NCBI GenBank assembly: GCA_907165135.1 | Contig: OU015568.1 | Coordinates: 9,734,001-9,798,000, forward strand | Direction: 5' to 3' | DNA from: Oikopleura dioica | Taxonomy: Eukaryota; Animalia; Chordata | DNA length: 64,000 nt | Shown here: piece after piece, positions 1-64,000 of the stretch | Layout of the letters: every line of letters begins with the position of its first letter | How positions within the stretch are numbered: position 1 is the stretch's first letter | The notes under the pieces: generated by a model | Told to the model about the DNA's origin: nothing | The model's input: only the letters and a program-made list of their open reading frames with translations | Database searches by the model: none | Translations under genes and position numbers: made by a program

Positions 1-579
1 GAGTTTCCCCTTTTTCATCCCTTTTGTTGAGCAACGCTATTATATCAGGATTTTCGGCGCTCATGGAACTCATTTCAAGACTAAACAAAAAGACAAGCGT
101 TTTTTAATTATAATTTTTATTCATTTTTTATTAGATATAATTTTTTTTGTATTTTAAATTAGAATTTTTAAGTCACATTGTTTTTCGCAAAATAATGTAA
201 TAATAATCGTGAACGAAAGAAAAAAAGCTTCTATGGAAGAATGAAGTCAAAGGCAGGAAATTCACAGATTGAGCGAGGCTCAAAGCAGGAGTGGTAGGAT
301 TACAGAAATTAGAAAAATTAGCAAAATAATAATAAAAGAATAGGCGGATGATAAGGATTCAGTCCACTAGTAAATAAGGCCTATTATTAAATATGAATAG
401 ATCTTTCCAAAGAAAAATAGAACACAGAAATAAATAGATCCCGTGAGTAATTAATAACGCTTATTAATTATTATTGGGATGAGATTCTCTCGAAAATGAA
501 GATGGAACTATTCGGACTTTGATTCTTTTTAAAGTTCTTCAACTTGAAATTTGAAAAAATCTCATTTTCGAGATACTAC

Positions 580-702
580 ACTTGCTTCTTCCGATAACGA
601 ATTTTTTCATCGAGATCGAGCTCACTAATCAGCTGTGCGCCTGGCTCGAGCAGTCAGGAAAATCGCGCTTGATGAAAAAAATCGTTAACGGAAGAAGCTA
701 GT
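580..702. repeat. Palindromic inverted repeat (~30 bp arms), possible tiny MITE or hairpin
   Basis: gcttcttccgataacgaattttttcatcgag (584-614) is the near-perfect reverse complement of cttgatgaaaaaaatcgttaacggaagaagc (668-698), with a ~55 nt spacer. Confidence 0.6.
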
Positions 703-934
703 CTAGAGGTTTAATCTTTTTTAAGTTTTTATCTGATAGCAGCACCGCTCGTGTTTTTTAAAACCAATAGTATTGATACCCAGTTTAATAAGTCAATCAT
801 AATTCTATGGGAAGCGGTTTCAAGGAAGATTTTAGTAGCAAATTGAGATATTTTAAAAATATATGTAAAGTTCAAAATTGAAAATTACAGAAATGATGAC
901 GGAAAATAAGAATACAGCTCTTATGGACCATAAG

Positions 935-3240
935 TTATGGTACTGCTTGCGTTTTTTGCTCACTACTTAGAATTTTCTTCGCTCTCGAGTTGCGGTACTT
1001 CACCAGGGTGTACATACAGCCGCCAGTAAAGTTGATCACTTGGCCCAACAGAAAGAAAAAGGTAGGTTGGACCCCTCCGAAGGTGTACATGCCGATCCAA
1101 GTGGTGAATGCAGATTTGAGCACTAAAATCAACTAGGTGAGTCTTTGCCTACTTGTACCGAGTATTTCAAGCTCGGGTTTTGAGTCTGAAATACTCGGTA
1201 GCACAAGTGTGGTTATTTCCGTTCTTATCACTGCTGATCTATGAGAGTTTGATCATTATCAGGGGCGATTATGGTAGTGATTATCTGATGTAAAAGTCAA
1301 TCACCCGCTGAGGCGATTGTGCTTCACTCTAGCGCCACCACCCCATATTCCCCATATAAATCAACTAAGAAAAAACTACATTAGAAACAAGTTAGAATTT
1401 CTTGCGATAAAAAAACCTTATTCCACATCGAAAAATGGGTAAAAGAAGCTATTCAAAAAGAGCCCAAATCTTCAGAGTAGAGAAAGAAGCCAAAATTACT
1501 CTTCATAAAATTACGGGTAAAAAGAATGAAGAGGAAAATGATATGAGAAAGACTTCTCGAAAGCTATCCCGGCTAAATATAAAATACGGAAAGAGCATCA
1601 AAAAGGTCGAAAGTCGAATGGCAGATCTTGAGCGACTGGAAAATTATAGAAAGCCACGGGAAGTCAGTACTAACTCCTGCCTCGTACGAAATCGGATAAA
1701 AACAGACGTAATGGCCAATTTGATCAAAAAGAGGAAAAAGAAGTTGCGAAAGAGACAGTTCAAGCATCTTCAACTAGAGGACAAAATTGAAGCCGCCCAA
1801 GGGAAACTTTACGAGATTCTAACTTCTGTATTCGGGGAAGAAGATGAAGAATTAACCCCGGAAGAAGTTCTCGACATAAAATTCGAACTTGACATGTCCC
1901 TCTGAAATGCTATTTATCATGTTCAAGATCAACCACTTTATTATTTCATTCTTTGAATATATCGAAAATAACGAATACATCGAAATGCTATCTAGAAAGA
2001 TAATCTCTTACCAGACACGCAGGAGGTAGTTAGCGCTGAGTTGACGGTAGTACAGAGGAACATGCTGTAGGTAAAAATGCATCCGGAGAAAATGACGGCC
2101 AGGAAAGAAAAAATGAACGAGGATGAAGACCAGTGTGGATAGGCGACGATCTGTTTTTTGAGATTTCAACCCTTTCTTTGGTTATTTCATTTTCAAAATC
2201 ATATTATGAAATCCTTCCTTTGGGATATCGCCGGTAATAAATAAGACTAAGGTCATGACGGGCATACAGTTTATACTAAAAACCGTTATTATAGAAACAG
2301 ATGAGATAAAGTAGGCAATACAAAACGAGACGCTCGCACTGTTGCTCCGTTTCTATTAGTAAAAAACCTTGTGATGGCGACTATCGAAACGACGCGACAA
2401 TGCGAGGATCCAGTTTTCGGATTATTAGTTGTAAGTTTACCTGTTAATGTAGGCGATGGAAATTGCACCAAGATTCTTCTCCATGCCCGTTTTTTGTAGC
2501 GTTGTTAAATAAGCAGCATTGGAAATGACCGAAATAACTCCAAAAGTATAAGCAGTCGAGTCGAAATTCAAATCGCCAAAAGCAGCCACGAGCGTGCCAG
2601 CAGTAATGGTGAGAACGGAGAGCGTGATGCCACGGGAAGGCCGCACGCGCAAGAAAACGACGCCGAGCAATAAATTAGCGATGGGCACACAGCGACGCAT
2701 TGCGTTGTACATCGGAATGTTCATCCCGTTCAACGCGAACAGCGCTGGAATAATTTTTTTAAATGAGCAGTTCTTACAAATTCAAGAGGGGGCGGCCCAA
2801 GGTCGAGTGTTTTTTGGAAACTATAAGTTTAGGAGAATCCATCTCTGTATCAAAATTTTTGATAGGTTCAATTTGGTAAACTCAAATCACGCAATGCTAA
2901 TTCTTGGTCTGTCATGACGATTAACAGTACTCACCGATAACCGTATTAATGGCGAAGAAAAAGGACAAAACAAGACAGGATCTCCCATGAGCCCAAGTAT
3001 AGTCAACAGCTTTGCACTTTCCAAGAGCCTTGAGCGTATCAATCCCAACGGATAAAACTATCATCTGAAAAAGAAATTCCTTTCTAGTGCCAAATGGACG
3101 CTAATCTGTCACCTGCGCGAGCATCAGAAAGTTGGGCGAGGGAAAGTGCCAGGAAGAAAGGACGAGCTTATTCAAAAAGTTCATCGAACCAGAACATACT
3201 CCGTAAAAGATCGCCGCGTAGAGCGATCGACGAGCCTAAA
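935..3240 (-). CDS. SLC35D-family nucleotide-sugar transporter (spliced; start codon not located)
   Basis: Exons translate to YAAIFYGVCSGSMNFLNKLVLSSWHFPSPNFLMLAQ / LNGMNIPMYNAMRRCVPIANLLL / FLCTTVNSALTTSCVSVLKSAFTTWIGM, matching the SLC35D pattern (NK..L...FP, PM...RR, CT..NSALTT). Confidence 0.85.
1151..1207. repeat. Hairpin with a perfect 14 bp stem in an SLC35D intron
   Basis: taccgagtatttca ... tgaaatactcggta, extendable by cttg/caag. Confidence 0.65.
1435..1905 (+). CDS. Intronless Lys/Arg-rich 156 aa ORF nested antisense in an SLC35D intron
   Basis: Uninterrupted 156-codon ORF inside intron 1123-2021, with TATAAAT ~80 bp upstream, a basic coiled-coil-like body and an acidic tail; no family recognised. 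Confidence 0.5.
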   Translation: MGKRSYSKRAQIFRVEKEAKITLHKITGKKNEEENDMRKTSRKLSRLNIKYGKSIKKVESRMADLERLENYRKPREVSTNSCLVRNRIKTDVMANLIKKRKKKLRKRQFKHLQLEDKIEAAQGKLYEILTSVFGEEDEELTPEEVLDIKFELDMSL

Positions 3241-3766
3241 AAATGCAATTTCAAAAGCAGAATTGAAGAAAAATTCATTTCAAATCGATTTCGTAAGAAA
3301 ACAGTAATTAGTAGTTGGGAGTGACGCTAAGAAGCGCCCTTTATTGTGGGTTATACTTGCGGATTTGTAATTTTGCTAAGGGGCAGCACAAGAAATCTCT
3401 CATCATAATTTTTAAACGAGTCAGAGCTAGATCAAACTCACCCGTTGAAAAGTAATTCGAACTGGTTCAATTGAATCAGCTCAACATTTACAGTTGACCG
3501 TACAACCGAAAATCTTTCATACCGTTTTTGTTAGAAATTTGGCTAGGAACATTTTTAGACCAAAATTGATTTATATTTACTAGCAAAATTGTAAATATTC
3601 TCAAACTAGAAATCATTAAAATCAGCAAAAATCGGGAAAGATAAAAAACGAGCTTGTTTAATTTTCGATGTAGCGTAAAATTTCGATTTCGATGAAGGGC
3701 GAGATTCTCGTCTTGAGAATTATTCCGTTAAAATTGTACAATTCTTGTTTACGCATTACCTGGTCA

Positions 3767-4030
3767 TTAATAACCATAATTAGGGTTCGTAGTTATGCTC
3801 GTTTCTGTCACTTGTACCGTCTCATCCCTCTTTAGATCGGTTTCTTCGTTTGGTTTTCGCAGCGCGCTCTCTTGTTCTTTTAAAATTCCTCTGGGCAATA
3901 ACGACCGTATCTCAATTTTTTCAATTCTTCTGATTGCTGTTTTTTGAACGTTTGCTTCTGAACCGCAGGAGTTGTTGGTCGCACAGAGCGTTATTTCGTA
4001 CTCCGCTTTTTGTCTGCCCCGCGGCTCCAC
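3767..4030 (-). CDS. Possible coding exon of unknown gene (87 aa open frame)
   Basis: GC-richer open frame (YEITLCATNNSCGSE...) downstream of the DUSP11-like gene; no ATG start or homology recognised. Confidence 0.2.
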   Translation of the reverse strand: MEPRGRQKAEYEITLCATNNSCGSEANVQKTAIRRIEKIEIRSLLPRGILKEQESALRKPNEETDLKRDETVQVTETSITTNPNYGY

Positions 4031-4551
4031 TTTCCCGATTCAAGTTACCAGACCGGCATAATCACAAACATTTTTTTTTTCTTAAAAGTAAACCTTTTTT
4101 CGAAGATCTTAAATAATCGAGTATTACTCGACGAGTAATAAAAGAAAAATCTGGATTTTGGAATTTACAGAAGGAAGATTGTGTTTTTAGATCGGAGACT
4201 AATAAAACTAACGGTTAGATGTGAAAATAAAACCAGGAAATGATGATTGAAAGTTAGATATGTCGACCAGAAAAAAAATATATTATTTGGATTAGTTTAG
4301 GGTCCGTCATAAATAAATATTCATTATTATTTTACCCGTCAGATAAAACGTCATGTAAACGCCCATTTTCAAATTAATTGGTAAAGTAAAACCGTCTCAT
4401 AAAAATACATAAAATTTATGGGCAAAAAGTGAATAAGGAAATGAGTAACCATTCGAGTCTGCTCTTTTCCGTTGCAAAATAGTGATAACATTGATTTATT
4501 TTCGGGGAGCATGCAGTGAGTATTCAGTCAACCGACAGAACTTGATTGCTT

Positions 4552-5870
4552 TCATAAAAAACAAGAAGGAGTGGTTGGAACTTCAATTTCGAGCTCGTGT
4601 GGCAGTAAAGCGGAAAATCTATCTTGATCGGCGAATGTTTTCGAATCTGGCGTGAAGGGATGGAAAAGAAGAGTTGACACGCCATAGAAAAAGCTCATTC
4701 GGTTTCGGAGATAAACGCGTAGATCGTCGTCTAAAAGGACATTTCTGTACTTGGACATTTGGTGCCCTCGTGAGTCTTCTACTCGCAGGATCGCGTCCTC
4801 GGCCGAAATTCCCAGTTTGTCGATTAAATATCGCGCCACAACGTATCCTAAATTGTCATTTATAAATAAAATTTGACGTTAAATCGCACCAGATCTGTTG
4901 ACTCCGTGAGTGCAATGAATCACGATGTTGAAATCTGCGTTTTGCATCATCTCGAAATGTTCTTCCGCCGCTTCTGGTTCCAATGTCTTCACAACTGCCT
5001 CTTCCATGTTCAAATCGTCGATTCCAGTTGTTTGCTTGGGGACAGTTCTTTTCACGCCCTTTAGGCGGTAGAGCAAGAAGGAATCGATGACGCGGATGAA
5101 TTGTTGGACGTAGCCTTCTGGTGGCGGTTTTCCTCCTTGATTTCCATTTCATACAGATTTTTTAACAGTTGCCGAATTACCTGGAATGGGAAGCTTGTAG
5201 TAGTCCTTTCCAGCGTTGTAGATCTCGCTCGGGTAGTAATACTTGGATGTAGCAGTCATGTCGATGACCAGTCCAATCCTAAAATTCACTAAAAGAAAAG
5301 GTTAGCCCTATTCCCTTTTTGATAAAATATGGCAGCAGAAGACTATTAGAAACGTTAGTACCTGAATAAATAGTCTTTTTTGCATGTCACTCTCTTTCAA
5401 GTTCAACGATTTCATCGTTTCAGACGACCCTTTCAGAGTCGCGCGGCGGTGGGTTAAAAATCTTTAACCCATTCTCCGTTTCGGTAAGCGGTATCCAGCC
5501 CTGCAGGCCGTTTTTGCTGCTAAGCCCCGGTGGGGTCCAAGTTTTAATAAAACTACGAAAAAGAAAAAGAGGCAAAGTTGATAATTTAACAATTATAAAG
5601 CGTTTTTCTAAACTTACGGCTTTCCATAAGCTTCTTCGATTGTCTTGATCATAATTTCTGGCGTCCAAACTGCGCGAAGCTTGTTGTTCCGGAACATCGT
5701 TTGCCTGAGGGGAGTGCGGCAGAGGATAATGTTCGTCCCTTCGATCGGCTTTCCATGATTTGTGTAAAGATCCCACTCACTAAAATTCGAGATAAGCGAG
5801 AAAGTCGCTGTAAATTTACTAACAGGAGTTTGAACAACTTTGTTTGACCGGGTCTTTTTCCTCTGGTCAT
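4552..5870 (-). CDS. DUSP11: DUSP11/PIR1/baculovirus-PTP-like RNA 5'-phosphatase
   Basis: Spliced: EWDLYTNHGKPIEGTNIILCRTPL ... IGLVIDMTATSKYY ... IHCTHGVNRSGYVVARYLIDKLG ... SRGH; intact CX5R loop; no guanylyltransferase domain. Confidence 0.8.
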
Positions 5871-7243
5871 TCCTCTAGTCTAAAAACGAAAGCCTTAAAA
5901 ATTTACCGTAGTAAATCCCTATTCTTCATGGCTAACAGTTGTAGTCTCGAGAAAAAGGAAACTTCTCTTTGACGCAAAATTAGACTTTTGAAAAAGAGAA
6001 GAGGCGAGCCAATAGAATAAGCGTGGGAGCGCCCGCCAGTTTTCAATACGGAAATTGATTTATTCCGATTATTTCTATACTGAGCCGGATGTTTAAGAAA
6101 TTCTAAGAGGTAATTGATAAATGAGCTTTTTAAATTAACTAAAATTTTAATTAAACATTCAGCGAAGAATCCTTTTGTGTCTCAAACAACCCCTGACATC
6201 GATCACCAGGCTGGCGGGTTTCCTGAATATTCTAGGTTCTCTCCAGAATTCTCTAGAAATTTCTAGGAACACGTGGGCGCCACACCACTGCCAACATCAG
6301 TAATATTTTTGTGAAAATAACCCCGACGACGACATCTTTTTATTCGAGTTTGTTTTAGCAGATACTTATCTACCCCCGTAGCACAAAGATAAACAGTCTG
6401 TCACTGTAAATACTGTCTTACAGACCTTTTCTCGTCAACGTGTGAACGATTTTTATTTGATCTTGTATTCATTCAGATATCGAATTGGGCGAATGCACGA
6501 CTGGCATCGTAGAGAACGAGCTTCACGAATAATAGAAGATACCGTAAGGAAAGGGGATGACAAGTTGAGTTTTGTTACACGTGGTCGTTTTCTAAGCAAT
6601 CAGCGGGCTACACGAACGAGTTACGTATAATTTCCAACGCTTTATAAACGAGACTCGATGGCGCAGGTTCACTATTACGAGAAATTTGAGAATGTCATCA
6701 CCTCAAAAGATGCCAAAAAAGAAGCAAAACATAAACTGAACTCAAGCGATGCGAAGAAACTATGGAACTGTAAAATTTTCTAGTTCTTTGCTCTGCGAAA
6801 ACCCAACAAGTCTCAAAAAATCAGATGCTCTTCATCTTCCAACGAAGATCGGACGCTGGCATCCGGATCTTTGATGCTTCCTTCATCGTTTAAACCACCT
6901 ATTAAACCCACTCCGGCTGAACCTTCTACGATAGTAGATACTTACTGTAACAAAACGTAACTACCAACTATCAACTGTAAGTTCGCTCAACCCTGCGAGT
7001 TATTATTATCAAAATAAAGACTTGCTCAACAACAATCCCTATATATATTTCAACTAAATTGCGAAATTGGTCGTCATTCAAAGTTTGTCAAAAATCGGCT
7101 TTATCTATAAACCGCTAGATTCAACAGAACTAGGAACTCGTTTCGATTTCATGCAGGTGCAGCTTATCTTCGGTCCTGATTAAAGCCTTTATAACTAGTT
7201 CGAAAGGTCGCATTTTGCCTAGTTTGAAAAACTGAAAGGCAAA

Positions 7244-7801
7244 ATGAAGTTACTTCCTTTGATTTTTGTTGCATTTCTGGTGGCAGAGAGTGAATCAATG
7301 TGGGACTTTGTTTGGACTCCAACATGCTGGATTGAAGATTTGAACAGAAATCCCTTCATTGGCCCCGATGTAACTACTTATTGCAAATCTTCAACTTGCT
7401 CTCAAGTTGGGTTCGTATGCCGTGGAAAGAACAAACTCAGACTTGCAAATATAGAGAGTGCCAACTGCATTTGTACTGAAGATGGATGCGACTTAGACTT
7501 GACTAGTCATGTTTCCTGCGACAGAAAACCTAACAAAGAAAAGGACATTATCAGTCATCTATTCCGATCTGTGCGAAAACCTCCAAAGGCAGAATATTCT
7601 TGCGACAAGCCCCTGGATCCTTATGTCAAGATTTTTAACTGTGCGAAAAAAGAGTCAAAGCGATTTGCACATATCTTCAAGAAACTGACTTTTTGCGAAG
7701 TAAGTTGCAAGAATGGAAAGACTCCCAGTTCTACCGAAGTCGCATGCGAAAAATTAGGCAAGAAGCAGTTCAAGTGGACTTCCAGTGTCGAATGTTTGTA
7801 A
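7244..7801 (+). CDS. Secreted cysteine-rich protein (185 aa, 14 Cys, sushi/CCP-like modules)
   Basis: Intronless ORF with signal-peptide-like MKLLPLIFVAFLVAESES; C-terminal C..P...C...FCEVSCKNG...C...W...C pattern; AATAAA at 7848. Confidence 0.75.
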   Translation: MKLLPLIFVAFLVAESESMWDFVWTPTCWIEDLNRNPFIGPDVTTYCKSSTCSQVGFVCRGKNKLRLANIESANCICTEDGCDLDLTSHVSCDRKPNKEKDIISHLFRSVRKPPKAEYSCDKPLDPYVKIFNCAKKESKRFAHIFKKLTFCEVSCKNGKTPSSTEVACEKLGKKQFKWTSSVECL

Positions 7802-7869
7802 AGAGAAAAAATCCCAATTTTCCTCCTTGATTTCTCTTCTGCAACTTAATAAAATGATTTATTTGCAAA

Positions 7870-10800
7870 TTAAAAATGCTCATCCCAGCCAGACTCTTCA
7901 ATTGGCGTGTCTTTGTCGTCTTCATCCTTGAACTTGCCGAAGTTCGAATAATCGAATACATTCTTCAAATTTGGAATATTTGGCGCTAGTATCTTCTGAT
8001 TTTTGAGCGCTTCCCAGTCGAATCCTTCAAACCATTTGTGATTCTTGCGAATGCCATCGATTCCGCAACTTCCGTAACCAATTCGCTCACAGGGAGAAAG
8101 GTGACAGAGAGAACGAACAAGATGACCAGCGCGTTTAGAAATTGACGGGAAATGAAAATCGATGCTTACAGACAGCAGTTAACAGATGATTTTCGAGGAA
8201 ATTGTTACCTCTGTATTCCTTTCAGAGTGTTCTTGTAAATTTGTATATCAGTGTCTGCTGCAAAGGGCGTCGACTTGGTAAGAAGCTCGTAAATCAAAAT
8301 TCCAAGTGACCAAAAATCCGCAGCGTGATTGTGCCCAGCAGAAGTTATGATCTCCGGAGCAATGTATTCAGGAGTGCCACAGAAGGTCTAAAAATAAGCT
8401 TGCCAGAACTGATTGATTCTCACCCAAGTTTTTGTTCCTGCTGGAATTTGTTTAGCGAATCCAAGATCGACAAGTCTGACATATCCGTTTGAATCGAGTA
8501 GGAGATTTTCAGGCTTTAAATCCCTGTAGCAGATGAGTCGTTCATGAAGATAGCTGATAGCTTCGATGGCGCAGGCAGCGTAGAAACGAGCCACAGTGTC
8601 ACTTTTTGAGGATTTAGAATTAACATTAGAATGAGTCGACCTGAAATTATAATCCTCAACTGAAAGGTCCTTTTCTGATTAATAACGTGAGCAAATCTCC
8701 ACCAAGATAAACATCAGTCAAAAAGTAGACCATTCTTTTATCTTTGAAGCTCTTCAAAAGATAGGTAACAAATGGCGAGTTCATGGATTCGAGGAGTTTT
8801 CGTTCTTCTTGAATGTGCGGTTGATAATTTTCTTTTACGACCTCGATCTTTTTGATGCATTTTAGCGCAAAGCTTTTATGAGAAATGCCTGGGACTTTGA
8901 CCATCTTAATCGGACCAAAGGAGCCTCGTCCGATGACTTTAACGATCTTCAAGTCTTTCAGTTGAACCCGACGCACGAGCGGATTAATCACTCGTTTAAC
9001 TTCTTCCTCGACCGGTTCGTTTGCTTCCTTATGTTTCAAGTTGTCTAGGTGACCAATAAGTTGAACAAAATAATCACGTTCGAGTGAGTAGACGGTTACT
9101 TTCCCCAGAGCGTATACATTCGCCGCTCGAACCTCCTTCCTCAAAAGTGCGCGTTCTCCGAAGAAGTCTCCACGAGTGAGCTTGCTGACTACGCGTTCAG
9201 ATCCGTCTTTTTGATTGATAGTAACACTGCATTTTCCGGAACGAATGACATAAAATAAATCGCCCTGGTCACCTTGGCGAATAATTTGGTGTCCTGACTC
9301 AAAGATTTCCTCTTCTATGCATTCAACGAGCTTGGTCATCTGCAGCTTACTCAAATCTTTGAGAACATCGACGGAAGAAAGAAGCTTTCGCTTTTCTCTG
9401 TCTATTACAGTCGTTAATAGAATATAGAAAGATCTAATGCACCTTTAGATTGACCAGCAGATCTGATGGCATTCTGGAAGGTCTTTCTGTTGATGCTCCA
9501 AACATGGACATCATTTTCCGCCTCGACTTGAGCCGTCCTCATGCAATTATAGAGCAAAGCAACTTCCCCGAACAAAGCACCAGCTTCCATTGATGTAATG
9601 TAGAGTCCGTTCTTCATGACTTTCACGCTTCCAGAGATGAGAATGAACATGGTATTACCTTCGGTTCCTTCCACAATTATTTCAGATCCTTTGCAGTAAG
9701 CTTGCTTCTCGGCGCAATCGATTAAATTTGTGATTTGTTCTTCCTCAAGATTTTTGAAGAACTGCTGCTTCACCAAGATTTTCCTTAAAAACTTCTATGT
9801 TTCACCAAAAAAGAATCGGTACCTTAGAAAGTCGCTCTCATCTTGTGTTTTAGGGGCATTTGAATTCGCATCTTTCTGATGGACGATATCTACTCTTTCT
9901 CCAGAAATTCCTGATCGACTAAACATTTCCCGCTTCATTTTTAGTAGTGACTTATCCGGTGCTTCAGGTTCTTCTTCGTTCAACTGCTTTTTCGTCGCTA
10001 GCGTTACTCTGTACTTGTTGATTTCATCGTTGTAAGTGTTTTTGAGCTTTTGCAACTCGAATTGTAAAGCGTTATTCTTATCATCCCGTTTTTTGATAGC
10101 CTCTTGGTACTTTACTAATACAATACTTGACGAGCCCGATTCTTCACTCAACGTAGAATTGTACAGTTGAAGACGTGCTACTTCTGATTCTAGTTCTATA
10201 ATTTTCTTGGCTTGGCGGTCAATTCTCTTTTGCAACTCATCTTTGTCGTGCTTCATTTCGCGTATCTCTTCGTTGTGCATTTTGAAGATATCTCTTGTCC
10301 TAGCTTCGTAGTTGTTTATTTTTGCCTCCAGTGAATGAATCTTAAATATCAAAAATATTATCTGTCGGTCAAGATACCAATACCGTGGGCGAGAGATATC
10401 ACGACGGAGTCTGAGGGCCCGGGCCGGGGTTTTGAATATTTCGCGCACATTCAAGTATTTTCCCATGCCTGATGGAGGACTTTTATCTGGTGGAAGAAAC
10501 AATTGATGGAAGATAGGTCTAACCTAGACTCTTTAAGATTATTTAATCCTTTACTAATAAATAGATAATCATTTTAAAAAATCTTGATCATGTGACTCTT
10601 GGAGGACCCCTGGAGGACCTTTTCTGGTGGAAGACCGGCCTTCCTGGAAGACCCTTAAAATTCAGCCCCGTTCCATGATTTTTAAATTTAAGGGCTTGAC
10701 GGCCCTTCGGGCCGTCTCAGCCCCGTTCCATGATTTTTAAATTTAAGGGGCTTGACGGCCCTTCGGGCCGTCTCAGCCCCGTTCCATGATTTTTAAATTT

Positions 10801-13800
10801 AAGGGCTTGACGGCCCTTCGGGCCGTCTCAGCCCCGTTCCATGATTTTTAAATTTAAGGGCTTGACGGCCCTTCGGGCCGTCTCAGCCCCGTTCCATGAT
10901 TTTTAAATTTAAGGGGCTTGACGGCCCTTCGGGCCGTCTCAGCCCCGTTCCATGATTTTTAAATTTAAGGGCTTGACGGCCCTTCGGGCCGTCTCAGCCC
11001 CGTTCCATGATTTTTAAATTTAAGGGGCTTGACGGCCCTTCGGGCCGTCTCAGCCCCGTTCCATGATTTTTAAATTTAAGGGGCTTGACGGCCCTTCGGG
11101 CCGTCTCAGCCCCGTTCCATGATTTTTAAATTTAAGGGCTTGACGGCCCTTCGGGCCGTCTCAGCCCCGTTCCATGATTTTTAAATTTAAGGGCTTGACG
11201 GCCCTTCGGGCCGTCTCAGCCCCGTTCCATGATTTTTAAATTTAAGGGCTTGACGGCCCTTCGGGCCGTCTCAGCCCCGTTCCATGATTTTTAAATTTAA
11301 GGGCTTGACGGCCCTTCGGGCCGTCTCAGCCCCGTTCCATGATTTTTAAATTTAAGGGCTTGACGGCCCTTCGGGCCGTCTCAGCCCCGTTCCATGATTT
11401 TTAAATTTAAGGGCTTGACGGCCCTTCGGGCCGTCTCAGCCCCGTTCCATGATTTTTAAATTTAAGGGGCTTGACGGCCCTTCGGGCCGTCTCAGCCCCG
11501 TTCCATGATTTTTAAATTTAAGGGCTTGACGGCCCTTCGGGCCGTCTCAGCCCCGTTCCATGATTTTTAAATTTAAGGGGCTTGACGGCCCTTCGGGCCG
11601 TCTCAGCCCCGTTCCATGATTTTTAAATTTAAGGGCTTGACGGCCCTTCGGGCCGTCTCAGCCCCGTTCCATGATTTTTAAATTTAAGGGCTTGACGGCC
11701 CTTCGGGCCGTCTCAGCCCCGTTCCATGATTTTTAAATTTAAGGGCTTGACGGCCCTTCGGGCCGTCTCAGCCCCGTTCCATGATTTTTAAATTTAAGGG
11801 CTTGACGGCCCTTCGGGCCGTCTCAGCCCCGTTCCATGATTTTTAAATTTAAGGGGCTTGACGGCCCTTCGGGCCGTCTCAGCCCCGTTCCATGATTTTT
11901 AAATTTAAGGGCTTGACGGCCCTTCGGGCCGTCTCAGCCCCGTTCCATGATTTTTAAATTTAAGGGCTTGACGGCCCTTCGGGCCGTCTCAGCCCCGTTC
12001 CATGATTTTTAAATTTAAGGGCTTGACGGCCCTTCGGGCCGTCTCAGCCCCGTTCCATGATTTTTAAATTTAAGGGGCTTGACGGCCCTTCGGGCCGTCT
12101 CAGCCCCGTTCCATGATTTTTAAATTTAAGGGGCTTGACGGCCCTTCGGGCCGTCTCAGCCCCGTTCCATGATTTTTAAATTTAAGGGCTTGACGGCCCT
12201 TCGGGCCGTCTCAGCCCCGTTCCATGATTTTTAAATTTAAGGGCTTGACGGCCCTTCGGGCCGTCTCAGCCCCGTTCCATGATTTTTAAATTTAAGGGCT
12301 TGACGGCCCTTCGGGCCGTCTCAGCCCCGTTCCATGATTTTTAAATTTAAGGGCTTGACGGCCCTTCGGGCCGTCTCAGCCCCGTTCCATGATTTTTAAA
12401 TTTAAGGGCTTGACGGCCCTTCGGGCCGTCTCAGCCCCGTTCCATGATTTTTAAATTTAAGGGCTTGACGGCCCTTCGGGCCGTCTCAGCCCCGTTCCAT
12501 GATTTTTAAATTTAAGGGGCTTGACGGCCCTTCGGGCCGTCTCAGCCCCGTTCCATGATTTTTAAATTTAAGGGGCTTGACGGCCCTTCGGGCCGTCTCA
12601 GCCCCGTTCCATGATTTTTAAATTTAAGGGCTTGACGGCCCTTCGGGCCGTCTCAGCCCCGTTCCATGATTTTTAAATTTAAGGGCTTGACGGCCCTTCG
12701 GGCCGTCTCAGCCCCGTTCCATGATTTTTAAATTTAAGGGGCTTGACGGCCCTTCGGGCCGTCTCAGCCCCGTTCCATGATTTTTAAATTTAAGGGGCTT
12801 GACGGCCCTTCGGGCCGTCTCAGCCCCGTTCCATGATTTTTAAATTTAAGGGGCTTGACGGCCCTTCGGGCCGTCTCAGCCCCGTTCCATGATTTTTAAA
12901 TTTAAGGGCTTGACGGCCCTTCGGGCCGTCTCAGCCCCGTTCCATGATTTTTAAATTTAAGGGGCTTGACGGCCCTTCGGGCCGTCTCAGCCCCGTTCCA
13001 TGATTTTTAAATTTAAGGGCTTGACGGCCCTTCGGGCCGTCTCAGCCCCGTTCCATGATTTTTAAATTTAAGGGGCTTGACGGCCCTTCGGGCCGTCTCA
13101 GCCCCGTTCCATGATTTTTAAATTTAAGGGCTTGACGGCCCTTCGGGCCGTCTCAGCCCCGTTCCATGATTTTTAAATTTAAGGGCTTGACGGCCCTTCG
13201 GGCCGTCTCAGCCCCGTTCCATGATTTTTAAATTTAAGGGGCTTGACGGCCCTTCGGGCCGTCTCAGCCCCGTTCCATGATTTTTAAATTTAAGGGCTTG
13301 ACGGCCCTTCGGGCCGTCTCAGCCCCGTTCCATGATTTTTAAATTTAAGGGCTTGACGGCCCTTCGGGCCGTCTCAGCCCCGTTCCATGATTTTTAAATT
13401 TAAGGGGCTTGACGGCCCTTCGGGCCGTCTCAGCCCCGTTCCATGATTTTTAAATTTAAGGGGCTTGACAATGGCTGGGAACTCCGAGGTGATCAATCTC
13501 AGTCCCCAACCCCGCCCACACCCATCGTTTTTAAAATTCAAATTGATCAAGTTTTCAATTATTTTATGGTTTTGAATATATTTTATCAATTTAAAGATTT
13601 TCTTTGATTATTATTTACAAATTATTATTATTTAATTTATTTATTATTAAAACAAAATCAAAGTTATAAAAATTGAAGGAAGAAGAAGTTTCTTAGGTCA
13701 ATTATTGAGAGAGGTGAATTGTGAAAAATGTTTCTAGACGGGGGGTTGTTGTTGTTCTTCGCGGAGGACCCACTCCCACGTGGCGCAAGATGCGCGCCAA

Positions 13801-14426
13801 AAAGAGCAAAAAGATTGGGACGAGAAAAACACGCGCAAATGCCCCAATCTATTTCGCTCTCCGTCGTGAAATCTCTCGCCCACGGTACTCAAATCGGCAA
13901 GATCAGAATAGCAAATTAATTAATACAAGCTTTTTCCTATGTCGTCTCTGATTCGGGCGCGCCCAAAATAATTTACTGAGTTCAATTAGGAATTTGTCAA
14001 GGTGACCTGAAATAGAATCGAGGAAAAATTGTTTTCTCCTCCATGTTCTCAAAAATGAACTATTAGAGTGTAAATTTTTAAAGATCTGTTGACGTAGTCC
14101 GATGAAGAAGCTCTTTACTTCTCCAATTTTCAGTCATCGACCTGCTAAATAATGCAAATGTAATTACCTGATCCAAATACTTTTGATCTTTTCTGTTAGC
14201 CTTGAAGTTCCACTTTCCAAAGCTCATTTTCTTGCTTTTCTTTTCAAGAATATCCTTAATTGCAGTTTCTCCGTTCTGCCTTGATTGCCGATTGTCGCTG
14301 CCTACTGTAGCAGAGCAATTAATATGTCATTTCATGGAATTAGTCTCAGGAGGCAATCCGTTTTAATCTTATATTTCCAATTTTCCATGATGAGGAATTA
14401 CCTTTTTCTGCTCGACCCCGTAGCAT
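7870..14426 (-). CDS. PRKG: cGMP-dependent protein kinase (PKG), divergent; 5' exons at ~14.06-14.43 kb tentative
   Basis: Coiled coil, two CNB domains ([14 protein letters not shown]; [14 protein letters not shown]), kinase ([28 protein letters not shown]) and C-terminal ESGWDEHF* (stop 7870). The exon at ~10340 starts at an acceptor, so upstream exons must lie beyond the 10383-13885 element. Confidence 0.88.
10383..13885. mobile_element. Non-autonomous Tc1/mariner-superfamily (Tc2/pogo-like) TIR element carrying a satellite array
   Basis: 27 bp TIRs CCGTGGGCGAGAGAT(A/T)TCACGACGGAG at 10383-10409 and 13859-13885 (1 mismatch), flanked by TA at 10381-82 and 13886-87; no transposase ORF. Confidence 0.85.
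10662..13469. repeat. Tandem array of ~50.7 copies of a 55/56 bp hairpin-forming unit
   Basis: Unit cagccccgttccatgatttttaaatttaaggg(g)cttgacggcccttcgggccgtct; 50 full units (18 with G4, the rest G3) plus a partial unit; no other variation seen. Confidence 0.98.
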
Positions 14427-14696
14427 CGTCAATTATCAGCGATAATCTATCGCAAACGTGTGCATCTGTAATAAACCTGCTCTATCGGAAACTCTTCTAG
14501 AGAAGAAATATACTGATGTTTCTGTTTTAAGATACAAGATTCCTCGATGAATATATTGGATAACGAAAGTTGCCGGTCCAATGCGTCCTTTTAAATATGC
14601 ATGATGAATATTTGTTATCGAAGATGCTATTATTTCTCACAATCAAGGAAGAGTAAGATTGTGAAATTATCATTTTTCGTTTTTATTCCGTTTTAT

Positions 14697-16959
14697 TCAC
14701 TCGTAATAACAGTTGAAGACGTCGAAGTAGCCGTCTTTGGCAGTTTTCTTGTTCAAGAATTTCGAAAATCGTAAGGTATCCGCATCGCGAAAAACTAACG
14801 ACAGCGAGTTTGCTTTTGGACACACTGTCAGTAGTTCCTCGTCTTCTCCTTTCGTAATATAGCTGACTGCACCGCCTTTCCCTACGTCCCAACCGTCTTG
14901 ATGCATTTCTAAACAGGACAACTAGCCAAGTTAATGACAAAATCGTTAGTTACCCGCAGATGCTTCTGAAAAGAAGTACATAAACATATCCAAACTGCCT
15001 CTTTCCTCCGTGTCAGCGTCATGCAAAAGCGTGTAGTTCCCGTGAGTCCACTTTCTAACTTGGCACCTGTACGCCCCTCCAGTAGGGGCCACTTCATCCT
15101 CTTCTTCTTCTTCCTCCTCGTCATCGACAGGAGCTTCCGGTGCAGCTTCAGTCCAGTCCAGTTAGACAGGAGCAGGAAGAAATGATCCGAAACAAGAAAT
15201 TTCATAAATTCTCCCAAAGCTGTCTTTTCTTCAAACATCTCTTTTTCGCCTAGTTCCAGCGTTAGTTTTCGCTGAAAAGGACCAGTTTCTTTGAAATCAC
15301 GGTTTTCCAAACACTCAAGAATCTCTTGATATTTTTGAGGGACCAAAATATCTTCGAGTTGAATTTCGGAGGTCTCTTCGAATTGGACCTTTAATTTTTG
15401 TTACTTCTTTTTGATCAAACACTTTCTCAAACCTGAATGTCGCCCATCGTATTGGGATCTAGGTAACGCATAGAAATCCATTCTTCTATTCTGTAATCGA
15501 CTGCATCGGGCAAGTTAAATTTCTTCAAGGTAAACTTTGGGGCGACGGGAACAACTCGCTCTCTTGGCGGAAGCGGGTCAGATGTGTGGAACCAGCCAGG
15601 GTGGCTATTTTGGATTTGGGGGTTAGTTGGAATTGGATTGGATCCAATCCAATAAAGTTTGGATGGAATTTGGATGGCCAGGGTACCGGATTTTGTTGGG
15701 GAAAATTGGGCAATTGGGGGAAATTGGGGAAATTGGATCCAATAAAAAATATATCTCTAAACTATGCAAAGTAGGGTCATTTTCATGATAAAAATGAACA
15801 ATCTCAGTTAAAAAAATCATTGTTTTGGCTCTGTTGATCCTCCTTTCGGAAAAAAACTTACTGTTTCATTTCTTTTCAAAGTACTAGAAGCCTTGGAAAA
15901 ATTGGAAACCCAATTGGATCCAATTGGAATTGGGGATTATTGGGGAATTGGGTAAAATTGGATTGGATTGGATTTTGGATGGATAGCTTCGACTCAAAAT
16001 TTATTGGATGGAAATTGGATGGCGAGACCCCGAAATTTTGTCCAAAATAGCCACCCTGGAACCAGCCACTGATGCTTTTTCGCACTTTAGAGCGGGAAGT
16101 CACTTCGCGTACTTGGTGAAATGAAGAATCCGTTACTTTGAAGAAGTTGAGGTAATTGCGGCGTGGCAACCATTCCTTATGCAGTCGCACAGGCTGACCC
16201 TGTTCATCGGAAACATAACTGTCGAAGAAACCACCGTCTTTCTCTACCCAGTCGTCGCTAAAACAACAATACATTAAGACACAAGTCTCAGGCAAAATCA
16301 ACCTGTTGAGATAATATACAAAGGCAACAACGCGATTTTCAAGGTCGTCCTCGTGAGGCAAGAGATGGTCCGTGTATTTGTACTCCGCGTAGAACATGCT
16401 CATATCGGTGATTTCATGCCCTGAAATAGCCGACATCAATGGCCACAAGTCCTTCATCAAGCCTCTGAAGCGAAAATTGAATGGTCAAGAAGAGCAGTGA
16501 TGCACAATACCTGAATTCAGACAGGCGTGGCAACTGATCAACCTCCGAAAGAGTCATCAACTCTTGACTTGAAAACGATTTCAGAAGAATCGAGATAAAA
16601 ATGATTGAATACCTTTGGCTAAATTGGTAGAGATCATTTTTCTTGAGCTTCAGTTCTAATTTCGCGCATTGATCTTCTAGCTCGCTGAGAGAAAAAGATG
16701 GCGAGCTCAGAAAATCGGAAAGCTGGCAAACTGGGAAGGGAGTGCTCTCGGCTGACAGCCAGTCGATTTCGTACTTGTCAAGCTCCCCTAAAACAGCTTT
16801 ACTCTTACCCATCAAAATTTAGCGACCTTGAAAGACTTGGCGAAGATACTCTGTTCTGGAGAGAAGTCCCTCTCTAGCTTGCAGTGGCTTTTTCGCGCGT
16901 TTCAAGTTCTCTTCCAACTCGTCCTCTTCTTCCTTCGTAACAACGCGTTTTTTACCCAT
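14697..16959 (-). CDS. OGFOD1: OGFOD1/Tpa1 ribosomal prolyl hydroxylase, interrupted by a MITE and an apparent frameshift
   Basis: LLPHEDDLENRVVAFVYYL, DWVEKDGG, SFHQVREV, RKSISGWF(H), LLLSNWTGLKLH, C-terminal EDEELLTVCPKANSLSLVFRD...YYE*. Confidence 0.9.
15597..16058. mobile_element. hAT-type MITE (462 bp) inserted in OGFOD1 coding sequence
   Basis: Perfect 18 bp TIRs CAGGGTGGCTATTTTGGA / TCCAAAATAGCCACCCTG; perfect 8 bp TSD GAACCAGC (15589-96, 16059-66); subterminal TTGGA/CCAAT repeats. Confidence 0.93.
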
Positions 16960-17057
16960 TAGACGCTGAGAAATTAACGATGAAGATATATTTTTAATTG
17001 CACTATTGGTTGGTTACAGAAAAAAGGAAGTGAAAGAAGATATCGTGAAAGAAAAAT

Positions 17058-17821
<764 letters not shown>

Positions 17822-18173
17822 CTGAGACATAGAATATCAGTGAGAGCTTTTTGAGCGATTGTTTTTTTAGTCAATCAAGATTAATTAGGTAGCGCGGAAT
17901 CATTTAATAAGGACATCTTTTCGAAAATGAGCGGATCTGTATATATATAAATTGCTTCAAGTGGTAATGAACTATTACGTAAAAGAGTTCTTTTTTTGTG
18001 AAGAAAGTGAAGCTGAACTTCTGAAGGGAATAGTAAAAATACTTTATAGGCACAATGAAATAAGAGCGAGATTAGAAATTGAAATTAGTTCATTTCAGAA
18101 AGTGATTCATCAACGGTTATCAGAATTATAATTTATATAAGAATCTTTAGTTCGGGAAACGGGAGGAGGCCGG

Positions 18174-21100
18174 TTACTGCGGAAAGACTTTGTGCTCCAG
18201 CAACTTGGGATAGATGTGTAACAGCGTCTGGACGATATTGTTGTGCGTCAGGATGTTCTCGAACGAGACAATTCCATCTGGATTGCCGATCAGCGTGGGA
18301 CCAAAGACTACGGCCAGGTTATGCTCTGCCATTCGGTTTCGAGAGCTTTCAGCAGCAACTTTTATTAGGGGTAATAATTAAAGTTCATTGAAATCAAGGA
18401 AGAGAACGTAAAATTTCGAAATACAAGTACTCGTGAATTTAATTTTTCCCCGTTCCCTTTACAAAAATGATTAAATAAAACTTTGATTGTCATTCTCGAA
18501 GGCTCATCAAGAGACTCCTTTATGAGGGATTTGAGTTCGGCGATGAGCCCGTCATCATCGTTGAAAAATGAAGGAATTTGGCACCATCTATTGTATTGAA
18601 TTCTCGTTTTGGGAGTGATCAGCGGCGTCGGCAGCTCACGGAAAAAGAGCTACATAAAAGTTGTTATTCTCTACAAAGGACGAAATCAATGAAGCGTCAA
18701 ATATTAGAATTTTAATGATAATTTGCCAGAATCGTATAATAATAAACTACCTTGAGGGTGCCACATAGGACATGAGTGTCATTTCCATATTTCCATTTTT
18801 CTGCATCGACTCCTTGATCCACCTGCATCCTTAGGGAATGTACAGTACTTTGATTTGCAGCGACACGATAAATGCCGTCTTGTGTGAGGTCAGTTTCAAT
18901 TCTTTCGATGCACCAATTCACGAAATGCGGAACCATCAGCTTGTCGCGAATGTAGAGATCGGCGAGAGTAGTTCCAAAGTAGTTTGTTTTGATTATTCCG
19001 TTTTTGACGAGTTTGTCTCTATTCGGGCGCCTTCGGAACCAGGAATCCCATGTACTCTGCTTTGCATTTTCTTCTTTATCGATGGACTTTCTTTTTGATC
19101 GCTGAAGAGTGACTTTTGAGAGCTCTTTTTGGATTTGTGCCGGGTCAGACTTCTTCACCGATCGCAGACGGAAGGTCGCTCTTTTTTGAGAGGCTTTCTA
19201 TTATAATTATTCAGAAAATTCCATCTAAGTCACGAGTACCTTATAGCTTGGCCCTTCAAATTGTGAGGCACGCATATGCAGATGATGAAACCAGTCATTA
19301 CTTTCACTCGAGTTAGAAAAGATCACGCCAAAATGCTCCTTTCTCGATTTGTCGATGATGTGACCAACGGGATCATCTTTCTTATATCTGAAAAAACTGT
19401 AAAGATCTTGGATTGAGAGAAGGCGGCTTACCTGTCAGAGTCTTGTCGCAACTCGCATTTGTGAAGTTTAATGGAGATCAGCGGTTCATCTGCTTTGCCG
19501 AACAAAATCGTGCCGTTGTTACTTCTTGGCGGAGCTTTTTTATGAATGAGAAATTGATCTCCGTAGATCATTCCCCAGCCAGAAATGAGCTTGCTTGCCT
19601 AAAAATATTCTATTTGTACAAAGAAATCCAACTGTGAACTACCTTTTTTGACCCTTCAAATTTGGCCCACTGGATGGATCCTTCTTTGAAAACAAGATTA
19701 ACTGGACTCGGCTCTTCAGCTTTCGGCGAAGGAAGTTCGGAGAGAAGCTGCGTAGACTTCTCGTTATAGTAGACAACATCTCCAGTTTGATTTTGATACT
19801 CTTCCAACCAAACCTCGCCAGATTGAACATTGACCCAGGCTTTTTTCGAATCTCGCACTTCAAAGCGGTATCCTTCTGGTCTTATATTCGATATTTCACC
19901 ACTGAAGACGTCACTTTCCGAGGTAGCAGAGGTCGTTCGCTGATGAACCTTTAGATCGGCTAGGAGATTTACTCGTTGCGACTTTTTACTCTCGTTTGCG
20001 CTTTTATAGACAGGATTAAAAAGACAAACGACTTATTACACTCAAAATTTTCATCCTTTTCTTGCCCGACGCTCTCTCAAAATCAGCGATCGCTTACTAA
20101 CTTTCGGGAGAATAGAAGTATCTGACTTCCTCGTTTCTCTTGTTTTCACTACTCTATTTCTAGCTCCTTTCTGCAACTGACTCTCTAATAGATTCCGGAA
20201 CTTTTCATTTTGCATTTTCGAAGATTTCAGTGTCAGGTTTTTGATGGTTTTAAGAATGAATAATTAATTGAAAAATGTTTCCGCTTCGGGCTGATCTAAT
20301 CATAGCCGCTCCTTTTCCGCGGGAGGTGCGATAAAATGCTCCTTCTTTCTGTCTGGCTAAAAGTGAGAGATAAAATGAAAGCTCGTCTGAATCTTGCGTC
20401 TTACCTTTACTGGGGCCGGCGCTTCGGCTAGCCTCTGACGCGTCCTTTTCGTCATCGACATTCCGCCCCTTGTTTTCTTTTTGGGACCGGAGCTATCAAT
20501 GTTCTCATCGTCAGTCACTGCTGGAGGCTCATAATAAAGCACATCTTCATAATCTGGTGAGATCGGACGCATTGGATCGGGCGTCGTACAGCGAATGTCC
20601 ATATCTGCGTACGGATCGTTTCGCGGTTTCAAAGCGCGATCGGGGACGACTGGCGTGACTCGTCCAGCGATACCGGACGGGAGGGCAGCTACACCGAGAG
20701 TTAGCGCGTTCGACATTTCGTCCAGGTGCTCTTGGGAGGTAGAAAGGGTAGAGGTACTCATGTCCACAAATGTCTTCGGATTGGGACTTGTCGAGCGGCG
20801 CTGATCATAGCTGACTTGATGAGGGGAAAGACTCGAGTTGAAAGATTCATGACCAGTTGGCGATGCGAGAGTAGCGCCGTCGATAAATGTTGACTGTGGA
20901 CGACGAGTTTGTTCTTTTCTGATCTTTCGGAGCTGTTTGTTAAAGTCTTGGAAAAATGATGAGTTCTTTAGAGAAAAGGAATAAATATAAATTTACCTGG
21001 ATGGTCTGAAGCTTCGACTTTGGGTCGATCGACGGGCTTTACGAATGTACTTGGGACATAAAAATGCTTCACGCCGGGATCCTAAAAATAACTCTGAATT

Positions 21101-21285
21101 GAGAAAAGAGGAACTTTACAAACCTCATCATAAGGGATGACATCCCACCAGTCATCGTTTGTCTTCTTGAGAAGAATGTATTTGTCGCCAGGCTTTATTC
21201 GGATCGTGCGTTTGGATCCGTTCGAGCTCTCAGCTTCATAAGTGTGGGCGTAATTCGCCTGTAGAACATGTCCGATATCATCCAT
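18174..21285 (-). CDS. ARHGAP12/27/15/9-family RhoGAP (SH3-WW-PH-RhoGAP)
   Basis: N-terminal SH3 (YILLKKTNDDWWDV), WW-like (KAWVNVQSGEVW), PH-like segment, RRRPNRDKLVKNGII, GAP core DGIYRVAAN ... NLAVVFGPTL. Confidence 0.88.
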
Positions 21286-21364
21286 AAGTCATATTCTAAA
21301 AATATCAATCAGAAATGAATATTGATGAGCTCGATCATTTTCAATAAATAACATGTACAGCCGA

Positions 21365-21801
21365 TTACTTCTTTTCGCCGAAAACGCCGCCTTGATTTTT
21401 CTTCAATAACAAATCCTTGGCCTCGTTGATCTAAGAATAATCCAATAAGAATCAATTGTTAGCGATTTTGAAGCATTGTTTACCTTGTTTGAAATATAAG
21501 GAGATCCTCCACGATCGGGATGATTAGCGAGCTGCAGAACTCGAGCGTGTTTGTTGATCTGATCTTTCTCGGCATCGAGCGGGCAGCCGAGGATTTTTAA
21601 CGCTTCGGCTTTGTCCATTTGCTCTTTGAAGCCACCGGCGTGCTCATGGCTCTGGACGAGTTTTGTGATGTTGTCCATCAAGCCTTTGCTATTGCCCATG
21701 TTTCTTGAGATGTTTTTCGCCGCATTTTCCATCTGCGCTACATTTTTGCTCTTGCTCAGCGCGATCAACCCACCTCCTATTGCAAGTAACGCGAATTCCA
21801 T
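21365..21801 (-). CDS. DNAJC19: Mitochondrial import motor J-protein (Pam18/Tim14)
   Basis: GGFKEQMDKAEALKILG...LANHPDRGGSPYISNK|INEAKDLL after a short GT-AG intron. Confidence 0.88.
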
Positions 21802-21890
21802 TCTAATTTGAATTCGGCGTTTTAGAAGAGATTTTTTATAGCATGAGAGGTAGTAGAACAGGCGTTTCCTTTATTAATAAATAGGGGAGC

Positions 21891-22275
21891 TTATGAAGAG
21901 CTTACAACAGTTTCAGCAGGTTTAGTCCCTTCTTCAAGCGCTTTTCGTAGAGCAATCTGAGCGTCCTGAAGAGCCTTGTTTTTCTCTCGCAGCTCGAGTT
22001 TTTCCCGATTTCGTTCAATATCGTTCAAGATGTTTTGCCTCCTCCTGAAAGCAAATTCAATCGAATTATTAATCAACTGTGAGGGAATGGAATCAATTTA
22101 ATCTATTCCATAATGAACTAATGAATCTCTGATCCGAATTAATCAAAGCAAATTGAAAAAAGAAAGGAAGAAATTACCGTTTGGCCTGAGACTGGTCGTA
22201 AATTTGGTTGTAGGCCATTCCCCCAGCAGCCCAAATACCAGTAATAACCAGCGCTATTTTCGATCTTGATGACAT
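21891..22275 (-). CDS. PET117: Cytochrome c oxidase assembly factor PET117-like
   Basis: Two exons: MSSRSKIALVITGIWAAGGMAYNQIYDQSQAKR|RRQNILNDIERNREK; short TM segment plus an R..I..D.ER motif. Confidence 0.65.
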
Positions 22276-22345
22276 CAGTTCTAAAAAATATCTTTATATA
22301 TTAAATATGCTACGAGTTTTCTCAGATTTCACAGAAAATGAGACA

Positions 22346-25057
22346 TTATCTTTTCACAGTGAAACTTTTGACCGCATTCTTCATCGCCTTCGATTTTTGA
22401 TTCATCTTTCCGAAGTTCGGCTCCGTGAAAAATCCAGGGGCGCCTGGAGCGCTCTTTCGTTCTGCTTTCTTTCCCTTCTTCCCCTTTTGATGCTTCTGGT
22501 TCATCTGTTCGACCACTTTGTGTTGTCCAAATATTTTAAAGTCCTTTTTCCCAAAGTTGTAAGCTTGTACAGGAGATACTTTTTGTCTCTTCGCGTTAGG
22601 AATCGCCCCGTCGCTCTTTCTCTTGCCCTTCATTTCGTTGATACTGATTCGCTCTTCTTTCTGCTCTCCTTTTTCACGCTCCGGCAACGAAGAATTCGAA
22701 TTTTCGACCTCTTCTTTTTCCTCTTTCAGCGGCGCTGCCGGACGCACTTTCCAAATTTTCTCTGGTCTATCTTCTGCATCAATCGTTTCTACTTTCTGCG
22801 GCCTCAAATAGAGCTGGTACGGAATTGATTGTTCATTCAACGGATCAGCAAAAGTGTTGTTGACTTCTTTCGAAATCGCCTTCTTCGAAGGTGGCGGGTC
22901 GTTGCTGAAATTGAAGACAGCGGACATTGCCGATGACGTCTTCACTTTTATTGGAACGATGTCTTCTTCGATACCAGACTCTGTCGATTCATCCTTTATG
23001 TCATGAAGCTCGTCCTCATCATTTTCCTGGATGAAACTAGAATTTCGTGTGAAAGGCATCGTCCAACCACGATGAATTTCTAACTTACATTTTCTTGATT
23101 GGAAGCTCTGCTGGATCATCGTTCTCTTGTAATGGCGTTTCTCTAGCGCGTTTTATCAGCTTATGAATGAGATGAAGATTTTGCTTGACAATGACAGGTT
23201 GGTAAGAAAAGCAAGCAAGAATGCCCTGCTGCTCTCGAGGAAGAATTTCAGCAATTTGAAGCAGGATATGATTTGGAATCACGTATTCCGTACTTTCATC
23301 TTCGAAACGGGCCACTTGATCACGCCACGCGTAGAGAAATTTGAGCGCTTCCAGTTGCTGATTGTTGAATTTCTTTCGGTTCTTGCTCTCGTACAACTAT
23401 TGACGACAATCAAACATTATTCTCAGACTCTTTATACCTTTTTGTAATCAGTTTCAGAGAATACTGGCTTTTCATATTTAGACAAAGAGTATTCCCGGCT
23501 CAGACGAAAAACTTCCCTTGTTCCTCCGAATTCCAGTTTTTCCAGGTCGACCCTAAATATTATCACATAGATTATGGATAATTCAGCAAAATATAAGTAC
23601 CTCAATCTATCGTAAACATAGAGAAGATAATGCGTATCTTGTCGAGCATATCTAAGCATATTTGGCGGAATGGGCCGCATTCTCCAGTCTGCTAACTGAA
23701 ATCTTTTGTCCAAGCGCACTTTACAGTAATGTTGGAGAAGATAATCAAGCGATTTCTTTATCAAGGGTTTTTATCATCATATTTTACGACTATTTATTAT
23801 ATTTATGACCTCGCAAGGCCTTTTCTTATAAAAAGTATCCAACCCGTTCCTTGGCCAAATCAAGCTTCTTCGCAGCAAAGAAAGTATCGAACAAGTTCAC
23901 TACATAGACCCCGAAGTCTCTTTGTAGCCAAACCATATCGTTGCGGGAGCCGTGGAATACTTTGACGATGTTTGGATCGGCGAAAATTTCGTTTAGTTTG
24001 TACATATCTTCCCATACTGCCAAAGGGTCAAGGATGTAATCTTTCTTACGTGAAGAAATTTGGACAAGGCAAGTGAAACCTTGGTACGATCGATATCGAT
24101 GATGCTCAAGATCTACAGCGAGCTCAGACTCTCCCCGAAGTTCCTGGAGCATCAGATCGAAGCTAAGGGTTGACTCGACGACCGAAAGAGGGGTTTCATC
24201 TAAAAACGATAAAAAAACGGAGAAATTTTAGAAGTTCTTACCAAGCGATTGAGATTCAGTTACAGTATCCGAAGCGCTCGGCACGCCGCAGTTTTTAATT
24301 TCTTCCTCGTAGGGATGCGAATAAATAGAAGTGTCGATCTGCGAGCCCAATTCTTTAAGAATCAAAGCAAGTGGCTTTCCCGTCTTGTGTCTGTCTTCGC
24401 TGACTTTTACAAGCTGCTCAGGCAGGGGTTTTATCGAGTGGGGCTTCTCGAAAAGACGGGGGACGAAGGGAATGATCGTATTGTCCGGTTTCTCGCGGAA
24501 CAAAAGCTGAGGCTTAGAAATATTCTCCGCGGACTTCAATTTCGATTTATCTTGCACCATCGTTGTTGATCTGCGATTCCATGAAGCGGCGATAATTTTT
24601 TCTTTTGAGTTTGCGACTTGTCCATCTGGCATAATTGGCCCAGCATCTTTGTTGATCCCAGATGCTTCATCAAGTTTGTTTCCGACGCCCTCGAGTATCT
24701 GGTCGTTTGCTTCGAGGATGCTCTCAACAAGATCGTCAGGAAGAGGCTCTCGCTTAGTTGATCTTCCATGGAGCAGGTTCAGGTCTGTGATAATTTTCAT
24801 GATCTTCTCATTGACCCGACGCTGGAACGAAGAAAATGACGGATATGTCTGATAGAAGTCATAGCTTTCCCCGGCGGAAGGAAGAGATGCCGAACTTCTG
24901 ACGGACCTGACAGTCGCTCAAAAGGTTGAAAAATATTCTTTAATTAGAAACGAAATCTCTTGATTCAAATTCAATCCTTTCCTGGCAAGATAACTTTGCA
25001 TAGTTCAGTTATGTCCGGAGCATCAGAGGACCCCGTTTTCGATTCACCATTCGACAT
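22346..25057 (-). CDS. EXOSC10: Exosome component 10 / Rrp6 exoribonuclease
   Basis: PMC2NT-like N-terminus (ESYDFYQTYP), ELAVDLEHHRYRSYQGFTCLVQISSR, LADWRMRP, YARQDTHYLL, HRDC (ARFEDESTEYVIPNH), K-rich tail. Confidence 0.95.
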
Positions 25058-25761
25058 TCTTCAATAAAAATAATGATGAAAATTGAGTTTTCAGCCTAGA
25101 ACAAGAGGAAAGTGCCGGGGGAATAGAGACCGGTGCAGCGAAGTACGCGTGAATAATTCACTGCTATCGGGGCAAGAAATGAGCAAGTTTTTTTTATAGA
25201 AGGTCAACACTTTTTCATGCGCGCGTAGTCCCTGGCAACGAGTTAGTTCTCCGAACGCTAACATTATTTTCTGCTTTACAGTTGTTAGCTATTGTCAGGC
25301 AAAGTTGCTTGCCTGAAAAGAGGGTATGGATTTCCCTGTAACCCGAGAGCATACGTTCGCTTCAACTTCAACGAGGTTAGCAATTTTTATTGTCGCGCTT
25401 GAAATCATAATTTTTATACGAAAGAAGATTCTAATAATCAATTTCATTTTATAATGGGGAATAAAAGGATCGCTGATATTCATTATTCAAAAATGAAGTC
25501 AAACTAAACTATTGATTTGACGTATACTTCTGTGATTGCAGCTAGCAAGAAAACGATAATCTTAAAGATTTTATCATGAATCAATATGGGCAGATAATAA
25601 TTAGATTTGATGTGTCTGTATACATTATTTCCACCAAAGTGTAAACTGCTGATCATCCGACAAAAGATGTTCAGGGTCGGCAACTTTTTGAATTGACAAC
25701 AATGGCATTATCATGCCGTACTTCCGCGTGGATGATCTATCGACTGAATTAACCAAAGAAA

Positions 25762-27953
25762 ATGTATAGGTCCCGTTGCGAATGGCTAATGCGCAACTCG
25801 CGGTTGGTCCACGACTGGAACAATGTCGTCGAGCAACTGCTTCTTGAAAAGAAGCCGAAGAGAAAATCACAGAAGAAAAGATCGAAAAAGCAACAGGAAT
25901 GTTTCAAAATAAATTTCATTCACTAGTTATTTAAATATTTTTGAAAGCTGAAAAAGGCAAGAGAAAGAAATGATCAAAAGCGATATATTGACGCGAAATT
26001 CGAAGAAGAAAAAAGTCATCGGACGCGAATTCTCGGCGAGCACCAGAATGAGCTTGATATCCTCAGAACAGAACTGGACAGTGAGCGAGAGAAAGGTTCT
26101 GCGACGCTCAAACTTGCATATTTGCTGCGGATGGAAATCGCAAAACAAAAAACAACAATTGCTGAGCAACAAGCAGAGCTCGCAAAGGGATGGTGTTGAT
26201 TTTAGATCCTTGAGAATTTTTATTTTTTAATTCAAAGATATAATTATCATCCTAAATTGAGCAAGAAACGCGGGCAGAAACAATCAAAGCCGAAGTGATG
26301 GAAAAGGTCCAGCTAGAACTCAAAAAGAACCACGAAGAGCTGCTGAAATTTCACGAACTGTATCTAAAGCAGCAAGAGATGATGAAAGAAATCCAATCGG
26401 GGGCAATGAACGACGTCCGAGCAACGAAAGAGCTCCTCGTCGAACTACAGAAACAAACCGGCGATCTTGTTCAAATACAACGAGGTACACGACATCAATC
26501 ACTGCTGCCACAAAATAGTGATAAGCAAATATCCCCGTTTGATAAGAAAATGACAGCGGAAGAACATTTTGTTTTAAGATCACGAAGAAAGCTTGAACAA
26601 CAAGTTGATGGAACTGGAGGATAATAAAGCAAGGAGACATGCCGAGCTGATAAGTAAGAGCGCTTCCGCCGATGACAAAGAAAATGTTAGTCAAATTAAC
26701 ACTGCTACTGAATAACATGTTTTACCTTGTTTAACACTTGAGCTAAGTTCTTGGCAAACAGTAATCCAGAGTGCGTTTTGACTAACAAAAGATAGAGGAA
26801 AAAGCGGTTTCCCCATCTCCATCTTTATCTTCTTCTTCCTCTTCCTCGATAACCACAGTGTCAAAAGCGAGCTCGAAGAAGTCCTCGGTTAAATCTCTTA
26901 CCCCACCGAAGACACCGAGCCCAGAGCCAGTTGTGACCGAAATCCCCTTAAAAGATGAAAATTCAGACCAGCTGAAAGTCAACCAACAAGTTCTCTCAAG
27001 AATCACCCAAGAAGTTGAGGATGGGTGGTTTTACGGGTAAATCGTTCAGAGTGTCTCATTAATTATTTTCTAACTATTCTAGTGTTCAAGTGGTAAGCGT
27101 AAATGGTGAAAATGTCCGAGTTTCCTACAACAGCAAAATAATCGATGTCAAAATGGCGGATATTGTAAAGCTCACTGCGCCTGATCAACCACTTGAGGTG
27201 CCGTTACCAACTGTTTTTTCGAGATTCACAGTTTCTAATTTAGGCGGAAGCCACAGTAATCGCTCGACACCCGCACTATCAACAAACTTACGCGCCTGGC
27301 GTTATCGTTTGCGCAGGTCCACTGCAGATTCGATTCTACGACGGCACTGAAAGCATCATTCCAAAAGCCGAAGTACACCTTGTCGATTTTGAACGATTCG
27401 AGGATTTTGTCGACAACATCATTCAACTGGAAAGCAGATGGGTTAACGAAAGCGTCGTCGCGCGCGATGACAAAACCGGAGTCTATAAATTAGGCAAGGA
27501 AATGGGTCTCAAATCGAGTCTAACTTGAATCTAGGAACTGTAAAAGAACGAGTCGCAAACGCACACGAGTATGTGATCGAGTGGCGTGGGGACAATATAA
27601 GCACGATCCAGCATTACTCCTGCATTTTCGGCAAGTACTCGAAGGCGAAATCTTTGCAGACAGGAGATCACGTGATCGCATGCTCGGACAAGAAAAGCTG
27701 GAATTATCACCCAGGCACAATAACAAAAGCTGACTCCAACTCAGTTGACATCGATTTTATCTGCAATGTCACGTAAAAACCCGCGTTGATTTCAAATTAG
27801 CTCATCATTTTTCTTAGAATCGAGGGAGCGAACCCCAAGGAAGCTTTCTACATCACACCCGAGTATTTCAACCTTGCGAAAGAATACTATCTGGCCCAGC
27901 TGGAAGGATCCACCGCTTCATCAGAAAGCTCCTTGTCTTCGGTAGACAACTAA
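25762..27953 (+). CDS. Coiled-coil protein with C-terminal Tudor-like (DUF4537/C11orf16/VWA3B-like) repeats
   Basis: Spliced coiled-coil exons followed by EDGWFYG, VVARDDKTGVYKLGTVKE and LQTGDHVIAC...WNYHPGTI segments; start and family assignment uncertain. Confidence 0.55.
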
Positions 27954-28168
27954 CAAAGAAAAGATCAAACTGTACAATTGTGAAAATATAAATTTTTATT
28001 TTTTGAATTTATGATTTAACATGTTAATTCAGTAGGAAAGTAAAAAAAAAAGAAAAAAATAGAGATTAAGAAAATTCGAAAGTAAAAATTGAGATTGAAA
28101 CAGAGGCAGTTTATATGGAATGCAAAAAAGTTTAAATTTTACGATGGAAAAGTGAAAAAAGTCGCGTT

Positions 28169-31167
28169 TCAGCCACTGCAGGACATTTCACGAAGTTTTC
28201 TGTTGATTTCTTGGATGACTTGGTCTTGTTCTGTGTATGCGCCTGATTTAAGCAGTTGTTCTTTGTCGTCAAGGAGCTTCCGATAGCCAGTGTCTATAAA
28301 TTACTTGAGTGGCTGTCTCTCCATTTAAGACTTAACCTTCTGATTCGAACTGCTGACCATGAAAGTTTGAAAAGGATTTTTGCGTATTTTTGAATTCGTT
28401 TTTCATCGCCTAAAAAGTTAAGAGGAGTTTAAAATGAATTAGAGTACCCGAATAGTATCGCGCTCTGCGATCATTTCTTGATGATCTTGTGCAGCCTGGT
28501 ATCTTGCTCGCATTTCCTCCATTTCTTCTTGTTTCCGACGCAATTTTACTTCTGCACTTTCAATCTCACGCTCCTTCATCGTTGCCACTTCCTAAACTCA
28601 CGCTAAAGACCCTCCTGAAACGGGGGAAATATCTTACTTTTATAGCCCTGCTCCACTGAAGTTTATAGTGCTGTTTCGCCTTTGAAAGTGAATCTATGCG
28701 TTTCTCGAGCTCGTTCTTTTCAACAAGGAGGCTTTTAACCTCGGCCTGCAAATGTGGATCCGGCGCTTGGCGCTTTGAAATTTCAAGTTCATCGAGTAGC
28801 GATTTGTATTTGTGGTCAGTTTCGTCCAGCTCAAGTCTGTATTTGGACGCTCTTTCTTCTGCTGCCGCTGTTTTTGCACGCTCAACTAAATATTATGAAA
28901 ATAAAGAAACCCTCGACAATTGAAATCTTGCCTTTTAGCATTCCTAGAAGCTCACGCTTTTGCTGCTCAAATGCAGTTTTAGCATCTTGTCTAATCCTAT
29001 CTTTCTCAGCTTGGAGATCGTCCCTCAGCCTCGCCAGCTCCTTTTCCTGATCAGAAACCCTTGTTTCAGCCTTTTTCGCCTCAGCAAGAGCTTTTCGCAG
29101 CTGCTTCTCCATTTTTTCGTACTGAGAGACACGGGTACTCATCACTTGGTCTCTTTCTTGCTCCCGTCGCGTGAATTCTCCGGCGATTTTTTTGATCATT
29201 TCATCTTCCCTTTGCTTCAGGTACTTGGTGAACTCTTCTTCTTGCTCGTCTTTCCACAGTTGCAGGTCAAGGGCAGTTTTGAACTGTAACTTTTCGAGAT
29301 CTTCTCGTTTTCTATCCATGGACATGTTCATCTGCTCCTGCATTCGCTTCAGCTCTTCTTCTTTGTTGCTCGCTTCGTTGGGTGGGATGATGATTTGTTG
29401 TTTGATAGGTCCTTTGTTTTCAAGCCAGAACTTGACGTCTATGTCGCCAACTACTCGGTTATCCAGAGCTACGGCCAGATTTTCATTTGCAATCTACAAA
29501 CTGATGTGTGAAAACTGACGAAAATGCAAATAAGCTTGGCATTTATGAAAAACACTGACCTTTGGTTTCATGTTTGCTGGAAGAAGTTTTTCTATTGGGA
29601 TCACAACTGTTCCAATTGCGCGATCCGCTTCGTTCTGACTTCTTGTCCAGACCTAATTGAATATTGAATCGCCTGGTTGCTTAATTAGAAATACCTCAAG
29701 AACGAGTGGAACTGATCTGAACTGATTCTCCAACTGTCTTGGTGCACAGGCAAAATCAAATTGACAAAACGGCTCGGTGAGCTTTACTTGTTGATTTTTC
29801 ATGTGTAGCGGAACAGGGGCCCCGGAAAAGATCGGTTTTGACGAGCCAAAGAATGGATATGAGTATTTAACATACACGGATATTTGATGATATTCCTTCA
29901 TTCGCAGTGTTTGTATTTCGATTGAGAAAGAATAGTGCACTTGAACTTGAGGGGCGACTAAATGTGAGCTCGTTGTAGTCGGTTCAGAATAGTCAATTTC
30001 AGCAATCTCGTGGTCTGTATTGTTTTGACCTTCTGAGAGCTCTGGAGCGAGAGGTTTGGGCAATCCCCGCGGGACAGGCTGTGCCAACTGCTCCGAGGTC
30101 GAATTAAGCGGTGTCTGAGGAACGTTTTCTGCTCGAATTGACAGTTCAACAACCAACGATGCGCCTTTGATTCCGCCCATCGATGGATTCGGCTTCATGG
30201 GTACTGTGATCTTAGATCTGGCGACGTCTTTCGTAAGATCGAGCTCTTTGAACGCTTTAGTCAACGGCTGTCCAAACTGCACCATGGCATGGCCGAGGGA
30301 TTGCTCGCCGCTGCACAAGTGAATTTCAATCGGACACAGTTCCGCTGTCAAAAATCGACAGAGGTTCTTTTTTAGCCCTTGCAGATTCAGAGAGGCCCGC
30401 TCGACTGGAAATGGTGCGGTCAACTCTGTAAAAGGCTCGTGAACTACGTCGTTGCCTCTCAGTTGGTAGAACCAGTAGAAACCTTCATGAACAGGACGAT
30501 TAGCAGGCATCAGATTCACCAATCGCTCGCCGGATAAAAGACTCAAAGAAAAGACGTACATCGAGCCTCCTTTTCCAATTTGCAGGAATGGCTTTCCGTT
30601 TTCTTCCTTCGTCTCGACTGGCAGTTTTCCCGAATTGTTTTCTTGGAGCACATTGTTTGCGCCAGCACTTGGTTCTTCTTCGAGAGTCAGTACAACCGAC
30701 AATTCGGGCTTGAACTTGCTGTATTTTGAGGAAAGTAAAGGCATCCATTTCGCCTGTGATGTGGTCGAACTTGCTCCGCGAAGATCAAGCACAATGTAAC
30801 CAATCAACTCATTTTTATCAGAAGAAAGATTTCCTGCAAACACATTAAGTTTGATAGGCGTCCGTTGAATCTTATGATGATGGACTGCTTTTCGATCGAG
30901 TTCCCAAGCCAGTTCTAAAGGAGTTCAAAACTCATCGCAATTTTGTAGTGGGAAAACTTACCAGTGTTGATTTGAGGCGTGGGAAGATGCGCTACAGGAT
31001 CACTGTATAGTTTTTCATCGTTAAATCTTCCTTCGACTATAAGTTGTCTGTCTTTGTACTGCGGGAAATTCCTTCCTAATATTGAGTAAAATTCCAAGCT
31101 GGAATAAAGCCTAGATCTTTTTACCTGATGTTATTGAAACAACAAGCATAATTTTTTCCTCTGCCAT
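28169..31167 (-). CDS. CEP120: Centrosomal protein CEP120 (C2 domains plus coiled coil)
   Basis: ELAWELDRKAVHHHKIQRTPIKL, IGYIVLDLR, KWMPLLSSKYSKFKP, VYVKYSYPFFGS, TALDLQLWKDEQEEEF, KQHYKLQWSRA. Confidence 0.92.
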
Positions 31168-32923
31168 GATCGAAAAAGTTGCTTCACGAGCTTTTCATTC
31201 AGTTTTCAAGCCTCAATCTTAAATTTTTGAATAAAAAGAAAATCAGAAATGAAATTTATTAGGATGTTTCAGGTTTTTAGCAGAGATGCGGTTGTTTTTT
31301 TATTATTTTGAAGCCATTACTGAATTAAGAAGCTCGGCATGGTATTTCTTGGGAATTTAGAATGGAAACAGTCACAAACTTAGTGGAGAATTGTGGTTAA
31401 GTTGAGTCAATTTTGCTTAGATCAGAAGGGGGAAGAAGGGTTAATCAAATTACCAGAAGAAACTCCTTCAGCTAAAGCTTCTTAGGGTAAGCGTAACTCT
31501 CATAGTAAAGAGAGAAGGATTTACTTTTAAAATAAGCATTTTATCGTAGCTGATCATTCCGATTGATACACAAATGATTTATGACAAAAAGAAAGGACGA
31601 GGATTAAAATTAATATCAGATGCACCTCTGTCGCAGTTAGCAATCAGCAGTAAAGGCTCAACTGTATAGCAATTACTCGAAAATGCGGCTAAACTGAAGA
31701 CTAAACTCAAGTAAACTGCACTTCCGCAAACTGGATTTTCGAAATGCCCTGCTTAATTTATCTTAATTCTGCACGAAGTTAGAAATAAAAGAGACCAGGT
31801 AGATGTACGACTGACTCTTTTTCGGACAAATAGTGTTGACGACGGCGAGAAAGAAACATGTATAGTTATATTTATTCTAGAGACTTATTTTTGTATCAAT
31901 TTTTTGATGTATCGGATGTTGCGTTTCGTTTATTTTTGTTGTGGTTGATTTTTGTCGATGTTTTAATAATTTTTTCCGGGTTTTACTTTTTACAAATTGG
32001 AGATAGAAAGGTATATTGAAATAGGGCAAGATTATTTACTCGGGGTAAGCGTAATTTTTGAATGCGTGTAGTATGTGCGTGTGGGATCCCCAAAAAAGTG
32101 TGTTTCCGAGGATCGTGTGTGAGTGTGTTTTGCCAGAGATGGTGAGGTAATGTTGAAAGCAAAAGAATTTAAATATTTATAAAATATGTTACAGTTGTAT
32201 CCTTTCAGTATATCCTTGTTGATCCACAGAAGAAAAAATTTGCTTCTTTCAGGGTTTTTGAGGTGGCATTTGGAGGAAAAGGCGTTAGTTTCTGAGATAG
32301 AGATTGAACCGAGAACCACTCACTTTAACTGTTGTTGTGGGAGACTGTAAGACTTGAACAGAGGGATATAGCTACACACTTGCATGCACTCTACATTCGG
32401 GCTTGTTCATTATTCCCACTCGATGATACGTGTCTTACGTTTTCAGTAGTGCCTATTTCAGAATCGGGAAAAAGACTGGTTCAATAACGATGTACAAAGG
32501 AAACGGCCGAGGCGAGTAATTTAAAAGAAACACAACCGCCTCGAGTATATATAGATGTATTTCTAAATGAAGGGGGTCTCAATGATTGAAATTTCAAAAA
32601 TGAGAGTTTCAAGAATGGTACAATTTATAATGTTGCTAGGGAAAACGAAGAAAAAATAATAGAATGAGGAAAGAAGAGGCGAAAGAGGGAATTGAAGGTT
32701 TTGTCCCTTGAAGAGTGTATACTTGAAAAAAGGGCAAATGGGAGAAACAAGATATAAATGCTGGGAATTTCTGAATTTCTCTCGAAACGATGTTATTTCA
32801 CACTATTGCGGATATGTTGCGGTTTTTATAGCTGGATTTTAGGTATTTAAAAATGGTTTACTGATGACTGGATTCTCCCGGATTCGAAGTGACTGCTTGC
32901 TGTAGGGTGGAAACTGCCGGAAA

Positions 32924-35526
<2,603 letters not shown>

Positions 35527-37691
35527 CTCGGCGTTTTATTTTCCTCGCTCGTTTTTCGTCCGTCTTTTTTGTTTCTCTTTCTTTAATTTTCTGCTGCTGG
35601 CCGCTGTTTTTTCTCTCCCTCAGTCTCTCCTCTCTCTCTCTTTGGATTTCTATTTCTTTCTTTCTGTGTGTGTGCGTCGGGTGCGCAGGTCGCGAGTGGT
35701 GTCACGATCCTCGACTAGCCTCGCGTAGATTTGTGTTTGGGCGGCGATCGATCGCGCGCTCAATTTCACTCGGCGCCAGTCAATTCCGCTCAATTTCGTT
35801 CCTTCTCTTCACTCGCCTCGGGCACCGACTGATCCACCCACTGGTCGTTTCGTCCGTGCAGCTCGCTTCTCCGAGCACGTCTGAATCTCGCACGAATCAA
35901 TCTCTAAACGCACGCACGCTCGTTAGTCCTCGTTGTTCGCACTCTTGCAATAGCAGCTGTAGTAATTATTAAATTATTCCGGTGGTCTGTGGGTGTCTTC
36001 CGCCCAATTCTCGGTGAACTTTTCGAGTTCGGGAAAAAACAGTGAATTCCAAAATTGAAACGCGGGGGCGGTCCGCTTCGGTAGTAGCTCGGTGCGGTAG
36101 CGCCACCACCCTAAGCTCATCCAACCCTAACGCAAACCAGACCACGGCGTCCTCCGAGTGGCTTCTTTTTGCGTATTTTCAGAATGGTTATCGACAATTC
36201 TCCTACCTAAGGAATCTTCGTTTTGGGAAATATAAATTAATCTCAGGTCAAAAATTATTCCTCTTTGAACAATATTTTCAAGTAAATAATTTCCTGTTTC
36301 GAACTCACTGGGAAAAAAGCTCGTAAATTTTTGAATCTCATGACCTCATGAGATTCTCATACCAACAATAAGTCCAATAAAAACCGCTGGTCTGGGACAC
36401 CCCTAGTCCACCCACGTGTCCCAAACTAGAAGTATTTTCACTTTTGCTCTCGCGCGCCACTTTCGCCTTCCGGGTAAAGCGGTAAGTTTAAAAACACCCC
36501 CGTGGCCGCGTGCCTTTGATCGTTAATTCGCCCGACTGTCCCAAACCAGCGGTTTTTACTGTACAAGTAGGTATGAATTTTGCGAAAAAAGTCGATGATC
36601 ACTATTTCCTTTGATAAAAATCATCAAACAAATTCGGAATATCTAATGGTTTGGAGGCGAAAAAGACATTTTCGGACATTGTATTGTACATTGTGAGGAG
36701 ACACCTGCTGAAAGTGCCATGGCTTTTGACGGGTTTGAAAATCGATATTCAATTTTCGGCGAAGCGGCTCGACTTACCCCGGCGTCTCTCCATTATTAAG
36801 TTAGATACATCTTTTAATCATGACTATCTCTGCGCCTTGGTAGTATCAAGCAAGTCTGTAAAGAACTCTATGAGTTTGTGTTTTTTGCGGCGCTCGATTA
36901 CGACTCAGCCAGAAAGTCACTGGCCCTTTAGCTCGCCTTACTCTAGGCTCTGACATCGATTTCCAATAAAAATGGCTGTGAGAGTCCTAGATATTCTACG
37001 ATTCGTAAAACACATAAACAGTTTCTTTACTATCTCTACAAGTCGCTCGATCTCTGGAAAACGGCCGGAGCGCCTGGCGCAGCAAAAGAAGAAGAAAAAA
37101 GCGCTCAGCTGACCGATAAACCGGCTAAAATGCAGCGCGAGATGAAGAAAGTCGGAATAACTAGTCTGTGCCCGAGCCCACAGACGCCCACGCTGGCGAT
37201 TGCGTGCGTGCCCGAATGCGTGTGCCTCCAGAACTCTCCTTTTTTCGTCGTGCGTTGCAATACGTTCGTTAAATAATCATATGAAGCAGTAAGCCATTAG
37301 TTATTACGAACACACACAAGTTTTCAACTTGAATAGTCAACCCCACAATACAAGGCGATTAATGCCATCATTTTTTTCGATGCAAGTAAATATTTATATA
37401 ACTGACTCTTCCTGCGAAAAATGCGATGAAATCAAAATACAACGACTTTGGTTTGAATGCGGATTGTACTTTTTCTTATCATATAATAATTTATAATGTT
37501 AAGTTTATATATATATATAGTCTCGCCGAGGGCTTTCTCGATTTTTGAAACAGAATGAATTCAGTAAGAAAAGAAGGAAGGAGAATGCGCCGCCCATGGC
37601 AAAGTGGTTTAGTGTAAGTCTACATGAGGAACTTGATTCATATTGCACTGTTTTCTAGAGTCGGATATAAACACACCAGGAGTATTTGCGC

Positions 37692-39944
37692 TCAGTCGAT
37701 CTTGATCTGGCCGTAGATCTTGTTGATGAAGGCGAAGGAGGCGTAGAATGAAATCGTGCCCGTGAAAATTGCGAACGTCAACGTAATCAGAGCCGTGTAG
37801 CCTATTTTACAAATTAAATGAATAGCTTTAATTAGCATGTGACTACTTACCAAAATACAAAAGAGTTGGCACGAACGAGGTGATCTCGAGCTTGGTGTAG
37901 AAGTAGAAAATTGAATAAAGGAAGACGTAGAATGCGCTTCCCGAACCGACGAAGAAGCTCCTCCACCACCTATTAACATCAGCGTTTAAAATTGTTAATA
38001 ACAATTTTAGTTTTACCAGTTGTAGTCTTCGGCGCAGAGCTGGAAGTAAACCATGACGATGGCGATTTGAGAGCAAGCGATGATGAGGATGATAAACACT
38101 ATAATTTACTCAAACAAAGAAGATAAAAGAAAAGTTACCAAGAAAAAGGAATCCGAAGAGATAATAAAATTCGTTTTCCCATAGGGCCGTGAAGATGAAG
38201 AAGAGCTCAATAAATACTGCACCAAACGGGAGCACTCCAGACATAAGAAGAGAAACGAACGAATTCATGTACCATGGTTGGTCTGGCACCTGTCGAGGGA
38301 TCTGGTTTGTTCGGACGGGCGCTTCGTAAGGCTGCTTTCTGAAGCCGAAGTAATAACCAGTCATGACGAGAGGGAGCGAAACACCGAACCACATGCAGAG
38401 AATAGCGAGCATTGTTGTGAAAGGAACAGCGCCAGAAGACTTCTGGCCCCAGATGAAGAAGTTGAGAAGGAAACAAGTTCCAAAAGTGATGCTTGGGTAG
38501 AGAAGACCCGTCCAAATCGCTGCGCTCTTCCAGCTCTGGCCCCGGACTGTTTTGTAAAGTCGCCCAGAGAAATATCCAGAGAAGATGCCCATAAACATAA
38601 ACAAGAAAAAACCAGCTAGGAAAATATATCGTTCGAATACTGTTGTTAAAAAATCATATCACCTGTGACAAGAGAGCCTCTTGCTGACGGCGAAAGCATT
38701 CCAAACATAGCAACAACGATAGTGATCATAGCCATAAGGCCAATTTGTACTCCTGAGCCAATAAATGCGCACAAGATTGAAGAGTACTGCGGTGGTCGGA
38801 AAACGTCGCCGTGGACAAGTTTCCAGCCAGTTTCTTCCATCGCCTCGTCCAGTTCGTCATCCTCCTTGTTGTACTGGGCGATGTCGCGGCGAAGCGTCCT
38901 TGAAAAGGTAAATTTAAGCTAGGAAGAGCTTGAATATTATACCTGACGATGATCATGGCGAGAATACCAGCAAGGAAGAAGACAACAACGATGGAGTTGA
39001 CAATCGAAAACCAGTGAATCTGAACATCTCCCATTTCCAAATAAGTGTCCCATCTTGACGCCCATCGGATCTGTGACTCTTCCCAATGAACTTAAAAACA
39101 TTAATAAAGAAGATATATTATAAGAACGCACCAGAGTAGCTAAAGCTAATTTGAGAGACCGTATCATCAATTTTCATGTGTTTATCGTTGACATCGATCG
39201 AGCAAGAGTTGTCGTCGCCTGGGTTAGTTGTAGCTACGGATTTCGGACTGACTTCGAATGCAACAACTCGATACTGCTCGCCAAGGACGTCGTCGAATTG
39301 TTTGTTGTACTTGATGTTGAGCTCCAAGTGGTTATTGATGAATAAATCTTCGCCATCGACGATACCGAGTTTGTATCCATGCTCGTATTGTGTTACATCG
39401 TCTTATTTTGTGCCCATAAAATAAGATAGAAAAGATGAGTTTTTACCTTCAAGTTTCCATTTGGTGGCAATGGGGAGATTGTCAGCGAGGAGGTGAACAG
39501 TGTATGCTTCCTTGATTTTCTTGACGAAAGCGTCTCGCTCTTCAGAAGTAATTGGTTGAGTGCAGAGGATTGTGCACTCCTGGTCGACTCCAACTCGCAC
39601 ATCTCAAAAGAGAAACAATTACTATACTTTCCTGTGTATTAGTATACCGTAGTTAGTGTTGACGATTCTATCACCGCGGAGGACTTCTCCGAGATTTTCT
39701 GTCTGGTAAACAACCTGGTATCGAATGTTAAAAAATGAAGCTAAAATTTGTTCATTACTTTTTCCGGCTTACAAAGAGGAAGTGAGTAGTACTCGTATGG
39801 CAGTTGTGTCTTTGAAGAAGTCATTTTAACAGCTTTGATTTCAACTTTGTCTTCTTGAGCGAAGTCGATTGGCGCAACTCCTGGCACGTAAAATGCAGAC
39901 GCATGCTGCAGGAGTGCGACTAAACCCCACAGCCCCTTCGCCAT
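37692..39944 (-). CDS. TM9SF4: Transmembrane 9 superfamily member 4
   Basis: [11 protein letters not shown]...[58 protein letters not shown]. Confidence 0.93.
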
Positions 39945-40365
39945 GCTTAACAAGAATCAATCAGAAATTTTATCGGATTTATTCGAATTTATGTATAGTT
40001 ATATTGCACATAAAGCATTTCTTTAGCAAACGTAACAGGAAAAGGCAAGATGATGAAATGAAAATGAATGAATGGAAAAAATATGTATTTGTTGACAAGA
40101 GTAGAATAATTGAACTAAACAAGTATTCGGAATTCGACAAATAAATTCAGAACTTTGCTCATTTGTGAATCGATAGGTGAAGTTACATTTAAATAAATTT
40201 TAAGTTTAGATACAGGAACAGCTTGGCAATGGCTCTAAGGTCTTTTTTATATCAAAAGATAGGACTATCACGATCGCGATGATGATAGGCATTGAAACAG
40301 AAAGTGCAGTTTGGTTTTGGGAAGAAGTCACAATAGAAAACACTCGGTCTTGGGATATTCTTTGT

Positions 40366-43300
40366 TCAAAGCGCTTTGCGTTCTCTGGCACGAGCAGTCA
40401 CTCGACCAAGGCTCATTCCACAACCGAGAAGGACAAGGCAGAGCCCGGCGAGAACCGCGAACAAGTAGTGCGAGTGGTTGGACCGTTGAATCGAGTAGTA
40501 GAGGTCTTCGACGCCTTCGATCTTCATGCTTTGTGCTTTCTGCCACATGTCCCGTCGCTCGTGCAGCTTAGAGAGACAAGCTTCCGAAAGACTCTTCGGT
40601 TTCTTCTTCATCATATTGACAAGGCAGTTGATTCGACGTCCGTGTCCAGGCTCAACGTCCGTGCAGTACATTTTTAGATCCGTGCCGCAAGCATTTTGAA
40701 GAGTGGCATCCACATTCACATCGACCTCACCTTCTTGGATAAGCTTGCCAATGTAAATTCTACACGGCTCACTTTCCTTGAGCTCTTCATTGTTGAACTT
40801 TTCTTTGAGACACTCTATCGGGTCTTCGACGGACTCAGGAGAGCACATAATCTTCAGTGGGGAAATGGGGCCTTTGTTGCAGAATTTTTTGAGCTCTGGG
40901 TCAAGTTCGTAGTGTTTGATCTCCTGCTTCATCAAATTTTCAACATGGGAAGCGCAATTCTTCGTAAGAATTAGTTTGTTATCCTTTGACGCTTGTTGCT
41001 AAAATGATCATTTAGAAATGGTCAAATGAAAAATGAAACCTTGATGAAATTGTTCTTCAAACAAGAAATAACTCGTCCTTCGAAAAGAGCTCCTTTGTCT
41101 GAATTCATATCTGCCTTTAGCTCTGATACGAGCTGTTTCATTTCGCCGAACTCAGCTGGGCATACTCTACGAGCAAAAAATTAGTCTAGGACTCATAAAA
41201 TTAATAACCTTTGGATATCGAGGTGGCAAGCCTTTGAGAGTTGAGGATTGAGCTTGATATTTTCCGCTCCCATCATCTGTCTCGCTTTGACCGCCATGCG
41301 ACACTCCTTCGACATTAGATCATCGCCAACGTGCTCCACAAGACAGGGCATCACATTCTGAATTTTATGTAACAAATCTAGTCATCTTTGATTTCTACCT
41401 TCATATTGGAAGCTTGCCCGCAGTGAGCTTGGATGACAGGCTTGCAGGCTTTGATAAGGAAGTAGTCAACAGCCGGGTTATCCGCCTCGATCTCGATGTC
41501 CTCAAAAAAGATAAAGTCGCGTCAGAACATATGATATTGAACATAACCAGATCATATCAAAAACTTTGTCATAATTCGGCTATCAACCAAATCTTTACCT
41601 CGAATAAGACTCCAGCGCATTTATTACTGAGATCATCTTTCTTTTCTTTCAAGCACTCTTCGATTCTGCCAGCTCCTATCAAATAAATTAAATACTATCT
41701 TTCTCACATAGCACGAACCTGGTTTGACATCATTGCAGTGAACCTTGATGTCCAAAGCGCAAGCTCTAATAATTTCTGGTCGAAGACGAACGTCTTCAGA
41801 TTCAGACAAGAGCTCGAAGTTAACTTGCGCTCGGCAAACATCAGAAATATCGTGCGAGCTCTCTGACAAAACCGCGTTTCGAATTCTCTCGGAGAGACAG
41901 TGGACAATTTGCGGTTTTGACTGCTGCTGCGCCTGATTATGGCAGTACATCTGGATATCCTTTTTGCAACCTAAAGTTGTTTGTTATCAGAAATTGGCAA
42001 AAATTATAATTTTTGTACGATATCGTACTTTTGAAGAACGCGTAACCAAGCTTATAGTCCGTCATCGAGATAATCTGGAAGTGCAAAACACCAGCTTGAC
42101 ACTTCTCGTCCATGTCCTGCTCATTTTTGTGATTGATGAGGCAACCCAAAACCTTTCCTTCATCTTCAGATTTCAGTGCAGGCTTGCAGAACTTTTCGAC
42201 CATAGGCTCACAAGAAGTGAAAAGAACTTGCTCGAGATCAAGATCTTCAGAAGCAATTTGAGTTAACTTGGCGACTTGCTCGGCACACTGCTGGTCGTGC
42301 GCTCGAGTGGACTTCTTCATATCTTCATAATGATCTTGGAGGCACAAAAACTCGACTTTCTTCAAAGCATCTTCTTCTGAACACATGCTTCCTAAAGTAG
42401 GTCGACAGGCAGCTTCCAGTTCGGGATTGAGTTCAACTTCCATAGCTCGCTGTTTCATGACACGGTGCACTTGCTCGGCGCATTTAGCCTTAAGGGTTCT
42501 TCCTGCTCCGTTTTTACCGACATCCTCCTCGAATGGATGGCTATGTCTGTACAAACAACCGATCACCATTGAAAGAGGAATTGGAAGTTCTTCTTCGTCG
42601 TCGACCTCATTGAAAGTTCCGACATTACAGAGATCTTCAGCGTCTTCATGACAAGCGCGACGGAATTTCTTATCCCACGAAAAGTCTCTTGAAAGGAAGT
42701 ACTGGGTTTCTAAGAGTGATTTTCGACAGAGTGGATGCTCTTGGACCATTTGGTGAGAGTGCAGATTCTCAAGCAGACACGACAAGACTTCAGCGTCATC
42801 ATCATTTGAATCCTTGCAAAGTTCAGCGGCAATCGGGCTGCAGAGATGGTCGAGTCGCTTGTCGACCCTGAAACTATCGTCGGCCTCGGTCTCTTCGATA
42901 AGCTCGTAAAGAGCATCTTCGCAATCGTCGGAAATATCTTCGTCGACATCTGGGTCTGTGTCGAGTCCCATCAAACAGTGGAGCGTTTCGCCTCCTTTGA
43001 CAATACCTCCATCGCAGTACGTTTTGATCTCAATTTTGCATGCGGAAACGACTTCTGGCGAAAGAGAGTAATCTTCCATCAAGAATTGTCGGTAAGCAAG
43101 AAGTTCCGAATCACAGCTGCCTTCAACAGCAAGCAATTTTCCGTTTTTATCCTTCTTTTCTTTTCGCAACTTCTTTTCAACGCACATGAGGATGTCCGAA
43201 AGACCTGCGAATTCACCACCCATTTGGAGGTTATCGAACTCGGCAGTATCACATCCAAATTGGCGGAATGATTTTCTACATGTCTTGTGCAGATTGTAGC

Positions 43301-44378
43301 CCGCCTTGTAATCCGCAGAGTAGATCAATCGTTCGCGAATAGTAATGGCTTGTTGGCAGTCTTCGGTCATCGCTTTGTCGAACTTGTGGCGGAAGAGACA
43401 AGAGTACACTTTTCCATCTCCAGCGGGTATCTCTGCGCAATCTGGGAAATTATCTCTATCATCTCGGCAGGCCATGTAAAAAGCCCTGTCGAGAGTAAAA
43501 TCGTCAGCAGAGAGCTCGGCCAGATTCACAAGCTCCTTTTGGCACCCTTCACTGATTTCTTCATCGTCGCCGAGATGATTTTCGAGACATTGAACAACAG
43601 CTCCTTGGGAATGTTGCTGAAGCCAAGGATTGATGCCTTCGTCTTCGTCCAGACTTTGGCCAAAGTCATTTCGCCCGCATTGGTACTTGAAGATGTCGTT
43701 TTTGCATTGATTCACAAAATTACAAATGAGTCGGAAATCCGAAAACACGACCTTCGAGATATCGGTTAGGTAACTTCGGCAGCTAGGATCGTCAGTTATT
43801 TGAAGGCGGTAGTCCATAAGACAAGGGATGAGCTTATTGTCAGCTCCGAATGGTTCGGAGTAGTAATGAGCGCATTCGGAGGCAACACCGGCGATGGAAT
43901 CTTGCGGGCATTTTTGAGACACGAGTTTTTGGATTTCTTTGCTTTCAGTTTGCGAATGCTTCCAGATCTAGGAAATTTATGATAAAAGAGGATTATTTGT
44001 GCTATTAAAATACCCATAAAAAGTGCTGACACTGCTCATCAACAAGTTTTCCTTCAGATGCGGCGATTTCAAGACAATTGTAGACTAAATAGTCATCCTT
44101 GCGGATTCTTTTGGCTGGACAGAGCTTTTGAACTTGCGCGGCGCAAAATTCAGACTCGGCAATGGGAGGTAACGTGGACTCACTCACTGAAATATCGTCA
44201 ATCGAGTCAGTTTTTCTTGTCTTTCAGCGCCCTGTTTCCGATTGAGAAAAGTGAATTAGATAGGAGCAAGAAAACGTGAGTATTTCAATCATTCCTGAGC
44301 TGCAGGGTCATTGGCATTGGCTGCTTGGCCCGAAACCAGTTGTTCCAACCCGACGAATGCTAACAGAGACAATTTCAT
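40366..44378 (-). CDS. GLG1: Golgi glycoprotein 1 (MG-160/ESL-1/CFR)
   Basis: Signal peptide, many Cys-rich GLG1 repeats (C..DI...C, DY.L...L...C), C-terminal TM and basic tail LGRVTARARERKAL*. Confidence 0.92.
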
Positions 44379-44614
44379 GTTCTAAATTTACAAGTTAAAT
44401 CCCCGATTCACACGTAAGAAATAATCAATTTCAAAATAAATAAGCACTCGGCCAAAATTGTAAAGAAATTCCGACTTTACAATTTTTACAAGTTGATACT
44501 CAGTACTAAATTGGACTGTTTGGTAAACACAGAGTCAGATTGAAGCCAGAAATAAACAAGAAATAAAAGGTTCCAGGTAGATGAAGAACTGTCAGTGATA
44601 ATTGTAAAATAAGT

Positions 44615-46201
44615 CTAGAGGTCAGTGTCGATCACGGAGTGGAAAATGTATCCGCCGATCTTTGAGAGAGCCTGTGCGTTTGAAACCAGCCAGAGCAGGT
44701 ACTTGATGGCGACGACAAAAGTTCCTTCGGGAAGTCTTTCGAGGCCGGATGGGTTCGACCAGGGCTCAGTCTGTGGGCCGTACCAAGTCAGTCCGCTCGC
44801 TGATTTATACAAGAGACTGAGGAAAAGCATAAGGACGGTGGGCAGGATATATTGAAGCGCAGTTACCAATGTATAGTACCTAAATTTGATTAATTTCTTT
44901 AGCCACTTTTCAAAATGAAGACTAACCAGATAAGAGTAACGTTTTTGTTCATCTCCTGCTGTGTGTAATTTTTCTTCATTTTTCGCGCTCTTTCGACTCT
45001 CGTTTTCGCAATAGCTAGGTATGCTTGAATATGGGATCGCCACATCACTAGAGTCCAAATAGAGCTCCCAATAATAATTCCTAGTTGGATTCTGTCGATG
45101 AGTACGTCGTCAAATCCGCCTGGGAGCCACTCAAACTAGAAGTTTCTCGTCAGTAATTATCCGTTTGTAAGCGCTTACGTTTTCGATGTTGCTCGGTTCT
45201 TGAAGACGGTATCGGAAAAGTTTGGGAAAAAAGGTCACAGGAATAAGCAATCCAGAAAAGAACGAGCCATGAATCAACATCTTCTTGAGTCCTTTTTCCT
45301 AGAAGCACTTATAAAATTTCATCGTGAAAGATTTCCTACGTTTTCAGAAGCATCCCGGTTCATTTGAGCAACTCTAAATCCACAGAAAGAGAACACTGAG
45401 CCGAAGAAAGCAGAAAAGAGGCAGATGATCAGCGTCAGACCAAGTTTTGACATCCTCTCGAGGTTCGCAACAAGTTCATGGAATCCAAGCTCGATCCATT
45501 CAGAAGAGAGCGTGAGCGCGCTCAAACTCGAGACAAAGGTGAAAGTGCCGAACATGACGAGCTAATTCAACAATTACTTTTGGCATTTTGATAAGGTTAC
45601 TCACCAGGCTGCGCTCGCCAGTGCTTCTTATCAGCTTCGAGGATAATCGAGCCAGGTTAATTGAGCAAAACAAACTGGCAAGGACGACCCAAATGACGGA
45701 TAAATTCAGCTCGTCGGGAATCGCTTCACCTCTCCATTTAAACTCACTTGAATATTATGAAGAATTAATCAACGAGCTAGAAATTTTACCTTGGAACTAA
45801 TTCGGTAACCGCGAGCACAAATAGCGTAGTTAGACTAAACTCGATGAGCCAGCAAAACTCCGGGTAAAAATGAAGGAAACTCCAGTCTTCAGCCTTGACT
45901 TGTGCAAAATACAAAGGCACCTCAGCATCCTAAAATTAATCGATAATAAGCTGCAAAATTTATTATTGTGAATTACTTTTGGAATGACAAAGTCCTTGCT
46001 TTGAACATTTTGATTTCTCTTTGAAGTCTTCACATTCTTGGGCTTGAGCTGGGCTGCTTGTCTGCAATCATTCTCTGAGGGTGCATAGAATCGGTAAAAT
46101 CCGGTAAGAAGCTTGCTCGGTAGATCGAAAATAGGTATCAGCTTCCGCAGGAAGAACAGCCCAATTATCGACACTGTCAGGTTAAAGCCGAAAACAGCCA
46201 T
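44615..46201 (-). CDS. TMEM161: TMEM161 family protein
   Basis: MAVFGFNLTVSIIG...YRFYAPSENDCRQAA N-terminus and YYTLVTALQYILP...LLYKSASGLTW C-terminus. Confidence 0.8.
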
Positions 46202-46377
46202 TTAACCTGGAAAAGAGAATACTTTTTAGAGAAATTTAGGAACTGAGAAAATAAGAAATTGCAGCAAAGTACGAAAATATAGGAGCGGACAGACGTCAGC
46301 TGAGGCACAGTAGGAGAGAAAAGCGTGACAGTGCGCCACGTCAATTTGTGTAAAATTGGAATGAATTCGTTTCAGGC

Positions 46378-49300
46378 TCATTTGAAGTTTTCAAGGCGAT
46401 CCAGCTCTGTTAGGTCTACGATCGGCTTTGATGTGCGCTGCGGGACGCTGGCGTCGGACTTTCTTCGCTGTGGCTTCGACAAGTGTCTCTCCATGTATCT
46501 GATACGGTGGTTCTTATTTTAAGCATTCGGATTGAAAGGAAGTAAGTTTCGAAATTTTATTTTTAGTTCAATGCCTCTTGAAATGCTTGCGTATTATCGT
46601 GGGGTGCCCGCGGGCGCTCAGGGCCTCTTTTGCTCATCAAAATTTAGGTCTTGGTGTTTGCGCATCAACAAAGCCAGAGTTCGAAATTTTTGCGGCTCCC
46701 GGGCAAGGGGGCGGCGGGCGGGCGGGCACGGGCAGAATATTTAAGATTCCCGAGGGCAAAAACGGTCACGGGCACAAAAACGAATTTTCCCGCGAGCCAA
46801 GCGGGCACGGGCACTATAATAAATTTTCCCGCGGGCAGATACGGGCACGGGCATGAATGAGAAGATTCCCGCGGGCATAAACGGGCACGGGCGGTTTGCC
46901 CGCGTTCCCGCACGAAATATTCCCGAGGGCAGCCCGGGGGAACATTTTTTTCTACTGCTAAATCTCAAGCATATTTTTCAAAATAAGAAAATAAAATAAA
47001 AACGACCCTTCGGATTTTTATATCGCAAGTTTTAGGGGCTAGTTAAAAACTACGACCGAATGGTCTCCGTTTCCCCAAGTTGGGCAAATGGCGACTTGGG
47101 CAAACGGCGATGTGAATTAATTAAATTGATTGATCATATAACTTTGTTGTATTGGCTTCTCCACAGCCAACCCCTGCTTCACCAACTTCAGTCCCGGCTT
47201 CAACAACTTCGATCCAAGCTTTTTAGAAATCAATGTTGGTGGCTCAAACGTCAACGGGATTCGCGTTGGAGAAGTCGTGATTGACGTCGAAGAACTCGGG
47301 ACTGACATTAGAGAAGCCATGATTGAAGTCGGTGAAGCTAGGATTGACGATGTAGACCCAGAATTGACGTTGGAAAAACCAAAATTGATATAATATTAAT
47401 GATAGTGGAGAAGACATGATTGAAGTTGGTGAAGCCAGGATTGGCGTTGAAGAATTCAGGATTCTCCGTTTGCTCAACTTGGGCAAACGGCGACTTGGGC
47501 AAACGGCGATGTGAATTAATTTAAATTGATTGATCATATAACTTTTATTGTCTTCTTCACAGTCAATCCCGGCTTCACTTATTTCAATCCCGGCTTCAAA
47601 AACTTCGATCCTAGCTTTTCAGACGTCAATCTTGGTGGCTCAAACTTGAATCCTGGCATCTCCAGCGCAGTGTTTGAAATAATGGTTAAAACTCTCGTGA
47701 GCGAGTGAGCGCGAGCAGAGGCCCTCAGAATTTTAACACGAGTGAGCGAGCGCGAGCAGACTCTTTTGATTTTTTCGTGAGCGAGCGAGCGCGAGCGCAG
47801 ATACCAGGATTTTTCTATGAGTGAGCAAGCGTGAGCGCTCCCTCGCTCGCTCGCGCTCACTCGCAGCTTTTCAACAACGTTTTCATTGAGTGATTTCTTG
47901 AAAAATTCTAGTACTTTCAAATTTGAAGGACTTTTAACTATCATAAGTTAATGATGTGTATTCTTACGAGATGAAAAGATAAAATCAAGATAGATTTCAT
48001 GAATATTAAATGATTTTGTCATGAGGGTGACTTCACTTAAAATAACCGTGAGCGAGCGCGAGTGAGTGCAAGCAGGGACCTTGGAATTTTATGGTGAGTG
48101 AGCGAGCGCGAGCAAAGGTTCTCGAGATCAACGTGAGTGAGTGAGCATGAGCGCTCGCTCACTCGCTCGCGCTCGCTCGTGGCTCGCGCTCACCATTTTT
48201 TCAAACACTGCTCCAGCGTCAATCCCGGCTTCTTCAATGCTGATCCGGGCGTCACTTACTTCAATCCAAGCTTCTCAAACGTCACTCCCGGCTTCTCAGT
48301 TGTCAATCATCGCTTCTCGAATGTCGATCATGGCTTCTTCAAGATAAAATTGGCGTTGAAAAAGCCGAGATGGAGATGGATGAAGCCGGGATCGACGTTG
48401 GAGAAGTCGGGATCGACGATGGAGAAATCGGGATTGACGTCGAAGAACCCGGGATGGACATTGGAGAAGCCATATTTGAAGTCGGTGAAGCGAGAATTGG
48501 CGATGGAGAAGCCATAATTGATATAGTGTCGATGATATTGGAGAAAACATGATTGATGTTGGTGAAGCCAGGATTGGCGTTGAAGAAGCCAGGATTGACA
48601 TTAAAAAAAGCCAAATAATGTCTAATGATCAATTAATATAAACTTTTTTCAGATCGCCGTTTGCCCAAGATCTCCGTTTCTCCAAGTTGGGCAAACGGCG
48701 ATTTGGGCAAAGAACTCTAGAGCAAAGAAGAAGACTACAGAACTCCACTTCCGGTCGATTCCAGAGCCGGAAATTGACGAAATTTAGTTAAAATGGTAGA
48801 GTGTGACCTATCAAATTGATGCTCAGAAGATTTCGAGTCATCCTAAAATCAATACTTCAGAAGAAACAGTCCCAAACCTGGTCAAACCGACCGTTAAAAT
48901 TATGTAAAAAAGGCATAAAGTGATGATTTTTTTTCACTTTTTTCCGGTTTATTTTACCGCGGTTGGTCTTGATTCTTGGTCTTAAATGATAGGAAATCGT
49001 CTGAGCATCAATTTGATAGGTCACACTTCACCATAACACCTAAATTACGTCAACTTCCGGCTCTAGAACCGACTGGAAGTGGAGTTTTCTAGAATTTTGA
49101 ACCGTTTAAGTTCTCAAAATTTTCTGTTGATTTGTAAAGGTATAATGTTCGGGGTTCTATAAGGCGGAAATGGGCTGGAAAACTTCGTTAACCTTAAAAA
49201 AAGCACGTCATAACAGTTTTGTATGCAGATTAGTTTTCAAAATACTCCCTCAAGTATTTGGTGTCTATTTCCACGCTATTTAAATGGTTTAACACTTTTT

Positions 49301-51156
49301 CATAAGGTGCATTGAATCTGCCCGTGCCCGTTTAAGCTCGCGGGAATCTTGCCCGTGCCCGAATTTGCCCGCGGGAATATTTTTTATTGTGCCCGTGCCC
49401 GCTTGGCCCGCGGGAAAATTCATTTTTTTGCCCGTGACCGCTTTTGCCCTCGGGAATCTTCACTTTCTTGCCCGTGCCCGTATCTTCCCCCGGGCAAACG
49501 CGGGATTTCGAACTCTGAACAAAGGTGTTGAAAACCACATGTTTCCCAAACAGAAAGTTCCCTTGACTTTTTGTTCATTGTTAGCGATTATGTAAGAACC
49601 AGTTCCTTGCTGTCGCGAGAGACATATCAGAGGAGTTGTGCAGGTTGAAAGTTTGATCCGGAGTTGACATGTACCGGTAGCGGCTTTGACTTCGTGAAGA
49701 AGGGGCAGAAGAAGGAGTCGGGACGCCGTATTTACGCGCTAGTTGGGCGCAAACACTCTCTTCTCCATATTGGCTGACGTGGTGAAGTTGGCCTTCTTTT
49801 CTAGTGCCGTAAGAGGGTGCGATATTTCGAATAAACATCGTGTCGCCTTCTGGATAATCCTCTTCATCGTCCTCGCTTGCAGATGAACTCGTAAAATGAT
49901 CTTAGGGTTCATTTACAAACTAAATAATTTGCCGTTCTTAACCATTACTAATTGGAGGAATATGATTAATAGCGGCCGGCGCAGTGGTATTCTGTTGTTG
50001 ATATCCTTGCTGCACCTCTTGCGGCTTATGCTCCTGATTGCAATTCGCAATGGTTTGATTCAGCTTTCCCACAAGTTCGGCCAGCGCTTCGGGCGGTAAT
50101 TCCGCGTCTGAAACTCGAAATTTGAAAAATCCGAGACAGCCGTATTGATTTCCAACCTGAGTCAGAATCTGTATCAGTGCTGTAGTGATTTGACTGACGA
50201 GAATGGGCGTTCGAGTAGTTCAAATTTGTCGAAGCCGCCAGGGATGTTTCTCGTGAACGCTCGTAGTACTGCATTTGAGAACTATTGGTGCTTTGTACTT
50301 GTGGCTGCTTGAAGACAAAACTGTCTGATGTCTGGATTGAGCATTCTTTTGTAGGTTGCTTTGAAGGTGCAGGGTCTGTTTGAGAAGAGGTTTCTTGAGA
50401 TGAAGATACTTCCGTGTTTGAAGATTTTTCTGCAGTTGAAGTTGTTAAAACTGTTTTTTGTTCTGATTCTGTTTTATATTTCTCGATTTCATCCTTGAGC
50501 TGTTGAATGATTTGCGCTTGCTGGGCAAGTTGACGAGTTTGCTTTTCGTTAGCTTTTTTATGTTTGTGAATTTCGAGCTCCTGGCTACGGATAGTCTCGA
50601 TGAGTTCCATTGTTCCGTTTGTCTGTGGGGAAGGAGAGGTCGGAGAAGGCGACTTTGGAACCGGAAAATAGTTGTCTTGGAATGAATTGTCTATTCATCA
50701 GGTGAATATTAAAAAGATCAAGTTTTTCAAATTCGAATCAGTTTCAATATATAGGATTCATTTATTTCTTTCACCTCTCCTAAGCGTTGGCAATTTGAGT
50801 TATTAGAGTTCTTAAGAATCGGCGTCAAAACTTCACTTTTCTCAAATGAAACTCGAAGCGGCTGTTTCAAATTAGCACTGGAGGCATTCTGAGTTGAGCT
50901 CAATCTGGCAACAGGAGTTGTCTCAACGGAATGGTCGACTGGCGGAGCGTGGAATGTACGCAAGTTTTCTGCACTGAACTCGGCTATCAGACTCGGCTCG
51001 GGTACTTTGCAACTGGTTTTGAAGAACTGCAAGTTTTTAAACTAACTACCACAGACTACCACTCTTCAACTTCAAAACTCTGCCTGTCAGTTCTAATCTA
51101 CTCATCCCAGATCTCTGCGTTGGCTGCGGTGATTTCACCGGCACAATTCCGTTCAT
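46378..51156 (-). CDS. Short STIL/Ana2/SAS-5-like centriole protein (tentative)
   Basis: Pro-rich PVPKSPSP, coiled coil EKQTRQLAQQAQIIQQLKDEIEK, STAN-like ESVCAQLARKYG, and SDMSLATAR|YMERHL across the last intron (compare STIL NMSFATKKYMKRY). Confidence 0.55.
47064..48712. repeat. Foldback-like tandem units of degenerate ~21 bp repeats in both orientations
   Basis: Unit head tctccgtt...cttgggcaaacggcga recurs at 47064, 47463 and 48671; left arms carry tcaatcccggcttc repeats, right arms gaagcc(g/a)ggattga; inverted head at ~48625-48670. Confidence 0.7.
47668..48210. mobile_element. hAT-type MITE (543 bp) nested in the foldback unit
   Basis: 19 bp TIR CAGTGTTTGAAA(T/A)AATGGT; perfect 8 bp TSD CTCCAGCG (47660-67, 48211-18); subterminal GAGCGAGCGCGAGC repeats in inverted orientation. 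Confidence 0.92.
48739..49209. mobile_element. Long-TIR MITE, left-truncated relative of the 52420-52993 element
   Basis: ~110 bp internal inverted arms (acttccggtc...gtgtgacctatcaaattgatgctcag) and the same right terminus ccttaaaaaaagcacgtc. Confidence 0.75.
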
Positions 51157-51513
51157 TCTGACAAAAGAAAACACGATCAAGACTTTGTTTATCAAGTAAC
51201 AATATATTTTCAATGTTTTGTAGTAATGTGACAGGCATGTGAAAGACTCGAGGTATTCATATTGAAGTCAGTGAAATTGGAAAAAAAATAATAAAAAAAT
51301 CAGAACTTACGGAACTAATCTACTCGCTGACATGTAGTGAGTGAAAAAAATATTAATAATAAACGCTATAAACGAATAGTCCCATTGGTACTCTGGTTTG
51401 TATAAGAAAAAAAAATAAACTGTTTTATATCATAGAGTAAATCATTAATATTAACCTAAGATAAAGGCGGTCGGTTACGAGTGAAAGATACATAGTCTAG
51501 TTGGGACAGGTGT

Positions 51514-54316
51514 TTATCCGTCGAGCTCACCGGCAGCCAGAGCATCGGAGTAGCTCTTCTGCTTGCCTTCGGTGGGATGCAGGTTGATGGAGTCGTCGAT
51601 TCGAAGAATGGTAGTGGCCGCTTCAGTGGCGAGTTTGAGCGATTTTGTCTTGATCTTAGTTGGCTCAAAGACACCTAGACAATTTTAGAATAGTTCCAAG
51701 TTGCTTGATCTCACCAGCTTCTTTCTGGTTTCGGATACAGCCCTTTTCCAAGTCAAAACCGCAATATTTAAAGTGTGCCCGCTTTTCGTTGATCTGGGAC
51801 TCATTGTGGAAGGCTCGCAGCTTGAAAATATCGTTTATTTACGAACACTTGGACAGTATTTTTTTTTACCTTGGAGACAAGATCGGCGGCATCGAGAGCA
51901 GCGTTGATTGCCAAAGTCTTTGGAATGACCTGAAGACACTGGGCGAACTTGGCAACGGCGACCTGTTCTCGTGAGCTCATGCTAAAGAGATACGAATAAA
52001 GTTAATGGGAAAACGAGGAGGACAAACCTGTCAGCGTAGTTCTCAAGGAAGATGGACAGGGCAGCCTCGACGGCACCACCACCGCAGAGAAGAGATTTAG
52101 ACTCGAAGACACGCTTGACCACGCAGAGAGCATCGTGCACAGATCGTTCGATCTCGTCACACATAAAGTAGTTGGCGCCTCGAACGATGATAGAGCAACA
52201 AGTTTGTTTCTGAAACGAGTTCTATGAAAGACAACTTATTAATAACTTACCTTAGTTCCTCGGATCATGATAAGCTCGTCGTCAGAAATTCGCTCCTGCT
52301 CAACAGACTCAGCGTGTCCTAGAGATGAGGCTTCGAAGACTTCGTCTCCCTCCATGTTGGACAAGGATGAGACGATGGTGGCTGAAAATAGAAGTAGGAT
52401 GAGTATGAATAGGTTCCATGACGTGCTTTTTATAAGGTGGTCCAATTTATTTCTCCCATTTTTTCCTTTTTGACACAGAACACCATACAGATTTGGAATC
52501 AGTGGAGAAAATCTAGAAACTTGACCGTTTTAGTTTTTCGGAATTCACTTCCGGTTACGATTCTAGAGCCGGAAGAAGGCAAAATTTTGGAGTAAGGGTA
52601 AAGTGTGACCTATCATATTGCTGCGCAGAAGATTCTCAGTCATCTCATCATCAATCAAAACTGACCGGTAAAACTATGAAAAAAGCATGCTTTAATAAGA
52701 AAATTTTCAATTTTTACCGGTCGTTTACCGGCGGTTTTTGACCGGAGTTGGATTCGGTTCCGATAATTAATGACTGGATTTGTTGTAAGCTTCAATTTGA
52801 TAGTTCATAAGCATGCTTTTCTTGTAAATTTCGTGAATTTCCGGCTCTAGAATAGTAACCGGAAGTGAATTTCAAAAAACTAAAACGGTCAAGTTTCTAG
52901 ATTTTCTCCACTGATTCCAAATCTGTATGGTGTTCTGGGTCAAAAAAGGAAAAATGGGAGAAATAAATTGGACCACCTTAAAAAAAGCACGTCCATCTGG
53001 GAGTTAGGTACGGATAGTGTGCTCATGATGTGTTATGCTATCATCACAGTGGTCAGCCCCGAAAGATGATAAAGAAAAGGTGTAATCATAGCACTAACCA
53101 ACCGTTTAAAAAAATAATTATAGATCGGGTTATATAATTGATTATGGTGGTTTCTTGACTATTTACCTCCAGTAGCCTTCGCAATTCGTTTCATGTCTTT
53201 TTTGAGGACTCGTCGGACACCCATGCAACCAGCATCGACCAAATACTTCGTGTTCAAATCATCAATACCGCCGGTGGTAAGGATAACATTAGCTCCTGAC
53301 GCCAGGATCTTGTTGACACGTTCTTTCGTGATGTCAGCCTCTCGCTGTCGAATAGCTACAAAATTAGTCAATTTCATAAGATTTGGTAAAATCAACCTTG
53401 GAGTTTCTCTGGGTCATCAACAATGACGTGGACTCCCATCTTCATTTTCGTTTTTTGAAGGGAGAAATCGATGCAGGCAATCTTAGCCTTGGTGATTTTC
53501 TTTTTCATCTGGTGATCTGCCAGCATGCAGTTGAGAGCGTATCCTCTGACCAACTGAGTTTCTTTAGCTGATTTGCCATTTGCTTTCAAAATGTTGATGG
53601 ATTTGATAGGATATCGGTCAATTCCCTAAATTAAAATAAGAATATGTTTAATACTGCCATAGAGATTACCTTGGGATCGGTGAACTTGACAAGGGAGGCA
53701 GCATCAACAACCATTTCGGCGAAGAATTCAGAGTGCATGTTGATGATCTTCGAGCTCATTGAGGTCTAAAATTGAAGATTAATATCGGTGAGAAAAATAA
53801 GTAGAAAACCTTGGCCGCGGCGATGATGGAGTCACGGTTAATCTCGCCCATCGGAATGGTGAGAGCACTTCGAATGTACTTGATCGCTTCTTTGCAGGCG
53901 AGAGTGTAACCTGCGATGATAGAGTTGGGGTGAATCTTTTGTCGGACGAGCTCTTCGGCTCCTTTCAAAAGCTCAGCGGCGAAAATGACGACGGAAGTAG
54001 TTCCATCTCCGACCTAATGATCATCCATCAGATCCATTTTGATCTTGTTTCTTACCTCGTAATCTTGCTGATCGGCAATCTGTGCCAGAAGCTTAGCAGC
54101 AGGGTGCTGGATGTCGAGAAGCTTGAGGATGGTAGCTCCGTCGTTGGTGATGGTCGTTTCGCCAGTCTCGTCGACAAGCATCTTATCGAGTCCGACCGGT
54201 CCAAGAGAAGACTTGACAATATTGGCGATTGCGGCAACGGCGGTAACATTTTCAGATCGCACGCTCTGGCCAGTTTTTCTGTCTCCAGCAAGTACTAATC
54301 TCTCGGCCGTATTCAT
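51514..54316 (-). CDS. TCP1: T-complex protein 1 subunit alpha (CCT1)
   Basis: [73 protein letters not shown]. Confidence 0.96.
52420..52993. mobile_element. Long-TIR MITE (574 bp) in a TCP1 intron, superfamily unassigned
   Basis: ~150 bp near-perfect inverted arms beginning GACGTGCTTTTT; CAT at 52417-19 and 52994-96 is a candidate 3 bp TSD. Confidence 0.85.
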
Positions 54317-54494
54317 CTCTAAAATAAAATAATTTTAAACAAGGTTCCCATCATTTTTAATTTAGCACAGAAATAAGTCACGTGTCGAAGAGTCAATAAA
54401 TTAGAAAAATTAGCCTAAAACACCTCGGACACGGAGGAGAAATCCGCCTAAATATCGGTTGCCAGTTGACGCTCTCTAGTTATTAGTTTTGATT

Positions 54495-55895
54495 CTACTT
54501 CTTCTTCGGGGCGTTGGGAGTATTGAATTTAAAGAAGATGATGTCACCGTTCTTGACAATGTAGGTCTTGCCCTGCTGTCGATATCTTCCGATAGCCTTG
54601 ACCTTAGCTTCGGATCTCTCTTGCTCCCAAGCTTCCCAGTCCATCACTTCAGCCATAATAAAACCTTTCTCGAAGTCAGTGTGAATGCGTCCAGCCGCCT
54701 GGGGCGCCTTTGTGTTCTTCTTAATAATCCATGCCTAAAATCATCAACCGTTACGACTGGCGATACGAATGAATACTTACTCTGACTTCGTCTTCTCCGG
54801 CAGTGAAGAAATACTCGAGTCCGAGGCCCTTGAAACCGTTGGTAATGATTTTCTCGAGTTGAGAGGGAGCTTCCTTAGCCATAGTCTCCTGGGTGGCCGC
54901 GTCGGCATCCATAAATTCCAATTCATATTGAGCAGAGTACAAAATGCAGGTTGCTCCGGGATCGACAGCGTCGATCTTTGAAAGGTTTTTTATCAAAAAT
55001 AAAACCAGGCTAAGTTACCTTTTGCTTGAGAGGCATCAAGAACTTGCTCTTTCTCTTGAGGTACTCTTTTTTGCTCATGTTCATCAAATAGATCATTGGC
55101 TTCGCAGTGAGGAAAAGGTACTTGTTGAGAATGACGATTTCTCTCTCGTTCCATTCCAGAAATCGAACGTGCTTGCCCTCCTCCAGCGCTTCTTTTACCT
55201 TTTTCAGGACCTCGTATTCTTCCTTGAGTTTTTTTGTCGTTTCCGCGGACGTAAACTAAAACACCGCTTCTAGAGAATTTTTATTTTTGTATCATTCTTA
55301 CGCTTTTCGATGTCGTGGAGAGGTTTTTCAATGAGCGCGATATCCTTCAGTCTCAACTCGTCGTTGATGATCTGGATATCCCTGACGGGGTCGACCTCGC
55401 CCTCGACGTGGGTGATGTCTTCGTCCTTGAAAAGACGAAGCATGTGGAAGATAGCATCGCAGCCGGAGATGTGCGAGAGGAAAGCGTTTCCGAGACCTTG
55501 ACCTTCGTTAGCGCCCTTTACGAGTCCGGCAATATCAACGACGTTCAAATAAGCAGGAATTTGAGACTTTGGCGTGTGATCTTGGCACAACATATCGAAT
55601 CTAGAGATTTTCATCGCCACGTGAAAACGCATGAAATTCTTACCTGTAATCTGGAACAGTGACTCTTGCCTCGTTGGGATCGATGGTACAGAAGGGGAAG
55701 TTCTCGGCTGGGATGGAGGATTTTGTCAAAACATTGAAGAAGGTTGACTTTCCGACGTTTGGAAGTCCGACAATACCTTCAATTATAAATGAAGATGAGT
55801 CTAATGACAATTTACTGACCAATTCGAAGGTTAGTTCCCATTCGGCCCAAGACCTTTGGGGGCTCCTCTTCGACAACCTTCTTCTTTGGTGGCAT
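54495..55895 (-). CDS. OLA1: Obg-like ATPase 1 (YchF)
   Basis: [71 protein letters not shown]. Confidence 0.96.
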
Positions 55896-56088
55896 TCTGA
55901 AAGGATTCGTTTTAGAAAGATTCTAAATGATTTTGCTAGAAGTAAGCGCATTGAAGTCAAATTTACGAATTGGATCGGATTTAAGGATACTTGGTAAATG
56001 AAGATTCTTTTGTTTCTGATAATTGGAAAATGAGGATAGCATATGCTATAGCAGATGAATTGCACGGAATAAATTTCTACTGGGCGAT

Positions 56089-56858
56089 CTAGGGAATGCT
56101 GTCAAGCTCGTGCTTGATGTAGAGAAGATCGGTGCGAGAGAAGATCTCCTCGAGAATTCCCTCTACTTCTTTTAGCGTTTTTTCAACTCTTCGCCGTTCA
56201 GCTCTGGCGCGATTTTTTGACAAAAGGTTTTGCTGTCTGGAAGAGTGTACACGGCCACCCCGATTGATTTGCGAACAACCTAAATAAACTCTTTTAGGAT
56301 AGTTTTATTGCAGCTTTATCTACCCAGGGATGATGAGCAGGCATCGGACTAGAATGATAAGACTCGTACGCGATCGTGCTCATCTTCCCGTCATGTTCAT
56401 TTCTTGAGATCTTTCCCAACAATGTGGAAATCATTTTGAACGCACGATGGAGCCGCAGGAGCGTTCTACTTGCAGATGGGTTCTTTTCGTCTAGTTTCTC
56501 GTAGTTGATGCTCCCCGCTGCTTTTTCCTCCTTCATCATTTTTTCGATTGTGATGAAGTTTTGGACCTTTTCGATTCTTTGTAAGATTTTGACTGAAGAA
56601 CAATTGTGAATTTATTTTGAAAAAGCTTGGTTACTTTTGTCATCGACGTCAGAAGAGACAAATTTGAAGACTGAACCCATCGCATCCAGCACTAAATAAA
56701 GTTTTTAACAAAAAGTTTAAAAGATCATCAAAACCTTTTTTCAAGTGAATCCATATCAAAATATAAGTCGGCAAGTGCACATCATTCTCTCTGGACTCAT
56801 CGAGGCACAATTTTAGATCGTACAAAAGGTCACTTGCGATGGACGATTCGGTAGCCAT
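56089..56858 (-). CDS. CPTP: Ceramide-1-phosphate transfer protein (GLTPD1/ACD11-like)
   Basis: [32 protein letters not shown]...[11 protein letters not shown]. Confidence 0.8.
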
Positions 56859-56952
56859 TCTAGAACATTCGAGCATGTTCGAGGAGGTTCTAGTAATAAT
56901 GAGAAAAGTGGCAGTTGAATTTATTCTATTTTTTTCGATTGCGGCAGTAGAG

Positions 56953-59116
56953 TTAGTTCACTACGCTTGCGTTTAAAATTGTCATATCATCCCAAGGCTT
57001 GTCCGTTTTGTTATTTACCGGCGCCTGGGAAATTTTGAGCACATTTTCCATGCCTTGATAAACTTCTCCAAATATCGTATGCTACAAGAGTTTTTAACGA
57101 ATTAGAATAAATAGAGTGGTTTTTCACCTTGTTATCCAGCCATGGACAGGGACAAACAGTGATGAAAAACTGTGACCCATTCGAGTTTGGCCCTGCATTT
57201 GCCATCGACACCATGAAAGGCTTTTTATGCTAAGAAGAGATTAGAACTTGCGGATGAAGCGAAATGAACAAACCTTCAGTTCTGGTAAAATTTCATCTTC
57301 GAATTCTCCGCCCCAAATCGACTCGCCTCCCGTTCCAGTTCCGAGAGGACAGCCCGTTTGGATCATGAATCCTTTTATAACTCGGTGGAATATGTGGTTG
57401 TTATAGTAACCGTTGCGCACATGGACGACGAAGTTTTCGACAGTTTTAGGGACTACAAAAAACGATCTCAGTCAAAAAAACCTAGACAAAAAATTACCTT
57501 TGTCTTTGAAAAGTTTAATGTAAATATCTCCCATGGAAGTTCGGAGACAGACCTTTGTCGCAAGCCTTCTTGCCTGTGCGGTCTTGGAAAACGATCAGGA
57601 AATGTATAAAAATCTTACTATACCTGTGCAGCAGCCATAGTTTCCTCTTTAGTCGGCTTTTCGTTGAAAATGTCCCTCTCATACGCTTCTCCGTCGAGTT
57701 CTCGCTGGGTGAAAAGGTAAAATCGTTTGCTTTTGTGAGCAGTAACAAAAAGCGTCGGATCTGAAAATATTTGTTTTCGAAAAATACGGGCCAAAAACTA
57801 ACCTTTCACATTTTCTGCCAGAGTTGGGTTCGCCGCTGCTTTCATGTCAAGCGTAAGCGCCGCCGTCCGCTTGTCCTCCGTCAATGAGCCCTGACACAAT
57901 GCCAGACTAAGTGGTCGAAAGGTCTCTTATTTCAGCTTCAAAAATTTTTATCCTCATGAAATGAGAAAGGTTCGGTTTTTGAAACAGTGCCTGTTAGTCC
58001 AATAATTTTGATACAAGCGCCGGTCCTCAATGAAATCACCCGAACTCCCCAGAGTGTTGAGTAAAGAAAAAACTTGCCAGACTGGTCAAAAATCGCTTCC
58101 GATAGCCGCAACTTATCGTGTTTTGGTAACTCTTTTTCATTCGCCATTTTCCGCCCAAAGTCCATCTCGTTAATCAGTTCTTCTTTCTTCTGCTGCTCGG
58201 AAATTGATTTCAGAGTTTCGTCAAATTGTCGCCAGATTTTTCCTTTTCTCAACTTGAAAACGCGGATGATTCTGTCAGATCCATACGCGGAGAACTTCTC
58301 GCAATCTGGAGATACTGATAGATGCATAACAAAAGCCTTGTTCTTTGCCAAGTCGTATAAATCCGTTTGCATTTTGTACTTGAACTCAAAAAGATCTTCG
58401 TTGATCTCGTAGGGCGCCTCCGAGTTCCAAAACTCGATCATTCCTTGCGAATCCGCCGTGATGACGATTTTGTGAAGTGGGCAAAATCGCATCGCAGTGA
58501 TTGTCGATCCCTTGAAATGAACCTTGTCCAGGAGCGCATTTTCGGAGGCACTGGAAGATGTCGAATCGTACACTCGGATGATGTGAGACTCCTTCTCCAC
58601 GACTGAGATTCCGTGGATTGTCGAGCCGGAGGTATAAATCCACTCGATCAAAGAAGCTTCAAAGTCGAGCGAGATCATATTGATCATATCGAAATTGACG
58701 ACGTCGAATATCTTGACCTTCTTGTCCGTCGCCGTTGTTGCGTAGCGACTACCATCGGTCGAGACCGCCGTGTGGATGAGGCCGCCAATGTGCGCTCTGA
58801 AGTGCTTGACGAATTCAATGTAGACCTCCCGCTTTTTCCAAAATTTCACGTGACCATCCACCGAGGCCGTCACGATGAACATTGTTGGAGTAGAATGGAC
58901 GGAAAACAAGACATCTCTATGCATGTAACTCCTCTCGTATCTCTCGGCCGCTGGGAGGTCCTCGAGCAATCTCAATTCCTGGACGTTCACGGCCTTTCGT
59001 TTCTTAGCAGCTGGCTCGTCCATCTCTTGATCCGCATTTTCACGATTACAAACTGGAACTGCTTCTGCCACTGCTGCCTCTGCAACAGCCGACCCCGATT
59101 CCCCGTCAACCGTCAT
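56953..59116 (-). CDS. PPWD1: Peptidylprolyl isomerase domain and WD repeat protein 1
   Basis: [30 protein letters not shown]40 region and cyclophilin domain ([35 protein letters not shown]). Confidence 0.95.
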
Positions 59117-59416
59117 TAAAAGAGAGAGAGAAAAGTGTTTTTCTGAAGAGTTTATTTACAAAATAGAACGAGCTTTTTTCGAGTAACATCTGTTTGGGCA
59201 GTAATTTGTTTTGGAACAATTTTTGCCGACTGGGCCGCTGCTTTTCAAAATTTTTTTTCGGTGCTTTTTTCGAAAACACGAAAGAAAGCGGAGAATTAAG
59301 CAAAAAGGAAAGTGTAAGCGAAAGATGAGCTCAGTCGTCATCACGGGAAAATCGACAGATGCAGAGGAGGGAGAGACAAAATACTAAGAAAGATGATCAT
59401 GAAGGGAACGTTTTCT

Positions 59417-60368
59417 TCAGTCGGTCTTGAACACTAATTGATGGCCATCTGCTGTTTGAATCATCTGCCCGTTTTCTTGAATTATGACGTGTTGAGTTAC
59501 ACCCGACTCTCCGGCAATCTAGGATTGATAAAGCTCTGAATTTCGCCGAGTTCTACTACCTGGACGATTTGCGGAGTGTTTATCGAGATTTCTTCCTGTG
59601 CATCTTCCATTTTATCGCCCTTTATCGAGTCCCTGTACTTGCCCAGGTAAATCTTCAGCGGCTCTACGTAAGGTTCGAAACCGAGGGTTGTCAGAGCGAA
59701 GAGAATGTCTGAAAAGTTCTAGTGAATGATTTAAAATTCTGGCATTGGCTCACCTTCTCCGTTTATTGTCTTTCTTTTCTCCTGCTGGCATCTTTCGGCA
59801 GCTTCGGAAGTAATGAAAGAGATGAACTCAGAGACGCACTCTTGTACGCACTCCTATAAATTACTGATAAAAGATAAGGTTCATTGAAAGACAAGAGTTA
59901 CCTTCGCTTCTTTGGCGATTTTGCCATTGGCGGGAATGGCGTTTTTCATGATCCGGGCTACGTTCGCAATCGGAAGGAAAATGTCTTGTTCACGGAAGGG
60001 TTTCTGACCGGTGAAGATCGACTCATTCGTGTGGATGATCTGAGCGGGTTCTGTTTGATGGACCACTTGCTCGTGAACGACCTGTTGCTCTTCCAGATTT
60101 AGCTCTGAAATTTCTGGCGTTTGTTAGATTTCGTTCACGATTGAACTAAGTGATTATAAATTCAACCCTTCTGTCAAACTGCCACCGACTGTATAATGAT
60201 ACTGCATCTGACAGTAATGATAAGAAACTCACCAATCGCCTGTGGCTGTGATTCGGAGATGATTTGCTCTTCGTGGACATCCTCTTCCGAAGCGGCAGGG
60301 TCCTCATACTCTTCACCCTCAACGGTTTGCTTCACGGTCTCCAATCGTTGGACGTTTTCCTCTTCCAT
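59417..60368 (-). CDS. NFYB: Nuclear transcription factor Y subunit beta
   Basis: [56 protein letters not shown] histone fold. Confidence 0.95.
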
Positions 60369-60415
60369 TCTTTTTTGAGTTTTTGAGATTTGCCGAGATC
60401 GATTGGCCAGACGAG

Positions 60416-60545
60416 TCAAAGAGCATTGCGCGCCAAATTCAAATCACTCCGGCGCCTACGCAACAGTGCTGCGAGGCGCTCCTCCGACTCGTGAGAACCT
60501 TGCTCTCGGAGCTCCTCCGCTGCTGGAAGACATTTGCTGGAAGCA
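60416..60545 (-). CDS. Probable terminal exon of an unidentified upstream gene
   Basis: GC-rich open frame AEELREQGSHESEERLAALLRRRRSDLNLARNAL* ending 48 bp before the NFYB ATG, preceded by acceptor-like AGs. Confidence 0.3.
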
Positions 60546-61351
60546 GAAGCTTAGGAAGATTCCTGAAAAGATATTTGAGCGTCTGCCTGATGAAAGTACA
60601 ATATAAAAGTCTGATTTTAACATTGAAATAAAAATTTTAAAGGTTTTTGTTGAGTTTGAAACAACAGTAACTATTTCTGACAGTCTGTATCACAAACCGT
60701 ATTCGATAATATGGTAACGATATTGTGGTATTGAAGTGTTTCGAATTTCATGCTCGCAAGTGCGTTTTCAATATACGGAGTTTCACGCTTTTTTCGCGAA
60801 ACCGAAATTGAGGGATTGACTTAATTTATCGCTGAAAGTGACTGAGTCAGTCCCGTCCTCAACACCACTCAGGTGCATTTATCGCGCTGCATTTATCGCA
60901 CTTTCGTCGGTTAGAAGCAGCGTGAGCACGTACTTTTAGATTGTGGATTGGGTAGACCACACTTACAGTCGCTTCCTTCGCTAATTTCTCTAAAACGTCT
61001 GTCTCTTATCAATTAATCATTCGCAAGTACTGGAAAGAAGACATAGAGGAGTAGCTCTTTGAGTCCGACAGGATTTTTACACGAAATATATTTAAGAATC
61101 AAAAACTCTCGAGAGGGTACTATCTGTCCAGGTATCATAACGGGTGGGTCTTTGACTGCAGCCATACGACCTCTTTAATCTGAGAGTACGGTTGGACAGG
61201 GATCGAGAGAAACCTCAGGGCTCGTGCTGCCTTTCGTCAGTTTACGGTTTTTGATCTCGTGCGACAATAGCGATGCTAGGTTGATAACAGTCTTACTGAC
61301 CCAATCTAACAGGCGATGAGGACGAGAACCTTTTTGAGAGGAGAAAGAACC

Positions 61352-61422
61352 CAATCGTAGCAGGATTCGAACTCACAACTCTCCCTCCGAGTAATTCGGC
61401 ACGACTAACTGCGCTACTCGTC
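61352..61422 (-). pseudogene. Degenerate tRNA-like sequence (tRNA pseudogene or SINE head)
   Basis: Minus strand has A-box-like TAGCGCAGTTAG and B-box GAGTTCGAATCC at tRNA spacing, but the acceptor, T and anticodon stems pair poorly. Confidence 0.4.
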
Positions 61423-63575
61423 CCCGCCGTTTTCCCTTTTTACCTTTTCTTTATTCTTATTTTCGGCTCTTACGAACGACGCATTCGAGATCAGGAACAA
61501 TACTGAATAAGCCTAATTTTCTATTTTAGCCTAGTGAGACGTGGTTAATAAACAAGATGCTAAATGATTGTCCAGAAACAACAAATTAGCCGCAAGAAAA
61601 ATAACAAAGTTCGTTGAATGAGACCGGGGAGGCAGAATCTATAATTTTCCCCGCCGCGTCCTTCTTCTTCAATGCTTTTCTATATAAAAGTATGAATGAA
61701 ATTTGGTTACTTCTAGCCACGGTTATTCCGTTAAAAGTGCATCGTTGGTCGCCACGAAGGTCGAATGTCTTGCTGGGAAGCAAACTCACAAAAACAGCAT
61801 AATCTGATCTTTACATGAGCTGCATTGGCTTCTTTGCTACTAATCCTAGCTTTTGTGAGCCGTGCCTAAAGTAAACAAACGTTCGCCACGTGAACCGTTC
61901 ATTTTCGTCACAACCGGGCGTCTCTTCCTCCCACCGCTCAACAATGCGACAATTGGGGCGAAGTTCAGTGCTGCGCGTTTCCGCTCCCTCGGTTTCCTGT
62001 TGTGCATTTGGCCGAGCGCCTCAGACTCGAAATCCGACCACGAAGTCATTTTCAAAGTGCTTACACCAGATCGCTTTCAATACTTATGGTTTTGTAGGTT
62101 CCTTCTCTCCAGATTAAAGACGCAGCCAGCCATTTTGAACCAGTTTTTGTTTTCGATGCCTTTAGAAATAAAAAAGACTTGTCAGACAAAAAGTCGTTGG
62201 ACAGGAGAAAACGTCGAGAAAGAGTACTTGAAAGTCAAGATATTCCAAATTATTATATTCGGAGAGTTCATTTCTGGGGCATCTAATCTGATTTGCTAAA
62301 AATAGCTGAAAGGATTCCAGAGAACAGATAGAATCGTTTAACTTTGACTAAAGAATTTGCTCCCATTGATAATTTAGCAGTTTTACCTGAAAAAGAATGG
62401 ACTGAATTCTGTGGTTTGGAGAATATCTAGTTAGAATTTGATTGAAAAAGAAAATTAATAATTTTTGATATTATCCTGATGGATGTATAAAACGTTGAGT
62501 ATTCGCCAGTTTGTCCAGTTTTTTCCATTAAATAACTGAAAGTAGTTCTTGCTGTATGTTGCTGTATTAAAAAAGGAAAGAAACATTTATGAAATAGTTT
62601 TTTATCGATCGAGTTTAGTCGGGTCGACGAAAATGAGCTGGTTAAGCTGCACTGGATTTCCGCAGCTCTTTTTCTGCCAACGGATATGATTGTTGGTGGC
62701 GATTTTGAGGGACCACGTGACTAGCGGTCGCAAATACTTTAAGACTTTAGTCAAGGAACTTCGACGTGCACCCTAATGCTCTATAAATCGCCCGAGATTT
62801 TCGTTTAATTTTTCAATTTACGACTGGCTGTAAAAATTCTCTGCTTGTTGAGTACTTTCGGGAGCTTCCGGACAAATATTTTTATATAAAAGCAAAGTAC
62901 TGTTTTGTCCAGTTTTTTCGATTAGAAAGTATTTGCAAGATGATGTGGACGGAAATGTGGAGCATGTGTGAGCAACAAACACGGGAAAGTTAGCGCGTGT
63001 GTTTTCTGAAAACTCTAGTACCGCGCTTTCTAATGTTGAGGGACCCCAAGGGGGCATATATTTGCATACAAAGTCCAAGCCTTAATATTCCACTCGAGCA
63101 GGAGGAAACTGCAAGGTATTAGAATGACACCTAATTTGTTTAATTTACACAAGGGTTAACAATTGAGTTTATTACTCAAAATCTGCATTGCTTGGCATTT
63201 TTTCGCAAGAAAATGAAACATGGAAATCAGAATTCTTACTTACTATTCCAGAACAAGAAAATATAAAATTGTAGCTGAGGGTGCAAGAAGCAAATATTTA
63301 ATATCTCCGAGGTGCAATATCTCGGCCGGTCGGGCAGAGCAGGCATTTGGCTGCTCGAAATGAAGGTCGAATTCTCGACCCTTTTTGCTCTTTTTTCGAT
63401 TGCTGCTGATGCACAGAAGCCTCTGGCACGGTTTTAATACTCCCCGAGACTTATGATGTAAAAAGAGAGAGAGAGTTTACTGTATGAGAAAAAATTCGCG
63501 CGAATGAAAACGAAATGGATCGGAGGTGTTTGATAATTGACAAAATTCCCGCGAAAAAATCAGAATCGAAGATAA

Positions 63576-64000
63576 AGAGTAGCCGCAAAATTTGCAAAAT
63601 TAACGGCCAACTTCTGTAAATACAGGGGCCGGGATAGGATCCCTTTTTTTCCCGGCTGGCTAATACGTTTTGTGAATAAAGCCCGCTTTTTGCATCACTT
63701 TGGGACTGGTTTATCATTTTCGGACACGTTTGAGGCTTTTGCAAATATGCCCAAGCGCGAATGGTTGAACCTCAGTCCTATTTATTATACGCCAGCGTAC
63801 GAATTTTTTGATAACACAATATTCACGCCTAGAATCTCGAAAAAGGCGTCGGCAGGGCGCAGAGTATTTAAAAAGCAGTGCGGACACTCTTATCAATCGC
63901 GTGCATTTCGACTCGCAAGAGCCGTGACACATGTTCAAACCGTTCGAAAGATTCCCATTTCGGATGACTTTATCATATACACTGAAATCAGCAGCGAGTT
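63576..64000 (+). CDS. Open frame of ~140 codons running off the window end (ATG at 63747)
   Basis: Stop-free frame RVAAKFAKLTANFC...MPKREWLNLSPIYYTP...IIYTEISSE; no homology recognised. Confidence 0.25.

Follow-up and report, generated by a model that had tools for sequence, protein, structure and literature searches.

A TA-flanked element with an interior array of a 55-bp hairpin satellite in Oikopleura dioica, probably a non-autonomous Tc1/mariner-type transposon

A 64,000-nt stretch of Oikopleura dioica contig OU015568.1, which we call the window, holds a long tandem array between short inverted repeats beside a PKG-like gene. The locus raises the question of whether these parts form a single mobile element and, if so, how the element came to contain a satellite. 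The preliminary description had read it as a transposon whose 27-bp terminal inverted repeats (TIRs) and TA duplication enclose 3503 bp, including 2808 bp of tandem array, and our repeat searches recovered exactly this layout (Table 1). An inverted-repeat search returned arms of 29 nt including the TA (10381-10409 and 13859-13887) with 97% complementarity. The 27-nt TIR, whose two copies match at 26 of 27 positions, occurs only at these two places in the window, and a chance match is ruled out by an expectation of 0 in 100 shuffles. The absence of an ORF from the element was likewise upheld, with nothing longer than 76 aa overlapping it; no transposase-like frame was recognized by eye among the window ORFs of at least 180 aa, and no Rfam match was found in the element. 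One earlier suggestion fared less well, namely that short arm repeats serve as transposase-binding sites. The motif GGAGGAC has four copies in the arms, out of eight in the whole window, and all four point the same way, so that the two ends are not symmetric and symmetric (inverted) binding sites are ruled out.

Table 1. Features of the element and of the adjoining PKG-like gene, in window coordinates
Feature	Position	Strand	Basis
PKG-like open frame with coiled-coil/autoinhibitory exon	9798..10343	-	ORF, domains, conservation in L003
Left TA target-site duplication	10381..10382	.	Single TA in empty-site contigs
Whole element, TIR to TIR, with TA on both sides	10383..13885		Repeat search
Left TIR, 27 nt	10383..10409	+	26/27 match to right TIR; nowhere else in window
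Left arm, non-coding, with direct sub-repeats GGAGGAC..CTGGTGGAAGA at 10474 and 10612	10410..10661	+	
Tandem array, 50 full 55/56-bp units and a final 40-nt partial unit	10662..13469	+	
Degenerate unit in register with the array, opening the right arm	13470..13548	+	Local alignment, shuffles
Right arm, non-coding, AT-rich middle	13470..13858	+	Identity to L006 and L005
Subterminal block of 54 nt, candidate cis element, contains GGAGGACCC	13721..13774	+	Alignment columns 42-95
Right TIR, 27 nt	13859..13885	-	27/27 in L006, 25/27 in L005
Right TA target-site duplication	13886..13887	.	Empty sites with one TA
Candidate first coding exon of PKG, 20 codons, ATG, CAG|GTAATT donor, phase 0	14168..14227	-	Sequence prediction

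Mobility of the element is shown directly by alleles that lack it. In each of two other sequencing studies, X1 and X3, a contig (1133 and 770 nt, respectively) connects the left and right flanks directly, with one TA between them. A metagenome contig present in two ENA assemblies (L001/L002) also carries the locus without the element and aligns with the window flanks, joined at one TA, over 1673 nt without a gap and at 97.25% identity. Empty-site alleles in other samples had been set beforehand as a test, and the precise single-TA sites found here establish the TA-duplicating mobile TIR element that had been proposed. Because the whole unit-bearing element is missing from these sites, the unit sequence arrived with it; insertion of the element around an older array is ruled out, given that both arms and array are absent from the empty sites. 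The filled allele has so far been seen only in the window's own assembly, and all other data sets whose sequence spans the junction show the site empty. The insertion is recent and appears very young.

Further copies of the family are present at multiple loci, represented in X3, X7 and the contigs L006 and L005. As expected from the preliminary description, the TIR has other flanking sequences in X3, where two contigs begin at the TA and two more begin two bases earlier, and in X7, where it again abuts TA. L006, a Tara Oceans contig, contains a second locus with a copy about 96% identical to that in the window. It reads, in order, left arm, one 40-nt partial unit, right arm, TIR, TA and a new flank, and this flank includes the O. 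dioica spliced-leader (SL) 40-mer, which places the copy near a spliced-leader gene. Compared with the window element after collapse of its array, L006 is 95.7% identical over 578 nt with identical arm/array junctions (92.7% between left-arm positions 10538-10661 and L006:1-124, and 95.9% in the right arm), and its one-unit form is missing the 16-nt hairpin core. Copy number varies, as had also been predicted, between copies with the same arms and junctions, from 0.7 units in L006 to 50.7 in the window. Visual inspection suggests a likeness between the L006 flank and the 3' part of 5S rRNA; an Rfam search of L005 and L006, this flank included, returned no match. L005 represents the end of a diverged subfamily, with a TIR, TA, a different flank and 574 nt of different interior, and the last 187 nt of the window element's right arm are 83% identical to it. 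The 54-nt subterminal block is invariant across the window element, L006 and the diverged L005 copy. Neither the TIR pattern nor the unit pattern matched anything (0 each) in the JGI metagenome contigs or in the IMG/VR viral collection, and a word search found no relatives of the outward-facing ORF at the left end.

In the assembled sequence the array has a period of 55 bp, 50.7 copies and 99% matches, and it keeps a single orientation throughout. Only two unit variants exist, one of 55 bp (n = 32) and one of 56 bp (n = 18), which differ by a change from GGG to GGGG and by nothing else, and their order follows no higher-order pattern. Both variants also occur in contigs of other runs, seen among the loose ends at 10694. 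Each unit consists of a 40-nt part followed by a hairpin core of 15-16 nt; it folds into an 8-bp stem with a 3-nt loop, or into 13 bp in another register, with a DNA free energy of -15.2 kcal/mol (z = -5.1), and it also contains an AT-rich palindrome. The array begins and ends at edges of the hairpin. Over its initial ~80 nt the right arm can be aligned with a single unit in register, an alignment equalled by 4 of 1000 shuffles (p ~0.004), and no significant similarity to the unit was detected in the left arm.

Arms and unit differ greatly in abundance. Arm depth is ~6-18 times flank depth in X1 and X3, and unit depth is ~2,500-6,400 times flank depth in X1 and 1,800-4,700 times in X3; these ratios come from summed contig depths and are rough values, not copy numbers. 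With a depth thousands of times that of the flank, the unit qualifies as a major satellite, and because its depth is hundreds of times that of the arms, elements of this TIR family probably contain only a minority of the units. In X7, units with foreign left flanks were found. Arrays of the unit without these TIRs, which the preliminary description had named beforehand as evidence against its reading, may thus be real in part. The same abundance makes the unit a candidate probe for unassembled, repeat-rich regions of the O. dioica genome.

The host gene could be defined only in part. On the minus strand next to the element lies a gene with two cNMP_binding domains and a Pkinase domain, and the 5' end of its coiled-coil exon is an acceptor AG just upstream of 10343; the other limit, 9798, is the end of the open frame and not a mapped donor. 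A diverged contig, L003, has the same acceptor and, despite two synonymous changes, still encodes IHSLE; the residues that follow change conservatively, and the frame is open from the acceptor onward, as it is in the window. The candidate first exon lies in phase 319 nt upstream of the acceptor in the empty allele, and its donor is conserved in L001:1-12; the median O. dioica intron measures ~49 nt (PMC8008620). No reads of the RNA run X18 mapped to 9400-10700. On these grounds, the adjoining PKG-like gene described earlier stands, and the placement of the element within the first intron of this gene is probable, which is weaker than the original claim. It is possible, if somewhat unlikely, that the element instead lies outside the coding region, in an outron or the 5' flank, with trans-splicing at AG 10344 and a start Met at 10280. 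Many O. dioica mRNAs are indeed trans-spliced (PMC6883708), ORF callers put the protein start at that Met, and exon 1 is a prediction from sequence alone, but such an arrangement has to contend with the frame that stays open from the acceptor in both the window and the diverged L003, with the conservation of IHSLE and the residues beyond it, and with the in-phase ATG exon and its donor.

Several histories could have placed the array inside the element. Given how far the unit exceeds the arms in genomic abundance, the array is most likely a fragment of a genome-wide satellite that travels with the element as cargo. The opposite course, in which a segment internal to the arms was duplicated and expanded within the element family and the genome-wide satellite descends from the elements, appears unlikely to us. 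It would account for the in-register alignment of the right-arm start, for the one-unit form with identical junctions in L006 and for a variant junction in X3 where hairpin and right arm meet at a GGG microhomology, and MITE-to-satellite models of the same type exist for Xenopus (PMC12628747, PMC9659126). However, the one-unit form lacks the 16-nt core, so that its simple duplication cannot yield the unit; the left arm bears no significant similarity to the unit, and the excess of unit over arm depth points away from an origin in the arms. The absence of the core fits either collapse or capture. We can entertain only tentatively that the element came as a one- or few-unit form and that its 50-unit array expanded in place, long arrays not being transposed. 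A one-unit form does exist in L006, and the units are identical save for GGG/GGGG while the arms differ by 4-7% from L006, but such identity is equally expected from homogenization in a donor copy, and 50 rounds of growth would be hard to fit into the short history of an insertion that appears very young. Finally, the array length or the whole insertion might be an artefact of the source assembly, given that X1, X3 and L001/L002 all lack the filled allele, that long-read assemblies are prone to length errors in tandem arrays and that G3 versus G4 is the sort of difference homopolymer errors typically produce. This is very improbable, because misassembly does not create a TA duplication together with inverted repeats that match at 26/27, because the independent Tara contig has identical arm/unit junctions, and because both G-run variants recur in other runs.

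Among eukaryotic DNA transposons, duplication of a 2-bp TA target marks out the Tc1/mariner/pogo superfamily. The element has this duplication, terminal inverted repeats and copies at multiple loci, as do Tc1/mariner (ITm) elements, and it shares with tandem-repeat-containing MITEs a central array, conserved arms and a copy number that varies down to a monomer. We are therefore fairly confident that it is a non-autonomous cut-and-paste element of Tc1/mariner type with an interior made of a 55-bp hairpin satellite array, the superfamily assignment resting on the target-site duplication and TIRs, since no transposase-bearing element with this TIR was found in the window or in the metagenome and viral collections. 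The preliminary description read a Tc2/pogo affiliation from the CCGT termini, a putative assignment; transposases of the pogo type combine DDE_1 with a CENP-B-like DNA-binding domain. A foldback or Tetris-type element was rejected, with only 27-29 nt inverted and the array in one orientation, as was a Helitron/Helentron with a central satellite, in view of the TIR and TA duplication.

Our preferred reading is as follows. The TIRs would be the ends cut by a transposase presumably supplied in trans, and integration duplicated a TA, most likely in the first intron of PKG, lengthening it from 319 to 3824 nt. The family is multi-copy, with about ten arm copies per genome, its members sharing arm/array junctions and ranging from one 40-nt partial unit to ~50 units. 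Because both array boundaries fall at hairpin edges, we infer that replication slippage, or unequal exchange among units, lets the array expand and collapse with the help of the hairpin. Older, degenerate units have most likely become fossilized at the array edge. Each transposition could then plant satellite at a new euchromatic site.

The partnership of transposon and satellite is a known one, and the O. dioica element is a fresh example rather than a new kind of element. Its closest known analogue is miDNA4 of Xenopus tropicalis, a Tc1/mariner MITE that has a satellite in its interior (Scalvenzi and Pollet 2014, as summarized in the reviews PMC12628747 and PMC9659126). As far as those reviews describe it, miDNA4 is likewise a non-autonomous TIR element of the TA type that holds its satellite as a monomer or a variable-copy array, and it shares with the O. 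dioica element a proposed route of satellite spread that leads later to classical arrays. Set against that account, the O. dioica element differs in host phylum and in its unrelated sequence, in a unit with a strong 13-bp hairpin and AT-rich palindrome, in ~50 identical units (2.8 kb) within a 65-70-Mb genome, and in an insertion that is polymorphic by precise empty sites. In the DTC84 or pearl-type MITEs of bivalves (PMC3879986), the arms similarly form a cassette, the central array they enclose varies in copy number, and a palindrome at the unit junction has been proposed as a hot spot for changes in array length. DTC84 contains up to five core repeats and a microsatellite tail, and its duplication is putatively AA; in the O. 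dioica element the duplication is TA, the TIR measures 27 nt, the units are ten times more numerous and there is no microsatellite. In Drosophila virilis, internal tandem repeats of the foldback-type DNA transposon Tetris also supplied a satellite (PMC4079207), but those repeats lie within long TIRs, whereas the O. dioica element has short TIRs and one central single-orientation array. Oyster Helitrons/Helentrons have a satellite array between conserved ends, and their arrays are found both inside and outside elements (PMC8268682, PMC12628747); Helitrons, however, have neither TIRs nor a target duplication, and the O. dioica element has both.

The literature searched contained no description of O. 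dioica satellites, and no centromeric repeat has been identified in the species (PMC8008620). The seeding of heterochromatin or centromeres proposed in the preliminary description is speculative. That the 55-bp hairpin unit is the missing (peri)centromeric satellite, seeded and renewed by TA-type and other transposons, strikes us as improbable; if true, it would open centromere-repeat turnover by transposition to direct testing in a chordate with a 65-70-Mb genome. This element is a concrete O. dioica instance of a link between transposons and satellites already described in frogs, bivalves and flies, one in which, given the probable placement, an insertion can drop ~2.8 kb of structured satellite into the 5' intron of a gene. 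Our findings further reveal a DNA transposon family that was very recently active in one of the most compact animal genomes, where it has left a clean polymorphism of filled and empty sites.

Contigs from three DNA data sets, two from other sequencing studies (X1 and X3) and one from a marine metagenome (X7), were placed on window positions 9400-10700. A 1133-nt contig of X1 matches the left flank as far as 10383; the 255 letters after that point start with the window's right flank from 13889, as judged on a 30-letter consensus, which matches the window. A 770-nt contig of X3 likewise runs from left flank into right flank. Both joins read flank-TA-flank, i.e., a precise empty site. Mean depth of these contigs, which are unbroken across the site, is like that of single-copy flank (118 in X1, 101.1 in X3), so the two samples appear to be without the insertion. 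In X7, two contigs diverge at 10382/10383 rather than entering the terminal inverted repeat (TIR); the letters beyond were not displayed. A second route to the locus, a profile-free protein search in which the coiled-coil exon of the neighboring PKG-like kinase gene (PKG) was the query, led to the ENA metagenome contigs L001 and L002, counted as one sample because they differ at only 2 of 2447 aligned positions. Over 1673 nt, these align gaplessly to the window flanks joined at a single TA, with 97.25% identity. Since the empty alleles hold a single TA, the TA is a true target-site duplication (TSD). The insertion comprises all 3505 bp (arms, array and a single TA) and is absent in every other sample read across the junction. 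The layout of TA, TIRs, arms and array given in the preliminary description was borne out throughout.

Coordinates of the element and associated features (window positions)
Feature	Position	Details
Left TA	10381-10382	
Left TIR	10383-10409	27 nt
Left arm	between left TIR and array	252 nt
Tandem array	10662-13469	TRF: period 55, 50.7 copies, 99% matches
Right arm	between array and right TIR	389 nt
Conserved right-arm block	13721-13774	54 nt, subterminal
Right TIR	13859-13885	27 nt, inverted; 26/27 matching
Right TA	13886-13887	
PKG coiled-coil exon, first coding base	10343	minus strand
Candidate PKG first intron	10344-14167	
Candidate ATG-initiated PKG exon	14227-14168	20 codons
OGFOD1-like gene	14697-16960	minus strand; ends ~14697
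Foldback-like element	46722-49498	

As assembled, the array comprises 32 units of 55 bp, 18 units of 56 bp and a terminal 40-nt partial unit. The two unit lengths differ by GGG versus GGGG, are otherwise identical, and show no higher-order arrangement along the array. Each unit can be divided into a 40-nt part and, after it, a hairpin core of 15-16 nt. Single-stranded unit DNA folds into an 8-bp stem with a 3-nt loop, and the stem reaches 13 bp across the unit boundary (-15.2 kcal/mol, z = -5.1); the AT-rich part contains a perfect 10-bp palindrome, TTAAATTTAA. No ORF of the element exceeds 76 aa, Rfam returned no match for it, and none of the window ORFs of at least 180 aa looked transposase-like by eye. 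Within the 64-kb window, we found no further occurrence of the TIR (none is expected by chance) and no additional copy of either arm. The window also holds a foldback-like element whose inverted arms (~135-170 nt, 89% complementary) are made of ~40-nt sub-repeats rich in GCCCGTGCCCG; the ~2.5 kb between them is full of 21-nt repeats in both orientations.

Copies elsewhere were sought with spurious ORFs reading out of the element. The right-end ORF retrieved P0004 on a Tara Oceans contig (L005), which carries 187 nt of the right end (83% identity), a TIR that matches at 25 of 27 positions, the TA and a different flank; the 574-nt interior of this copy is unlike the window element and lacks a tandem repeat. 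The ORF at the array/right-arm junction retrieved P0005 on a second contig of the same assembly (L006). There, a left arm equivalent to window 10538-10661 (92.7% identity) is followed by just one 40-nt partial unit, then by the complete right arm, the TIR (27/27), the TA and a different flank. Across both arm/unit junctions, L006 and the window agree letter for letter; with the array of the window element collapsed, the two share 95.7% identity over 578 nt. The same arms, with common junctions, thus enclose from less than one unit (L006) to ~50 (window), in agreement with the variable-length arrays proposed earlier. Together, the empty sites and this second copy directly support the earlier reading of a mobile TA-type element that delivers a satellite array.

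In the L006 flank (L006:580-972), positions 888-927 are the 40-nt spliced leader of O. dioica (sequence from PMC6883708), and GTAAG follows; this ties the element family to that species. This copy lies ~300 nt upstream of the spliced-leader RNA gene, and the first ~45 nt past its TA resemble the 3′ part of 5S rRNA by eye, with no match in Rfam. The right flanks of the two independent insertions, TACTCAAATCGG (window 13886-13897) and TACTTACATGGG (L006:580-591), are identical at 9 of 12 positions. These two sites hint at a target preference beyond TA; the L005 flank does not share the likeness.

Read contigs pointed to further copies. In X3, foreign sequence is joined to TA and TIR at 10381 in two contigs and at 10379 in two more, and a 266-nt contig of X7 has 41 foreign letters, then TA and TIR, then arm to 10605. 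Summed contig depths, which are not copy numbers and yield rough ratios good to orders of magnitude only, were 940-2150 (X1, flank 118) and 530-1670 (X3, flank 91) for the left arm, ~6-18 times flank, and 300,000-750,000 (X1) and 166,000-425,000 (X3) for the first unit, thousands of times flank. To an order of magnitude, each genome would hold about ten arms and some thousands of units. In X7, the unit/flank depth ratio is only ~100, versus thousands in X1 and X3, and a hairpin loop variant with TTT in place of TTC is common there; populations may thus differ in satellite load and variants.

The 54-nt block of the right arm is invariant in the window, L006 and L005, the last otherwise 83% identical, and is more conserved than the TIR. 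It contains the previously noted GGAGGACCC; the left arm lacks an inverted counterpart of the block. GGAGGAC is enriched in the arms (4 of 8 window occurrences), always in one orientation, unlike paired sites at inverted ends; the suggestion that the arm repeats are transposase-binding sites is not supported.

The element would be mobilized in trans by a transposase encoded elsewhere. With the array read as 50 repeats of the 40-nt part plus hairpin core, followed by a last 40-nt part, slippage or exchange involving any two of the 40-nt parts would delete whole units, and complete collapse would produce the exact L006 form. Because both array boundaries coincide with hairpin edges, we propose that hairpin-stalled replication drives unit gain and loss; in the bivalve element DTC84, the palindrome at the junction has been suggested to play this part (PMC3879986). 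As to the origin of the satellite, the hairpin core is missing from the one-unit L006 form and the unit is hundreds of times commoner than the arms, and we lean slightly toward captured cargo, with fossil units at the array edge. A unit long resident in the element, or born inside it, is somewhat less favored; it would fit the first ~80 nt of the right arm, which align in register with the unit (4 of 1000 shuffles were as good), and a second type of array/right-arm junction in X3, at a GGG microhomology.

PKG, on the minus strand directly downstream of the OGFOD1-like gene, encodes two cNMP_binding domains and a protein kinase domain, and its N-terminal coiled-coil exon begins after an AG acceptor. 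The element probably lies inside a PKG intron, judging from sequence comparison; the alternative is that it occupies the outron or 5′ flank. In L003, a contig from a diverged relative with a PKG-like gene (54% protein identity), the acceptor position is kept, the first five residues, IHSLE, are preserved through two synonymous changes (TCT TTG versus TCA CTG), later residues change conservatively, and the frame is open in both lineages. The segment ahead of the first Met within the exon thus behaves like coding sequence, which argues for a coding exon upstream of the element and against the alternative. Also against it is the candidate ATG-initiated exon, which ends CAG|GTAATT in phase 0, matching the phase-0 acceptor, and whose donor is conserved in L001. 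With this exon, the intron would be 319 nt long without the element and 3824 nt long where it is inserted; the O. dioica median is ~49 nt (PMC8008620). If exon 1 is right, the first intron is several times the species median even without the element, and the element-free 319 nt may therefore hold regulatory sequence.

The element is TA-duplicating, TIR-bounded, non-coding and multi-copy. Duplication of a 2-bp TA is indicative of the Tc1/mariner/pogo superfamily. The TSD, TIRs and multiple copies are those of a non-autonomous Tc1/mariner-type transposon, and the central array, variable in copy number between conserved arms, is that of a tandem-repeat-containing MITE. It fits neither a foldback element nor a Helitron. 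The earlier placement in the Tc2/pogo subgroup is not supported, nor is the suggested role in seeding heterochromatin or centromere-like repeats. Transposon-borne satellites are well documented (PMC12628747, PMC9659126, PMC3879986, PMC4079207, PMC8268682), and the element belongs to this known class. The nearest known counterpart is miDNA4, a MITE of the Tc1/mariner type in Xenopus tropicalis, whose internal satellite, as described in reviews, occurs as a monomer or as variable-length arrays (PMC12628747, PMC9659126). Further cases are the DTC84/pearl elements of bivalves (PMC3879986), Tetris of Drosophila virilis (PMC4079207) and the Helentron-borne satellites of oysters (PMC8268682). Our literature search found no published account of O. 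dioica satellites or of such elements in this species; for the Okinawa genome, tandem repeats were reported to total 1.4-2.6 Mb, and no centromeric repeat could be identified (PMC8008620). Our findings matter mainly as evidence that DNA transposons have been active, and satellite DNA dispersed, very recently in a chordate whose genome is very compact.
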